64,000 nt of DNA, from assembly GCA_963737155.1 (NCBI GenBank), contig CAVTRN010000001.1, positions 1,248,001 through 1,312,000 on the forward strand. The letters run 5' to 3'. The DNA is from Nitrospirota bacterium. Lineage in GTDB: Bacteria; Nitrospirota; UBA9217. Made by a program: the position numbers and the translations under genes. The notes beneath the pieces are model-generated. The model did no database searches. It had not been told where the DNA came from and was given only the letters and a program-made list of their open reading frames with translations. Of this stretch, positions 1 through 64,000 are shown piece by piece (position 1 is the stretch's first letter; each line of letters opens with the position of its first letter).

Positions 1-690
1 GATAAAAGGAATCAATAATATGCAAGCTGTTTCAGACAGCCCTGCGTAAGCTGTACGTGGCCGAGCTCAGTTCGTTCACGGCATAATTTTCAGAAACTTT
101 TCGAGAGCTATGCTTTTTAGGGTTGCCGATAGGGTAAAAAAATTTATTTTATGCTAGAAATGGGTTGTTCCGCGCCACACACTTTCGTTATCATCTGTGC
201 CAAAATCCCATCTCTTAGGACGAGGATATAAGGCGTTGGCTGCAAGCAACCGGACAACTATTGTTTCGTTTCAGTATTAGGTTAGCAAATGTTCACCTGA
301 ATGATATGTTGCCTACTATATAGTTTGATTTGCAAGGTATGATTAACCTCGGCAAAGCATTAGTAACCGATGACGGCACTGTTTGATGCTCCCATCTTGT
401 TGGAATGAAGTGTCATTATGATACTGTCAAAAGTTTATGAAATTCAGAGAGGCAAGCATGAAACCATAGAGGGCGCGGAGGAAGACCGGTTAATGCCGGT
501 GCCTGATTTTTCAGTAAGATACTCTGTGCTCTCGTAGTTGACCCATCAAGACAAGGATCAGAAACGCTGGTAACAAGGGGGGCATAGAGGGGAAAATGCT
601 AGTGGCTGATTGACTCACTGAATTCAATATGTTCTCTGTTTTCTGTGCCTAATAGTTTGACAATACGATCGCCATAAGAAGGAGGCAACC

Positions 691-1257
691 ATGAAAAAGT
701 CGCTCGGTGCCAAAACGCTTGCTCTGCCAGCGCCTGTCTGGGTTGTTGGAAGTTATGATTCACTGGGAAAACCGAACATCATGACTATTGCTTGGGGGGG
801 AATCTGCTGTTCGCAACCTCCCTGTGTGACAATTTCCTTGCGCAAGGCAACATATACTTATGGGTGCATCATGGAGCGCAAGGCGTACACCATTAGCATC
901 CCTTCAGCCGCGCTGGTGAGGGAAGTGGACTATGTGGGCACGACTTCGGGAAAAAATGTCGATAAGTTTGCGGTGACAAAGCTGACCCCTGTTCGAAGCG
1001 AATTCGTTGACGCTCCGTACATAAAAGAATTCCCTATTGTGATCGAATGTAGGGTGCGCCACACGTTGGAGATCGGACTCCACACGCAATTCATTGGTGA
1101 GATTATGGACATCAAAGCCGAAGAGTTGGTACTTGGAGACCACGGCATGGCAGACATTCTGAAGGTCAAGCCACTAATTTTCGATACTGGGGATGGTGCT
1201 TATTATGGTATTGGCGAACGTATCGGCAAAGCTTTTTCAATTGGCAAAAAAGATTAA
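691..1257 (+). CDS. Flavin reductase-like / flavoredoxin family FMN-binding protein
   Basis: [11 protein letters not shown]...[24 protein letters not shown] and HTQFIGEI match the flavoredoxin family; GGAGG RBS upstream. Confidence 0.88.
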
Positions 1258-1913
1258 TTTTCTCGACCGATGATCTCAGCAAGCAGCAACGAGAGCATAT
1301 CGCAGAACAATGCGTACTGACAATTTTGTCAATTCAACTTAAACAATGCGGGATAGATATTCATGAGTTATTTTCCTTTTCTTTTGCAGTTTTCATATTT
1401 TGAGGCAGATAAACCTTCATTCCGCTGATTCGAAGCATGCAAGGTTGAATTATTTTGTGATATAATGGACAAGGTGATAATCCTCGGATATGTTCCTTCA
1501 TTTACTCGTAGTCGAAGTTTTTTGATTTTATTACTGCTTTTAGAAATTTCCTTTCCTCTGCATTTAGCTTGATAAGATCGCGCAGTACCTTTTTATGCCC
1601 CTTGTAATTAGCAAACGATTTCTTATCAGCTTTCTATCTGAAATCCGCACGCCAGGGCACGCTCACTTGGAGGTGTAAGTACTATATGGACACGGATACG
1701 AAATCATTAAGTTACTAAAAACTATATAAGTAAAGTCTCATTATGCATCGGGAATTATCATTAATAGAGGGGATACAGCAAATTCCATGAGGTGTTACTA
1801 ACGCATGTCGCAATAACTACTAAAAAATTAAAAATCATATACTAAGGTTTGGTTTATACGATGACCATCTCAGATCAGTGCATTTGTTTTGGCAGCTGTT
1901 TTGGCACTATGTC

Positions 1914-1943
1914 TTGACATATTACCGATAATCAGGATACACT
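1914..1943 (+). promoter_or_regulatory. Putative sigma70 promoter of the ceramide operon
   Basis: TTGACA-18 nt-TACACT about 30 nt before the 1974 start. Confidence 0.45.
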
Positions 1944-1973
1944 GTAAGCATATGTGCTGGACTGGGAGGGCGG

Positions 1974-2972
1974 ATGGCGCAAGAGGGGGCTCGACGAGTA
2001 CTGGTTACGGGCGGAACCGGTTTTGTGGGAAGCCATCTTGTTGAACGGCTCCTCCGGAACGGTTATGCGGTAAGCTGCTTGGTGAGGGATCCTCTTCATT
2101 TGCGCTGGCTTGAGGGTATGGATGTGCAACTTGCAGACGGCGACTGTGCTCGGCCCGATTCGCTTGCCGTAGCCGTGCAGGGCGTTTCGGTCGTATTCCA
2201 TTGCGCCGGACTAACCAAGGCAAAACATGCTCGCGAATTTTACCTCGTGAACCATCTCGGCACAAAGAATCTTTTGGAAGCATGCGCACGATATAATCCC
2301 GATATTAAGAAATTTGTACTGGTTTCTAGCCAGGCGGCGGCAGGCCCGAGCCCGGACGGACGACCGGTCAAAGATGACGACACACCGCATCCTGTGTCTG
2401 ATTATGGCAGGAGCAAGCTTCTTGCCGAAGTGGAGACGCTCGGTTATAAAGAACGCCTTCCTGTTGTGATTATCCGGCCATCGAGTGTCTATGGGCCGAG
2501 AGATGCGGATTTTTACGAATTTTTCCGCTGGGCCAGTCATGGCTTGGCTCTCGAGATGACTGGAGGAGATCGATATCTCAACTTGTGCTACGTCGAAGAC
2601 CTGACAGCGGCGCTGCTTTTCTCAGCCGAGCAGAGGACGCAGAGCGGCAGCATATATTTTGTCGCGGAGAACAGGCCCTACTCGTGGTCGGATTTTTGGG
2701 CGATGCTTCTTTCCACTGGCTGCGTGAAGGGACGCACGATTAAAATTCCTTACGGGGTGGCCTACCTGATCGGTCTCGCATCCGAAATGGGGAGCCTGTT
2801 TGCCAAACGGCCGGCGCTTGCGAGTAGGCAGAAGGTGCGGGAAGCCGCACAGAGATATTGGCTTTGCGATGTTGGTAAGATTGAGAATGACCTTCGCTTC
2901 CGGGCGGAGTATTCGCTGCAGAAAGGGCTGGAACGCACATGGCAATGGTACAGAAAAAAGCAATGGCTGTAG
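1974..2972 (+). CDS. Extended SDR NAD-dependent epimerase/reductase; candidate ceramide (3-oxo) reductase
   Basis: TGGTGFVG Rossmann motif, VFHCAG, catalytic YGRSK; overlaps the spt-like gene. Confidence 0.8.
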   Translation: MAQEGARRVLVTGGTGFVGSHLVERLLRNGYAVSCLVRDPLHLRWLEGMDVQLADGDCARPDSLAVAVQGVSVVFHCAGLTKAKHAREFYLVNHLGTKNLLEACARYNPDIKKFVLVSSQAAAGPSPDGRPVKDDDTPHPVSDYGRSKLLAEVETLGYKERLPVVIIRPSSVYGPRDADFYEFFRWASHGLALEMTGGDRYLNLCYVEDLTAALLFSAEQRTQSGSIYFVAENRPYSWSDFWAMLLSTGCVKGRTIKIPYGVAYLIGLASEMGSLFAKRPALASRQKVREAAQRYWLCDVGKIENDLRFRAEYSLQKGLERTWQWYRKKQWL

Positions 2973-4195
2973 TAGGGGAACCGGTTCCGCTTGGGGCTGA
3001 GGGGGCAAAGACGCCGGATTTGTTCGAAAAATGCTGGAAGTTTACGGCCGCGAAAGAAGTTATGGCCGCCGGATTTTATCCATATTTCCATGTCGTGGAA
3101 TCGGAGCAGAGCCCCGAGGTGATCGTTGAGGGCCGGAAGATGATCATGCTTGGGTCGAACAATTATCTCGGGCTTACCAACCATCCGAAGGTGAAGGAAG
3201 CGGCCATTGAAGCAGTGAAGAAATACGGCAGCGGATGTGCGGGTTCGCGATTCCTGAACGGGACCCTCGATATCCATGTGAAGCTCGAGGATAAGCTGGC
3301 GTCTTTCTTTCGCAAGGACGCGGCGCTTGCTTTCCCCACAGGATATCAAACCAACCTCGGGATCATAGCATCCCTCGCGGGCAAGGATGACGTGGTTGTG
3401 ATCGACAAACTCGACCACGCGAGCATCATCGATGCGTGCAGGCTGTCCTTCGCCGAGGTCAAAAAGTTCAAGCACAACGATATGGACAGCCTTGAATATG
3501 TTCTCAAGGAAATCGGGAATCGCGGCAAACTCGTGGTCGTGGACGGCGTGTACAGCATGGAAGGGGACATTGCGCCGCTTCCTGATATCGTCAAGGTCTG
3601 CAAGAAATACGGGGCGCGGCTCATGGTGGACGACGCCCACGGCGTCGGCGTTCTGGGGGGCACCGGCCGCGGGACAGCCGAACATTTCGGCCTCGAGAAG
3701 GAAGTGGACTTGATCATGGGCACCTACAGTAAATCCATGGCGTCCATCGGCGGCTTCGTTGCGGCCGACAAGGATGTGATCCATTACATAAAACACACGT
3801 CCCGTCCGCTTATTTTCTCCGCAAGTCCTCCACCGGCCTCGGTGGCGGCGGTCATCGCAGCGCTGGATATCATTGACCAGGAACCCGAACGAAGGGAGCG
3901 GTTGTGGCAAACCACGCGTAAGATGATGCAGGCGTTCAAACAGATGGGCTACGACACGGGTGTCGCCGAGACGCCGATCGTTCCACTCGTCATTGGTGAG
4001 ATGGAGCGAACGTTCATGATGTGGAAGACCCTGTATGACGAGGGGGTGTTCGTGAACCCCGTGGTCCCGCCGGCCACGCTGTCGGGCCGCTGCCTTATCC
4101 GCACGAGCTTCATGGCGACCCACACCGACGAAATGCTCGACCGGGTGCTCGGCGTAATCGAGAAAGCCGGGAAAAAGCTTGGCGTGATCTCGTAG
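2963..4195 (+). CDS. spt: Serine palmitoyltransferase (PLP alpha-oxoamine synthase family)
   Basis: GSNNYLGL, GSRFLNGT, DHASIID, DDAHG, PLP-lysine motif GTYSKS, IFSAS; directly followed by a bCerS-like GNAT. Start could instead be 2939. Confidence 0.78.
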   Translation: MAVVGEPVPLGAEGAKTPDLFEKCWKFTAAKEVMAAGFYPYFHVVESEQSPEVIVEGRKMIMLGSNNYLGLTNHPKVKEAAIEAVKKYGSGCAGSRFLNGTLDIHVKLEDKLASFFRKDAALAFPTGYQTNLGIIASLAGKDDVVVIDKLDHASIIDACRLSFAEVKKFKHNDMDSLEYVLKEIGNRGKLVVVDGVYSMEGDIAPLPDIVKVCKKYGARLMVDDAHGVGVLGGTGRGTAEHFGLEKEVDLIMGTYSKSMASIGGFVAADKDVIHYIKHTSRPLIFSASPPPASVAAVIAALDIIDQEPERRERLWQTTRKMMQAFKQMGYDTGVAETPIVPLVIGEMERTFMMWKTLYDEGVFVNPVVPPATLSGRCLIRTSFMATHTDEMLDRVLGVIEKAGKKLGVIS

Positions 4196-4212
4196 TCGGC
4201 AAGGAGGAGCTT

Positions 4213-5325
4213 GTGAGCATCGAACAGGTCAACGGTGCGGTCGGTATGAACGAATTCATCCGGTTCCCGTGGAAAGTGTACCCGGGAAACCGCCAGTGGG
4301 TTCCGCCGCTCGTGAGCGATGTAAAATTTGTCTTGAGCGAGAAGAACCCCTTTTTTCGACACGCCGAAGCCGCCTATTTTCTTGCGCGCAAGAACGGAGA
4401 AGCGGTTGGCCGGATCGCGGCGATCATCGACCGCAACCACATCAACATTCACAATGAACAGGCCGGATTTTTCGGCTACTTCGAATGCCTGCCCGACGTT
4501 GCGGTCGCGCAGGAGCTTATCGACGCAGCTTCGGGATGGCTCAAGAAGCGGGATATTTCGATCATGCGGGGGCCCATGAACCCGTCTACGAACGACGAGT
4601 GCGGGTTCCTTCTTGAGGGGTTCGATTCCCCCCCCATGATCATGATGACCTATACGCCCGCCTATTATCTCGACTACATGGATCGCTGCGGTCTAGTCAA
4701 GGCCAAAGATCTCTTTGCCTACCTATCCATCATCAAAGACGTCTCTGCAGCGCCGAGGCTTGAAAAGCTGGCATCAGCCGTCAAAGAGCGCGTCCCCGGG
4801 CTTGTTGTGCGTCCGGCCAACATGAAGAATTTTCGCAAAGAGTTGGAAGCGGTAAAGGACATTTATAATTCCGCGTGGGGCCACAACTGGGGTTTCGTAC
4901 CCATGACGAATGAGGAAATAGATTCCATGGCGAAACGGTTGAAGCCGCTCATCGTGCCGGAGCTGCTCATCATGGCCGAGGTGGACGACAGGCCCGCGGG
5001 ATTTTTCATGGCTGTGCCCGACTACAACCAGGTCATGAGCAGGATCAACGGCAGGCTCGGCCCCCTCGAACTCGTCAAATTTCTCTGGTATTCGAGGAAG
5101 ATATCAGATATTCGCGTGCTCACCTTAGGCGTCAAAGAAGAGTTTCGGAAAAAAGGCATCGAGGGGCTGCTCTATCTTGAGTCGTTCAAAGCGGCGATGC
5201 GCAGGGGCTATGAGCGCGCTGAGATGTCCTGGGTTCTGGAGGACAATGCCCCGATGCGCAAAGGCTGTGAACTCATGGGTGGGAAGCTGTACAAGAAGTA
5301 CCGGATCTATGAGAAGGGCATTTGA
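4213..5325 (+). CDS. bcerS: GNAT-fold bacterial ceramide synthase-like protein
   Basis: 370 aa with FIRFPWKVY...WVPPL, GRIAAI, GFFGYFEC, MRGPMNPSTNDECGFLLEGF, NWGFVPMT, SWVLEDN and YKKYRIY, which are motifs of the bCerS family; adjacent to spt. Confidence 0.78.
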   Translation: MSIEQVNGAVGMNEFIRFPWKVYPGNRQWVPPLVSDVKFVLSEKNPFFRHAEAAYFLARKNGEAVGRIAAIIDRNHINIHNEQAGFFGYFECLPDVAVAQELIDAASGWLKKRDISIMRGPMNPSTNDECGFLLEGFDSPPMIMMTYTPAYYLDYMDRCGLVKAKDLFAYLSIIKDVSAAPRLEKLASAVKERVPGLVVRPANMKNFRKELEAVKDIYNSAWGHNWGFVPMTNEEIDSMAKRLKPLIVPELLIMAEVDDRPAGFFMAVPDYNQVMSRINGRLGPLELVKFLWYSRKISDIRVLTLGVKEEFRKKGIEGLLYLESFKAAMRRGYERAEMSWVLEDNAPMRKGCELMGGKLYKKYRIYEKGI

Positions 5326-5364
5326 CGTTTATCCGCATCAACGGAGACATGCATGCCGAATGCA

Positions 5365-6264
5365 TCAACGGGACTGCTGGACTTGGCCGCCCTTCCGGGC
5401 AATGCGTGAGAGTGCCTCGAACAGTATAGGTGCCAGATAAACGGTCAAAATCGTCAAGGCGATTCCCGCGATGACATCGATAACGTAATGATATCGAAGA
5501 TACACGGTCGAGAAGATCAGTCCCGCCACTACCGGAATTAATCCCGTAAAAAGTCTTTTCTCCTTTTCTTTCCACGCATAATAGAGACTCATGAGCGAAA
5601 CAGCTGTATGGCCGCTTGGGAATGCATCGGTCTTATTTTTTTCCAGACCGTTCAGAGCACCCTGAATCTTTTCGATGAACGGGGGAATCTGCAGGCCCTT
5701 GGTCTGGAGATCAACGAGCGTAAAGCGGGGCCCGACTGCGGGAACGATCAGGTAGCCGATATAGGAAAGATAAAAGCAGAGCAGGATGCCGAATAGGACC
5801 TCTTCGAATTCCCCGAACCTGCCCCTGGCAATGAGCACGGTGCCGACCGAGATGGGGATGAAAAAATAACTGATGTAGGCGAACTGGAGAAGAGTCGAAA
5901 GAATCGGGCTGATCAGCTGTTCCATCCATACTGTCGGGTGAACGCCGAAGAGCGCATGATCGATAGAGATGAGATAAGAGTCGAATGTCGTCCTATGAAT
6001 GCTGGCGATGAGTTTCCCCAGACTGTTAAAAATAGTGGAAATTGTTATCACTGTCACGGCAACCGAAAGGTAGAAACCCTTTTTTACCGGTCCTACCCTC
6101 GTGCGGTATACGGCAACCGCCAGGATCGCAACCACCAGCACCGTGTACGTAGCGAGAAGTCCGGCCCACGATGGATTCATAGGCGCGGAAAAAACCGCAA
6201 GACCTGAGAACAGGAAAAGAAAAAAAAGCGTCAGCAGATCGGAGGGCCTCAAGACGAAGTGCAT
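5365..6264 (-). CDS. PAP2-superfamily membrane protein of the Aur1/IPC-synthase-like (PAP2_3) type
   Basis: Multi-pass membrane protein with VPAVGPRF, DAFPSGH and STVYLRYHYVIDVIAG motifs. Confidence 0.8.
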   Translation of the reverse strand: MHFVLRPSDLLTLFFLFLFSGLAVFSAPMNPSWAGLLATYTVLVVAILAVAVYRTRVGPVKKGFYLSVAVTVITISTIFNSLGKLIASIHRTTFDSYLISIDHALFGVHPTVWMEQLISPILSTLLQFAYISYFFIPISVGTVLIARGRFGEFEEVLFGILLCFYLSYIGYLIVPAVGPRFTLVDLQTKGLQIPPFIEKIQGALNGLEKNKTDAFPSGHTAVSLMSLYYAWKEKEKRLFTGLIPVVAGLIFSTVYLRYHYVIDVIAGIALTILTVYLAPILFEALSRIARKGGQVQQSR

Positions 6265-6371
6265 AGCGATATATACACTACCTTTGGCGAAATTGCAATC
6301 GTAACATCCATTTCCGGCTGACTATATGTCTTTAGCATAGACCAAGATGGAGCGCGATAAAAACAGCAAGA

Positions 6372-7115
6372 TCAGTAGAGCTTATGGCAGGGAACCCCCG
6401 CCTTTTCAAAAGTAGCCTTCAATTCCTCGCCTTTTTCAAGGAAGAAATCCTCATCCAGTGCCCATGACATCCCGTGTTCTTTATATGCCTGGTCAGCATA
6501 ATGATAATTGTACCGGTCGATCAATACATGGTCCACCGTGCCCTTCAGCAAGTCCACAAGCCCGTCAGCATGGGGAAGCAGGGGCGCAATCATAACAAAG
6601 GTTTTTATCCCTTCTGAATGAAGAATTCCCAATGCCTCGATACGCTTAGCTATGGGCGGGGCGCCGGGTTCGAATATCCTCCGCACCCTCTCATCCGCAG
6701 TGGTTATGGTGAACCCGGCCTCAACGTCCGTTGATCTCTTCAGGATCGCAATATCCCGCAGGACCAACGGGGATTTTGTCTGGATCGTGACCGGCCATGC
6801 CTGTTTAACGAGAATTTCGAGGCATCTCCTGGTGAGCATATACTTCTTTTCCAGGGGTTGATATGCATCACACACCCCGCTTATCCAGACCCTGCCCTTG
6901 TGCTTTTTCTTCACCTCCTGGGACAAGAGATCGGCCGCATTTATTTTTACATCGACGAATGCTCCCCATGGTTCCGAGTGACCGGTAAATCTCCTCATGA
7001 ACTTAGCGTAGCAGTAAAGGCAACGATGCTGACATCCGACATAGGCATTCAAGGCATAGTCATAGACCTGAGATTTCGAGAGGATGGTTTTTGCTTCAAT
7101 CTCTTTGACGATCAT
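6372..7115 (-). CDS. Radical SAM protein, spore-photoproduct-lyase-like family
   Basis: NAYVGCQHRCLYCYA (CxxxCxxC), DAYQPLE, TKSPLVLRD; start placed at MIVKEI. Confidence 0.85.
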   Translation of the reverse strand: MIVKEIEAKTILSKSQVYDYALNAYVGCQHRCLYCYAKFMRRFTGHSEPWGAFVDVKINAADLLSQEVKKKHKGRVWISGVCDAYQPLEKKYMLTRRCLEILVKQAWPVTIQTKSPLVLRDIAILKRSTDVEAGFTITTADERVRRIFEPGAPPIAKRIEALGILHSEGIKTFVMIAPLLPHADGLVDLLKGTVDHVLIDRYNYHYADQAYKEHGMSWALDEDFFLEKGEELKATFEKAGVPCHKLY

Positions 7116-7913
7116 GTGTCCATTATACAGCAGGAACACGTTGGGAGAAAGGTCCATCAGAATGATGCGGATGAAAGTGTTAGCCATCGGCATAGCTCTT
7201 GAACATAGACCTGCCGCCTTTTTTAAACAGCACGCAAGGCCTTTGAACTATGTGATATTTGTAGTTCCGGCGCTTGACGGAGATGATGTATGTTACAACT
7301 CTGATGAGCTTTCTATGAAGGCAGTCGCAATTCGCATCTTTGAGGGAGTCCACTTACAGCAAAAAATGCGAGATGGAAAGCATTGATTTCAATCGAGGGA
7401 ACGTTTTTTAGATTTTTAAAACAGGAGCATTATCACCGGCAGACGAAAAGAGGACGATTTCAGTAATCGCGTCCTCTCTGTGAGATGAAAAAAGACGCAC
7501 ATCCATAACGAGTATCGTCTCTGACCCTACTTTACTTCTCTATCTGGTATTCGAAGTAATAGAAATTGGGCCGACATCGGTACTCACTTCTATAGGACCT
7601 CCTGTCATGATCGAAAGGAAACATATAACATTTACACATTTAAAAGAAATCAAGAAGGCTTCCCCGTAAAAATTAAAATGCAGAATCAATAAAGATCAAA
7701 ATCGATACCTATCACCCCCTCATTGACATCGTATCCAAATCCGTTATCGTTTACATGCACTACTGATTCGCCGATCTGGCATAACACCGAATCGCCTTCT
7801 AACAACGAGCAATGCGTCATGCGGATACTACACAAAACAATGGCAGGCCCCGCTGCAGCCTGCCTAAGCGTTTGAGCAACATGAAAGTTCGAGAATCCTT
7901 GCTCACGAATCAA

Positions 7914-8285
7914 TTACAATCCCCAACCTTGCGAAATGGCGACGCCATTGCTATCGCCGGAGAAGACTGTAATGCCATTCGTGGTTTCTTCTGTCCCCTC
8001 ACGCATGCCGCCAGCACCAGAACTCTCAATCGACTCGCTGCCCGGCTCCATAGAGCTAGCTATGGTCCCATAAGGATGGCCTGAGAAATCCGTAACGCCA
8101 TTTGCAAGCTCTGCCGCTTCGCCTGAATAATTCATTGATGCGCCGGCCGGCTCCGTTGAGGTAACCACAGTCCCGTAAGGATGGCCAGAGAAATCCGTAA
8201 TGCCGTTATCAAAAGCTTCTGCATAGACTGCTCCTAATGCAAGTACAAATATCGTCGATATAGCAAGAATTAGAAGTTTTTTCAT
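7914..8285 (-). CDS. Small secreted protein with NG[IV]TxFSG repeats
   Basis: GGAGG RBS, signal peptide MKKLLILA...AVYA, three copies of NG(I/V)T(D/V)FSG. Confidence 0.7.
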   Translation of the reverse strand: MKKLLILAISTIFVLALGAVYAEAFDNGITDFSGHPYGTVVTSTEPAGASMNYSGEAAELANGVTDFSGHPYGTIASSMEPGSESIESSGAGGMREGTEETTNGITVFSGDSNGVAISQGWGL

Positions 8286-8554
8286 TTTAGTGTCCTCCTT
8301 CATTTTATTTTGTTTCAAAAAACACTTTCTCCGTCGAATCAATATCCAGTAGATGATTACAGTATATCACAGTAAAACAGTCTTATTTAGAATTCTTGTC
8401 GATTTTATTTTTTTCTGATACTTAATTTGTAATGTTTAAGCTTCCGACTGCTTGCATATTTGCCCAGGTCACGGGCGTTAACGTCTATGAAACCGTTCCC
8501 GATTATTCCTAGACCGGGCTAATGGAATAAAGCTTGTGGATCTGACGCACGACG

Positions 8555-8745
8555 ATTAAGGGCATTCAAGCAATCTAGCCATCATAGGAACGGATACTCG
8601 TTTGCGTGGGAGATAATCCCTGCTCGACGCACCTATAGCGCAGAAGGAGGGCGCGGGCTGCGTGCCGAATGGATTGTCGTGCATGTAGGAGGCCCCCTTA
8701 TGAGTGCAGCCGTCGGAAAGCTATCTGAAGGAGTTGGCCGATCAT
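8555..8745 (+). pseudogene. kdpD: Decayed fragment of the KdpD sensor USP domain
   Basis: Translates IKGIQAI*PS*ERILVCVGDNPCSTHL*R, then GLRAEWIVVHV after a frame change; resembles KdpD WPxxERILVCxG...GLxAEWxAVxV; in-frame stops. Confidence 0.55.
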
Positions 8746-9285
8746 AGTGAGAAAGTCCTCGCCTATTCATAAACTTCAGGTCGTCTCTGGGTGATATCGT
8801 GTGGGGAGGTCGAGATATCGATATATTATATATATGTCATTTCTGGCAAGCCCAGGAAAAAAATCATCAGTATTATAAAGAAATTGTAAGGGTCTCAAGC
8901 AAAAGCTGGCACTAAAGTTGTGTGAAAATAGAGACCTTTTGTTCGATAGCCCCAACGATGGGATATCCTCGAATCGAAACTACGTGATTTGTGGTTACTG
9001 CTTGCGGCATAGAGCGAACTATTGCATCCTCTTTTCATCCGGCGCGGTACGGAAGAAAACCATGTAGGGAGCATAATATCTACTCATACCAACGCTGGAT
9101 AATTCAAAAATGCTCGGGATAATACGCATTCACCCTAAGTACATCGGCCCGCCGATTATTATACCTAGCAGGGAGTCGGATTTTAGAGTGCCATCGGGGA
9201 GAGTTTGCTGAGGGGATCATATGTAGCTAGCTTATCGTGCTATACTGTAATCAAGGTTTTTGCGGTTGAGAACAAGGAGGTGGAC

Positions 9286-9582
9286 ATGAAAATCATAGCT
9301 TCGTTAATGATCTCCAGTCTCATGATATTCACTCTGACCGGGTGTCTCTATACACACATTACCGTACCTTTAAGCACCGAGCTCAACAAGACAGCGCTGG
9401 GAAACAAGCAAGGCGAGTCGTCGATTTACTCGGCTATATGGCTCTTTGCCTGGGGCGACGGCGGCGCTGCCGCAGCCGCGAAAAACGGCGGGATCACGAT
9501 CATGACACACATGGATAGGAAGTTATACAGTATTATGTTCGGTATCTACACGCGTACAACAACGATCGTCTACGGCGACTGA
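9286..9582 (+). CDS. TRL-like family small lipoprotein
   Basis: Lipobox LTGC, then LYTHITVP...GDGGAAAAAKNGGIT...D...TIVYGD; GGAGG RBS. Confidence 0.7.
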   Translation: MKIIASLMISSLMIFTLTGCLYTHITVPLSTELNKTALGNKQGESSIYSAIWLFAWGDGGAAAAAKNGGITIMTHMDRKLYSIMFGIYTRTTTIVYGD

Positions 9583-9594
9583 CGGAGGTGCTGG

Positions 9595-9933
9595 ATGAAA
9601 AGGATCAGTCGAGAAATCGTCGTCCTATCGATATCACTCATCCTTGCTGGATGCGCAAACGGTGTATTGTTTAATAGCGGACTCTACTCTCACACCGTGA
9701 TGCCGCTCACTATAAATCCGAATCCAACGGAAGTCAGGAACAGCCTGCAACAAGCGCGCGGATACGCGAACCAGATTCAGTATAACATGATCTCAATTCG
9801 CGTGGGCAAAAACGGCCTTGGCCAAGTTGCAAAGGAACACGGCCTCAAGACAGTTTATTTTGCCGACATTGAAAGATGGAGCGCGGCCTTCGGTTTGTGG
9901 CAAATGGAAGTTGTGCGAATCTATGGCAAGTGA
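9595..9933 (+). CDS. TRL-like family small lipoprotein (second paralogue)
   Basis: Lipobox LAGC, GLYSHTVMPL...AKEHGLKTVYFAD...VRIYGK, the same architecture as the upstream gene. Confidence 0.65.
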   Translation: MKRISREIVVLSISLILAGCANGVLFNSGLYSHTVMPLTINPNPTEVRNSLQQARGYANQIQYNMISIRVGKNGLGQVAKEHGLKTVYFADIERWSAAFGLWQMEVVRIYGK

Positions 9934-10480
9934 TTTCCGCTGTTGCCAGAAAAAAAGTAGGCCTCCTGCCGCGATTAAAGAGTTTTTCAGATTCTGCGTC
10001 ACCGAGCGAAACGACGGACATATCTTCGGGTTACCATTGACCATCAGCTCCTAGTGCAATCCAACCCATAAACTAAACCTCAAGGGGAATTAATAACCAA
10101 GAGCACATAATATTTTTGTATCACAAACGCTGAAGGAGCTCACAAGCCCATTTAAAAAATTAAATGCCAAAGTTGAATTATAGGCTATTTTGGAGGGGAT
10201 TTCGACTAAAGACCGTTTGTGGCTACCAAATGCTTGTATATTGCTTACACGTTATTTCTGCTTGAAGACAATTGTGGAACTGTTGAACTAATTTAAGAAT
10301 CATCAATCTTCAATATTAATTCAAATTTTTTGCGAGCCGTCTGGCATGAAATACTGCAATCTGGCAATTATTTGGATTCGCTGTCTAAGGTATTACTTCG
10401 GTAAACCTTTTATCATCATTGGTGTCATTATAAAGAGGAGGTAATTTTCTATTAGAGATAACAAAGAAGGGGGGATTGAT

Positions 10481-10885
10481 ATGAAAAGTATAATTTATCT
10501 TTCCATTGTTATCATGGTAATTCTCCTGGTAGTTTTTGCAGTGGGTGTTCCTCTGTATGCATACGGAGGAGGCCACGGAGGAAGCCATGGAGGAGGTTTT
10601 AGAGGAGGCCATGGAGGAGGGTATAGAGGAGGGTATAGAGGAGGGTATGGTGGTGGCATTTGGATCGGACCGGGATGGTGGGATCCTTGGTGGTGGGGTT
10701 TTCCCGCTTATCCTTATGATTACTATGATTACTCGGAGCCACCCGTCATAGAGCAGCAATCTCCTTCTGTACAGGAGCAACAGAATTACTGGTATTACTG
10801 TCCGGAACTTAAAGCATATTACCCATACGTGAAACAATGTCCTAGGGGGTGGTTGAAGGTTGTTCCGACCCCGAGACCGCGATAG
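10481..10885 (+). CDS. Exported Gly/Tyr/Trp-rich protein with C-terminal YWYYC...YYPYVxxCPxGW domain
   Basis: Signal peptide, GGH/GGYR low-complexity tract, two-Cys C-terminal motif. Confidence 0.75.
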   Translation: MKSIIYLSIVIMVILLVVFAVGVPLYAYGGGHGGSHGGGFRGGHGGGYRGGYRGGYGGGIWIGPGWWDPWWWGFPAYPYDYYDYSEPPVIEQQSPSVQEQQNYWYYCPELKAYYPYVKQCPRGWLKVVPTPRPR

Positions 10886-10904
10886 GGAAAGGGGTGAAAA
10901 CATC

Positions 10905-11471
10905 ATGAGGATATATAAAAGAAGCATCGTGATATCTTTTGCCCTTTTGGTAATGGGTGGATGTGCGACCATTCCGACCGGTCCTAACGTCATGGTTATG
11001 CCGCCTCCGGGTAAGCCATTTGACGTGTTCCGGGTGGAAGACGGCATCTGCAGGCAATGGGCACAACAGCAAATCGGGCTTAATCCTCAAGAGACGGCTA
11101 ATCAAAACACAGCCACGGGGGCCGTAGTCGGCACCGCTGTAGGAGCAGGACTGGGAGCGGCTATAGGGTCTGCATCAGGCAATGCAGGCGCCGGTGCGGC
11201 GATAGGTGCTGCAAGTGGACTTCTCGTCGGAACGGCCTCGGGTGCCAACGCGGGACAGGTTTATGGATGGGAGGCTCAACGACGGTATGATATTGCATAT
11301 GAGCAGTGCATGTACGCCAAGGGGAACATAATCCCAGGAATGAGACAATATTATTATTATCGTGGTCAGAGGACTCCTCCACCACCTCCCCCCCCATCGG
11401 ACATGAATTCCGAGCCACCCGATGTTTCACAGCCCAATCTAGCACCACCGCCTCCTCCTCCCGTGCAGTAG
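10905..11471 (+). CDS. Glycine-zipper lipoprotein with proline-rich tail
   Basis: Lipobox MGGC, GAVVGTAVGAGLGAAIG...GAAIGAASG zipper, YDIAYEQCMYAKG, poly-Pro C-terminus. Confidence 0.78.
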   Translation: MRIYKRSIVISFALLVMGGCATIPTGPNVMVMPPPGKPFDVFRVEDGICRQWAQQQIGLNPQETANQNTATGAVVGTAVGAGLGAAIGSASGNAGAGAAIGAASGLLVGTASGANAGQVYGWEAQRRYDIAYEQCMYAKGNIIPGMRQYYYYRGQRTPPPPPPPSDMNSEPPDVSQPNLAPPPPPPVQ

Positions 11472-12160
11472 TAAGGATGATAATCGGCGTGGAAAAAGTG
11501 GTGTGAGGGCATCATTCACTTTTCAATTAGATAAAGGATGTGGAGGATGGTAGCTGGGGGTTTCGTCTCGATTTTTGATCTTATTTTTCTCTAAAGTGTT
11601 CGCGCATGTCAATTATCGAGCAGTGACCCCTTTAATTAGTTTCCGATGGCTGATTCCAAACGTCACCGCCTTCCCTGATTCATTAGTTATCCATAGTATG
11701 TAGAGGACGATAAAAATACACCGAAAGAAGACTTGTCATGATTAACATTAGTAAACTCGATTTCAGTGGTAACACTCTTATATCGGTACTTGCCTAAAAT
11801 AAGTTGGAGTGTTCCACATGCCGAAAGGGAGGAGAAACGGGAAACACAGACCACACTTACGAAAGTTTTGGAGAAGCCTACTCGACTAACCAGATATTCG
11901 TTAACATCTGCTCGAGAAAAGATACGTTATTTGTAATGACGCGCAATTCTTCTTTCTCTCAAGGTCACTCTGGTACTAAGCAAGTGCAACGTTTTTATCT
12001 TTTACAACAGCAGACTGAGCAACAGGTGCATATTATTCGCCAAGCGCCATTTCGGCAAGATCGCCTGCAACGGATGTGAGCAGAGTCTCTCATACTATAG
12101 AAATGCTTTTCCTGACGTCCTTCATAATTCGTGATAGCTTCGTAGTTTTATTAGTATATC

Positions 12161-12186
12161 CCGCAGCTTGCTGCGGAGAGGTTCAT
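12161..12186 (+). repeat. IS200/IS605 right-end-like hairpin (solo)
   Basis: CCGCAG-CTTG-CTGCGG hairpin followed by AGAGGTTCAT; no transposase nearby. Confidence 0.3.
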
Positions 12187-12752
12187 TTGCGGCTCTTGTA
12201 TGTTTTAGAGAACACAGTTCATTTGTTTGTTAAGACAAGGACAAGACCCTGTTACAGTCCCCGGGTTCGTTTACCTCATTACGTATTAAATTATCTCCGG
12301 TCACAGTCGTTTAATTTGTATCAACACTCACCTGCAGTTCATCAGACATATACCCCGTTGTGGTGTAATTCATGGGGTTCATATACGTGATCTGCTAAAA
12401 TAGAGACAAAGGCTTCCGCAGGTGCTGGACTGCCATTTTGCCAGAGGTCCAAACGGTACATCATGCTTTTGCGGCTTCCTATCTTGTTTAGAGCATATGG
12501 CGTCTATATGCTGAAATATTCATATTAATTATGTGGTACCGTAAAAAAAGGAGACCTCTAATTCGGTTTCCGATTTCGGGATATACCTTCAACTATGCGA
12601 TCTGGGGCCAACCAAGGCAAGAGCGTTATATTATCCTGAAATAGGCAATTAATGAGGTAAGGCCCATTTGCCTTGGATAGAGGGGATTCTCGTCTCGCTC
12701 CGACAAAGAACCATTTGAATACCTAGGGCTCCATTGTTCTACGTTACTAATT

Positions 12753-12806
12753 CTTTAACTACTGCTCCATGCCGCCAGCTTCGTGGCTTGTGAGCTTGCG
12801 TTAGAC
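12753..12806 (+). other. Degenerate attC-like integron recombination site
   Basis: CTTTAAC...GCTCCA...GCCGCCAGCTTCGTGGC...TGAGC...GTTAGAC has the attC layout and lies just before the VIT gene; short (54 bp) and imperfect. Confidence 0.4.
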
Positions 12807-12829
12807 GTCGCTATCACAACCCCGAATGG

Positions 12830-13543
12830 ATGAGACTCATGAGTCACATTGAAAGACACAGGACACATCGTATTGGATGGCTCCGTGCTGCTGTTCTTGG
12901 GGCAAATGATGGGATTGTTTCCACGGCTAGCCTTGTCCTTGGCGTGGCTGCAGCAGGTGCAACCTTAAAGAGTATCTTGATCACGGGTGTTGCCGGTCTT
13001 GTCGCCGGTGCCATGTCTATGGCCGCGGGCGAGTATGTCTCGGTGAGTTCTCAAGCCGATACCGAGAACGCCGATCTGGATATGGAGCGGCAGGCACTGG
13101 CTGATGATCCTGAGGATGAACACGCGGAGTTGACAGCCATCTATGTCCAGCGTGGACTTGACGCGGAACTTGCGTCCCAAGTCGCTACCCAGTTGATGGC
13201 GCACGACGCACTCGGTGCGCATGCGCGTGATGAGATGGGCTTATCGGTAACGTTGATCGCCCGACCGATACAGGCCGCATTGGCATCAGCCGCCACTTTT
13301 GCGGTTGGCGCTGCAATGCCTCTCTCGGTTATCCTGCTGGTGCCGCCATCTGCACTCCTCTGGGTCGTTGCGAGCAGCTCGCTTTTGTTTCTTGCGATAT
13401 TAGGTTCTCTGGCCGCGGTTGCGGGCGGGGCTTCTGTGATTGCCGCTGCCGCGCGGGTCACCTTCTGGGGCGCTTTGGCCATGGCCTTAACAGCTGGAGC
13501 TGGGGCTTTGTTTGGGGTAACTGCTTTAAGTTCCCTCCATTAA
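12830..13543 (+). CDS. VIT1/CCC1 family Fe/Mn transporter
   Basis: WLRAAVLGANDGIVS and GAMSMAAGEYVSVSSQ signatures. Confidence 0.92.
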   Translation: MRLMSHIERHRTHRIGWLRAAVLGANDGIVSTASLVLGVAAAGATLKSILITGVAGLVAGAMSMAAGEYVSVSSQADTENADLDMERQALADDPEDEHAELTAIYVQRGLDAELASQVATQLMAHDALGAHARDEMGLSVTLIARPIQAALASAATFAVGAAMPLSVILLVPPSALLWVVASSSLLFLAILGSLAAVAGGASVIAAAARVTFWGALAMALTAGAGALFGVTALSSLH

Positions 13544-13755
13544 AATGCATGCATATTTAGCTTTTCTCGACAACTAGTCCTCCCGCGTCCCGCACGTTAT
13601 TATGATATGCATCATAGCCTGTTTGCCATGACTATAATACCATAGCACCATGATTCTAATATTATCACCTTTGAGTCTGAACGTTGCATTTTTGATTATA
13701 TGGGGTTTCGTATTGCGGTTTTCAATCTTCAGAAACAACAAAAAGGGAGAAAAGA

Positions 13756-14448
13756 ATGAGAGTCCACGTATTGCAGCATGTCCCATTTGAAGGCTTGGGC
13801 AGCATTGCTTCGTGGCTAAAGGCCCGCGGTGCTGACGTGAGCTATACTCGTTTTTACGAAGAACCCATTCTTCCGCAGCTAAACGGTCTTGATCTTGTCA
13901 TCGCGATGGGCGGACCAATGAGCGTGAATGACGAGTCGACTTTGCACTGGCTCCGTATGGAAAAACAGTTTATTCGTAATGCGGTGGAACAAGGCATTCA
14001 CGTGCTTGGTGTCTGTCTTGGTGCGCAGCTCATCGCTAGCGCTTTCGGATCGCGCGTCTACCGGAACCCCCTAAGGGAAATCGGATGGTTTCAAATCGAG
14101 GCAACTCCTGGCTCTGCGGACGTGTTTCGTTTCCCGGATAAATGTTCGGTGTTTCACTGGCATGGTGAGACCTTCGATCTTCCTAACTGGGCCGTCCGTT
14201 TGGCGAGAAGTGCTGCATGCGAGAACCAAGCATTTCAGATTGGACGGCATGTCATCGGCTTGCAGTTCCATCTTGAAACGACACCAGGTAGCGCGACCTC
14301 CCTTTTAATCAACTGCGGGGATGAGCTTGCGCCTGGCCCCTACATTCAGTCCGAATTGGAATTGCGAGATGTACCGGATGCCGCATACGCAGAGATCAAT
14401 ATTCTCATGGATGAAGTGCTTTCCTACCTGACATGCGCTCAAAGCTGA
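13756..14448 (+). CDS. Type 1 glutamine amidotransferase-like protein
   Basis: LQHVPFEG, MGGPMS, GVCLGAQL (Cys nucleophile), FHWHGET, QFHLE. Confidence 0.9.
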   Translation: MRVHVLQHVPFEGLGSIASWLKARGADVSYTRFYEEPILPQLNGLDLVIAMGGPMSVNDESTLHWLRMEKQFIRNAVEQGIHVLGVCLGAQLIASAFGSRVYRNPLREIGWFQIEATPGSADVFRFPDKCSVFHWHGETFDLPNWAVRLARSAACENQAFQIGRHVIGLQFHLETTPGSATSLLINCGDELAPGPYIQSELELRDVPDAAYAEINILMDEVLSYLTCAQS

Positions 14449-15151
14449 CTTATCTTCATGACATGAGTTCCACACCGAACTAGCCTGTAACGCACGACGT
14501 AGGCGTTCGGATAAGTTGGACCCTGTATTCGCCGATTTCAAGGAAGCGGAGAATGCCGATAGACGGCGTGACAACATAAAGGAAGTGTGCAGTAGTTGCT
14601 TCATTCGGCACCTTTCATAGATGGCTTCTATAAACAATTTGATAATTTGTCAATTTTTACAACGTCAAGTTCGCCAGTCCGGAGACAAAAATATGACAAG
14701 TGTTAATCCCACCGTTATCCTATGGTCGTAATGCTAAACAGACTTGTTTCTATTCCTTCTAATTCTTACCTCCTCGGTTTCATCCTACTAAAGTATATTT
14801 TTATCTTCTTCAGATAAAGTCACCCCATTTTTCTTAACAGTCACGATAATTCGATCAATCAAAAAACTTTATACGGGACATTAGCTCTGGGATTGCAGTG
14901 TTGAATCACAGCGTAAAGAGTGAAAGTGCGCAGTGGTTCAATCCCCACTTCCAGCCAGAGTTGGTTATAGTATCAATCTGTCGCAACTCGCATGATTGAA
15001 CCGTTGTTCCAAAACGTCATATACGTGAATGCCCGGATGTCGTCGCAGAAAAATTCGGTTTTTTTTATCATTAGACTGATTGAGAAGTCCACATAGAATC
15101 ATTTTACAGGTGAATTTCTAGAGAAGAATATTGCAGATCCTTCGAGCGCAA

Positions 15152-15272
15152 AAGAACATCCTGATAACGGACTCTCCGGCGTTGTCAAGACCACTGCTAT
15201 TGTCTGATTTGCTAGAGGCGCTCAAGGATTCTTACCCCGCTGGTTTTTACACCAGCGAGATGAGGGAAGGTG
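15152..15272 (+). pseudogene. N-terminal relic of a THEP1-type NTPase
   Basis: KNILIT / frameshift / GLSGVVKTT, then LLEALKDSYPAGFYTSEMREG; resembles KNILITGxPGVGKTT...GFYTEEIREG. Confidence 0.5.
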
Positions 15273-15297
15273 AGCCGGGCAGTTTGCCAAAAAACGC

Positions 15298-15326
15298 TTG
15301 ACAGACTTGTTTAAGTGTGCTACTAA
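15298..15326 (+). promoter_or_regulatory. Putative sigma70 promoter of the exbB-exbD-tonB-TBDR operon
   Basis: TTGACA-17 nt-TACTAA, overlapped by the first NikR-type box. Confidence 0.5.
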
Positions 15327-15373
15327 AATTAAAATCATAACACGCAGTTACACGATTCTTAATATCGTAGCAC
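15317..15373. promoter_or_regulatory. Two tandem NikR-type operators
   Basis: GTGCTAC-13 nt-ATAACAC (15317-15343) and GTTACAC-13 nt-GTAGCAC (15347-15373). Confidence 0.6.
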
Positions 15374-15497
15374 ATATAATCTTCCTCTTCTTTCGATGTG
15401 ATCTCAAGATGATCGCTGTTGGATAACAGACAGGGTCCGCGTTCGGCATGTTCTGGTGCAAGAGAAATAAAGTAAAAAGCAAAGGAGTGGGGGAAAA

Positions 15498-15932
15498 ATG
15501 GAATGGCTCAGAGTTGCTATTGATTATGGAATCATGGGATTATTGCTGCTCTTAAGTATTGTATCTGTTGCAATAGCTGTTGAAAGGCATCTGGTCTACA
15601 AGAATCTCAACATAAGCCAATATCGGGATATAAAAAGCCTGGAAATCGTGCTTACCGAGAAGCTTCACTTCATTGCAACTATTGGAAGCAATGCTCCCTA
15701 TATCGGACTGCTCGGCACGGTGCTTGGTATCATGCTCACCTTTTACACGATGGGGAAAGAGGGCTTCATGGACTCGGGGAAGATCATGATCGGTCTTTCC
15801 CTCGCCTTGAAGGCTACGGCCGCAGGATTGCTTGTTGCTATCCCGTCTGTTGTCCTTTACAACCTTCTGGTGAGAAGGGCAAAGGTTCTGATGATGCAGT
15901 GGGAGATAAATAATGGACGAGAAAGAGTTTAA
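15498..15932 (+). CDS. exbB: ExbB (short type) TonB-system energizer
   Basis: [19 protein letters not shown] and [14 protein letters not shown]; only 144 aa. Confidence 0.92.
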
Positions 15933-16293
15933 TTACATCAATGTCATACCTCTTGTTGATGTGATGCTTGTGCTTCTCACGATCGTGCTGACGACATCTA
16001 GCTTTATTGCAACGGGGGCCCTTCCGGTTGAACTTCCCAAGGCGGCGAAGAGCCCGTCAGAGATAGCGAAGACGCTGACCATCGAGATAGACGTAAGCGG
16101 GAACATATGTCTAAACCGCCGTCCTGCATCGCTTGATGAATTGAATATCTCGTTGCAAGCCATCCCCAGAGATATTCCGCTTCTTATCAGGGCTGACAAG
16201 AATATCCGTCTGCAGGCATTTGTAGACGTCCTTGACGTCGTGAAAAACCTAGAATTTAAAAGGGTCAGCTTGCAGACGCAAGAGATGAGATGA
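15913..16293 (+). CDS. exbD: ExbD
   Basis: [14 protein letters not shown] transmembrane segment with Asp; IRADK. Confidence 0.92.
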
Positions 16294-16952
16294 AGTACCA
16301 GCGTATCGGCTTACAGATATCCATCCTCATACACCTATTGCTCTGTATGATTGGCTTCGGGTATGGCTATTTTTTCTTAGTTCCTGCGAGCGCACCCATT
16401 CCTCTCGAGATCGGGATTATCTCCTGTCCTGAGCCCGCCCCGATTCAGGTTGCGCGGCAGCACAGGAACCGATTCCACATGGTTAAAGAATCCCGTAAGC
16501 CGGCGCAGCAGCCGGAAACACTCTCTCGGACAGCGGTGGCTGAGCAACCGATTGTGAGGCAGGAAGTGATAGCCGCGCAGACAGGAACGGCCCCACAGAA
16601 GGAAGCTGGCCCGCAGGCAGGAACGGACGAATCTTTAAAAGCGAGTCAAACTGCACCTAACGGCTCGATAGTCGGTCCCGTTTTTAATGCTGATTATCTG
16701 CATAATCCAAAACCATTATACCCGCTTATTGCGCGGCGGTTGAAGCTGGAAGGAACCGTTGTAGTACGGGTGCTGGTAAGCTCCGCGGGTAAGGCTGAAG
16801 CCGTCCACTTGGGGACAAGCTCCGGATCGAATGTGCTGGATCAAGCAGCTTTAAATGCTGTGCAGGAGTGGTCATTCGTACCGGCGCAGCAGGGAGTTCA
16901 GCCTGTTACCTCCTGGGTGGACGTCCCCATTCGTTTTCGCTTGACCGACTGA
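16290..16952 (+). CDS. tonB: TonB energy transducer
   Basis: N-terminal TM, then YPLIARRLKLEGTV...SSG...LDQAALNAV..W.F.PA C-terminal domain. Confidence 0.9.
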   Translation: MKYQRIGLQISILIHLLLCMIGFGYGYFFLVPASAPIPLEIGIISCPEPAPIQVARQHRNRFHMVKESRKPAQQPETLSRTAVAEQPIVRQEVIAAQTGTAPQKEAGPQAGTDESLKASQTAPNGSIVGPVFNADYLHNPKPLYPLIARRLKLEGTVVVRVLVSSAGKAEAVHLGTSSGSNVLDQAALNAVQEWSFVPAQQGVQPVTSWVDVPIRFRLTD

Positions 16953-17014
16953 CGTGGCCCAAACCGCAGATCAGGAATGAAAAGTTATGCCGGATTTTTT
17001 TGGAGGAGTACCAT

Positions 17015-19087
17015 ATGCACCGACGGATTAAAAGCCGGTACATTGCCATATTTGCTATCGGGATGCTCTTATTTTCTAGTGGGCCTACAGCACCTGTCTT
17101 TGCCGGAGGAGTCCAGACTCTCAATACCGTGGAAGTGACCGGTTCTGCTGAGGATCTGGTGGGCTCGGCGGATTCCGCTACCGAGGGAACCATCACGCCT
17201 CAACAGATCGAAGACCTTCCTGTGTTGCGGACCGGTGAATTTCTTGAAGAAGTTCCGGGCCTGATTGTCAGCCAGCACAGTGGCGAAGGCAAGGCGAACC
17301 AATACTATTTACGCGGATTTGACCTCGATCACGGGACTGATTTGGCAACGACAGTGGCGGGTATGCCGATCAATATGCCGACCCATGCGCATGGGCAGGG
17401 ATATACGGACTTGAACTTCTTAATGCCGGAACTTCTTGGAGGCATCCAATACAGAAAAGGGCCGTACTACGCAGATCAGGGAGACTTTTCCGCCGCCGGC
17501 GCCGTCACCATGGATTACGTCAATGTGCTGGACCGGAATATCGCTGAAGCGGGCATAGGGAACGAAGGCTATCGCCGGGCTTTGGTGGCGGGGTCCTCGG
17601 CGCTTGCCGGAGGGCATCTGCTCTACGGTCTTGAAGCGTATCATCATGACGGACCCTGGGTTCACCCTGACGATTACGATAAATTCAATAGCGTGCTTCG
17701 CTACAGTCATGGTGATGCTCAAAACGGCTACAGCATAACCGCCCTGGGTTACGACGGTACCTGGAATGCCACGAACCAGGCCGCTATCCGCGCCATAGAT
17801 GAAGGCCTGATCTCCCGTTATGGCGCCCTCTCTCCCATGGATGCAGGAAATTCTTATCGATTCAGCCTTTCCGCGGAAGGGCAACAGACATCGGAGGATT
17901 CGATTACCCGGGAGAATGCATATCTGATCAAGTATCAAATGACTTTGTGGAACAATTTTACGTATGATTTGGTGGATCAGGTCAATGGAGACCAGTTTGA
18001 GCAGCACGATGAGCGGATCGTTTCCGGTTTCGGTGTCAGCCATGATTGGATAACGCAGCTGGCTGGCCACGATATGGTCAATACCGTCGGAGTGCAGGTA
18101 CGCAATGACGACATCAGTCCGGTCGGACTGTACCATACCATGAATCAGCAGGTGCTTTACCTGACAGAGCAGGACACTGTCATACAAACCAGCGGAAGCG
18201 TTTATGTACAGAACCGTTTTCAATGGTCGGATAAATTCCGCAGCATAGTGGGGCTCCGCGGGGACGCTTACCATTGGGACGTTACGGCCAATATCCCCCA
18301 AAATTCCGGCGACGCCCACGCATCCCTCCTGGATCCTAAATTGAGCCTGATTTTCGGACCCTGGGATAAGACAGAATTCTATATAAATGCCGGCCAAGGT
18401 TTCCACAGCAATGACGGACGAGGAACAACCATGACGGTGGACCCACTGACACTCGAGCCGACCAGCAAAGTCAGCCCCCTCGTGCGGGCCGAGGGGCTTG
18501 ATGTCGGGACGAGAACCGCGGTCATCCCGAATTTGCAAAGCGAGCTTACTTTTTGGGCACTCAATCTGGCCTCTGAGCTCGTCTTCGATGCCGACGTAGG
18601 CGAAACCACGCCGAGCTATGAGAGCCGCCGGTATGGCTTGGAATGGGCAAACTATTATAAGCCGACGTCATGGTTTACACTTGATGCAGACTTAGCCTTA
18701 TCTCATGCGCGCTTTGTCGGTGATCCTGTCGGAAACCGCATTCCTGGTTCACCCGAAGCAATATTCTCTGCCGGAGCCTCTGTTGACAATATAAATGGCT
18801 ATCTCGGCAGCCTGAAGGTGCGTTATTTCGGACCACGCCCGCTTTATGATGACAACAGTGTCCGGTCCGAAGCGTCCACAATCGTGGACGGCCGGGTCGG
18901 TTATAAATTCAGCAATAACTGGCGTCTCTTCCTTGATGTTTTCAACCTGTTTGACGCAAAGGCCAGCGATATTGACTATTTTTACGTATCCCGGCTTCCG
19001 GGTGAGCCTCCGGCAGGCGTAGCGGATATTTCCACTCACCCAGCTGATCCGCTGGAAGCTCGCCTTACACTTTCCATGAGCTTCTGA
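17015..19087 (+). CDS. TonB-dependent outer membrane receptor, probable nickel/metal uptake
   Basis: Signal peptide, TVEVTG TonB box, plug with HSGEGKANQYYLRGFDLDHGTD and PTHAHGQG, terminal Phe; GGAGG RBS before 17015. Confidence 0.88.
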   Translation: MHRRIKSRYIAIFAIGMLLFSSGPTAPVFAGGVQTLNTVEVTGSAEDLVGSADSATEGTITPQQIEDLPVLRTGEFLEEVPGLIVSQHSGEGKANQYYLRGFDLDHGTDLATTVAGMPINMPTHAHGQGYTDLNFLMPELLGGIQYRKGPYYADQGDFSAAGAVTMDYVNVLDRNIAEAGIGNEGYRRALVAGSSALAGGHLLYGLEAYHHDGPWVHPDDYDKFNSVLRYSHGDAQNGYSITALGYDGTWNATNQAAIRAIDEGLISRYGALSPMDAGNSYRFSLSAEGQQTSEDSITRENAYLIKYQMTLWNNFTYDLVDQVNGDQFEQHDERIVSGFGVSHDWITQLAGHDMVNTVGVQVRNDDISPVGLYHTMNQQVLYLTEQDTVIQTSGSVYVQNRFQWSDKFRSIVGLRGDAYHWDVTANIPQNSGDAHASLLDPKLSLIFGPWDKTEFYINAGQGFHSNDGRGTTMTVDPLTLEPTSKVSPLVRAEGLDVGTRTAVIPNLQSELTFWALNLASELVFDADVGETTPSYESRRYGLEWANYYKPTSWFTLDADLALSHARFVGDPVGNRIPGSPEAIFSAGASVDNINGYLGSLKVRYFGPRPLYDDNSVRSEASTIVDGRVGYKFSNNWRLFLDVFNLFDAKASDIDYFYVSRLPGEPPAGVADISTHPADPLEARLTLSMSF

Positions 19088-19185
19088 TGGCCGGTTCGTG
19101 TGCTACGCATAAAGTTCGCTTTGCATCGGTATAGAAAATCAGAGATGTTTTTATCTGAATAAATTTATGCCATGATGGATTTCAG

Positions 19186-20710
19186 GCAGGTTATACTGTT
19201 TTTAGTTGAAATTGAAAAGAGTGGCTTCCCCGTGGCATAATCCACGGTAGAGAGAGAAAAAAGAAAGGAGCCACTCAATGAAGGATACCACAAGGAAGAG
19301 AAAAAAGGCAATACGAGGAATTGAAGAGGCATACGGAAGGCGGGAGATCATCGAACAGATGTATTGTGTCTTCGCAAAAGGGAAACAGGGTTTTGATGAA
19401 TGCATGAAGGAAATGGGCAGAATGATGGCAGAGACGATCATGTACATCGAGCGGGAGGAGATTGCCGGCCCCGACTACCAGCCTAACAGTCCCGATCTGC
19501 GGAAGTGGGCTAGCCAGGGCGGTTCCGTCTATATCGGCGATCAGAAGATCCCGGTGACCCACCCTCGGCTTCGAGGTCCGGCGGGTGAGATTGTACTGCA
19601 GAGCTATCAGAAGATGAAAAAACCGGAAGTCTTCGCAGAAGAATTGCTTGGAAAGGTGCTTCGGGGCATATCATGCCGGAAGTATGCGGAGACAGTTGTA
19701 GATACGGCACGAGCATTTGGAGTGTCCGCCAGCACGGTATCGAGCCATATCGTCGCGGCAACAGCAAAACAGCTTCAGGAGTTTAAGGAACGGTCACTCA
19801 CGTCATTCGTTCCCTTTGCGGTCTTTTTAGACACTGTTCACCGCGGCGGAGAGGCATTCATCGTGGCGCTGGGGCTTGATATTGCCGGAAAGAAGCAGAC
19901 ATTGGGGTTCTGGCAGGGGGCGACGGAGAACCATGAACTGTGTGAAGAGCTGTTTTCTGATATAGAGCGGCGGGGTCTGATACTTTCACGACGAATCATC
20001 TGGGTTACCGATGGCGGCAAGGGCGTAATCAAGGCACTCCGGGATCGCTTCGGTAAGAAACTCATCCATCAGCGGTGCACGATCCACAAGGACCGGAATA
20101 TACAGCATCATTTGCCGAAGAAATACCGGAAAGGCGCACACTGGAGGTTCCGGACAGCCCTGGAGCAGAATAATTACGCGGACGCTCGTCAGATGCTTCT
20201 GGACATGGAGAAATGGCTTCGGGGCATTAATGAGTCGGCGGCTGATTCGCTCATGGAAGCGATAGAAGACATTCTCACCCTTCATCGATTGAAGGTCCCC
20301 GCTCTCTTGAGGAAGACGTTGCATTCTACCAATCCTATCGAGAGCATGTTTTCCACGGTGAGAAAAGCAGAAGGCAATATAAAGCGCTACCGCGACAGCA
20401 AGATGATGCAGCGCTGGCTCGCTTCTGTCCTCTTATATGCTGAACAAGGATTCAGAAAGATCAAGGGCCACGCCTTCATCGCGGACGTGATGAAACGGAT
20501 CGAAGCGGAAGAATTAAATGACCTAACAGTCAAAGAGGCTGCGTAAAGGGGGATGGTTAGGTATGGCTCGGCCTCAGAAAACTCACATATGGCGATCCTA
20601 CGAATCCGATTTTATAAACAGCGATGATTTACACCGTTGAACCGATAAAAATACTTTAGCCGAAGGGAACGGGCCACTCAGATAATTTCAACTAAAAGCT
20701 TGACCTCGTC
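19186..20710 (+). mobile_element. Complete IS256-family insertion sequence
   Basis: Imperfect terminal IRs sharing TTTTAGTTGAAATT/AATTTCAACTAAAA; direct repeat GATTTCAG(G) at 19178-19185 and 20711-20718. Confidence 0.88.
19278..20546 (+). CDS. IS256-family (Mutator-like) DDE transposase
   Basis: FLDTVH, VTDGGKG, QRCTIHKDRN and STNPIESMFS motifs. Confidence 0.93.
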   Translation: MKDTTRKRKKAIRGIEEAYGRREIIEQMYCVFAKGKQGFDECMKEMGRMMAETIMYIEREEIAGPDYQPNSPDLRKWASQGGSVYIGDQKIPVTHPRLRGPAGEIVLQSYQKMKKPEVFAEELLGKVLRGISCRKYAETVVDTARAFGVSASTVSSHIVAATAKQLQEFKERSLTSFVPFAVFLDTVHRGGEAFIVALGLDIAGKKQTLGFWQGATENHELCEELFSDIERRGLILSRRIIWVTDGGKGVIKALRDRFGKKLIHQRCTIHKDRNIQHHLPKKYRKGAHWRFRTALEQNNYADARQMLLDMEKWLRGINESAADSLMEAIEDILTLHRLKVPALLRKTLHSTNPIESMFSTVRKAEGNIKRYRDSKMMQRWLASVLLYAEQGFRKIKGHAFIADVMKRIEAEELNDLTVKEAA

Positions 20711-20728
20711 GATTTCAGGAGGGATTCC

Positions 20729-21631
20729 ATGATAAAGTCTTTCGCGATGCGGCTTGTTTATGCGATGCTTCTGGTTACGCTTGTGGCTTGTGGTGGCGGC
20801 AAAGAACCCACAGAGAGCGGGCTGTTTGGTGTTATTTGGTCAGGGACTCAATTTGTGGGAGTGGGAAGCAGCGGTATGATCCGCACCTCCCCCGATGGAG
20901 TGTCGTGGACCTCCCAGAATTCCGGCACAGCGGAGTCACTGCTCAACATTGCATGGTCCGGAACGCAATTTACGGCGGTGGGCAATCATGGGACCATTCT
21001 CACTTCTCCTGACGGAGTAACGTGGACCACGCAGACCTCGGGAACTATCAGTGACCTCTACGGTGTTGCCTGGTCCGGGTTGCAGTTCGCAACAGTCGGC
21101 GATGCCGGTATCATTTTTACCTCACCAACAGGAACGCAATGGACTCTGTCGACATCGGGCACTTCCATAAGTCTCTACGGCCTTGCCTGGTCCGGGACAC
21201 AGTTCGTTGCTGTCGGGTATGACGGCGTAATCCTTACCTCTCCAGACACCGTTACCTGGACTGTGCGAACTTCGGGCGTTACCGAGCCTCTCGGCGGCAT
21301 AATCTGGTCCGGGACACAGTTTGTGGCGATAGGAAATAATGGCGCTATTCTTACCTCCCCTGATGGAGAGACGTGGACAGAACAAACATCCGGAGTAACA
21401 AACGGCCTGAGCGGACTTGCGTGGTCCGGGACACAGTTCGTCGCCGTAGGGGACACGGGAACCATCCTTACTTCTCCTGATGCTGTAACATGGACGCTCC
21501 GGTCTTCGGGCACATCAATGTCCCTCTTTGGCGTTGCTTGGTCCGGAGCCCAATCTCAGTTTGTAGCGGTGGGATGGTGTAACGTCATCCTCACCTCCCC
21601 GGACGGGGTAACGTGGACACAACATTCTTAG
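20729..21631 (+). CDS. Beta-propeller lipoprotein with seven ~39-aa BNR/Asp-box-like repeats
   Basis: Lipobox LVAC; seven copies of L.G.AWSGTQF.AVG..G.ILTSPDG.TWT. Confidence 0.82.
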   Translation: MIKSFAMRLVYAMLLVTLVACGGGKEPTESGLFGVIWSGTQFVGVGSSGMIRTSPDGVSWTSQNSGTAESLLNIAWSGTQFTAVGNHGTILTSPDGVTWTTQTSGTISDLYGVAWSGLQFATVGDAGIIFTSPTGTQWTLSTSGTSISLYGLAWSGTQFVAVGYDGVILTSPDTVTWTVRTSGVTEPLGGIIWSGTQFVAIGNNGAILTSPDGETWTEQTSGVTNGLSGLAWSGTQFVAVGDTGTILTSPDAVTWTLRSSGTSMSLFGVAWSGAQSQFVAVGWCNVILTSPDGVTWTQHS

Positions 21632-21889
21632 GTCTTTGCGTGGAGTGCGACCGGCGTTGAGTGCACAAGAATAAATTTTAGTATGATCTATGCTCTCATA
21701 CATAATAGCTTCCTATTTGGTACGTTAATAAATGATTGAGCACAGACTGATTGGCTGATGAGTTGTATTTTTATACGATTAGAGACATATCCGTGAAGGG
21801 GGGATTATTGAATGTTTTTGGATTTCAAGCTGGACTATAGTTATAAGACATTTCAAATGACGTAGGTCTCCTCTATCTTTTAGCTCAAT

Positions 21890-22064
21890 CCCTGGCTGAA
21901 TCCTGTGGTTGAGAACTAGGCCTGGAAGGGGCGATTGCAGCGGCCAGAAGAACAAGGTGACAATTACAAGACTTATCAGGCGGCATACCATAGAGGAAAA
22001 GATTGAGGAACTGAAGAAAAGAAAGCGGGAAGGCTACGACGCGATTTTCAGCGGGGGCCAATGA
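21890..22064 (+). pseudogene. C-terminal relic of a SNF2-family helicase
   Basis: PWLNPVVEN*A, then after a frameshift GQKNKVTITRLIRRHTIEEKIEELKKRK; matches DPWWNPAVExQA...RIGQ...V.V.RLI...TIEEKI. Confidence 0.7.
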
Positions 22065-22244
22065 ATAACAAAGACGCTGCAATACTTGCGACGATTTTGT
22101 ATTTCTGCGCGATTGGACGAAAAAGACAGAAAACAAAAACCAGCGGCAGTTGTTAAGGCCGCTTTGACATGGCAAGACTAACATCTTTGATTATGCTCTG
22201 TCTTAAGTATATGCTCGTACGGAATATTTGTTGGCAATAAAGAA

Positions 22245-22382
22245 TCAACCTTTGTTTATGTTCTTATCGTCAGCAGGCTTTGCTGCATTTTTATCGAGCT
22301 TGCGCTGCTTTTTTTCCTCGTTCTTTTTTTGCTTCGCGATCTCCTTCTGACGCTTTTGAAAACTGAAATTCGCTTTCCCCAC
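22245..22382 (-). CDS. Small basic hypothetical protein (45 aa)
   Basis: GGAGG RBS and GTG start; GKANFSFQKRQKEIAKQKKNEEKKQRK; downstream of rpsU. Confidence 0.55.
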   Translation of the reverse strand: MGKANFSFQKRQKEIAKQKKNEEKKQRKLDKNAAKPADDKNINKG

Positions 22383-22500
22383 TCCATGCCTCCTCGGAAA
22401 GAAATTTACGAACTGAACCGTGCCTTCATAAGGGCGGGCCGGACAACGGTCCGACCCGCTGCTCTCCACTGCTTTGCCCCTTTTCGATTACCGCGTTCCC

Positions 22501-22764
22501 TCAATTTCGGGCTTGGTCGTTCGATGCAGCGGGTGACTGCGACGGCCTGTCCGGACGCGGCCCCGAACCAGATGGCCGCGGTCGCTTGTTGAGGAGCTTG
22601 CGCTTCCGCTTCTGAGCCTCCAGCCGCTTCCTCTTTTTCTTCACCGAGGGCTTTTCGTAATAGCGCCGCTTCTTCAGTTCCCCGAATACTCCGTCGAGTT
22701 GGAGTTTCTTTTTCAGATTACGCAGGGCCTTTTCGATGTCTCGGGACAGGACCCTTACCTCCAC
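22501..22764 (-). CDS. rpsU: 30S ribosomal protein S21
   Basis: DIEKALRNLKKKLQLDGVFGELKKRRYYEKPSVKKKRK; C-terminal extension. Confidence 0.9.
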   Translation of the reverse strand: MEVRVLSRDIEKALRNLKKKLQLDGVFGELKKRRYYEKPSVKKKRKRLEAQKRKRKLLNKRPRPSGSGPRPDRPSQSPAASNDQARN

Positions 22765-23096
22765 GACCTGCCCCCTCCGCCGCCACCGCCGTATCCGCCG
22801 CGACCACCCCTACCGCCGCCACCGCCGCCGCCCGACCCCGAGCGGTCAGTCTTCGGCTTGGCCTCGTTCACCGTGATCGTCCGGTCCATGAACATTGTGC
22901 CGTTCATGGATGAGATTGCCTTTGCCGCATCCTCGTCCGACGCCATTTCCACGAAACCGAAACCCTTGGACCTGCCGTTCGTCTGATCCACGATCAGCGT
23001 GGCAGACACCACCTCGCCGATCTTCGAGAATGCATCCCGCAAATCTTCCTCGTGGGTGTTATATGACAAATTCCCCACATAAAGCTTCTTCCCCAT
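22755..23096 (-). CDS. RRM RNA-binding protein with Gly/Arg-rich tail
   Basis: RNP2 LYVGNL, RNP1 KGFGFVEM, RGG tail. Confidence 0.95.
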   Translation of the reverse strand: MGKKLYVGNLSYNTHEEDLRDAFSKIGEVVSATLIVDQTNGRSKGFGFVEMASDEDAAKAISSMNGTMFMDRTITVNEAKPKTDRSGSGGGGGGGRGGRGGYGGGGGGGRSWR

Positions 23097-23368
23097 GCTG
23101 CCTCCCTGTGTGATTTAATTTTCGCGCTGACGGTCGTTGCCGCACAGCGCGTTTACATCTTCTCCGCCATAACACCGCGTCCCCGAAGTGGGGACGCCGA
23201 ATCGCGCGGGGTGTCCGCAAAAACCGCATCGTTCGCCAACCAGGCATGCTGTCGCTTTTTTACGCAGGAACAGGTGAGAGCAGGAAGAGTCAGTGATCGA
23301 TGATGAGGCGCGGACGGCATCTCGCTCCAAAATGAGAGGGCCTTACCCCGTTGATGTTGTATATAGTT

Positions 23369-23397
23369 ATTATACGGGTTTTGCAGTCAATTGTAAA
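23369..23397 (-). promoter_or_regulatory. Sigma70 promoter of the RRM-rpsU operon
   Basis: Minus strand TTTACA-17 nt-TATAAT. Confidence 0.6.
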
Positions 23398-23637
23398 CAT
23401 CTCCGTACATCTTCGGGATGCTATTTCCAAAGGGGACTTACCATCCCGGCCACTCGATGAGCATCTCGGAATATATTTCAGCAACCAATTGTAAATCAAT
23501 ATGTTTTCCCCGCCACCACTGCCACTTCAGGCATCCCCGGTCGGCATTAATATCGCTCGGGCAATAATAACCGTTGACTTTCCAGCGCAGAAGGGGGATT
23601 ATAGTATCAAGAAGTTCCGGATGTTCTTGTAGGGAAA

Positions 23638-23669
23638 CCGCAAAGACAGATAGGCTTTGCGGCTTTTTT
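23638..23669 (+). terminator. Terminator-like hairpin within the csp 5' leader
   Basis: CCGCAAAG-9 nt-CTTTGCGG followed by CTTTTTT, upstream of the csp RBS. Confidence 0.5.
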
Positions 23670-23716
23670 GTTGTCCTTTTCCGTCGCTTCAATTCACCAG
23701 AAGGAGGTAGCTCATC

Positions 23717-23917
23717 ATGGAAACAGGCACCGTAAAGTGGTTCAATGATTCCAAAGGCTTTGGATTCATTTCCCGTGAAAGTGGCGGCGATGTGTTCGTT
23801 CATTTCGGCGACATTCAGGACAGCGGCTTCAAGTCGCTGGCCGAAGGCCAGTCAGTGCAGTTCGACGTTGTCGACTCACCCAAAGGCCCCAAAGCAGCCA
23901 ACGTTGTAAAGCTCTAA
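23717..23917 (+). CDS. csp: Cold-shock protein (CspA family)
   Basis: [15 protein letters not shown]...DVFVHF...GFKSLAEGQ. Confidence 0.97.
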
Positions 23918-23935
23918 TCAAAGGTTTGGACCTTC

Positions 23936-23970
23936 ACAGGCCCTGGTCATTTCAGGGCCTGTTTTTTCTT
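23936..23970 (+). terminator. Intrinsic terminator after csp
   Basis: ACAGGCCCTG-7 nt-CAGGGCCTGT followed by a T tract. Confidence 0.8.
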
Positions 23971-24052
23971 TTGCTGTCGCATCCGGAATCATCGTCCCGC
24001 ATCTTGAATCCTTACCGCGTGGGGCTTTTGTCTTTTATCCTAAAGGAGAGCA

Positions 24053-24430
24053 ATGAACCACAGACAAAGTTATAGAGAAAAGATGGAGATGGAGAGGATC
24101 GCCCTGGCCGCCTTTGGCCTGATTTCCGAGCGGTATGCCAAAGTCTCGAAGATCGAATTTCGCATGACCTATTACCGGCGCGGTTTCGATTCGGTTTTAA
24201 TGAATCGTACCCTCAGTTTCTCGTCCGCGGATTACGCCGGTTTTCACATGAAATGCATGGAGGAAGGGTGTACGGGCGGCGGTTTCGATCTGGCCCCCGT
24301 GGTTGCGGGCCTGGCTAAATCCCATAAGAAAACAACAAAGGGAAAGGTCTATTGCCGCGGCATGAACAATTCCTTCGGACACGCCAGTCTTGCCTATGAA
24401 GTCAATATCCAGTACCATAAGGCTAAATAG
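24053..24430 (+). CDS. Hypothetical protein with Cys/His cluster
   Basis: AGGAG RBS; CMEEGC...GGFDL...YCRG...H. Confidence 0.65.
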   Translation: MNHRQSYREKMEMERIALAAFGLISERYAKVSKIEFRMTYYRRGFDSVLMNRTLSFSSADYAGFHMKCMEEGCTGGGFDLAPVVAGLAKSHKKTTKGKVYCRGMNNSFGHASLAYEVNIQYHKAK

Positions 24431-24474
24431 AACCGTGCAGGCTTTGTGCAATGAGACACTGACAACGTGATGCC

Positions 24475-25338
24475 ATGACCATCATCCTGCAATGCCCCGT
24501 CTGCCGGAATCCCCTGCTTAACTCTGCTGACGGCTACCAATGCTCCAATAACCACACCTTCGATGCTGCCCGCGAAGGGTACGTCAATGTCCTGCTTTCT
24601 CACAAAAAGAATTCCAAAGAGCCTGGTGACAATAAGGAAATGATTCGGAGCCGACGGCGGTTTCTGGACTTAGGGCTGTATGATAGAATTTCCGATGGTA
24701 TTAACGAAGCCATTGCAGGCAATCTCCCTGAACCTGGTGAAAAAAATGCTTTCAACGTTCTTGACGCCGGCTGCGGCGAAGGTTTTTATCTCAAGCGCCT
24801 CAAGGAGTTTCTGGCGCAGAGATCTGGGACCCGGGTCCCTGTTGAATACTACGGAGTGGATATTTCGAAATTTGCCGTCCGCCAGGCCACCCAACGGGAC
24901 TGGACGATAAGCTGGTTTGTTGCCAGCATCATTGATCTGCCCTTTGTACAATCCTCCTTTGATATGATTCTGAATATATTTTCCCCTGCCGATTTTCCTG
25001 AATTCTCGAGGGTACTCGGGGGGACAGGGAAGCTGTTGACCGTAAGTCCCGGCCCGAGGCACCTCAATGGGCTGCGGAAGATTATTTATCCGAATGCCAG
25101 GGAGCATGCGCCATCAACAATCTGCGAAGAGGCCATAGGACTTTTTTCTCTTTCGACTGAAACGAGAATTAATTATCAAGTTGAACTGAAGAGCCGCGAG
25201 GCGATCATGGATCTTCTGGCAATGACACCCTATTTCTGGAATATTGATCTGAAGACTAAAGCCAAGGTGGAGGCCCTTGACAGGCTTGCTTTGGATGTCG
25301 ATGTAGAGCTACGGGCCTTCGAAAAAAGAAAAGGATGA
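24475..25338 (+). CDS. rlmA: RlmA-like 23S rRNA m1G methyltransferase
   Basis: N-terminal zinc finger CPVC...CSNNHTFD, GYVNVL, PGDNKEM, SAM motif LDAGCGEGFY, MTPY. Confidence 0.85.
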   Translation: MTIILQCPVCRNPLLNSADGYQCSNNHTFDAAREGYVNVLLSHKKNSKEPGDNKEMIRSRRRFLDLGLYDRISDGINEAIAGNLPEPGEKNAFNVLDAGCGEGFYLKRLKEFLAQRSGTRVPVEYYGVDISKFAVRQATQRDWTISWFVASIIDLPFVQSSFDMILNIFSPADFPEFSRVLGGTGKLLTVSPGPRHLNGLRKIIYPNAREHAPSTICEEAIGLFSLSTETRINYQVELKSREAIMDLLAMTPYFWNIDLKTKAKVEALDRLALDVDVELRAFEKRKG

Positions 25339-25805
25339 AATGCCTTTGGTTAATAAAAAAGGACACTTGCGATATGTGTAGACCTGGTCTTGTCGGCGTT
25401 GATTACTTCGCACCGAGCATCGCATATTTCAACCGGTCATTGACAGTTAGTCTGCGTTGGTTAGCATGTAGAGTAGCAAAAGGGTTATCGGAGCTGATAT
25501 TTTGTTGTTTAAGGGTTAATAGTGGGATTCCCTTAAATATGTTGATTATAGGTTGTTTTCACATTGAAAGGGACAACTTCCCAATATTGCACGGCTTTCC
25601 AATTTAACCGCTAGGGTTTATTCTTGCCTTCTATGCTGCTATATTTTGGCGATTCTCATACTCGTTCCGAAGGGGCCATATTTTTTTAATGATATGTAGG
25701 CCACTGCTTGATATAATAAAAAAGAAAACCTTTCTAAATTATACAGCGGTTGCGATTTTTGATAATTGGAGGTTTTATCTAGTAATCGATGGTAAAGTAT
25801 TTGCT

Positions 25806-26585
25806 ATGCGAAAACGATCTACTTCAAGCGCCAAGTTTTTGCTGAGAGGTCTCGTGGTCCTTTACGAGGATAAAGACATCCTTGTGGTGGATAAACCAGC
25901 GGGCCTGTTGACCGTTGCTACAGAGCGGGAAAAATCGCGCACGGCCCACTCTATTTTAACGGATTACATTCGCATGGGCTGCGGAAGAAGCCAAAAACGT
26001 CTTTTCGTTGTTCACCGACTTGACAGGGAGACATCTGGTACACTCATTTTTGCAAAAAGTGAAGAGGCGAAGTTCCGATTGCAGAACCAGTGGAAACAGA
26101 CTGAGAAGAAATATCTTGCAATAGTTCATGGCAAGTGTGAGAAGAGCTTGGGGACCATCACCACATACTTGGCAGAGGACAAGGCGTATAAAGTTTATTC
26201 TACGTCAGACAGCACAAAAGGTAAACTGTCCCAAACAGCTTACAAAGTGGTCAGGATAATAAAGGGCTTTTCTTTGCTTGAAGTAGCTCTGCTAACAGGA
26301 AGGAAAAATCAGATTCGAGTGCATCTTGCGGGCATCGGACACCCGATAGTCGGCGACATGAAGTATGGTAAAGTGGATGAGCCCGCGTCTCGCATGGCAC
26401 TGCACGCCAGGTCGATCTCCTTCAAACATCCCTTCAGTGGCAAACAGCTTACCTTCGAATCACGAGTACCTATGTTTTTTTCAACGATAGTGGGCCGCAT
26501 AGATCTGGAATACGGTCCAGCAGTATCCTCAGTCACGCCGACGAAAGCTGCAGAGAAACAGCTTTTACCGGGTAGTTCGCCATGA
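25806..26585 (+). CDS. RluA-family RNA pseudouridine synthase
   Basis: VVDKPAGL, VHRLDRETSG catalytic motif, TGRKNQIRVH, LHA. Confidence 0.92.
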   Translation: MRKRSTSSAKFLLRGLVVLYEDKDILVVDKPAGLLTVATEREKSRTAHSILTDYIRMGCGRSQKRLFVVHRLDRETSGTLIFAKSEEAKFRLQNQWKQTEKKYLAIVHGKCEKSLGTITTYLAEDKAYKVYSTSDSTKGKLSQTAYKVVRIIKGFSLLEVALLTGRKNQIRVHLAGIGHPIVGDMKYGKVDEPASRMALHARSISFKHPFSGKQLTFESRVPMFFSTIVGRIDLEYGPAVSSVTPTKAAEKQLLPGSSP

Positions 26586-26851
26586 ATTACTTTATCGAAT
26601 TATTGTTATTTCGATTTATTTGACGAACGTGATTTTATCCAAAATCATGCCCTAGCCATCTGATCTGATGATGTGTATCTTTCATGTTTCACCATGACTT
26701 CGTCTGAATATGATAATAAATTTACGCATGAATGAAAGACAGGCTCATCATTGGGATTCGGCATTCGCAATGATGGGCTTTCACTCTTCTGAAAGAACCC
26801 CAAGAACGGTCGGCACATCGACTAGTGATTTCCACTATAGGAGGACGAGCT

Positions 26852-27400
26852 ATGATCGAGCTTCTACGCACGCGCAGAAGCATTCGTAAATACGCCTCGG
26901 ATTCTATTGATAACAAAAGGGTCGATGTGCTTATAGAAGCACTTCTCCGTTCACCTACGTCACGAAACAGCAAGTCATGGGAATTTATTATAGCTGACGA
27001 TCGGGAACTCTTGTTAAAACTTTCGAAAGCGAGAGAACAGGGCTCACAGCACCTGCAGGACGCACCGTTGGGGATCGTAGTGTGTGCTGACAGTACAAAA
27101 TCCGATGTATGGATTGAGGATTGTTCTATTGCTGCAATACTTGTTCAGATGACTTCGCACGATATGGGTCTGGGCAGTTGCTGGATACAAATTAGGAATC
27201 GCAATCATACAGAAATGATTTCAGCGGAGCAATATATACAAGGTCTACTTGGACTGCCCCGGCACATCAAGGTCGAATGTATGGTGAGCATTGGCTATCC
27301 AAACGAAGCAAAGAAACCAATTGCAGATAGCGAACTGGAATATCAAAAGGTTAAACACAACCATTACTCCAGTAATTACGTGCTAAAGAGAGAAGCATAA
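26852..27400 (+). CDS. Nitroreductase family protein
   Basis: RRSIRKY, SPTSRNSKSWEF, DCSIAA, GLGSCW; GGAGG RBS. Confidence 0.9.
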   Translation: MIELLRTRRSIRKYASDSIDNKRVDVLIEALLRSPTSRNSKSWEFIIADDRELLLKLSKAREQGSQHLQDAPLGIVVCADSTKSDVWIEDCSIAAILVQMTSHDMGLGSCWIQIRNRNHTEMISAEQYIQGLLGLPRHIKVECMVSIGYPNEAKKPIADSELEYQKVKHNHYSSNYVLKREA

Positions 27401-27785
27401 AAAAAAGATTGAGATGCCTATACATTCGGCTGCTAATGACACCATCAGTAATTAGATTTTTTTTGTTTGCATTTTATCGCCAATACTTTTCTATCATACC
27501 AGGTTAAGCTTGGGAAAGGTGAGTAGGCCAGAAACTATAACCTTAATGGCGATATCGTATGTCTAACGATCAATACCTACTTGTAGTCATATACATGATT
27601 ACGTGCCACAACCTTCTTCAATAATATAATTTATTCCATGCGCAAATCTCCTTTGCAATATTATGTCTACCTAAAATATGCCCCGCATGTAACGCAATCT
27701 TAACTTGAACTATATAAAAATAGATGATAAAAAAAGTAGCCATGTCTTTAAAAAGGAGAATACAGATTTTAAAGGGAGATGAAAC

Positions 27786-29759
27786 ATGAGACAATTTGCA
27801 AAAATATTCTTGGCCATGGTCGTGACAGCCTCGCTACTGCTTCTGACTGTCATTCCGGCCGCATTTGCGGAGTTGCAAGAGGATCCTCATTTATCACGGG
27901 AGGATATCGTGAAATTGCTTCGGAAGCGCATCAAATACGTCTTCGTCATCTTCAATGAGAACCACTCGTTCGACAACGAGTTCGGCACATTCCCCGGTGT
28001 CAACGGCCTTTACTCGGATGGCCAAAAAAGCCGCGCTGCCGCGAACACATTGGGTTTTACCCAGACATACACTGACAATATCAGTGGTCAGACCGTCACA
28101 GTCCTGCCGTTTCGGATAGGCCCGGAGCAGAACTCTACCGTCGTTGACAGTGTGGACCACACTCACACGGGACTTGCAGTCAAACTACACCTGGTAAACG
28201 ACGTGCCGCAGATGGATAAGTTCGCCTACGATGAGTATTACCGCTTTGCGAAAAATGGCGGGATGGCCAACAACGTGAAGGGCACGCAGTTCGCACGACT
28301 CGTGATGTCGCACATCGATTGTGACACTATTCCATTCTTCTGGAAGTGGGCTGGCCAGTTCACGATCTTCGACAATATCTATGCGACTGAGGACACGCCC
28401 TCCACTCCGAACGCGGTGGCAATGATCGCAGGGCAGTCTGGTGAAACGCAGTGGGTCAAGCACGGCTCGAACGGTCAGACCTACACCAACGTGAACGGCC
28501 ACACCGGCACCACGCAGGGGCCGCCGCTTGTGAACGATCCGCAGCCTTTCTACGGTTCTCAGTTCGACACGACCACAGTCGAAAAGCAGCCCGCAAACGC
28601 TAATGATGGATATCGAGACAATAACATAGCTTCTAACCTGACTTTCGCAAGTCTGCCGCTGACCTTCCAGGGCCGCAATATCATTACAGTTATGGCGCAG
28701 AATCTGAATCCGTCGTTTGACATGACAGACATCCAGAAAGACATCCCGTACATTCAGAGCCGAAATATCGAACCCATCAACTGGCGCTGGTACCAGGAAG
28801 GCTACGACCTCGAGTCAACCGACACGGGGACGGTTTCCCACAACTCCTATGTAAGCCATCATCAGGGGCCGCAGTACTTTGGCTACCTTGCAAACACTCC
28901 GCCAATTCGTCCGAACTTACGAGGCATGACTGACTTCTTCAGCGACATAAAGAACAAAGCTCTACCCGAAAGCGGCGTTTTCTATATCCGCGGCGGCTAC
29001 ATAAACCAGATGGGGCTGGTACCACCGGTCACGAATCCTCTTACTCCTGCTGACGAGGTTGTTGCAATCAGAAAGGCGAAAGCCGGCGACGATGACCACC
29101 CGGCCTATACCGACCGACAGATCAGCGAAGCGATGGCAGCCCGCGTTATCAATGCAATTGCGGCGGACCCGGAACTCTGGTACAAGAGTGCAATTATTAT
29201 CGCGTACGATGAGTCCGACGGTTTTTATGATCATGTGCCGCCTCGCATCCTTTCCTACGGGCCGGACGGCCTACCGCTTTCCCGCGGAATCCGAGTGCCC
29301 CTGATTCTGATTTCACCATATGCGAGGGCTCATGCTGTATCGCACGCTGAAGGCGATCATAATGCGATAATTGAGACCATCAACGATATCTTCAACCTGC
29401 CACCGCTCGCCAGCTTGCCCGATGAGGCCGAGGCGCTGAAAGATGGCAACTCCCAAAGCTTCAACAAGTTCGGGCCATCTGGATTCGAGCAGAAGCATCT
29501 CGGGCCTCGTGATATCAACTCACCAATCACCGACAGCCTGTTGTCGGGCTTCGACCTAAAGCGCCTGATGGGCATATTATCGCCGTTACCGGCCGCGCTC
29601 GCGATTATCCCGGACAATGTTGTGAACTCACTGCCTCACTATGGTGGGAACGGCTGCCAGGCGATAGGGATCGAGCCAGAAGACGTCCGGCAGGGCATTG
29701 TCAACAAAATCCCGTCGGGCTTTAACCCGCTGCCTAGCACCTACCCGGCGGCCAATTGA
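27786..29759 (+). CDS. Secreted phosphoesterase (phospholipase C / acid phosphatase family)
   Basis: Signal peptide; IKYVFVIFNENHSFDNEFG, PSTPN, DDDHP, YDESDGFYDHVPP, RVPLILISPYA. Confidence 0.85.
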   Translation: MRQFAKIFLAMVVTASLLLLTVIPAAFAELQEDPHLSREDIVKLLRKRIKYVFVIFNENHSFDNEFGTFPGVNGLYSDGQKSRAAANTLGFTQTYTDNISGQTVTVLPFRIGPEQNSTVVDSVDHTHTGLAVKLHLVNDVPQMDKFAYDEYYRFAKNGGMANNVKGTQFARLVMSHIDCDTIPFFWKWAGQFTIFDNIYATEDTPSTPNAVAMIAGQSGETQWVKHGSNGQTYTNVNGHTGTTQGPPLVNDPQPFYGSQFDTTTVEKQPANANDGYRDNNIASNLTFASLPLTFQGRNIITVMAQNLNPSFDMTDIQKDIPYIQSRNIEPINWRWYQEGYDLESTDTGTVSHNSYVSHHQGPQYFGYLANTPPIRPNLRGMTDFFSDIKNKALPESGVFYIRGGYINQMGLVPPVTNPLTPADEVVAIRKAKAGDDDHPAYTDRQISEAMAARVINAIAADPELWYKSAIIIAYDESDGFYDHVPPRILSYGPDGLPLSRGIRVPLILISPYARAHAVSHAEGDHNAIIETINDIFNLPPLASLPDEAEALKDGNSQSFNKFGPSGFEQKHLGPRDINSPITDSLLSGFDLKRLMGILSPLPAALAIIPDNVVNSLPHYGGNGCQAIGIEPEDVRQGIVNKIPSGFNPLPSTYPAAN

Positions 29760-29984
29760 GGTGAAGAGCGACGGATAGGTGCGAGTGGCTCCCCATTCAC
29801 TGCCTTTGTTGTATATTGGCCGGTTTTTTTTGACATGTGAGATTGCAACTCCCCATAGCTTGCTACAGGTCACTTTATAGAGGGAAAAGTTTGAGAAATC
29901 ATAGGTTGCAAAATAATATTCACCGTCCTTTTAAAAATAATCAGTCAGCTTACTGTGGAATGGTTCATTAGGAGGTGTATATCT

Positions 29985-30962
29985 ATGCGGTTACTGTCAG
30001 TTTTGCTTGTCATGCTCATCGTCTGCTGCTCGATCTCGGTCGCTATGGCGGGCTCCGTTATCGAACGCGTCAAGGCGCGCAGTGTCGTCCGCTGCGGCAG
30101 CGTCGAGCGTCCGGGCCTGGCGAGTGCGGACGGTCATGGACGCTGGAGGGGTCTCAATGTTGACGTCTGCCGCGCTATCGCCGTGGCGGTACTCGGCTCC
30201 CCCGATCGCATTGATTACCATGTGTATGAGACACCGAAGCAATTTGACGCTGTGCGCAACCAGGAGGACGATGTCTACTTCCTTACTGGTTCGGAGATTG
30301 ATGAGCAGAAGCTGGCAGGCAAGGTAGTGCCCGGTCCCACCATCTTTGTGGAAACCGATACAGTAATGGTTCCGTCCAGCTCGGCTGCACACAATGTCTG
30401 CGACCTTACAGGAAAAACCATCTGCTTTATGATCGGGAGCTTAACGGAGCGAAGCATCAATGCTTACTTCGACACGCTGCACAAGAACTGGTTGCGTATG
30501 CCTTATTCCGAGGATGGGGAAATGAACGATGCCTATAACGTGCAGCGCTGCAATGCAATCGCCGGCGAGATCACTACCCTCGCCGCTACACGCGTTGACC
30601 GGGGTGTGAACCGGCTGTCCAGCCGTCTCCTCCAAGAGCCGCTGTCGGTCTTCCCGGTCATGGCCGCGACAGGAACTAACGACGCGCAGTGGTCTGCAAT
30701 CGTCGCATGGACAGTGGACACGCTGATAAGTGCGGAGAGGCCGGAAACGCGTTGGTACGCAGGAGGCGCGGGGGCAATGCCTGTCGCAGCGCCGGAGTTG
30801 GGTCTAGACAAGGGATGGCAACGCCGAGTTCTCGAGACTGTCGGTAACTATGGCGACATCTTCGAACGACATCTTGGCAAAGGCTCCCAGCTCAAACTCG
30901 ACCGTGGCCTCAACGCTAACCAGTTCAGTGGAGGACTACTCCTGAGTCCATTCCTTGACTGA
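29985..30962 (+). CDS. Amino-acid-type ABC transporter substrate-binding protein (AapJ-like)
   Basis: VIERVKARSVVRCG, GLNVDVCRAIAVAVLG, VGNYGDIFERHLG...LDRGLNA. Confidence 0.82.
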   Translation: MRLLSVLLVMLIVCCSISVAMAGSVIERVKARSVVRCGSVERPGLASADGHGRWRGLNVDVCRAIAVAVLGSPDRIDYHVYETPKQFDAVRNQEDDVYFLTGSEIDEQKLAGKVVPGPTIFVETDTVMVPSSSAAHNVCDLTGKTICFMIGSLTERSINAYFDTLHKNWLRMPYSEDGEMNDAYNVQRCNAIAGEITTLAATRVDRGVNRLSSRLLQEPLSVFPVMAATGTNDAQWSAIVAWTVDTLISAERPETRWYAGGAGAMPVAAPELGLDKGWQRRVLETVGNYGDIFERHLGKGSQLKLDRGLNANQFSGGLLLSPFLD

Positions 30963-30990
30963 CGCTGGTAACTTGGGATTGAAAGGCCGC

Positions 30991-31282
30991 ATGTTGCCGG
31001 AGAGACTTAAGAATGAGCATGTTCAGCACCTTGCCCAGGCAAGAAAGATTTTTGATATTAAACGGGAGCAGAAGCAGAATGGAGTTTTCTTGCCGGGGAG
31101 CGCTAGAAAAGGAAATATTCGACTATCGGCAAAGTATCGGGTTGGTTCTAGGTTTTCCTAGCGGAGGGAGCATCTGTTGATTCGCAAATGCTTAATGATC
31201 GGCGGCATCATATGCATCCCGCAGCTTTGCAGCGGATTTCAAAGAAGCGGTTGAAACGGCAGGGATAACAAGGCCGGCCTCA
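30991..31282 (+). pseudogene. intI: Internal relic of an integron integrase
   Basis: LPERLK...HL...NGVFLPG / RKYSTIGKVSGWF*VF...SVD...RRHHMHPAALQR / FKEAVETAGITRPAS covers the integron-specific insertion between boxes I and II; frameshifts and a stop. Confidence 0.7.
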
Positions 31283-31795
31283 AACCCGCATGGCCTAAAT
31301 GTTCAAACGCCCTGCTTTATATTAATCTTTGCGGCATCGTTCGGGCCTTATTGCCCTTGAACCCATCTTGTGAAGAGGCCATAGTGTCCCTGTATTGCGT
31401 ACAAAATACATCTGCGGGAGAGACTTGCAGACGTGAAACGGTAACGTGCCTATATCTCAGGATCGGTCGATAAGTAATCGCTTCTGCGAATGCCTGGTGA
31501 CAGAAAACCGCGAATTAAGGAACTGCGGGTCAAGATCGGCGCGTGGAAAAGGCACGTCTCACCCACACGTTGATGCAAATTTCACGTGTTATTCATCAAC
31601 CGATTTTTTTCCAGCGCCGGTTCATAATTTTAAGTATTCGATAGATCTGTTATTTTCTGAATTAGGGCTTGGGGCAGGTGGTTGCCATGGCCTGCTTGGC
31701 TAGCAGAGTAGTTCCCATTCTACTAAAATCCTAAATTTACAATCAGATATTCTATAGTTATAGAACATACTTATCCGATTCACCATCACAATACC

Positions 31796-31824
31796 TTGAC
31801 AAATTCGCCGGCAAAGTCTAAACT
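31796..31824 (+). promoter_or_regulatory. Sigma70 promoter of the RAPP leader peptide
   Basis: TTGACA-17 nt-TAAACT, ending 25 nt before the 31849 start. Confidence 0.65.
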
Positions 31825-31848
31825 GGGTGAATTAGTGAAAGGGTCTTT

Positions 31849-32118
31849 ATGCGCTGGAACAAACGCATTGCTATTTTTCTTATTCTGCTTTTCCTTGTTT
31901 CCACGTTCGTGGAAGTTTCGCACCATCATGAAAATGCGGAGGATGACCACGACTGCCCAATTTGTATTGCCATTAATCATGTGCCTGCAACCAGCCAGGG
32001 GATGGTTGCTTTTGATAGCGTCCCCTGTTTCACGGAAACAACAGTTGTCGCTCCCGCCCCTATTTTTATTGGTTATTGCTCATACTATTCCCTGAAAGAT
32101 CGCGCTCCTCCTGTGTAG
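31849..32118 (+). CDS. DUF2946/CruR-like leader peptide with His cluster, CXXC and C-terminal RAPP
   Basis: Hydrophobic N-terminus, HHHENAEDDHDCPIC, ends DRAPPV; upstream of a TonB-dependent receptor. Confidence 0.78.
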   Translation: MRWNKRIAIFLILLFLVSTFVEVSHHHENAEDDHDCPICIAINHVPATSQGMVAFDSVPCFTETTVVAPAPIFIGYCSYYSLKDRAPPV

Positions 32119-32154
32119 ATATCTCAATTTACATCTTACAATTTAATGGTTAGA

Positions 32155-32200
32155 GCGGGACTTCCCTGCCGATTATCGTTTAGTTGGGCAGGGAATCTGC
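32155..32200 (+). promoter_or_regulatory. Stem-loop downstream of the leader peptide
   Basis: TTCCCTGCC / GGCAGGGAA perfect 9-bp stem, extendable with G-U pairs. Confidence 0.45.
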
Positions 32201-32478
32201 CTTCCTAATCTTCCCGGAATAGTTTACATCTTTCGGGAAAATTGCGTCCGTGTGCAATGAAAAGCCCGCTTGATCTATTTGCACATAATAGACCTATCCA
32301 CACGGGATTTTTTGTCTGCATTCTGTCTATGCGCTCAGTCTGGCGGTATAAACAGGTCTGACTGACGATTACTTCTGCTGCGGGTGGGGGAGAGGTGTCG
32401 CGGGGCAACTTTCATAATCTAGGGTAATATGGCGTTACAAGCAATTCGACGTCATTCGGAATATAATAGGAGAATGCA

Positions 32479-34848
32479 ATGCGATCAATCAAGGTTTTAA
32501 CAGGCTCGGCATTGGCGTTCGCTATTTTCATCATAATGGCAGCCGCAGTATATGCCGCCCCTGTAGCTACTAATGAAATCCATGGAACGATCAAGGACGC
32601 CCTAGGAAGACCTTTGTCCGGGGCAAGTCTGACACTGAAATCACCCAATGCAACTATCATAGGCAAGACTCAGAGTGATGCCGACGGCCACTTCGTGTTT
32701 TCGAGTGTACCGCCGGGCATCTATGCAGTCATGGCGGAAAAAAACGGTTTTCAAGCAAGCACCGCCAAAGTGACAGTAGAAGCCGGGACGATAGCCACTC
32801 CGACGCTGACCCTGGCTGCCCAAGAAGCACTGGAAGTGTCAGTCGTGGCTGAACGCTTGAACCAGGCTCGAAACAGTCTGTCACCAAAGACAGGAGGCAG
32901 TGAGTACAATTTTGACCAGAGTGATATTACCGCCTTACCTCAGGGGGATAGCACGCCCCTAAACCAGGTATTGCTCCAGGCGCCCGGCGTGGCCAATGAC
33001 TCGTACGGCCAGCTGCATGTGCGGGGTGACCACGCTAATCTCCAGTACCGCTTTAACGGTGTCATCCTACCCGAGGGGATTACCGGATTCGGCCAGGCGC
33101 TGGACACCCGGTTTATCGAACGGATGGATCTTCTGACCGGTGCCCTGCCGGCCCAATATGGCCTGCGCACGGCGGGAGTAATCGAAATAGAAACCAAGGC
33201 CACCTATGAGACAGGAGGGCGTATCGATCTCTACGGAGGAAGCTTTAACACCTTGGAACCGAGCTTCGAGTTCGGAAGTACGACGGGGAATGTGACCTAC
33301 TATCTGACCGGTTCCTACTTGCAGAACGACTCGGGCATCGAAAACCCCACCTCAAGTCCCAGCGCGATCCATGACCACACGGATCAAGGAAAGGCCTTCG
33401 CGTATGTATCAGATCTCGTCAATCCCACGACGCGGGTAAGCCTGATATTCGGCAGCTACGACGGTTGGTTTGAAATTCCCAATAATCCGGGACAACCTAT
33501 CACCAATTCGAGCTACCTGACCGAAACTGGCATTACCGGCTTCAACTCCGCTGCATTGAACGAGAATCAGTACGAGAATAATCGTTATGGAGTCGTAGCC
33601 TTGCAAAGTTCTATCGGGTCGGACTTCGATTATCAAATCTCCACGGTCACCCATTACACGAGCGTCCATTTCACGCCTGACCCCATCGGCGACCTTGTTT
33701 TCAACGGTACTGCATCGGATGTTTTCCAAAGCAGTTTTAGCCAGGGATTACAGGGTGACGGAAGTTATCGCCTGAACAATGCTCACACGATCCGGATGGG
33801 CTTTTTTACGAGCATCGAAAATATCGAAAGCAACAACACCTCCACGGTTTTCAATGTGGACGCCAATGGTAACGCTACCGGACCGGCCTACGCTGTCACG
33901 GACAATACCCCGAAGAGCGGTAACATCCTTGCGTCGTTGTACCTCCAGGACGAGTGGAAGGCGATTGAAAAATTGACGGTTAACTATGGGCTCCGGTATG
34001 ACGCGATGGACGCCTATGTGAAAGCTAGTCAACTGAGTCCCCGACTAGGCATGGTTTACAAGTGGACACCGGAGACTACGCTGCATGCCGCCTACGCCCG
34101 AGAATTCACACCGCCACCGACCGAGCTGGTCTCGTCCAGGACAGTAAACGATTTCATTGGCACCTCCAACTTATATGGCTTTTCGACCTTGAATTCCCCC
34201 GTTGAGCCGGAACGGGACCATTATTTCGATGCGGGGGTAACCCAGAAGATCACCTCCTCGCTGAATGTCGGCGTTGATGCTTTCTACAAGACAACCAGGG
34301 ATCTGATCGATGAGGGCCAATTCGGCCAGGCTCTGATCTTTACCCCTTTCAATTATTCAAAAGGAAAAATTACTGGTCAGGAGCTGACCGGCAACTACCA
34401 CTCCGGCAATTTTTCCTCTTATGCGAATTTTGCCCATACCGTCAGCCTGGCCGAAGATGTTTCGTCGGCACAGTTTAACTTCACGCAGGCTGAGCTGAAT
34501 TACATCGCTAATAACTGGATACATTGTGACCATGACCAGCGCTATACAGTTTCCGCGGGTGTTTCCTATCTCTGGCTGGGAACTCTATATAGCTCCGATG
34601 GTACCTTTGGAAGCGGCTTACGGGGTGGATTCGCCAATACGGTTAATTTGCCGAGCAACACCCAGGTCAATCTGGGGGCGACGCGTAAGTTTGTGCTGGG
34701 GAGCTTCGGCCCTATGGAGGCGCGTCTGAGCATAATCAACGTTTTTAATAAGATCAATGAAATAAGGAGCGGAACTGGAATCGGCGTATTTGCGCCTCAG
34801 TATGGGCCGCGGATTGGGTACTTCGCCGGCATTACCAAATTATTTTGA
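32479..34848 (+). CDS. TonB-dependent receptor with N-terminal carboxypeptidase-regulatory-like domain
   Basis: Signal peptide, IHGTIKDALGRPLSGA domain, plug LHVRGDHANLQY...LPAQYG, HCDHDQR, terminal Phe. Confidence 0.88.
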   Translation: MRSIKVLTGSALAFAIFIIMAAAVYAAPVATNEIHGTIKDALGRPLSGASLTLKSPNATIIGKTQSDADGHFVFSSVPPGIYAVMAEKNGFQASTAKVTVEAGTIATPTLTLAAQEALEVSVVAERLNQARNSLSPKTGGSEYNFDQSDITALPQGDSTPLNQVLLQAPGVANDSYGQLHVRGDHANLQYRFNGVILPEGITGFGQALDTRFIERMDLLTGALPAQYGLRTAGVIEIETKATYETGGRIDLYGGSFNTLEPSFEFGSTTGNVTYYLTGSYLQNDSGIENPTSSPSAIHDHTDQGKAFAYVSDLVNPTTRVSLIFGSYDGWFEIPNNPGQPITNSSYLTETGITGFNSAALNENQYENNRYGVVALQSSIGSDFDYQISTVTHYTSVHFTPDPIGDLVFNGTASDVFQSSFSQGLQGDGSYRLNNAHTIRMGFFTSIENIESNNTSTVFNVDANGNATGPAYAVTDNTPKSGNILASLYLQDEWKAIEKLTVNYGLRYDAMDAYVKASQLSPRLGMVYKWTPETTLHAAYAREFTPPPTELVSSRTVNDFIGTSNLYGFSTLNSPVEPERDHYFDAGVTQKITSSLNVGVDAFYKTTRDLIDEGQFGQALIFTPFNYSKGKITGQELTGNYHSGNFSSYANFAHTVSLAEDVSSAQFNFTQAELNYIANNWIHCDHDQRYTVSAGVSYLWLGTLYSSDGTFGSGLRGGFANTVNLPSNTQVNLGATRKFVLGSFGPMEARLSIINVFNKINEIRSGTGIGVFAPQYGPRIGYFAGITKLF

Positions 34849-34851
34849 CGG

Positions 34852-34883
34852 TTGATGGAGGGGAACTCGTTCCCCTCCATCAA
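34852..34883. repeat. Perfect 15-bp inverted repeat between TBDR and exbB
   Basis: TTGATGGAGGGGAAC-TC-GTTCCCCTCCATCAA. Confidence 0.75.
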
Positions 34884-34909
34884 ATTTCTATTGAATTGAG
34901 AGGTTTACG

Positions 34910-35554
34910 ATGCAAGAAATACACATAGCTTTAGAAACATTGAGATTCGGCGGCGCGATGGTCTATCCGTTGATGCTGCTCGCGGTCTTGGCAGCGGTAG
35001 TCATACTCGACAAGGCATTCGTTTATTGGCGGTACGTAAGCCTTCCGGGTCCACTGCTTAAACTCGTTGAAACCTATGATTTTTCATGGGCTGATTTAGA
35101 TCTGCAGTTGACAGGGCTCACCCAGCAAAACTATTTCCGGCGGTTTTTCCGTGTGGTCATGGACAATCGTGGGAAGCCGGTCTGGTGGGTGGAATCGCGC
35201 GCTGGCGATGAAGCCCAGTTGATTGAGAAGGATTTAAGCCGTGGTTTGTGGGTGCTTGAAACCATCGTTACGGCTGCTCCTCTCTTAGGACTGCTTGGTA
35301 CGATCACCGGGATGATGCATGCCTTCAACCTGATCGGCAACAACGGCTTGGTGGACCCAACCGGAGTGACAGGAGGAGTAGCCCAAGCACTTATAGCGAC
35401 CGCGCTAGGTCTCTTCATTGCTGTCATTGCCCTGTTCGCGTTTAATTTCTTTTCGCGCCGGCAGTCACAAATGCTTGATGAAATGGAACGACTGGGGACG
35501 CGGCTAGTGGACAACATCCGCATGGCGGAAGTTGTCCAGGAGGATACCTTATGA
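34910..35554 (+). CDS. exbB: MotA/TolQ/ExbB proton channel
   Basis: TIVTAAPLLGLLGTITGM and QALIATALGLFIA. Confidence 0.9.
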   Translation: MQEIHIALETLRFGGAMVYPLMLLAVLAAVVILDKAFVYWRYVSLPGPLLKLVETYDFSWADLDLQLTGLTQQNYFRRFFRVVMDNRGKPVWWVESRAGDEAQLIEKDLSRGLWVLETIVTAAPLLGLLGTITGMMHAFNLIGNNGLVDPTGVTGGVAQALIATALGLFIAVIALFAFNFFSRRQSQMLDEMERLGTRLVDNIRMAEVVQEDTL

Positions 35555-35955
35555 AACTACGTAAATCCCGCCAACACCGGCGTGGCCGAATCGAAATCAT
35601 CCCGATGATCGATGTGATGTTCTTTCTCCTTGTCACGTTCATGCTTGCTTCGCTCTCAATGCAGAACTTGCATTCACTGGCGGTCAATCTCCCCCAAGGG
35701 CACGCTGCAGCCATGCAGCCCAAGACCTCGGTGACGCTTACTATCACCCGGGACAGCCGCATACTCTTGGACGAGATCCCGGTAACTTTGGAGACGCTTG
35801 CCGCTTTCTTGAAACCGATGCTTAAGGGGGAGGACTCGAGTGTTATTGTGGCGGCCGACAGCGCGGCGCCATACGGAGTAACGGTCCAGGCGATGATGCA
35901 GTGCCGCGAAGCGGGTGCCCAGCATTTTCTTATAGCTGTCAAACATGTCAGGTGA
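35551..35955 (+). CDS. exbD: ExbD/TolR
   Basis: IEIIPMIDVMFFLLVTFM; VAAD. Confidence 0.9.
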   Translation: MKLRKSRQHRRGRIEIIPMIDVMFFLLVTFMLASLSMQNLHSLAVNLPQGHAAAMQPKTSVTLTITRDSRILLDEIPVTLETLAAFLKPMLKGEDSSVIVAADSAAPYGVTVQAMMQCREAGAQHFLIAVKHVR

Positions 35956-36673
35956 AATTATATTAATGAGGACGTCCCGAAGCATAGATAGCCCTTGGCA
36001 TCGCCTCCCCTGGACGCTGCCGACAGCCCTGCTAATTTGGGCAGTGGCGTTATTGGGGTTAGCATATTTTATGGAAAAGCCGACCCAGAGGCTGATGGAG
36101 CCATCAGCCATTGATGCCCAGTTGTTGATTGAGCAGTCCGTTTCGCCTCCGCCTGCGGCCGTGCACCAACCCAAACCGCTGCCTCAAGTCAGGCCACAGC
36201 CGGCTCCTGTGATATCTAAGGTGACGCCCACTATCGAGCAGAAGCCATCAGTCCAGAAGGCGGAAGAGACAACGAACGTGCCCAATGGTGCCCATGCCAC
36301 TACAAGTGAGGGTCAGACAACGACTGGGGTGAACACCTCCGCAAATAGCAACACCCAGGTCGGGTCATATGACGGACAAGGCTCTTCTCAGGGTAACATA
36401 AGCGCGAGCAGCGGAGCCCGGGCAATTGTCCAGCCAATGCCGCAAATCCCGGATGATTTGCGGGCTGAAGTGTTTAATTTCTCTGCACTTGCTCGCTTCC
36501 ATATTGCCGTTGATGGCAGCGTAAAGGTAGAACTCGCAAAGCCGACGCCGAATCCACGTCTTAATAGGATATTGCTGGATAGCCTCAAGAAGTGGCGGTT
36601 TATTCCGGCGATAAGGAACGGTAAGCCTGTTGCCTCGACAGAAGAGATCGTTGTCAGAATGGAAGTCAAATGA
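35945..36673 (+). CDS. tonB: TonB energy transducer
   Basis: TM anchor, Pro-rich linker, C-terminal W.F.PAIRNGKPV. Confidence 0.82.
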   Translation: MSGEIILMRTSRSIDSPWHRLPWTLPTALLIWAVALLGLAYFMEKPTQRLMEPSAIDAQLLIEQSVSPPPAAVHQPKPLPQVRPQPAPVISKVTPTIEQKPSVQKAEETTNVPNGAHATTSEGQTTTGVNTSANSNTQVGSYDGQGSSQGNISASSGARAIVQPMPQIPDDLRAEVFNFSALARFHIAVDGSVKVELAKPTPNPRLNRILLDSLKKWRFIPAIRNGKPVASTEEIVVRMEVK

Positions 36674-36996
36674 TTTCAATACGAATAGCGTCGCATTTGC
36701 ATGGTCGGACGTGAATCAACTTTCAAATCGCGTTCAAGAGTATGATTGGATTCTTTCCCCTTGTCACAATATTGGCACTAAAGACTTGTAGATGTTCCTC
36801 ATGGCCAGAATTGATTAGAAGTGAAGAAGTGCGATTGAAACTTGCAGTGTCAAAGAGCAATGGCTCCGGTATTGCGACTTGACCTTATCCAATTTGGGAT
36901 GCTATTGTTGGTCTCGCTTGCAGAGGCAGTTATTTTACGATCAATGCGTACTACGTGGTTGACTGTCATCTCCATTCTGCTCTCTCCTTGACGTTT

Positions 36997-37641
36997 ATGC
37001 AATCGAACGGTACAAAAAATCGTCGTCAGAAGCAACCACCGCAGCACCGGCACTGCACTGTGGAGGTTGATGTCGAATCGCTCCTGTCGCTCGAGAACCA
37101 TTGCAAGGGCTGCGCCAAGGGCGAGCGCTGCTGCTGCTCGTCGTACGAGGTATGCGTAAACACCGCGGAGATGAAGAGGATCATCAAGGTTCTGCCCGAG
37201 GCTGCCAAGTTCTGCCATCATCTTCTGACCGCAGGGGGCTACGATAATGTTTTCGAAAAAGAGGAACCGGGACTTTTTTCCATCGACACGACCGAGGACG
37301 GCCTCTGTCTCTTCGCCTACTGGTCTCATCACCGGATCCATTGCTCGCTGCACACCGTCGCCGTTAAACTTGGCTTGCCCCTGGCGCAAGTGAAACCGAA
37401 GGTCTGCCTGCTCTGGCCCATGCACTTCTCGGACGGCGAGGAGGTCCTGGCCACGATCAATGATGCATTTCTATTCGCCTGCAATGCCCGGAAAGTTCCG
37501 GGTTCGCACAGTCTGAGCCGCGGCTTTGTCCAGGCGATTGAGTCGGTGTACGGCGAGGGGTGCGGGACCCAGGTGAAGTACGCGGCGGAGAATGGGGACC
37601 GGCGCACGCTACTAGTCATCCCGCGGTGCGCAAAGACGTAA
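36997..37641 (+). CDS. Cys-cluster protein (YkgJ/DUF3109-like)
   Basis: CKGC...CCC, CLF...CSLH...KPKVCLLWP pattern. Confidence 0.65.
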   Translation: MQSNGTKNRRQKQPPQHRHCTVEVDVESLLSLENHCKGCAKGERCCCSSYEVCVNTAEMKRIIKVLPEAAKFCHHLLTAGGYDNVFEKEEPGLFSIDTTEDGLCLFAYWSHHRIHCSLHTVAVKLGLPLAQVKPKVCLLWPMHFSDGEEVLATINDAFLFACNARKVPGSHSLSRGFVQAIESVYGEGCGTQVKYAAENGDRRTLLVIPRCAKT

Positions 37642-38040
37642 TTTGCTTATATCATGCATTTTCGGTGGACGGTGGTATCGGGGGCTATATTACAACGGCC
37701 CGTGGGAACTTGCTACCACGAGGGGTTTTCCGCCGGTTTTACTAAGGTACCGAATTGACCAATCCGACATTACCGTGACCTGGAGTTCGGACGATATGAG
37801 CACGATAGAGCTCACTATAATGGACGATTTCTCCGTCCTGAATTTCGTGGTGATAAAGGGGAAATAGAGCATAGAAGGACAGAAGTAAAGCAGCTGGTAT
37901 GATAACGTTGCGACACGAGCGTAATTAAACCTTTTCCCACAATACGTGTCTATATCATCGCTTTCATCAAGTGATAAACGAGATTACGGAAAATCAGAGC
38001 GATGCTTATCAACATGATATTAAAGGGGAGGGAAAAAGCA

Positions 38041-38598
38041 ATGATTGGTATGAATGAAGTGCGGAAGTATGGATATTTTGTCGTTGGAAGCTTATTCTCT
38101 TTGGGTCTGTTAATCGCAACACAGATTTCACAAACGAATAAGGCGTATGCAGATGATGATCATGAATCTGGCGATCCCATTGCGCACCGCAGTGGGTCAG
38201 CGCCGTTACGCGGGCTTGAAAAAGGGAGGACATGGATTCAATACGGAAAGCACGATCGCCTGTGGCACGCCCTTAGACAGCTTGATCTTACAGCCGATCA
38301 AAAAACAGCTATACACGAGATCAATAGTACATTGATGCAGGATATGATCGAGAAACGAGCTGTCACCAGGATCGCTAAGATTGAGCTTCGGGCACGGCTA
38401 CGCAAGGACAATGTGGACACGGACGCTGTCGGAGCGCAAGTAAAAAAGATCGAGGGCTTGAAAACTGACATGATGCTTAATGTGATTAAGGCGCGCGAAG
38501 AAATTAAATCGAAGTTAACGCCAGACCAGCGGAAGAAACTAACGGAGCTAATACAAAAACCACATCAAAATCATCATCATGTAAAGCAAGCTGGATAA
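38041..38598 (+). CDS. Spy/CpxP-family periplasmic protein with His-rich ends
   Basis: Two LTxxQ motifs (LTADQ, LTPDQ), signal peptide, C-terminal HQNHHH. Confidence 0.78.
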   Translation: MIGMNEVRKYGYFVVGSLFSLGLLIATQISQTNKAYADDDHESGDPIAHRSGSAPLRGLEKGRTWIQYGKHDRLWHALRQLDLTADQKTAIHEINSTLMQDMIEKRAVTRIAKIELRARLRKDNVDTDAVGAQVKKIEGLKTDMMLNVIKAREEIKSKLTPDQRKKLTELIQKPHQNHHHVKQAG

Positions 38599-39016
38599 AC
38601 AATTGTGTTCTATAGATAGTTCTTAATTCCGCATGAACCGTGCGATCTCGGAACAGTACAACAGCTATAGTATTCAGGAAGCAAAAGTTGCCTTTCCATA
38701 TGCCAGCGAATATAGGTTACGTTTCAAATATTGCAATGTACGGAACTTCATACATTCAATCACCCATACGTGCGAAATGATTATTTCGTCAAGATTTGAA
38801 ATAATTCATTACTTGCCTATGAATATACTTTAATCCAGCTCGTCATCTGTTATAGTTATAATACGAAGGTATCGAAGAATGCAACAAATTGTCTAATAAG
38901 TGGCTAGGCTGGCTGCCCTTATCAAGTCGCCATCCGTTGCTAGCAGCAACTCAGCGGTGCAAGAGAAAATAATATCTTTTTATAGAGTGCGTTGCCGCAC
39001 AAAAAAGGCCAATTCA

Positions 39017-39634
39017 ATGCATAATTTTATTTATACGTTTCTCATTGCCTTATCGAATAATTTTGATAATGTTGGTGCCAGAATCGCATACAGCATTCGA
39101 GGAATAATGATATCGCCGTTGATAAATCTTTGGATTTCTGTAATCACGTTTGTCATTTCATTTTTTGCCGCTTACTCAGGAACTTTAATATCAGGCGTAA
39201 TTAGTAAACAACTATCCTCACTGATTGCGATGTTGCTGCTTACTGCCATTGGCTCGTGGATTATATTAGAACCATATCTGAAAAAAGACAATGATTGTAT
39301 GGACGAGTCTGTCCAAGGAGACAAGAAAAGTGCCCGTCATGCTTCGCAGAATTCCAAAAATCCCGATATGGATTATTCAAGACATATTAATTTTCGAGAG
39401 GCAACGCTCCTTGGCCTTGCACTTTCGATAAACAATGTAGGCGGCGGAGTAAGTGCAGGGATAATTGGACTTAACTCATTTTGGGTGGGACTCTTGTCCG
39501 CGGTGATCAGTTTTCTTGCTCTTTGGTCGGGGAACTACATAGCAGAATTCTTTATAAAATGGAATATATCAAAAAAAGCCTCGGTTGTTGCGGGAATCTT
39601 ATTAATTGCACTTGGGATAGAACAGATCATTTAA
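39017..39634 (+). CDS. MntP/YtaF-family membrane protein (possible Mn efflux)
   Basis: Duplicated ALSNNFDN / LALSINN motifs, IGSWII, AGILLIALG; about six TM segments. Confidence 0.72.
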   Translation: MHNFIYTFLIALSNNFDNVGARIAYSIRGIMISPLINLWISVITFVISFFAAYSGTLISGVISKQLSSLIAMLLLTAIGSWIILEPYLKKDNDCMDESVQGDKKSARHASQNSKNPDMDYSRHINFREATLLGLALSINNVGGGVSAGIIGLNSFWVGLLSAVISFLALWSGNYIAEFFIKWNISKKASVVAGILLIALGIEQII

Positions 39635-39938
39635 TCACTGTCAGATCTTGCCTAGCCGCCTGATTGAACAACGGAGCGCTCCGGTTTCAAAGGGTAAATG
39701 GTGGTTCAGGTCGTACGCCGCAGGGTTTGAGGATACACACGATATAAAAAATCGAGGTGCTCTATCATTCGGGTTCGATTGGATAGCACATCGAATAGGG
39801 TCAACACGAACGCGAGACTTTTATGTTGTAAAATCAATTCCGCTAATATAATTTATCTTTGCTCATTGTGCCTATTGCCGTGATTACGTCACAATGTTAT
39901 AAAGCAATGAACATTCCATGCCGACAGGAGGTGACTAT

Positions 39939-40322
39939 ATGGGCTATCTGGAGAGCTTAAACTGGAACGCAATCAAGAAAGACTTGCAGCAAGGGCTGGG
40001 AAAAAGCATGGCAGCAGTGAAGCAAAGCGCCTCCGCAGTGCAGAAGAAAGCAGGGGAATTCACAGTAGAAGGAAAACGGCAGTATACGATATTAAAACTC
40101 AAAGCGAGGATTCACGAAGCGATTATGGACCTCGGCGCAAAGACGTATGTACTCATGAGCGGTGCCAAAGCCAAAAACCCTGCTCTTGATGCAGGGGTGA
40201 AGGAGCTCATGACCCGGATCCAGGACCTTGAAGCGCAGATCGGGATACTGGAAGGCAAGACCAGTGAAGGGCGTGCTAAAACTCAACCCAAGTCACGTAA
40301 GAAAGTGCTTAAAAAAAAATAA
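39939..40322 (+). CDS. Hypothetical coiled-coil protein with basic tail
   Basis: AGGAGG RBS, helical amphipathic sequence. Confidence 0.6.
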   Translation: MGYLESLNWNAIKKDLQQGLGKSMAAVKQSASAVQKKAGEFTVEGKRQYTILKLKARIHEAIMDLGAKTYVLMSGAKAKNPALDAGVKELMTRIQDLEAQIGILEGKTSEGRAKTQPKSRKKVLKKK

Positions 40323-40903
40323 AATAGAGAAAATATTTCACAAGTGTCCGTCGTGGGTGCTTCGTCATTCGGAAGCTCGGCTGATGTTGTGGAATCTGAG
40401 ATGTGTTCTACCGGTAGGAAGAACCAGCACTGCCAATCTTTCCAGTTAAATCTGTTACGTGCCGATATCCTCAAAAGGTCAAAGGCCGCCACAAAGGAGT
40501 ACGGGCATGATGTCAATGTGTAGTTCCTTTGCAAGTCCTGCTTTTAATGGCACTTTGTATGCCGTCAGTCTCGAAAGTATAGGTTAGCTTGCCTTTCTCC
40601 TTTGGCAACCTTTTCGGAGCCTTATTCGATTTACAAAGCAGAGTTGGCATAAGAACGATTAAACGAGCATAATACATGCGAAATAAGATCAAGCTGGCAT
40701 TGTTCTTCCAGCCGCATGTATAGAGGAATTATATTAACTGACTAACGAACAAATACATACAGTTTTCACCCCTTTAAATTATGATACATTTTTAATTTAG
40801 AACGTGATATACGATAAATTATTTGCTGTTAAGCGAGCTGGTGATCGTGGGTATACGACCGAGTGTTGCCTTTTCGTAATTCTACGTCCGCGATGGTCTG
40901 GTT

Positions 40904-42199
40904 TCAGTATCCGATTGCTTTTTTTAGCGGCTTAAGGAGGGCAAAGAACGCCAAGCCTGCCACGAAGGACAGGGCGAACATCAGCAGGAAGAAATTCTCC
41001 TTAGATATTTTCCCCCAGAATGTTCCAAGATATCCCGACAGGGAGTTGCCGAAAAAGCTCGAGAGGAACCAAACGCCCATCATCATGGAAACGATCCGGG
41101 CGGGCGCGATTTTGGTTACCAGCGAGAGACCGATTGGGGAAAGATAGATTTCACCAAGCGTGAGTACGAATGTGCAGGCTGCCAACCACCAGAGGCTCGC
41201 CTTCGGGTTGACTGCCAGTTCCCGAGCTGGTGGAATCAGGATCAGGAAAGCTGCGGCAAGCAGGATGCAACCGATTCCCATCTTGGCGATACTCGAAGGT
41301 TCTTTTCCACGGCTATCCTGCCAGCCCCAGAACATGTTCAGCATTGGAACGAAAATGAAGATCATGAGCGGATTGAAAGATTGGAACCACGATGCCGGCA
41401 TTACCCAGCCGAAGATCATCCGGTCCGTATTTGCGTCAGCCCAAAGCGCCATTGTGTTGCCCTGCTGCTCGTAAACGCTCCAGAAAACGATGCTCAGGGA
41501 CATCATGGCGAATATCGCTCCGATCTTCAGCCAGTCCTCGCGCGTAAGGGGCTCTGAATACATCTGCTGATTGGCTACCTTCTTCTTCATGATCAGATCG
41601 GAGGCAAGGTACTTCTGGCCCCAGAGATAGACGGAAAGCCCGATAACCATGCCGACGCCGGCGGAGACAAACCCCCAGTGGAATCCGACTTTCTCGCCGA
41701 GGGTTCCGCAAACGAGAGGTGAAAAGAACGCTCCGAGATTGATTCCCATATAAAAAATGCTGAACGCGCGGTCGCGGCGATGGTCGCCTGCAGGGTAAAG
41801 CGCCCCCACTTGAGTCGAGATATTAGGCTTGAAGAAGCCATTTCCGAGGATAAGGAAAATCAGCGCCGGGAAGAACAAGCGTTCAAAAGCCATCAAGAAA
41901 TGTCCGATGGCCATGAGCACCCCTCCTAGGATCACCGTACGGCGCTGTCCAAGGAGCCGGTCCGCGAGCATGCCACCGAAGAGAGGAGTGAAGTAGACAA
42001 ACCCGGTATAGAGCCCGTAAATTTCGGATGACCGTTCTTGCGTGAACTGAAGATGTTTGATCATGTAGTAGACCAACAGTGATCGCATCCCGTAGTAGGA
42101 AAACCTCTCCCACATTTCTGTAAAAAAAAGAACATACAAGCCAGCGGGATGTCTCTGGCTTTTTGTCATGTCCTCGGCTACGACTATAGGATTGCTCAT
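40904..42199 (-). CDS. POT-family proton-dependent oligopeptide transporter
   Basis: EMWERFSYYGM (ExxERFxYY), FKPNIS, FYMGINLGAF. Confidence 0.95.
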   Translation of the reverse strand: MSNPIVVAEDMTKSQRHPAGLYVLFFTEMWERFSYYGMRSLLVYYMIKHLQFTQERSSEIYGLYTGFVYFTPLFGGMLADRLLGQRRTVILGGVLMAIGHFLMAFERLFFPALIFLILGNGFFKPNISTQVGALYPAGDHRRDRAFSIFYMGINLGAFFSPLVCGTLGEKVGFHWGFVSAGVGMVIGLSVYLWGQKYLASDLIMKKKVANQQMYSEPLTREDWLKIGAIFAMMSLSIVFWSVYEQQGNTMALWADANTDRMIFGWVMPASWFQSFNPLMIFIFVPMLNMFWGWQDSRGKEPSSIAKMGIGCILLAAAFLILIPPARELAVNPKASLWWLAACTFVLTLGEIYLSPIGLSLVTKIAPARIVSMMMGVWFLSSFFGNSLSGYLGTFWGKISKENFFLLMFALSFVAGLAFFALLKPLKKAIGY

Positions 42200-42276
42200 C
42201 TTTCGCTCCGAATAATTTGGTATGAGGATGAAGACCAATGCATCACATATAGTCAGCGATAATTAAATCGGACGCA

Positions 42277-43047
42277 TCAATTCCTTTTCACAATCACTTT
42301 CGCAAGTAATGCAGTGGCGACAACCACAAACTCATTAGGTTTGAGCATGGGACCAAGGAGAGCAGTCTGACCGGCCTTACTTAGCAGTCGTTCATCGTAT
42401 TGGGCGCCTGTGCAGAGGCGGCGCAATTTCGCTACGAGCTGTAAGAAATTTGCTGAACGGGACAGCTCGCGTGCGAGTGAGAGAGAATCATAAATAAGAC
42501 CGCTTTCATGGAAGGCAAGCGTCGGAAGGTGTCCAGCATAGAGTGTCAAAAATCTTTCGCGCTCTTCTTTTGATGCCTCGTGCGTGTTCTTCGTCACCTT
42601 CGTCACTTTTAGGCCACCGGTAAGAACAGCATTGCTGATGCTTACTGTACGCTTGGTGGTTGTTTCCATCGAAGTGCTGCATAAAATTCCAATGCCATGC
42701 AGAATGAGATTGATATCGCGATAGGCGATTGTTAGACTGCTGCCATCATTTGATTTGACAATGAGATCTTTTTCGCCAAAAGCAAACCTTCTTACGAGCC
42801 ACGGGGCCCTCTCTAGCTTAATCTCGTCGTTATGCAGAACTAATGCGGAGAAGCCTTTGGACTCAAGCTCACCTGCAAGTTTCTTGGCCTTCATCTCCTC
42901 CGCAAACACGCCTACGACAAGGGGTCCGTTTCCGGGGGCGCGCAGACGCGAATGCGCCTCAAAAACCGTAACTTTAAGAACAGTTGCTAGCACTTGGGCC
43001 AGCTCCTGTTTATTTTCCTTGACGTTGTATATTGCCAGAATATGCAT
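42277..43047 (-). CDS. Hypothetical protein
   Basis: 256-aa ORF with RBS and protein-like composition; no motif recognised. Confidence 0.6.
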   Translation of the reverse strand: MHILAIYNVKENKQELAQVLATVLKVTVFEAHSRLRAPGNGPLVVGVFAEEMKAKKLAGELESKGFSALVLHNDEIKLERAPWLVRRFAFGEKDLIVKSNDGSSLTIAYRDINLILHGIGILCSTSMETTTKRTVSISNAVLTGGLKVTKVTKNTHEASKEERERFLTLYAGHLPTLAFHESGLIYDSLSLARELSRSANFLQLVAKLRRLCTGAQYDERLLSKAGQTALLGPMLKPNEFVVVATALLAKVIVKRN

Positions 43048-43438
43048 AATTATTTCCCTTTGCTCAGGTTTTGCCTTTGAGGCAATGCTAGTTGAAACAG
43101 CCTTTTTCCCAGATTTTATAGCCTATAAAATGGGATAAGTAAGAAAAGCAAAGCTTTCTGATTTCAATTATGATGGTTCTAACGAAAGAATATCATGCTC
43201 TGAAAGGAAAGCTATGCTTATTAAGACAATAATGAATCAATCAGAAAAGTTCAAGTCATTTGTTTACGATAAGTTCCAGTTTGAAATGGTGAATAGCCAT
43301 AAATTCCTGATCGTTAATATTAAACCAGGAAAAACATAATGCCGATCTACCATAATTTATCTATAAAAGGATTCCATTCACGATACGCAGAAAGAATGAC
43401 TGTATAAGTGCATCCCCATTTTAAATTTCAAAATGTTC

Positions 43439-43880
43439 TTCCGCTATGCGTGGCGTCGAACAGATTTTATCATCAACGGTTCTACCATTGAGAGCATTCC
43501 CTGGGCAGTGGGCAAAGAGCATCAGATGACCACGTATAAAGTTTACCTTGCTCGGTGAGCCAGGCGTCTTTCGTGGCAGGAGACGGTGGGCATATTCAAG
43601 ACCAGATGGGACAGCGTTTGCTGGGCAGTCAAATGAGTGGTGGAATACGGCCTTGCCCACCAGAGTCTGGGCGGGATCAAACAGCTCGGCATTGATGAAA
43701 TCAGCTACAGAGGAGGGGAACAAGTCTCTTACCCTTGTTTATAAACTGGATGAAGGATGTCGTTGACTTTTTTTATGGAGTTGTCCAAAGGGAAGAGTAA
43801 AGACCTTGCTCCGGTTGTGAGGGTATTGATTTATTGTGCTCTTGTGAAACCTGATATCTGAGACAGTTGCGATGAGCGAA
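43439..43880 (+). pseudogene. ISL3-family transposase relic
   Basis: ESIPWAVGK...LAR*ARRLSWQET...WDSV...VVEYGLAH...LGIDEISY...LTLVYKLDEGCR; multiple stops. Confidence 0.75.
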
Positions 43881-44141
43881 TCACCTCATCATCTATGATG
43901 ATCGTAATAATGCAGGCGATGGTGAGTCATTGAAAACTAATTTTTATTGTATACGATGGGGATTTGTTCTGAGCGATGGCTTGGCATCAACTTGTGTTAA
44001 ATTTCGCTGTTTTGCCCATTCGCGTAATTTCTAAAACAGTTCTCAACCCGCATCAAGATGCTCAGCAATCCGTTCCCAAAAATAAAAAAACCGGCGCTTT
44101 AATCTGCGTCGGCTTTGAACTTTGTCGCATGGCTATTTTTT

Positions 44142-45050
44142 TTATAGTGCAGCGTGCTGGAATTGACACTCCTGTTGGCTGGCATCCCTTTCCTCAGACG
44201 AACCTATAGTAATCCAGGTCTGCGGATTGTGCAGAAGTTCGCTGACCATCTGCGCATTCAGGCCATGGCCGGACTTGTGCGCCACGATGTGGCCGACAAT
44301 GGGCATGCCGATGAGCGACAAATCGCCAATGAGGTCGAGGATTTTATGTCGCACAAACTCGTCCTCGTAACGGAGACCGTCTTCATTCAGAACTGAGTCG
44401 TCGCCGAGCGCTACGGCATTGTCCAAGGAAGCGCCCTTTGCAAGTCCATTTGCCTGTAATGTCTTGACATCGCTCATAAAACCGAAGGTGCGGGCGTTGG
44501 ATACCTCACGCAGGAAAGCTTCTTCGGACGGCTGATACTGCAGGCTTTGCTCCTTGAGCATCGGATGGTTAAAATCGATGAAATAGGATATGCTCGTCGT
44601 CTCCGCAGGCCAGATGGCAAGCTGCTTGTTGCCCTCGCGCACGAAAATAGGTTTGATGACTTTCAATACCGGCTGAAGAATTTCCTGGGATTGAATGCCA
44701 GCATCGGTAATGAGCCGGACAAAAGTCTGGGCACTTCCATCCATAATCGGGACTTCTCCGGCATCGATCTCGACGTATACGTTGTTGATGTTGAGGCTCG
44801 CAAAGGTGGAGAGAAGATGCTCGACTGTTGTTACAGACACTCCGCTCTGACTCAGCGTGGTTGCATAGCTTGTTGCTCCTGTATTGGATGCGATTGCCTT
44901 GATTTCCGCATTGCCTAGGTCTGTACGGATGAAAACGACACCTGTACCCGCCGGGGCAGGTTTGAGGATCATCTTTACCGGTTTGCCGGTATGGAGGCCG
45001 ATGCCCTCACAGGCGATGTTTTTCTGTATTGTGCGTTGAAATCTGATCAT
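44142..45050 (-). CDS. lpxC: UDP-3-O-acyl-N-acetylglucosamine deacetylase
   Basis: GIGLHTG, TVEHLLS, EVPIMDGSA, ARTFGF, RHKILDLIGDL, KSGH. Confidence 0.96.
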   Translation of the reverse strand: MIRFQRTIQKNIACEGIGLHTGKPVKMILKPAPAGTGVVFIRTDLGNAEIKAIASNTGATSYATTLSQSGVSVTTVEHLLSTFASLNINNVYVEIDAGEVPIMDGSAQTFVRLITDAGIQSQEILQPVLKVIKPIFVREGNKQLAIWPAETTSISYFIDFNHPMLKEQSLQYQPSEEAFLREVSNARTFGFMSDVKTLQANGLAKGASLDNAVALGDDSVLNEDGLRYEDEFVRHKILDLIGDLSLIGMPIVGHIVAHKSGHGLNAQMVSELLHNPQTWITIGSSEERDASQQECQFQHAAL

Positions 45051-45080
45051 GGTAAAATCCCCTTTTCGTAATAGTAAAGA

Positions 45081-45096
45081 AGCAATAGTCATGCCA
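45081..45096 (-). promoter_or_regulatory. Sigma54 (-24/-12) promoter of lpxC
   Basis: Minus strand TGGCATGACTATTGCT (GG-N10-GC), 31 nt upstream of the start codon. Confidence 0.7.
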
Positions 45097-45431
45097 TGAA
45101 AGTTACACAATAATGTCTCAATAAATTAGTGTGTTATAAATCATATCCACAGCATGTGTGGTAAAAAAGACTCTATAATCCTGTGTCCATGTTGCCATAC
45201 TGCCACAGTGGGCCGCGTAATTTTTTTTATTTTTCTTAATTTGTACTATATTAATTCATCGGTGACAAATCAAACGCTAATGAGCCATCATAGGTTTTTC
45301 AGAATAAGTTTCTCTTTGTTTTTCATTGACATATCAGGTATATGTATGATAAATTTTTTCTTACTCTAACAGGTGGATGAAGTCTGATATGGCTCACAGA
45401 GCCAAGTGAAAAAACAGTCCCTGGCCCCTTT

Positions 45432-45890
45432 TTGTTTCAAGGGTTAAGTGGTCATCTTGCTTCAGAGCATAAGAAGGTACGAGGCCGACTATTGCAACGT
45501 TTGATCTTTCTTCACCACGGAGCTGTCTCGCTCTATATGCGGAAGTCGGCATTGCCTTATTCCATAGAGTTGTCGAGGGCTCTCCGTAAACGTTGCCGCG
45601 TCCTCACTTGTGATTGGGGTGGTTGTTTATTACCTGATAGCGTTCTCTTGTAATGACGTTTTGTTCTTTGATATTTTATGCGCTCTGTAGCTTCACTTCA
45701 CGGGCAGTTGCCCAATGAAGCCGCATAATTCTCTGGCAATAGCTGTTATCACCTCGTTTCTAGGTTTTTCCCTTTTGCTGTAAGATTACGGAATCGGCCA
45801 CAGAGACGCACCTGGGCTTCCTCCAAGAGACGTCGAAAATGTTTTTCGGTAGCCTCTCTTGTCGCTTGAGGAGAACTCGGCTGACTCGGA
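45432..45890 (-). mobile_element. IS110-family relic: transposase C-terminus plus 3' non-coding end
   Basis: RVSRVLLKRQERLP...W / KAQVRLCGRFRNL..KGK / NEVITAIARELCGF; followed by GGAGAGCCCTCGA...CTATG...TAGAGCGAGACAGCTCC, resembling IS110 right-end sequence. Confidence 0.65.
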
Positions 45891-46260
45891 CTCTGAACTA
45901 TGCATTTGTAACCTTGGTTAGATGGTGGTATATTTCGTAACTACACGGTCCTACATATACAAAGTGCAGTTCTGAGCCTTTGCTTTCAAGCTCGCGGATC
46001 ATCTTGTCCAATGATGCAATGTCGCCGCCAATCTTACAATAGTAGAGAACTTATTGGATGCCGCCTATTTCTGCCGTTGTAACAGCTATGGAGTTTTTTG
46101 CCGAATCGAGATCGACCATTGTGATAGAATTTGATGACCTGCTTCCTTGTTTGTGGCTCCATATTTGGACTACTATTAAATCCAAGTATAAACCACGGTG
46201 GCATGGGTCAGGTCACTTTCTCATCTATCAACCATTATGTCTATAGGTTGCGGGGTGAAT

Positions 46261-46986
46261 ATGACGCCTAAGCTCGGGGAATTATACAAACAGGGCATAG
46301 ATGCGTTCGATAAAGGTGATTACACTGCGGCAGAGCGTTTTTTTTACGATATACTGCGCCAGAACTCTCGTTTTGCTGATATTCAGAACAAAATCGGAAT
46401 TATTTACAATCAGACGAACAGGCTCGGCCTGGCCACGGAAGCGTTCGAAAAAGCGTTGGTAATCAACCCTGGGTACACCGAGGCATCGCTCAATCTGGCT
46501 ATCACGTACAGTGATCTTGGGAAATACGAAAAAGCGCGCGAGGTTTTTGAGCGGGCGGCTCACTTCATAGAGAAGGCCGGGGCATCAGTAACCTCCACAT
46601 CGGGCATCGACCCCTTTATAAAAGGCAAGCTGGCCGACGAGCACCTGCGGCTTGGCAACATGTACTATCAAATCCCGCTGCTTGATGAAGCGATCGAGGA
46701 ATATCAGAAGGCCCTTCGCCTCTCACCCAATTTTGCGGATATCATCACCCATCTCGGTATCGCCTACCGCGACAAAGGCATGTATGACGAAGCAATCGCG
46801 GAATTCAACCATGCCAAGGAGTGCAACCTTCGTTACTCGCCTGCACGTCTGCACCTCGGCATTACCTACTACTCGCAAGGATTTTACGGCCTTGCCGAGG
46901 AGGAGTGGCGGGAAGCGTTGGTGTTTGACCCCGACAATCCCGCTGTGAAGACCTATTTAAATTTCGTAAAACTACGGACTTCATGA
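46261..46986 (+). CDS. Tetratricopeptide repeat protein
   Basis: Multiple TPR units, e.g. EAIEEYQKALRLSPNFAD. Confidence 0.9.
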   Translation: MTPKLGELYKQGIDAFDKGDYTAAERFFYDILRQNSRFADIQNKIGIIYNQTNRLGLATEAFEKALVINPGYTEASLNLAITYSDLGKYEKAREVFERAAHFIEKAGASVTSTSGIDPFIKGKLADEHLRLGNMYYQIPLLDEAIEEYQKALRLSPNFADIITHLGIAYRDKGMYDEAIAEFNHAKECNLRYSPARLHLGITYYSQGFYGLAEEEWREALVFDPDNPAVKTYLNFVKLRTS

Positions 46987-47978
46987 GTGGAGAATCTTCG
47001 TTGGATCTTCTCGAAATACAGGGCCTTACCACCCATTTTTTCACGCGTTCTGGCGTCATCAAGGCGGTAGATAATCTGAGCATTCGTCTCCGGAAAGGTC
47101 GCGTTCTCGGTCTGGTTGGCGAGTCCGGGTGCGGAAAAACAGTTACCGCTCTCTCAATACTCAATCTGGTACCCTATCCCGGCACAATTGTTGCGGGCAG
47201 AATTGTCTTCGAAGGCCATGACCTTCTCACGATTTCATCGGATCAGTTGAGAGCGATCCGCGGCGCCCGGATTGCCATGATCTTCCAGGAGCCCATGACC
47301 GCTCTTAACCCCGTCTTTACCGTGGGAAACCAGATCGCCGAAGTTCTGACTGCTCACCAGCACATTACCAAAAAAGAGGCATGGAAGAGGGCCATTGAAC
47401 TCCTTCGCTCCGTCGGCATTCCTTCCCCGGAAAAGCGCGTTGACGAGTACCCTCATCAGCTTTCGGGTGGCATGCGACAGCGCGTCATGATCGCCATGGC
47501 CATCGCGTGCAAGCCGGCACTGATCCTCGCTGATGAACCGACTACAGCCCTCGACGTAACGATCCAGGCACATATTCTCGAACTGCTCGGCAAGATTCAG
47601 GCGGAAATGGGCATGGCCATGATCCTAGTCACCCATGATCTCGGGCTGATTGCCGAGCGTTCCCACGAGGTGGCTGTGATGTACGCGGGCAGGATCGTAG
47701 AGCAGGCTGAGACGGGTGAACTCTTCAAAAACCCACAGCACCCCTATACACGTGGCCTCATGGCTTCGATCCCCAAGCCGGGACAAGAGGGGCATCACCG
47801 GTTGCACACAATCGCCGGGAATGTTCCCCGGTTGATCGATCTGCCGAAAGGATGTTCGTTTGCTCCTCGCTGTGATATCAAAAACGCTCAATGCGCATTA
47901 GCTCCGGAGCTGGTGGAAGTAAAGCCGGGTCATCTGGTAAGATGCTGGGAGAGCGAAGTGAGAATTACAGACAGGTAG
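46983..47978 (+). CDS. dppD: Oligopeptide/dipeptide ABC transporter ATPase (DppD/OppD)
   Basis: [26 protein letters not shown]-terminal GCSFAPRC. Confidence 0.9.
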
Positions 47979-48055
47979 CAAAGGTTAATTGGCAAGGAGC
48001 AAGAGACAAAAAAGGGGAAAATGCGAAACGGGGAATTTTGAATCTCGAAATCGAT

Positions 48056-49018
48056 ATGTCTGATACATTACTCTCCATCAACAACATATTTAAAAAATTT
48101 GCCGTAACCTCGGGATTGGGCAAAAAACTCGAAGCAACGGCAGTGGACGGCGTGACGCTGTCTGTGGCACGTGGAGAGGCAGTGGGCCTCGTCGGCGAGA
48201 GCGGATGTGGCAAATCCACGCTTGGCAGGCTGTCGCTCAGACTGCTCGGACCCACATCGGGAAATGTGCTATTCGAGGGCCGGGATCTTGGCACGCTGGG
48301 GAAAGAGGAACTTCGAGCGCTCCGAAAGAACATGCAGATCATCTTCCAAGACCCTTTTGCATCGCTCAATCCTCGCATGCGCATCCAGGAAATCATTACT
48401 GAGCCACTTGTGATCCATGGCCTTGCAAAGAAGCATGAACTTGAAGAGCGAGGAGGGGTTCTGCTTGGAAAGGTGGGTTTACCCGCGGACGCTCTTCGCC
48501 GCTATCCTCACGAATTCTCCGGAGGTCAGCGGCAGCGCATCGGCATTGCGCGGGCTCTTGCGAGTAGTCCGTCGTTCATCGTGGCCGACGAACCGGTGTC
48601 CGCTCTTGATGTCTCAGTGCAGGCGCAGATCATCAATCTCCTTGAAGACCTGCGAGGGGAAATGAAACTTTCGTTCCTGTTCATAGCCCACGATCTGAAT
48701 ATTGTTCGTAATTTTTCAGACCGTGTGGTTGTGATGTATCTCGGCAAGATCATGGAAATCGCGCCAGCCGAGGAGATCTACCGCAATCCTTCCCATCCCT
48801 ACACTGAGGCGCTGCTGGCCGATATTCCTGTCGCCGACCCTACGGTGAAGAAAAAACACATCCTGCTCAAAGGCGACATTCCGAGCCCCACCCACATCCC
48901 ACCCGGTTGCCGGTTCCATACCCGCTGCATCTATCGCTTCGATCCGTGTGACAAAATCGTTCCACGCACGACTGATCTTGGAAACGGGCATTTCGTGGAC
49001 TGTCATTTGCGGGGCTAG
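48056..49018 (+). CDS. dppF: Oligopeptide/dipeptide ABC transporter ATPase (DppF/OppF)
   Basis: GESGCGKS, FSGGQRQR, ADEPVSALD, GCRFHTRC. Confidence 0.9.
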   Translation: MSDTLLSINNIFKKFAVTSGLGKKLEATAVDGVTLSVARGEAVGLVGESGCGKSTLGRLSLRLLGPTSGNVLFEGRDLGTLGKEELRALRKNMQIIFQDPFASLNPRMRIQEIITEPLVIHGLAKKHELEERGGVLLGKVGLPADALRRYPHEFSGGQRQRIGIARALASSPSFIVADEPVSALDVSVQAQIINLLEDLRGEMKLSFLFIAHDLNIVRNFSDRVVVMYLGKIMEIAPAEEIYRNPSHPYTEALLADIPVADPTVKKKHILLKGDIPSPTHIPPGCRFHTRCIYRFDPCDKIVPRTTDLGNGHFVDCHLRG

Positions 49019-49456
49019 ATTGCTGGGTCTTAACCGATTCTTTAAATAATTTTCTTGGGTAGAAAAAGCTGACTGGCACCTTGTGTATGGCTTTTTACGC
49101 TTGAGTAGTGTGGTTGCGAAACGCAGTTAACGGCTGGCGGTACAGCCACTGCTATCCAGAGCGGCCGCATATTCGGCGGTACTGTATGAGATACTTAACA
49201 AATAAAAATTGTTGAACCTGCTAAAGAGCCTGATCTGCAAACAATGACTTCCTTCGGCAAAAAATTACTATAACTTACTTTTATGAAAGTTACGTTGAAC
49301 TAAATTGTGCTTTTTATGGTACAATGCCAATACGATTGGCTACTATGGTCAGAGGTCTTATTACGAGGCCGCCACTGACCGGAAATGGACGCAGATTGAT
49401 GTGTTCCCGGTCGATTTTGCTTCGGTGTCATTATTTCTGATTTTGGGGGGCAATTA

Positions 49457-51715
49457 ATGCCGATACAAGAAGGTACAGTTTTAATCACTGCATTGCATTC
49501 TGAAGTGGAAAACAGGTTTTTAACCTATGCACTGTCAACCATTGTTTCACGTTCGCTTCCCGATGTCCGTGACGGGCTCAAACCGGTTCACCGGAGAATT
49601 CTCTATGCCATGTGGGAGATGGGCCTCAGGCCATCAGCGAAGTTTAGGAAGAGCGCGGCCGTGGTTGGCGAGGTACTCGGGAAATTCCATCCGCACGGCG
49701 ATCAGGCTGCCTATGATGCGATGGTAAGGATGGCCCAGGATTTCTCGCTTCGCTATCCACTCGTCGAAGGCTCTGGAAATTTCGGTAGCCTCGATGGTGA
49801 TCCAGCGGCGGCTATGCGGTACACCGAAGCACGGCTTTCGCGAATAGCCGAAGAGCTGCTCGTGGAAATTGAAAAGGACACTGTCGGGTTCCGGCCGAAC
49901 TACGACAACTCGCTCAAGGAGCCGGTCGTGCTCCCCGCAAGGTTTCCGCAGCTTCTCGTGAACGGAACTTCAGGGATAGCTGTTGGCATGAGCTGCTCCT
50001 TTCCGCCGCATAACATCGCCGAGGTGATTGATGGACTTGCGGCCCTAATTGATGATTCGAACATCGAGGTTAAGGATATTCTCAAGCATATCAAAGGCCC
50101 CGACTTTCCCACAAGTGGACAGATTCTGAATTCGAAGAAGGATCTCAGGGATATTTACCAGTCCGGATCGGGCGGCATCAGGATACGGGGCGAGTATACT
50201 GCCGAGGATTTGCCACGCGGAAAGCAGGCGATCGTGTTCACTTCCATTCCGTATATGGTGAACAAAGCGAAGCTGCTCGAGAAACTCATCGGCCTGATGG
50301 AGGACAAGAAGCTGCCCCAGGTTTCAGCCGTAAGAGACGAGTCCACCGACTTGGTGCGGATTGTGCTTGAGCTAAGGGCAGAGACGAACGCCGAGCTTGT
50401 GACCGCATACCTGTTCAAGCACACGGACCTCGAGTCCACGTTCCCGATTAACTTCACGGCTCTCAAGCCGAACATGGAGCCTGAGCGCTTGTCGCTTAAG
50501 GAGCTCATGCGGTATTTCCTCGACTTTCGGCATGAGCTTGTGACGAAACGGCTGAACTTCGACCTCAAGATTTTAAAAGCACGGCTGCATATTCTTTCGG
50601 CATTCGAAAGGCTCTATGACGACCTAGATACGGCCATCAAGATTATCCGCAAGGCTAAGTCTCGCGAGGACGCGACCGAGAAACTTATGAAACATTTCAA
50701 ATTCGACGACGAGCAGGTGAAGTCGATTCTTGAGATGCAGCTCTATAAGCTGGTCGGGCTCGAGATTGATCGCATACTTAAGGAAAAAGCCGAAAAGACT
50801 AAGCAGAAAAAAGACATCGAGACAATTCTGGCGAGCCAGAGAAAGATATGGGATATCATCAAGTCCGAGCTTCTGGAGATCAAGGGGAAATACGGAGACA
50901 AACGAAAGTCGGTCATGAAGGCGGCTGAGGATGTGGAGTTTTCGCAGGAGGATTTTATCGTTCATGAGGATGTCACCGTGATCCTGACTAGGATGGGATG
51001 GATCAGGCGCGTTAAAACGGTGGGAGAGAACCTCCGGTTCAAGGAAGGAGACGACCTGCTCGTGCTCCTGCCGGCCAACACGAGGGATAATATAGCTGTT
51101 TTTTCCTCGGCAGGTAAAATCTATGTCCTGAAGGCTTTCGATCTGCCATCGGGCTCCGGTTTCGGCGAGCCGGTTCAGCATTTGTTCAAATTTGGTGACG
51201 GCGAACGGATGGTGACGGCCATGAACCTGTCGGCTGTTTTTGCAGGCACTCCAGGCGCCGAGGGAGCAGATCCCCAGGCCGAGCTTGCGCTTACACCGAA
51301 AGAAGTTACGGCGCTGACCGTGTCGACTCACGGCGTGGGTTTTGCGTTCGACCTTTCGCAATTCAATGCAGTGACCACCCGGGCAGGGAAAAAATTTGCA
51401 GGTGTGAAGCCCGGCGACAGCATCATGGGAGTCGATATCCTTGATATGCCGAATGTCCTGTTTCTTACGACTGAAGGCAAGGCCATTGTGGTGGCTGCGA
51501 AGGATATTGCGGTGCTTAGCGGCGCAGGCAAAGGGGTAAAGCTTGTGAATGTGAAGAACGGCGAGGTTGCCCTCTTCCGGCCTGTACGCAAGGGCGAGCA
51601 AATCAAAGTAATCGATGACAAGGGTAAGGAAAGAACGATTGACCTGAAAGACTACGGTGTTATGACGCGGGGTGCAGTAGGGCTCAAGGCCGTGAAGGCG
51701 GTGAAGTTCGCTTAA
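49457..51715 (+). CDS. Type IIA topoisomerase subunit A, ParC-like
   Basis: [28 protein letters not shown]; short CTD with no QxRGGKG GyrA-box in the first blade. Confidence 0.88.
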
Positions 51716-52528
51716 ATGGAATACTACATAGCGTGGAGCCTATCTGCTCAAGACGCAGTGCGTCCCGGCCTTGATCTTTTTAAACGGGGAACGCTCGGGC
51801 GAGGGGAGTTTCCGGCAAAGGTGATCGAGCCTTTCCCCTTCTTGAACATCAGAATGCTCCGTAAGGCCTAAATTTTTAAGCCCCGAAATTCGTTCAGCAC
51901 AAGTGACACCTACCCCTGTTCCCAAACCTTTAATATTTGCATATAGCATAAAGACGATTAATCCACCATCTATAGATATGTCCCGACCATGATAAGTCCT
52001 TCTTTTCCATTTTTTGGTATACTCTCATCTCAGGAGGGCCGCCATTTACGAAGAATTTTTCTTCAACACTATCAGCCTCCCATTTTCGACCGTCGCATCC
52101 GGTATCTCGAAAAAGAGATTCAGGGCAGGGCCTCAGCAAGGCCTTCGCCCGGGATGAGAGTGAGAAGCTATTCAAAGGAACCATGAAGGCGAAAACAACT
52201 TGGAATACAGTCCCGATCGACGTGACTACAAGAAAGCATCTTTTTCTGCACGTGATAGAGAAGGAGGTTCTCGTACTACCCTACAGAAATTAATGGGTAT
52301 GGTACGAACCGATCAGCGAGTAAGATTTTTCATTCTGCCGCGCTCGCGCGATGTTTGGGCTATCCCGAATAATCAGGCGCGCCCATCACGGGACGTCCCG
52401 GCATCATTAAATTTTGTCACGACCCCCGTTGTCTGACTTTGTTCCGCGTCTCTGCAATGAAGCGGTGTCTTTGTAAGAACTCCACATTCGAAGATGCTAT
52501 ACTTAAATACGATAGGAGGAGTAACAGG

Positions 52529-53584
52529 ATGCCAGAAAAAATTCTTGAGTCCTTTCAGGTTAAACGTCTGGACATTCTCGATGAAAAAGGGAATGCGGAC
52601 GTATCGCTTGCGCCTGCGTTGACCGATGAAGAATTGAAGAGGATGTACGAAACCCTCGTGCTTGTGAGGACATTTGACCAGCGCGCGCTCAACCTGCAGC
52701 GGGAAGGGCGGCTCGGAACATATCCTTCCAACATGGGGCAGGAGGCGTCCCAGGTGGGCAGCACTTTTGCATCGGAGAAAACGGACTGGCTGTTTACTTC
52801 CTTCCGCGAAAACGGCGTATATGTTGCGGCGGGTTATCCTCTAGAACTCCTCTTTCAGTACTGGGCCGGCGATGAGCGGGGCATGAAAACTCCAGGTAAC
52901 TTGAACATCTTTCCTCTCTCCATTCCCGTGGGCACCCAGATCGTCCATGCAGTGGGTGCAGCCATGTCGGCGAAATACCGTAAGGACCGAGTCGGCGTTC
53001 TCGTGTACTTCGGCGACGGTGGCAGTTCTCGGGGGGATTTCCACGAAGGACTGAACATGGCCGGCGTGTTTAAGGCACCCGTCGTTTTCCTCTGCCAGAA
53101 CAATCAATGGGCCATATCGGTGCCGAGAGAGCGGCAGACCGCGGCTCAGACCATTGCCCAGAAGGCCGTTGCCTACGGCTTCGAAGGCATCCAGTTGGAT
53201 GGCAACGACATCTTTGCAGTGTACAAGGCAACGAAGGAGGCCCTCCAAAAGGCAAAAGAAGGTAAGGGGCCGACCTTGATTGAATGTTTCACCTATCGGA
53301 TAGCGGACCATACGACTTCTGACGATGCCTCGCGCTACCGACCGAAGGAAGAGCTGGAGATGTGGAAAGCACGGGACCCCATAATTCGTTTACGGTTGTT
53401 CATGGAGAACAAAGGCGTCTGGACGGAAGCGTACCAGAAAGATGTGGAAGCGCGCACGAAGGCCGTGATTGACGATGCCCAGAGAAAGGCTGACGCCGCT
53501 GCCCCTCCTGATCCACGGGATATGTTCACGTACACGTACAGCAGCCTCTCGCAGCAACAGATACGAGAGCTCAAGGATTTCTAA
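52529..53584 (+). CDS. pdhA: Pyruvate/2-oxoacid dehydrogenase E1 alpha
   Basis: GQEASQVG, TPP motif GDGGSSRGDFHEGLN...NNQWAIS, YRIADHTTSDD. Confidence 0.9.
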   Translation: MPEKILESFQVKRLDILDEKGNADVSLAPALTDEELKRMYETLVLVRTFDQRALNLQREGRLGTYPSNMGQEASQVGSTFASEKTDWLFTSFRENGVYVAAGYPLELLFQYWAGDERGMKTPGNLNIFPLSIPVGTQIVHAVGAAMSAKYRKDRVGVLVYFGDGGSSRGDFHEGLNMAGVFKAPVVFLCQNNQWAISVPRERQTAAQTIAQKAVAYGFEGIQLDGNDIFAVYKATKEALQKAKEGKGPTLIECFTYRIADHTTSDDASRYRPKEELEMWKARDPIIRLRLFMENKGVWTEAYQKDVEARTKAVIDDAQRKADAAAPPDPRDMFTYTYSSLSQQQIRELKDF

Positions 53585-53585
53585 T

Positions 53586-54548
53586 ATGGCGACTATGAAC
53601 ATGGTCCAGGCATTGAACTTGGCATTGCGGGAAGAAATGGACCGCGATAGGGACGTGGTTGTTCTCGGTGAGGATGTAGGCAAGGACGGTGGAGTGTTCC
53701 GCGTGACCGACGGCCTATTTAACCGCTTTGGATCCGAACGGGTAATCGACACTCCCCTCGCGGAAACCGGGATCGTGGGCACCGCCATCGGAATGGCCGC
53801 CTACGGACTAAAGCCCGTGGTGGAAATTCAATTCATGGGGTTTATTTATTCGGCCGTGGATCAGCTGTTTTCCCATGCTGCGCGCATTCGGGCTCGTTCG
53901 CGCGGAAGATTTGCCTCCTCTCTCGTCATCAGGACCCCGTATGGCGGTGGCGTTAAGGCGCTGGAACATCATTCAGAAAGCACGGAGGCACTCTTCTGTC
54001 ACATGCCGGGCATGAAAGTGGTCGTGCCGTCTTCTCCTCGCTTGGCGAAAGGCCTGCTACTTTCCGCCATCAGGGATCCAGACCCTGTTGTGTTTCTTGA
54101 ACCGACCCGGCTCTATCGTCTTATCAAAGAAGACGTTCCCGAGATCGACTACACCACTCCCCTGGGGAAGGCGAGGGTTGTTCAGGAAGGAAAGGACGTC
54201 ACTGTGATCGCGTGGGGTAGCATGCTCCATAGGACGATGAAGGCAGTGGAGGGATTCAATGCGGAGGTGATCGACCTTATGACCCTCTGCCCCTTTGATG
54301 AAGAGACCATACTTCAATCAGCGAAAAAAACGGGACGAGTGGTGATCGTCCATGAAGCCGTCGCCACCTGCGGGATGGGAGCCGAGATTTCCGCAACAAT
54401 TGCTGAGCATGCAATGCTTCACATGAAAGCTCCCATCGTCAGGGTCACGTCCTATGACGTTGTACTTCCCCTTCCAAAGCTCGAGGATTACTACCTGCCG
54501 AGTATTGAAAGAATTCGGAAAGGGATCGAGACAGTGCTGCAGTATTAA
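53586..54548 (+). CDS. pdhB: 2-oxoacid dehydrogenase E1 beta
   Basis: GEDVGKDGGVFRVT, DTPLAE, EIQFMGF, EHHSES. Confidence 0.92.
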   Translation: MATMNMVQALNLALREEMDRDRDVVVLGEDVGKDGGVFRVTDGLFNRFGSERVIDTPLAETGIVGTAIGMAAYGLKPVVEIQFMGFIYSAVDQLFSHAARIRARSRGRFASSLVIRTPYGGGVKALEHHSESTEALFCHMPGMKVVVPSSPRLAKGLLLSAIRDPDPVVFLEPTRLYRLIKEDVPEIDYTTPLGKARVVQEGKDVTVIAWGSMLHRTMKAVEGFNAEVIDLMTLCPFDEETILQSAKKTGRVVIVHEAVATCGMGAEISATIAEHAMLHMKAPIVRVTSYDVVLPLPKLEDYYLPSIERIRKGIETVLQY

Positions 54549-54755
54549 AGCCTAAAAACTGGGTCACCGGGTCGACCACGGGTTCGCTTCACGAACATAC
54601 GGAGGGGCAACCTTTGATCGAAAGCACGTAAACACTGAAAAAAAGAAATTACGGAGTTGACTTTTGATGTCAGTCCGGTTTGTGCGGCATGACGTCAGGA
54701 ATTGTGCATAACCAAGTTAAGACGTTCATTGAGTCTTATTAAAAGTAAAGCAGAA

Positions 54756-54785
54756 AACCACAGGCGTAAGCCCGTGGCTATCTAC
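54756..54785. repeat. REP/IS200-605-end-like palindrome
   Basis: ACCACAGGC-GTAA-GCCCGTGGCT followed by ATCTAC (GTAG on the minus strand); partial copy ACCACGGG near 54575. Confidence 0.35.
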
Positions 54786-54847
54786 TCAGTTTTTTTGTTT
54801 CAAACCGTGTCTATACGTTGTTATAATTACGCTAAAGGACGGTGACT

Positions 54848-56098
54848 ATGGCGTTCGAATTTTTATTGCCTGACTTAGGCGAGGGCATTGCCGAGGCGGA
54901 AATCAGAAAATGGCTGGTCAAGGTTGGTGATACCGTGGAGGAGCATCAGTCTGTTGTGGAGGTGGAGACGGACAAAGCGGTTGTAGAGGTTCCGTCACCG
55001 AAAAAGGGGAATGTTCTGAAGATCGCTAAAGAGGAAGGCGAGATGGTTAAAGTCGGTGAGGCGCTGATCGTGCTTGGCGAGGCAGGGGAGAAAATTGACG
55101 AGCCAAGGCCGGCAGCGGAAAAGCCGAAAAAGGAAGAACGCGAGAAATCAGTGTCTGTAGTCGGTGTGCTTCCCGAGGAAGAGGAGGAAGTGAAACCGAG
55201 GGCTGCAGCGCCTGCGGCCGCTTCTCCGCGGAGAGAAGCGGCTGCCATCCTCGCCACGCCTGCCGTGCGAGCGGCTGCAAGGGAGCAGGGCGTGAGCCTC
55301 GAAAAAATTAAGGGAACGGGCCCGGGCGGCAGCATTACGCTAGATGAAGTTCTCAAGGCAAAAGTGCAAACGGCCAGAGCTTTGGAGCAGCCCGGAGAAA
55401 TCGAGCGGATCGTCATTCGGGGGCTTAGAAAGACAATCGCTAAGAACCTTGTGTTCACACAGAATACAATGGCCTCGGTAACGGAAACAGAGGAGGCGGA
55501 CATCACCGAGCTCTGGGATTTGCGGGAGCGGGAGAAGAAGGCTGTCCAGGAAAAGGGGGGCCATCTGACTTTCATGCCTTTTTTCATCAAAGCTGCTCAG
55601 CATACACTCAGGGAATTCGGCATGTTCAACGCTTCAGTAGATGAGAACCGCGAAGAAATCATGGTGAAGAAGTATTACAACATTGGCGTAGCCGTGGACA
55701 CGGCGGAAGGACTTATCGTTCCGGTCGTCAGGAATGTGGAAAAAAAATCGGTCCGCGAATTGGCCACCGAGCTTCAGAATTTAAGCGAACTTGCGCGGGA
55801 TCGGAAAATTAAGCTCGAGGACCTGAAAGGCAGCACCTTTACAATCACGAATTACGGAGCATTTGGAGCAGCGTTTGCCACGCCTATTATCAATTATCCT
55901 GACGTGGCAATCCTCGGCACTGGAAAAATTTCGGAAAAGCCTTGGGTGAAGGGAGGGAAGATAGAAATTAGGAAGATCCTCCCCCTTTCCTTGACCTTCG
56001 ACCATCGGGTGAACGATGGAGCCGGGGCAGCAAAATTTCTGACGCGGCTGGTCGGCTATCTGGAAGACCCGGCGTCGTTGTTTATGGAGAGTGTGTAG
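54848..56098 (+). CDS. pdhC: Dihydrolipoamide acyltransferase E2
   Basis: Lipoyl domain ETDKA, PSBD ATPAVR...GTGPGG, catalytic DHRVNDG. Confidence 0.92.
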   Translation: MAFEFLLPDLGEGIAEAEIRKWLVKVGDTVEEHQSVVEVETDKAVVEVPSPKKGNVLKIAKEEGEMVKVGEALIVLGEAGEKIDEPRPAAEKPKKEEREKSVSVVGVLPEEEEEVKPRAAAPAAASPRREAAAILATPAVRAAAREQGVSLEKIKGTGPGGSITLDEVLKAKVQTARALEQPGEIERIVIRGLRKTIAKNLVFTQNTMASVTETEEADITELWDLREREKKAVQEKGGHLTFMPFFIKAAQHTLREFGMFNASVDENREEIMVKKYYNIGVAVDTAEGLIVPVVRNVEKKSVRELATELQNLSELARDRKIKLEDLKGSTFTITNYGAFGAAFATPIINYPDVAILGTGKISEKPWVKGGKIEIRKILPLSLTFDHRVNDGAGAAKFLTRLVGYLEDPASLFMESV

Positions 56099-56679
56099 CC
56101 TTTTTGTCGTTCTCCCAGCCATATCAACAACAGTTGCTTTCCCTGGCTGGATCACTGCCGTCGCGAGGTCGGCTATCTGCCAGTAAGCAGAGCAGTAGTG
56201 ATGGCTGCGGCTCAACCCACGCCGGGATTGCCGCTCAATGCCCCGAAGACGCAATTCCCGGGGGCAGGCACCACATTCCATTATACGCCTGGTCAGTTTT
56301 GCCGTTCCGAGTGTACCCTTGCCCGCTGTACATCAGATATAGATGCACAGCGTATGGAGCACTAGGAGCCCGCATTCATAACTTTGAGTTCGCGCCGAAG
56401 GAGTCGAGAGTCGTTTATAGTTTACGGTAATTAAGATGTCCGAATCAGTCGCGGTGTCGCCTATTGCGTAGAGTCCCGGTGCAACGGATATTTCATCCGG
56501 AAGGTGCCAATCCGGCTTTTAATCATGCCCAGTCGGTCCGCATCCGACCAATCCGATAAGGCGCGGAAGACCGAGCCCACGGGATTCGACATCAACCTAA
56601 TGACGACCGTGAGGAATCGAATGGCGCTTTGGCCTTATGTGGAATCTTCAGTTCTCCGTCATTTAGAAAGGCAAAAGTC

Positions 56680-57171
56680 ATGAATATCGAGATATCCGCG
56701 ACAGAATATCGCGACCTGCTTGACATCCTGCACATCGCTGATGTGGTCACGTCAGGACATCGGAGAGAAGAAGACAAGCGTAGCGCGCGGCATCGCTCGC
56801 TTATTCAGAAACTCTATGCCCTCGCAGGGCGAGAAGGTCTTGACCGGCTGATCGGCTATAACGAAAGTTCGCGTACCTATGTACCGACCGCAGAATATGA
56901 AGAAAACAGCTTATCGCATGTATTGATCGATGAGTTTGGAGACCACCTCTTCTGGGATGAACTGATCTCTCGATTATCAGTGCGAGACGCGGCGCAGAGT
57001 GCAGGAGGAATGAACCGCCTCATTGCAATGAGCGACGATGAACGACAGGCAGCAGAAGGGCCTATCCGGCAAAAATATGTTGAAGAATTCTCAAACAATG
57101 GTATTGCCAATCTCGCTGTCATCGAACGGTTCACCTTGGGCGGAGCGATGCGGGTCAAGACGTCGGACTGA
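56680..57171 (+). CDS. Hypothetical protein
   Basis: 163-aa ORF with FWDELISRLS.RD motif; function unknown. Confidence 0.62.
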   Translation: MNIEISATEYRDLLDILHIADVVTSGHRREEDKRSARHRSLIQKLYALAGREGLDRLIGYNESSRTYVPTAEYEENSLSHVLIDEFGDHLFWDELISRLSVRDAAQSAGGMNRLIAMSDDERQAAEGPIRQKYVEEFSNNGIANLAVIERFTLGGAMRVKTSD

Positions 57172-57788
57172 TCTCGTCATATTTGCCTAAACAAAGGAAG
57201 TATTCGCCCGGTAGATTGGGCAAAATGAGGCACCCACTTGCCCAACATATTCTCGATCACGACATTGGTCGTGCTTATCCCAGCCTATGGAACTTCGTAT
57301 TATACCTGGAGCTCACGCCTGGCCTTCGCAACTCACTGTTCCAGCTCATGTTTTACCCTTCTCGTTATTTTGACTCAATCTTCTTTTCAGGATGATGTAA
57401 TGCCGTGTTGTTTATGATGCACCTTCTCCTGAAGGACGCCATGCTTTACATGAGCAAGAATAGCACTCAGGGTCGACGATTCGCTGCAGAATCCTCTCGA
57501 TAGGTCATTAACTTTAGGTTCCAGCAGAACTAGGTGGACCCAACTTGGGTTAAATTCCAAAGCATAGTCGATGCTTAGTAATAAACGGGGGTGAAGCTTG
57601 CACGATAGCAATTAAACAATATTTTCGTAAAAAATCTGCTACTTTGATATATATATGCTCCTCCTCTGGGACCAATTATCAGCGGCATAGGTTGACGAGA
57701 GCCCATTCCGGTGATAAGCTGTAAATAGAAATAGGATTATATTCATCCTTTATTAGATGTACATGTTGTGCGTATGGGAGGTGTAGGT

Positions 57789-58688
57789 ATGATAGCGATA
57801 TTGGGTGCAACGGGTAATGTGGGTGGCAAGATAGCCACTATTCTGGCAAAGAAGAGCGAACCGGTTCGCGCGGTCTCGCGCTCTATTGAGCGTCTTCGGC
57901 CACTGGCGAGCAAGACCGTCACGGTGTTCGCAGGGGACGCCAAGGAGACTGAGTTTCTGGTAAAAGCCTTCACAGATGTTGATGCCGTGTTTGCACTTAT
58001 ACCACCGAACCCGGCAGCGCCGGAGTTCATGCGCTATACTGACACGATTGGTCAGAGCATCGCGCGAGCACTGGCCATCGCTAAGGTGAAGCACGTTGTC
58101 TTCCTATCGAGTGTCGGCGCGGAGCTTGCAGGCGAACCGACTGGGCCAATCAAGGGTCTGCATAATATGGAAGAGCGGTTGAACAATATCAAGGGGCTGA
58201 ATGTTATGCATGTGCGGGCCGGCTACTTCATGGAGAATCTGCTCTCGAACATTGACCTGATCAGGTCCAAGGGCATCACCGGCAGCGCGGTCCGAGGAGA
58301 CGTCAAGATTGCCACGATCGCAACGAAGGACATTGCAGTGTATGCGGCTGAGCATCTGGCAAAACGGGATTTTATCGGCTCTTCGGTCCATTATCTCCTT
58401 GGCCAGAGGGATATCACTTTGATCGAGGCGTCAGACATTATCGGGAGCAAGATCTCGAAACCTGGCTTGCCATATGTTTTGTTCCCTTATGATGAGGCTG
58501 AAAAGACCATGGTTGCCATGGGACTTTCCCCTGATATGAGCAGGACCTACGTCGAGATGGCCCGGGCCTTCAATGAGGGAAAGATTAAGGCTGAGAAGCG
58601 CACTAAGGAGAACACAACGCCGACCTCGATCGAGTTATTCTGCGACGAGGTGTTTGTTCCGGCATTCACAAAAAAGAAAGCCGCATAA
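57789..58688 (+). CDS. NmrA-family NAD(P)-binding protein
   Basis: GATGNVGG, VVFLSS.GA, RAGYFMENL, IATKDIA. Confidence 0.88.
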   Translation: MIAILGATGNVGGKIATILAKKSEPVRAVSRSIERLRPLASKTVTVFAGDAKETEFLVKAFTDVDAVFALIPPNPAAPEFMRYTDTIGQSIARALAIAKVKHVVFLSSVGAELAGEPTGPIKGLHNMEERLNNIKGLNVMHVRAGYFMENLLSNIDLIRSKGITGSAVRGDVKIATIATKDIAVYAAEHLAKRDFIGSSVHYLLGQRDITLIEASDIIGSKISKPGLPYVLFPYDEAEKTMVAMGLSPDMSRTYVEMARAFNEGKIKAEKRTKENTTPTSIELFCDEVFVPAFTKKKAA

Positions 58689-58734
58689 ATGGACTATATT
58701 GGACAAGATCAGCGGCAAACAGGATTCTTTGAGT

Positions 58735-59010
58735 GTGGTGGCGTGACCGATGCCGACGTTCACCCAGCCTCAATTGTCTGTTATATCATAGATGCGGAGG
58801 GGCTAATCTTGTCCAATCATTTACCCTGAATATTGTGGCCCTTTATTTCTGAAGCGCAACTGCGTGTGGAGTTCTATGTCGTTTTTCTTGAAGTTGCCGA
58901 CAAACATTTCTTTCTTTGTGTCCACTGATAATACAGGCTGATCACTACGCATTTTTGATGTGTTCAAATTGAGTATTCCAATAAGAGTGTTGCGTTCTGA
59001 GAACAGAATA
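58735..59010 (-). pseudogene. ISAzo13-family transposase relic
   Basis: QPVLSVDTKKEMFVGNFK and IYDITDN*GWVNVGIGH match ISAzo13 motifs. Confidence 0.72.
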
Positions 59011-59708
59011 ACAATAGCGTGTTGTGCAATTGCAGGCATATGATCAGTTTGAAGTGCCGTTCGGGTTGTTAGCATTTGACGTGCCGCTGCTTCCTCGATG
59101 CACGGCAATCAAGCCCGCTGCGAGCAGTATTCTGCATCGCGCAGCAGCGATTGTGTTGCCTTCGCTTTATCCGGTTGTACAGGGAGGACGGTATACTCGT
59201 CAGAGAGTGGAAAGCACGGTTATAGTTGTGAAAACGAGAATTGGACCGTATAGCCGCTGCCGGATATTCCTCTACCGCGAATACAAAATCTGACAGGTAT
59301 ACTCTCAGCAGGCGATCGTGTGCGGGGTATAGTGACGCAAAAAAAGTCTGCAATAGACGCTCCAGTATCAACTACGCCGTAGCCTTTAGAAAGCGAGCAA
59401 CCTTTTCTCTGTTGACCGCGGATATCCTGCCGGAGTCTGCATTGAACCTCTTCCGGCACCGAAGCGCGAGAAGCGTGTCGTTCTGGTTGCCCTTATGCTA
59501 AACACAGGATCTCATGCACTGAATCTCGGGTCAGTTAAACAGCCTAAAATGGCAGAAAGACACTTTCTGCACAGGCAACGACGATATTATACCATCTACC
59601 CTTCTATCGCGGGGCTTTACATGGCGCGTCGTCGACGCCTCTCCGGTCCTACGGATGGGATGCGATGCGACCTTCACATTCGCTTCACCACGATGCGATA
59701 CTACAACA

Positions 59709-60374
59709 TTACGCTGCGCGAATATTTTTGCTCACGGCTTGGCCGCGCTGGACTAAACTAAGAGCGATGCCTGTGCCGCGCTTTGCCATATAGCCGAACC
59801 AGATGTTTAGCATGCCCATCGGCTCGAGATAGCGAGCGTTTGCAAGCGGCCCCGCGTCGATTGCTTCGAAGCCTATGCTCTCAATAAGTTGTTGCACAGT
59901 CTTCCGGGCAGACTCATCGTCGCTGCAGTAGAATGCTGATGCGCGAATTCCCTTGCCGAAGTCAGGCCCTTCGTTAAACACTTGGGCGAATACCGTGTTG
60001 AATGCCTTTACGATCTTTACGCCTGGGAGCGCCTTCGCGAGTTCTTCTGCAAATGATGTGGTAAACCCAACGCTCAATCCTGACATGTCTGGCTGAAGCG
60101 GGTTGGCAATGTCGATAACGATTTTATCATTGAGATTCCCACAGCTTTTAAGCGCATTCAGCTGCTCTCCTGCTGATGTTGCTGCAATCAGTATGTCCAC
60201 TCCCTTTGCAACCTCCGTTGGCGGCACGACTTTTACCCGAGGCCCGATCTGCTTCGCGGTCTTCTCGGCTGCCGAGAGGTTTCTGGCAGTCATTAATACG
60301 TCGTGTCCCGCGAGCGTGATACAGCGGGCAAGTGCGGAACCCATGTTACCTGATCCGACGATCCCTATTTTCAT
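59709..60374 (-). CDS. NADPH-dependent F420 reductase-like oxidoreductase
   Basis: MKIGIVGSGNMG, IDIANP, VKAFNT, DAGPLANARYLE. Confidence 0.88.
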   Translation of the reverse strand: MKIGIVGSGNMGSALARCITLAGHDVLMTARNLSAAEKTAKQIGPRVKVVPPTEVAKGVDILIAATSAGEQLNALKSCGNLNDKIVIDIANPLQPDMSGLSVGFTTSFAEELAKALPGVKIVKAFNTVFAQVFNEGPDFGKGIRASAFYCSDDESARKTVQQLIESIGFEAIDAGPLANARYLEPMGMLNIWFGYMAKRGTGIALSLVQRGQAVSKNIRAA

Positions 60375-60559
60375 TGTAGTTCCCTCCTCATATTTTGATA
60401 TATCTTCCTGTTTAATTTGTAGCTCTGGCATGGGGAGTTGTCAAGCGAGTGGAACTTCAGGAATGATCAGTAAGTATGAACAAATAAAGATTCATAAATT
60501 GGGGATCCCTTTCTGTTGCTTACCAAGTTGAAGTATCGCGCTGTCCTCCTGTTCAGGGG

Positions 60560-60915
60560 GTGCCGATGTGCGTGAGCGCTTTTGATTGCGCCCGGGTGTG
60601 CGATCCTCGTCCGCCGATCAGAATAACGTCGGGTATCCTGATCAGTTTATTGAGGGCCGCGATGATTGCTGGGTCTTCACGGAACAGCAAAGTCCGGTTT
60701 TTTCGGGGGCTATACTTGTTTCTTCACGGTAGCCTGCCCCATAAACGTCTGTCGCGGATATCTATACAGATAGTCTGCTACATATACCGGTTTCTCGAAG
60801 AAGCAGCATCAATGCCTGAGAGATGTTCTGTTTCCAATGCGGGGGTTCGATCGAAGCATGTCTCCTGCAAGCAACTGCATTTCACGGGCAGTCTGTTATC
60901 TTTGGCCATAAGATA
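60560..60915 (-). pseudogene. nfi: Endonuclease V relic
   Basis: SGIDAA... and LLFREDPAIIAALNKLIRIPDVILIGGRG resemble AGVDAAF and PGLLxFRExP...PDxILxDGxG; disrupted. Confidence 0.6.
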
Positions 60916-61136
60916 CCCGGGGCCTTCATAACCGTTCAGACATAGTCATATTCTCATCCTTGGTTTTGGCCGAGCTGCCAGCATCAGAGGCACTTCTTTA
61001 TTACAACCTTTGTACTAAAAGTCTTAGGACAAAACTGACAGGCATCGTTGACGCCTGCATTACGCGGTGCTACGCTTAAATTAGAAGATAGTTTTTGCCC
61101 TTTTTTGATATGCAAAAAGGGTGGAGAGGATTTCCA

Positions 61137-61916
61137 ATGGCAGGAGCAACGATCTGGAAAGGATATATTCATTTTGGGGACACGGATGTGTTCGTGAAGT
61201 TGCATTCTGCAGTCAGGGAAGAGCGGCTTCAGTTTCACATCCTGCACAAACATGATCACGTAAGATTGCGTCAGCAGATGATCTGTGCTTATCAAAAACA
61301 GCCGGTGCCAGCAGAAGAACAGATAAAGGGGTTTGAGGTAGAGGAGGGGAAATATATCATTGTTGATCCTGAGGAGTTCGAGCAAGCGGTTCCTGAAAGC
61401 AATCGGATGATCGAGGTTCACGAATTTGTCAAAACCGACCAAATCGACCCTATCTTCCTTGATCGCGTCTACTATCTCGAACAGGATATGGCACAGATTC
61501 AGGGAAAGGGATATGTCGCACTAGCCAAAGCTATGAATGAGATGGACTTGCAAGGCATCTGCACTTGGACAATGCGAAAGCGTTCTTATCTCGGCGTCCT
61601 ACAGGCGAACAAGAAGGTTCTTCGCTTGAATACGCTTCGTTATGCCGACGAAATAATCCCGGTGGAATCCCTCGGACTGCAAGACCTTGTCTTGTCTGAA
61701 AAAGAATTGAAAATCGGGAGCGATTTGATCAATCAGATGACCAGTGCTTTTGAGCCGCGGAAATTTGAAGACGAACATCAAAAAAAGCTTAAGGATATGA
61801 TCGAAAAAAAAGCCCGCGGTGAGAACATTACGGTCGTAGCTCCCAGGCGCTTGAAACCCACCGAATCAGACCAACTGCTTCAGGTTCTTGAAGCCAGTCT
61901 GAAAAAAGTCGCCTGA
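61137..61916 (+). CDS. ku: NHEJ protein Ku (paralogue 1, divergent)
   Basis: IWKGYIHFG, IKGFEV, EFV...IDPIFLDRVYYL, TLRYADEI, LEASL. Confidence 0.88.
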   Translation: MAGATIWKGYIHFGDTDVFVKLHSAVREERLQFHILHKHDHVRLRQQMICAYQKQPVPAEEQIKGFEVEEGKYIIVDPEEFEQAVPESNRMIEVHEFVKTDQIDPIFLDRVYYLEQDMAQIQGKGYVALAKAMNEMDLQGICTWTMRKRSYLGVLQANKKVLRLNTLRYADEIIPVESLGLQDLVLSEKELKIGSDLINQMTSAFEPRKFEDEHQKKLKDMIEKKARGENITVVAPRRLKPTESDQLLQVLEASLKKVA

Positions 61917-61977
61917 GGGAAAGGCCCGCGATTAGATCGGGTGCCGTTGATGTTATCTTCAAACGGAGGGAAAGGAG

Positions 61978-62763
61978 ATGGCTGTGCAAGGAATATGGAG
62001 CGGGACGATCAGCTTCAGCCTGGTTGCGATTCCGGTGCGGTTGGTCAAGGCAATAGAGCCTGGCCGATTGTCTTTTCACCTGCTCCATAGTAAGGATTAC
62101 TCCCGCTTGTCACGGAGAATGGTTTGTCCGGAAGAAAAAACCATGGTCTCCCCGGATGAGATCATCAGGGGATACGAAATCGTGCCTGACAAATTCATTC
62201 TGATGACGGATGAGGAGCTGGAATCCGTGTCCCCGGAACGGAGTCGTACAATCGAGATCGTCGAGTTCATCGATAAGAAGGAGGTTGATACGATCTATTA
62301 TGATCACCCTTATTATCTCGTTCCTTCGAAGGGGGGCGAAAAAGCATATCAGCTTTTGGTCGAGGTGATGCGCCGGACGAAAAAGGCCGGGCTTGCAAAA
62401 TTCGTTTTGGCTGAACGTGAGTATTTGGTGGCAATTAAAAGCAGGGACGGAGCGCTGGAGCTGACCACGCTTCATTATAGCGACGAAATACTTTCCGATG
62501 AAGACATTTCGCCAAAGAAGGAAAAAATCGACGCTGAGGAGGTAAGCCGGATAACAAAAAGCATTAATCAAATGATCGAGGATTTTAACCCAGCAAAGTA
62601 TGCCGACAGGCGCCGGAAAAAACTCATGGATCTTCTCGCGACGAAGGTGAAAGATCAAACTCCGGTAGAGGCTCCTGCAGCGGAGGAAGAGGATGGAGAA
62701 GGTCCGGCAGATCTGGTCGCCGCACTGGAGGAGAGCATGCGGAAAGTGAAGGAGAACAGGTGA
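61978..62763 (+). CDS. ku: NHEJ protein Ku (paralogue 2)
   Basis: IWSGTISFSLVAIPV, IRGYEI, YYDHPYYL.P, KAYQLL, DLVAALEES. Confidence 0.92.
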   Translation: MAVQGIWSGTISFSLVAIPVRLVKAIEPGRLSFHLLHSKDYSRLSRRMVCPEEKTMVSPDEIIRGYEIVPDKFILMTDEELESVSPERSRTIEIVEFIDKKEVDTIYYDHPYYLVPSKGGEKAYQLLVEVMRRTKKAGLAKFVLAEREYLVAIKSRDGALELTTLHYSDEILSDEDISPKKEKIDAEEVSRITKSINQMIEDFNPAKYADRRRKKLMDLLATKVKDQTPVEAPAAEEEDGEGPADLVAALEESMRKVKENR

Positions 62764-63665
62764 ACCGAACAGTCGTCAAGATAGCAGGAAGGCGACTTCC
62801 TTTATCGAACCTCGAGAAGGATCTCTACCCTTCCTATGGTTTCACAAAGTCCTGTATCCTGGAATATTATCGAGGGATTTCATTGTTTATCCTCCCCCAT
62901 TTGAAAGATCGAGCCTTGACCTTTAAGCGCTATCCCGACGGGGTGGAAAAGGATTTCTTTTTCGAGAAGCGTTGTCCTAAGCACCGTCCGGACTGGGTGA
63001 AAACAGCGGAGATGCTCCAGAATGGTGGTGAGCCGATGATTGTCTGCCTGATCAACGATCTGGAAACGCTGCTATGGGTGGTGAATCTTGCCTCTCTTGA
63101 ACTCCATGTGCCTCTGGCCAGGGTCGGATCGCCTCAGACGCCTGATGCCATGGTCTTTGATCTGGATCCCGGAGATCCGGCAAACATTTTCGAGTGTGGG
63201 CGGGTAGCTTTGATACTTCGGGACCTGCTCTCTCGCATGAACCTTGTGAGCTATGTAAAAACCTCAGGTAGAAAGGGACTGCATGTATATGTACCCTTGA
63301 ACAACAGAGAGACAACCTTTGAGGATACGAAGACATTTTCAAAAGCCGTGGCAGGAATCATGCAGAAACATTATCCTAATCTGGTGACTTCAAAAATGAC
63401 AAAGCAGGAGAGGAAGGCGAAAGTTTTTATCAACTGGGCTCAGAATGACGCTTCAAAAACGATGATCTGCGTTTACTCACTTCGTGCTCGGGAAAAACCC
63501 TTTGTTTCATTTCCCCTTGAATGGAGGGAAGTGGAGAATTTTGACGGGCAGGATGCCCCGGAAAGATTGCAAGTAGAGCATTGGCAAGCTGTGAGTAGAG
63601 TTGAAAGAATGGGGAACCTTTTTCAGGATATGCTCATAAAAGAACAGAAGCTGCCTCATCTGTGA
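62760..63665 (+). CDS. ligD: Stand-alone LigD polymerase (AEP) domain protein
   Basis: LSNLEKDLYP, RYPDGV...FFEKR, ELH, FDLDP, KTSGRKGLHVYVPL, YSLRAR. Confidence 0.9.
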   Translation: MNRTVVKIAGRRLPLSNLEKDLYPSYGFTKSCILEYYRGISLFILPHLKDRALTFKRYPDGVEKDFFFEKRCPKHRPDWVKTAEMLQNGGEPMIVCLINDLETLLWVVNLASLELHVPLARVGSPQTPDAMVFDLDPGDPANIFECGRVALILRDLLSRMNLVSYVKTSGRKGLHVYVPLNNRETTFEDTKTFSKAVAGIMQKHYPNLVTSKMTKQERKAKVFINWAQNDASKTMICVYSLRAREKPFVSFPLEWREVENFDGQDAPERLQVEHWQAVSRVERMGNLFQDMLIKEQKLPHL

Positions 63666-63941
63666 CAGAATCATCACGCGAATGATAGCTTCTGTGCAAA
63701 AAGGATAAACAGTATTGAGCTGTCGAAGCTAGTTCCCAGAAGCATGCTGTCTTCCTTGCGTGTCCAAGAAAGCCAACCCAACGAGGGACACGGACGGAAT
63801 ATTTTTTCAGGGTGCAGATCGTTCACGGTACATTTCGAAAACTCACTCTTCTCGCTCAGAGACAGCCGGAAATGTTTCACCGTCGGCTCGATTGCACGCT
63901 TAATTCTCGAAGGGATTATGTATCCTGCATTGGTAAATGGT

Positions 63942-64000
63942 ATGGGATTAAGAGAATACGCATCGAAACGGGAATTCGAGAAAACGCCCGAACCGAAGCC
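63942..64000 (+). CDS. ligD: 5' end of a LigD 3'-phosphoesterase-domain protein (runs off the window)
   Basis: MGLREYASKREFEKTPEP matches the LigD PE N-terminal LxEYxxKRxFxxTPEP. Confidence 0.75.
   Translation, partial: MGLREYASKREFEKTPEPK

Follow-up and report, generated by a model that had tools for sequence, protein, structure and literature searches.

An Aur1-like PAP2_3 protein encoded beside ceramide genes of a Nitrospirota bacterium is a candidate ceramide head-group transferase

Bacterial genes have been assigned to ceramide synthesis, to the kinase-based ceramide-phosphoglycerate route of Caulobacter and to the inositol route of Bacteroides. The fungal IPC synthase of the Aur1 type depends on an obligate regulatory subunit, Kei1, and SMSr uses phosphatidylethanolamine (PE) as the donor to produce ceramide-phosphoethanolamine (CPE). 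In full-text searches of the accessible literature, we found neither a gene assigned to the bacterial synthesis of CPE or ceramide-phosphoglycerol (CPG) nor a paper on the PAP2_3 subfamily described below. The preliminary description of the locus as an undescribed system was nevertheless overstated, as a bacterial Aur1 homologue has been characterised. According to PMC9246714, BT_1522 of Bacteroides thetaiotaomicron is needed for phosphoinositol-dihydroceramide, as judged by knockout and complementation, and belongs to a gene cluster for inositol lipids that also encodes MIPS and PIP synthase. The PAP2_3 subfamily of bCerS-type bacteria is distinct from BT_1522 and far from it at the level of sequence scores. 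The best NCBIfam match of the PAP2_3 protein was NF052609, the model of BT_1522-type phosphoinositol-dihydroceramide synthases, with 37.5 bits (E 1.8e-9, residues 103-277) against the equivalog cut-off of 480; 40 of the 57 aligned family members matched this model, the best E-value among them being 1.5e-11. BT_1522, like the PAP2_3 protein, is an Aur1 homologue from a bacterium, and its substrate is (dihydro)ceramide, but the PAP2_3 gene adjoins cerR, spt and bCerS in a genome without MIPS or PIP synthase.

The window, by which we mean the whole stretch of 64,000 nucleotides of this soil bacterium that was analysed, carries the PAP2_3 gene at 5365..6264 on the minus strand. The gene starts with ATG and encodes a protein of 299 aa with eight predicted transmembrane (TM) helices. 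In Pfam, the protein scored 84.6 bits for PAP2_3 (cut-off 27), 46.5 for PAP2 and 29.7 for PAP2_C (cut-off 27), and among the PAP2 family profiles PAP2_3 matched all 57 aligned members and PAP2_C 47 of them (E<=1e-3). A chance ORF was ruled out by the PAP2_3 score and by the thousands of homologues: 4137 of the 8000 scored candidates matched at E<=1e-3, the matches at E<=1e-30 comprised 185 representatives of 50%-identity clusters, and the identity was 71-82% in the best 120 matches, none of which carries the name of an isolate. Public annotations of the homologues read 'phosphatase PAP2 family protein'.

All three motifs named in the preliminary description were located in the protein. P-A-x-G-P is P-A-V-G-P at residues 175-179 (5728-5742), part of a P-A-V-G-P-R-F motif (residues 175-181; 5722..5742, minus strand) at the end of TM5 and the predicted start of a long periplasmic loop. 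AFPSGH corresponds to residues 214-219, within DAFPSGHT (213-220), and the third motif to residues 252-267, STVYLRYHYVIDVIAG, including HYVIDV (259-264). The catalytic block (residues 213-267; 5464..5628, minus strand) comprises D213-x3-S217-G-H219-T, which is C2- or SMS D3-like, and S252-T-x3-R257-Y-H259-x3-D263-V, which is C3- or SMS D4-like. PSGH (216-219) and H259-x3-D263 are the C2 and C3 motifs of the LPT/PAP2 superfamily, and place the protein in it. P175, P179, S217, H219, H259 and D263 were invariant in the 57 aligned members, while D213 was conserved in 55, R257 in 54, G178 in 53 and R180 in 49. The motifs of lipid phosphate phosphatases, reportedly defined by Sigal in 2005, are K-x6-R-P for C1 and S-R-x5-H for C3. 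K-x6-R-P is absent from the PAP2_3 protein, as had been noticed before, and occurred in a single one of the 57 members, at the C-terminal residue 276 and away from the C1 site. The position of the C3 arginine is occupied by threonine (T253) in 54 of the 57, and the PgpB/LpxE-type combination of C1 and C3 arginine was not found.

The AlphaFold2 model of the protein, built on the 57-sequence alignment, had a mean pLDDT of 95.9 and a pTM of 0.93. Foldseek retrieved only two PDB entries at E<=0.001, both of yeast Aur1, namely 9vj4_A (7.5e-6, TM 0.60/0.63) and 9ivc_A (3.4e-5). In VIA-align, Aur1 was aligned to the model with a Z of 18.7 (rmsd 4.1, 258 residues, model 5-284 against Aur1 44-319) and a second Aur1 structure with 17.5, followed by LpxE (12.6, 162 residues), Bacillus subtilis PgpB (11.8), G6PC1 (11.7) and SMSr (8ijq_A; 11.6, rmsd 5.1, 205 residues). 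Of the two structural relatives that the preliminary description had proposed for comparison, Aur1 therefore stood out, whereas SMSr was level with the phosphatases and far under Aur1, the position of SMSr counting against the transferase reading. The family profile searched against the PDB likewise had Aur1 as its best match (E 5e-7, profile 10-279 to Aur1 43-314), and phosphatases were aligned to it over positions 210-289 only. In the profile scores, Aur1 (32.4 bits) was barely ahead of B. subtilis PgpB (30.2), and the Aur1 alignment had a large composition bias; both points count against the transferase reading. A single-sequence PDB search found only B. subtilis PgpB (E 0.0025), Aur1 being reached only with the family profile.

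H219, H259 and D263 were aligned to H255, H294 and D298, the catalytic triad of Aur1 (PMC12122681), and the P-A-V-G-P-R-F region to FPAAPPWY of Aur1. The strings GAFPSLH and STMYLTHHYFVD, ascribed to fungal Aur1 beforehand, were indeed present in the HMMER alignment to the PDB chains of Aur1. Saccharomyces cerevisiae Aur1, the catalytic subunit of IPC synthase (PDB 9vj4, 9vj3, 9ivc), and the PAP2_3 protein have in common the eight-helix architecture, two long non-cytoplasmic loops, a kinked TM4 and a short TM6 (DSSP of the model compared with the description in PMC13133130), as well as the P-A-x-x-P and S-T-x-Y-L-x-x-H-Y-x-x-D motifs, and neither possesses C1. On the other hand, the two proteins are only 16-18% identical, D213, which precedes the histidine of C2 by six residues, is replaced by Gly in Aur1, R180 and R257 are conserved in the PAP2_3 family and not in Aur1, and the host genome of the PAP2_3 gene has no inositol pathway. 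Altogether, we propose that the gene product is a lipid phosphotransferase of the LPT/PAP2 superfamily that is integral to the inner membrane and has the scaffold of Aur1 (IPC synthase).

The D-x3-S-G-H-T and H-Y-x-x-D-V motifs of human SMSr (SMS family; PDB 8ijq; PAP2_C), which follow the D3 and D4 patterns reportedly described by Huitema in 2004, were found in the PAP2_3 protein as well. The spacing between D213 and H219 equals that between the catalytic D295 and H301 of SMSr (numbering of PMC13133130), although SMSr has six helices rather than eight. Phosphatases of the PgpB/LpxE type (PDB 5jki, 4px7, 6ebu) share with the PAP2_3 protein the five-helix LPT core (Z 11-12.6 for LpxE, PgpB and G6PC1) and the histidines and aspartate of C2 and C3, but the PAP2_3 protein lacks C1 and the C3 arginine, and the two additional helices at its N-terminus, like its long loops, are aligned only with Aur1.

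Three genes on the plus strand precede the PAP2_3 gene in the window. The first encodes a CerR-like NAD-dependent epimerase/reductase of 332 aa (1974..2972; Pfam Epimerase 6.2e-37) and overlaps by 34 nt with the start of spt, which encodes a serine palmitoyltransferase-like alpha-oxoamine synthase of 418 aa (2939..4195). The latter matched the serine palmitoyltransferase models of NCBIfam, the best being NF047600 with 569.9 bits (cut-off 640) and NF047599 with 433.5 (cut-off 500). The third product, a GNAT acyltransferase of 370 aa (4213..5325; Pfam Acetyltransf_1 8.2e-8; no match in NCBIfam), is a bCerS candidate by its place in the conserved cerR-spt-GNAT cluster, and its gene was the partner in the synteny and co-occurrence tests. 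The convergence of the two genes at a distance of about 40 nt, claimed in the preliminary description, was confirmed, the gap between their stop codons being 39 nt (5326..5364). No terminator-like hairpin was found in this gap (fold z 0.05), no promoter-like site in the 107 nt that precede the PAP2_3 gene and no Rfam match within the window. As the PAP2_3 gene converges on the operon here, it is not co-transcribed with the operon, which counts against the transferase reading.

The PAP2_3 gene is tightly coupled genomically to bCerS. Among 64 genomes of the order, 46 possessed the PAP2_3 gene; bCerS was on the same contig in 43 of these, and the two genes were convergent within 1 kb in 42. Several genera of the order have lost the two genes jointly, and close relatives with neither gene exist in six genera. 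A tree of 81 homologues placed the PAP2_3 gene of the window within a clade of 27, in which sphingolipid genes adjoin the PAP2_3 gene at 25 loci; the remaining two loci break off shortly behind the PAP2_3 gene, so that adjacency was found at all 25 loci with a flank. A lack of conserved synteny, which would have spoken against the original proposal, was therefore not observed. Conservation at the 25 clade loci was limited to cerR, spt, bCerS and the PAP2_3 gene, with cerR together with spt and bCerS in 22. Neither a CDP-alcohol-type or kinase gene nor a fifth gene that could encode a Kei1-like partner was kept at these loci. Eight of the nine genomes with unlinked copies have bCerS elsewhere, and the adjacency to ceramide genes is kept across several phyla.

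The co-occurrence with the ceramide genes, which the preliminary description had asked about, was also clear in the phylum of the host. Among its 301 genomes, both genes were present in 115, the PAP2_3 gene alone in two, bCerS alone in 29 and neither in 155; thus 115 of the 117 carriers of the PAP2_3 gene were bCerS-positive, related genomes being non-independent samples. In a second phylum (201 genomes), all 14 matches at E<=1e-38, a boundary chosen after the data were seen, co-occurred with bCerS. Counting against the transferase reading, 29 of the 144 bCerS-positive genomes in the own phylum have no PAP2_3 gene, and in the second phylum 15 of the 31 matches at E<=1e-25 were found without bCerS and the PAP2_3 gene was missing from 38 of the 54 bCerS-positive genomes.

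The host genome is 100% complete, and no match to the inositol-1-phosphate synthase (MIPS, Inos-1-P_synth) domain was detected in it. The four CDP-alcohol transferases in this genome are PgsA, a PgsA/ClsA-like protein and two PssA, none of which is of PIP-synthase grade (best score 27.9 against a cut-off of 170). By this genomic proxy, with neither a MIPS domain nor a PI/PIP synthase, PI does not qualify as a donor, and IPC is thus an unlikely product. With Psd, PssA and PgsA encoded and an inositol pathway missing, PE or phosphatidylglycerol (PG) would be the donor. DgkA is present as well. No DAGK_cat kinase scored above the cut-off in the genome, and there is therefore no CpgB-type ceramide kinase to make ceramide-1-phosphate as the substrate of a phosphatase. 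The genome has at least five further PAP2 paralogues that could serve as housekeeping phosphatases; K-x6-RP was found in only two of the paralogues, which are identical, and regular expressions could not cope with the divergence of the rest, so that this control is not clean.

Fold, synteny and genome content together suggest that the PAP2_3 protein probably transfers a phospho-head group from a glycerophospholipid (PE or PG) to ceramide. Spt, bCerS and CerR would make the ceramide, and the PAP2_3 protein would take the head group from an abundant glycerophospholipid, most likely PE and otherwise PG, and place it on the C1-hydroxyl of ceramide with the release of diacylglycerol, which DgkA could recycle. 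By analogy with Aur1 and SMS chemistry, H259, activated by D263, would attack the phosphodiester of the donor, and H219, possibly with D213 (at the spacing of D295 in SMSr), would assist the transfer to ceramide. Judging from the positive-inside pattern and the luminal active site of Aur1, the catalytic loops are predicted to face the periplasm. The product is likely CPE or CPG rather than IPC. The transferase reading withstood all the in-silico tests that were applied. The eukaryote-like ceramide phosphotransferase of the preliminary description is supported by fold, active-site alignment, synteny and co-occurrence, but its suggestion of an IPC-type product is not, given the absence of inositol genes.

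True phosphatases have the H-H-D triad and the LPT core as well, and the conserved R180 and R257 near the catalytic motifs could bind a phosphomonoester in the manner of the C1 and C3 arginines; both points count against a transferase. PgpA and PgpB finish the synthesis of PG or PI by removing a phosphate, and a sphingolipid-linked lipid phosphate phosphatase could act analogously on ceramide-1-phosphate, a sphingoid-base phosphate or a phosphorylated head-group intermediate, which would account equally for the coupling to bCerS. We regard this as unlikely, since C1 is absent and the C3 arginine replaced, only Aur1 matches the architecture of all eight helices, the two at the N-terminus included (Z 18.7 versus 12.6 at most), the genome has no kinase of the DAGK_cat/CpgB type above the cut-off to supply ceramide-1-phosphate, and the module keeps no CDP-alcohol-type or kinase gene. 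A housekeeping phosphatase for PGP, undecaprenyl-PP or lipid A, lying beside the ceramide genes by chance, would suit the public annotations and the weak NCBIfam matches to UppP, LpxE and PgpB, which cover the C2-C3 region only. The synteny and co-occurrence counts, the joint loss of both genes in several genera, the five other PAP2 paralogues and the missing C1 led us to reject it as extremely improbable.

A strict IPC synthase of the Aur1/BT_1522 type with PI as the donor was rejected as well and is hardly credible, even though Aur1 is the closest solved structure and the PI-DHC synthase model the best NCBIfam match: the NF052609 score is far below its cut-off, an inositol-1-phosphate synthase domain is missing from the complete genome, none of whose CDP-alcohol transferases approaches the PIP-synthase cut-off, and the long loop, which is thought to set the head-group choice of Aur1 (PMC12122681), has conserved residues other than those of Aur1. 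The SMS-like motifs and the PAP2_C score just above the cut-off would also fit a phospholipase-C-like glycerophospholipid hydrolase or another lipid remodeller, releasing diacylglycerol from PE or PG or using an acceptor other than ceramide; hydrolysis of PE by SMSr without ceramide is reported in PMC7988496 and PMC12594915. A carriage almost restricted to bCerS-positive genomes (115/117, and 14/14 close matches) and the adjacency to ceramide genes across phyla make such a hydrolase quite improbable.

On these sequence and model comparisons, the PAP2_3 gene is a good candidate for a ceramide head-group transferase in many uncultured bacteria, and its family is directly testable in this role. 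More tentatively, this large and phylum-spanning family could be the missing PE- (or PG-) dependent, Kei1-independent ceramide phosphotransferase of bCerS-type bacteria, with SMS-type catalytic motifs on an Aur1-type eight-helix scaffold, and would then act at the periplasmic leaflet. In that case, it would link Aur1 and SMS, the two eukaryotic families of complex-sphingolipid synthases, and may resemble their common prokaryotic-type ancestor. Confirmation of the transferase would make the production of phosphosphingolipids predictable from genomes in Nitrospirota, Acidobacteriota, Desulfobacterota-like and other phyla, and would give access to the Aur1/SMS reaction in a small bacterial model enzyme that needs no partner.

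In relatives, a gene for a small membrane protein lies between bCerS and the PAP2_3 gene. One of its 15 copies hit CTP_transf_1 below the threshold, and searches of NCBIfam and, by profile, of the PDB returned nothing relevant and nothing, respectively. No RNA data covering 1900-6400 of the window were found, and nine DNA runs from soil and peat metagenomes (four studies) cover part of this region. Metagenomes from soil and sediment contain the PAP2_3 family in abundance.

The PAP2_3/Aur1-like gene (5365..6264, minus strand) has an ATG start and a product of 299 residues (P0001). Its stop lies 39 nt from that of the plus-strand gene at 4213..5325 and, as the two stops face each other, the genes converge, in agreement with the preliminary description (about 40 nt). 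The three motifs quoted there were all located in P0001, namely P-A-V-G-P (P-A-x-G-P) at residues 175-179, AFPSGH at 214-219, and STVYLRYHYVIDVIAG at 252-267, and the claimed lack of the KxxxxxxRP (C1) motif held, a pattern search detecting no K-x6-RP string in P0001. The Pfam scores were 84.6 bits for PAP2_3, 46.5 for PAP2, and 29.7 for PAP2_C (cut-off 27).

The plus-strand genes encode a CerR-like SDR (1974..2972; Pfam Epimerase, 6.2e-37), a serine-palmitoyltransferase-like enzyme (2939..4195), of which the best NCBIfam matches were the Spt models NF047600 (569.9 bits, cut-off 640) and NF047599 (433.5, cut-off 500), and a 370-aa GNAT-like, bCerS-like protein (4213..5325; Acetyltransf_1, 8.2e-8), which had no NCBIfam match and was named by position and fold. 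Within this cluster (1974-5325), the cerR and spt reading frames share 34 nt; the G+C content is 54-58% in the three ceramide genes, ~50% in the PAP2 gene, and 49.5% in the genome. A radical SAM gene (6372-7193, minus) precedes the PAP2 gene on this strand, with 107 nt between them; its best NCBIfam match, TIGR04470 'mobile pair protein B', reached 148.7 bits (cut-off 410). As no such gene adjoins the PAP2 gene in the best 80 of 531 related loci (see below), it is probably unrelated.

The PAP2 gene is genuine and belongs to a large family. Homologues at E<=1e-3 amounted to 4137 of 8000 scored candidates in a word-indexed search, and an exhaustive search of 50%-identity representatives yielded 3198, 1589, and 185 at E<=1e-3, <=1e-10, and <=1e-30, respectively. 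The best 120 homologues, 71-82% identical and every one from a metagenome or MAG, were nameless or annotated as 'phosphatase PAP2 family protein', 'membrane-associated phospholipid phosphatase', or 'hypothetical protein'; a divergent member (from locus L058) used as the query recovered similar names. We aligned P0001 with 56 mostly full-length members of 28-80% identity (alignment A1), in which D102, P175, P179, P216, S217, H219, H259, and D263 were invariant and D95, G178, E208, D213, T253, and R257, among others, were kept in at least 90%. A K-x6-RP string occurred in one of the 57 members, at residue 276 and thus not at the C1 position, and the position of the C3 arginine was T in 54.

Among solved structures, the single P0001 sequence matched only Bacillus subtilis PgpB (E 0.0025). 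The top matches of the A1 profile were yeast Aur1 chains (9vj3, E 5e-7, 32.4 bits; 9ivc, 7e-7), their alignments spanning profile positions 10-279 and Aur1 residues 43-314, versus positions 210-289 only for PgpB, LpxE, and acid phosphatases. With a narrow margin over PgpB (30.2 vs 32.4 bits) and a high composition bias in the Aur1 alignment, the profile by itself provides modest evidence for kinship to Aur1. H219/H259/D263 of P0001 were placed on Aur1 H255/H294/D298, which the consulted portions of PMC12122681 and PMC13133130 give as the catalytic triad. The top NCBIfam model for P0001 was that of BT_1522-type phosphoinositol-dihydroceramide synthase (NF052609; 37.5 bits against a cut-off of 480), which 40 of the 57 A1 members matched at E<=1e-3. 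The stretches D213-A-F-P-S-G-H219-T and H259-Y-V-I-D263-V fit the D3/D4 motif patterns reportedly described for SMS by Huitema in 2004. SMSr carries an additional catalytic D295 beside H301/H344/D348, not conserved in Aur1, LpxE, G6PC1, or PgpB (PMC13133130, excerpted). D213 of P0001 stands six residues ahead of H219, the same spacing as D295-H301, whereas Aur1 and PgpBs have no Asp at this place in the A1-profile alignments. D213 as a possible counterpart of SMSr D295 is a lead based on this spacing.

The structure of P0001 was predicted with a mean pLDDT of 95.9 and a pTM of 0.93 (pLDDT >=90 at 279 of 299 residues). DSSP assigned helices at 7-25, 33-56, 60-89, 120-134/136-146 (kinked), 150-173, 218-232 (short), 236-255, and 261-298, and the two long loops (95-117 and 179-207) contain short helices. 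This layout mirrors Aur1 as described in the available text of PMC13133130, in which TM4 is split, TM6 has 15 residues, the EL2 and EL3 loops are long, and a short EL4 bears the C3 histidine. Foldseek against PDB returned two matches only at E<=0.001, both Aur1 (9vj4_A, 7.5e-6, TM 0.60/0.63, 284 columns; 9ivc_A, 3.4e-5), with PgpB at E 0.024 and SMSr at 0.048. The comparison with Aur1 and SMS that had been proposed was extended by VIA-align over the top 998 Foldseek chains: Aur1 scored Z 18.7 (rmsd 4.1, 258 aligned, model 5-284) and 17.5, followed by LpxE (12.6; 162 aligned, model 92-281), PgpB (11.8), G6PC1 (11.7), and SMSr (11.6; 205 aligned). As Aur1 was matched over 5-284 and the others scored far lower, the model indicates that P0001 is Aur1-like throughout, including the two N-terminal helices; PAP2 phosphatases share only the five-helix core. 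Kyte-Doolittle hydropathy segments, combined with charge counts, group the C-terminus with the K/R-rich loops 53-63, 147-155, and 233-237 on one side and put the motif-bearing loops 87-117, 175-217, and 256-263 on the opposite side. In Aur1, both termini are cytosolic and the active site is luminal (PMC12122681, in part). From the positive-inside rule and the analogy to Aur1, the active site of P0001 should face the periplasm, which fits CerR, the final ceramide enzyme of Caulobacter, being periplasmic according to PMC11087976.

We surveyed the 64 species genomes of the order, which comprise one family, and found a P0001 match (E<=1e-10) in 46 and a bCerS-like match in 48. Based on coordinates tabulated by hand, 43 of the 46 carriers have bCerS and the PAP2 gene on one contig, and the genes were convergent with <1 kb between matches in 42 of them; in the other (G033), they are 2.7 kb apart on the same strand. 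Among the remaining three, the genes are on separate short contigs in G001 and G026, and in G063 the PAP2 match begins at contig base 41 and no bCerS was found. In 15 of the 18 PAP2-negative genomes, no bCerS match was detected; G010 has weak matches (23-26% identity), and G024 and G043 have fragments covering query residues 1-149 and 1-340 only. Six genera (g1, g8, g11, g12, g14, and g18) include genomes with both genes as well as genomes with neither, so the pair has been jointly gained or lost several times.

Beyond the order, a pattern scan with one genome per species confirmed 531 loci, of which the best 80 were from Nitrospirota, Acidobacteriota, Methylomirabilota, Calditrichota, Planctomycetota, 'delta proteobacteria', and others. 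By tblastn with the window proteins, at least one sphingolipid gene flanked 33 of these 80 (bCerS 27, Spt 23). In a quick IQ-TREE phylogeny, these 80 proteins and P0001 separated into three groups, with motif blocks common to all. P0001 fell in a clade of 27 rows (SH-aLRT 90.9), in 25 of which the ceramide cluster is adjacent, the other two loci (L052 and L074) ending <100 nt past the gene; together with the 42 of 46 convergent carriers in the order, the anticipated synteny is thus conserved. ORF clustering over these 25 loci recovered bCerS (25), the PAP2 gene (25), Spt (22), and CerR (22) and no other conserved genes, the remaining large clusters being antisense shadows of the four. In L084 and L082, the PAP2 gene is co-directional with bCerS, the pair overlapping in L084. 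The sister clade (34 Nitrospirota rows, support 100) had no sphingolipid gene within 8 kb, its sole common neighbor being a 152-aa gene (28 of 34 loci), and the third group (19 rows) was mixed.

An unlinked bCerS homologue (46-49% identity) was found in all five sister-clade genomes tested, and bCerS in three of four unlinked third-group genomes, the exception being a 1.2-Mb Aquificota MAG. In an even sample of 301 genomes >=90% complete from the own phylum, P0001 (E<=1e-25) was matched in 117 and bCerS (E<=1e-40) in 144: both in 115, PAP2 only in 2 (G252 and G276), bCerS only in 29, and neither in 155. The co-occurrence expected in the preliminary description was therefore seen in 115 of 117 carriers; we quote no probability because related genomes are non-independent. 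In the phylum of locus L077 (titled Acidobacteriota; 201 genomes), P0001 was matched in 31, bCerS in 54, and both in 16. With a boundary of E<=1e-38, chosen post hoc on data already seen, bCerS was present in 14 of 14 genomes (13 of 13 minus G359, which is flagged as unpublished) and in just 2 of 17 with weaker matches, which suggests that the latter represent a more distant PAP2_3 subfamily with a different role. The PAP2 gene is missing from many sphingolipid-capable genomes and is therefore an optional add-on, as one expects of a head-group enzyme. Altogether, it shows a genetic link to bacterial ceramide synthesis.

A 39%-identical bCerS paralogue in the window's own genome (G000:C2:1546470-1547558; L098:6443-7564) is located close to an AsmA-family gene and to several ORFs for which Pfam gave no match. 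Similar matches of 37-39% identity explain the nine bCerS-positive, PAP2-negative genomes of family f16, so that part of the 'bCerS only' genomes may carry the paralogue alone.

The own genome, 100% complete, encodes four CDP-alcohol transferases, namely PgsA (171.6 bits, cut-off 109.1), a PgsA/ClsA-like protein (106.2), and two PssA, as well as Psd and DgkA. An IPC-type product, one of those proposed, is unlikely: no inositol-1-phosphate synthase domain was matched in this genome (the control search detected it in 6 of 14 reference genomes, B. thetaiotaomicron among them), and the top PIP-synthase score of the four transferases was 27.9 against a cut-off of 170. With Psd, PssA, and PgsA encoded and no inositol route found, PE and PG are the donors at hand, and DgkA makes DAG recyclable.

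P0001 has the Aur1 fold and triad and neither the C1 motif nor the C3 arginine that are specific to phosphatases. We regard it as a candidate PE- or PG-dependent ceramide phosphotransferase, which is probably its function and would move the phospho-head group from PE or PG onto ceramide. The main rival, a sphingolipid-linked phosphatase, is rather unlikely. Caulobacter ceramide-phosphoglycerate is made via CpgB and other genes (PMC10331486; PMC11324152, both in excerpt), CpgB being a ceramide kinase of the GGDG lipid-kinase fold (PMC10331486, same excerpt). The top DAGK_cat score in the own genome was 21.2 against a cut-off of 23.6; thus a CpgB-type kinase is not evident, which weakens a role as a ceramide-1-phosphate phosphatase. 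The candidate transferase is not the 'undescribed system' put forward earlier. As the consulted sections of Heaver et al. (2022; PMC9246714) report, BT_1522 was found via AUR1 homology, and PI-DHC was lost in its knockout and came back upon complementation. P0001 is therefore a new, uncharacterised member of an established enzyme kind, and full-text literature searches found no publication on its subfamily. Ding et al. (2024) widened Spt/bCerS/CerR to ~40 phyla, the accessible part mentioning neither PAP2, phosphoethanolamine, nor Nitrospirota.

A conserved polytopic membrane protein of ~195 aa, on the bCerS strand, lies between bCerS and the PAP2 gene in 31 of 40 fetched order intervals (L099-L131; also L015:8841-9434 and L018). 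Neither the window nor its six closest relatives have it in this interval, and a 62%-identical copy is elsewhere in the own genome (G000:C2:2240533-2240967). Pfam matched CTP_transf_1 in one of 15 copies, below threshold; speculatively, were it a DAG kinase, DAG release by the transferase would fit. At least five other PAP2 proteins occur in the own genome, one directly adjoining the DgkA match (G000:C2:2150325-2150987) on the same strand, and the two may form a fused or coupled DAG-kinase/phosphatase pair.

A 2719-bp segment (window 2835-5553), holding the cerR 3' end, complete spt and bCerS, and the final 189 nt of the PAP2 gene, is duplicated in inverted orientation on the genome's other contig at G000:C2:2926658-2929374 (99.6% identity), giving a second intact spt-bCerS pair, a truncated cerR, and a PAP2 stub. 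PagL-like, peptidase M15, and GNAT proteins flank the copy, no transposase was seen in its flanks, and it may stem from a recent segmental duplication or from an error of assembly. G002 carries a second, decayed pair (C1:58960-61620) with PAP2 in two pieces and four in-frame stops in bCerS; in G003, G014, G047, and G049, an intact PAP2 match adjoins a bCerS match that is split or stop-bearing. These copies may be pseudogenes or reflect indel errors in few-contig assemblies.
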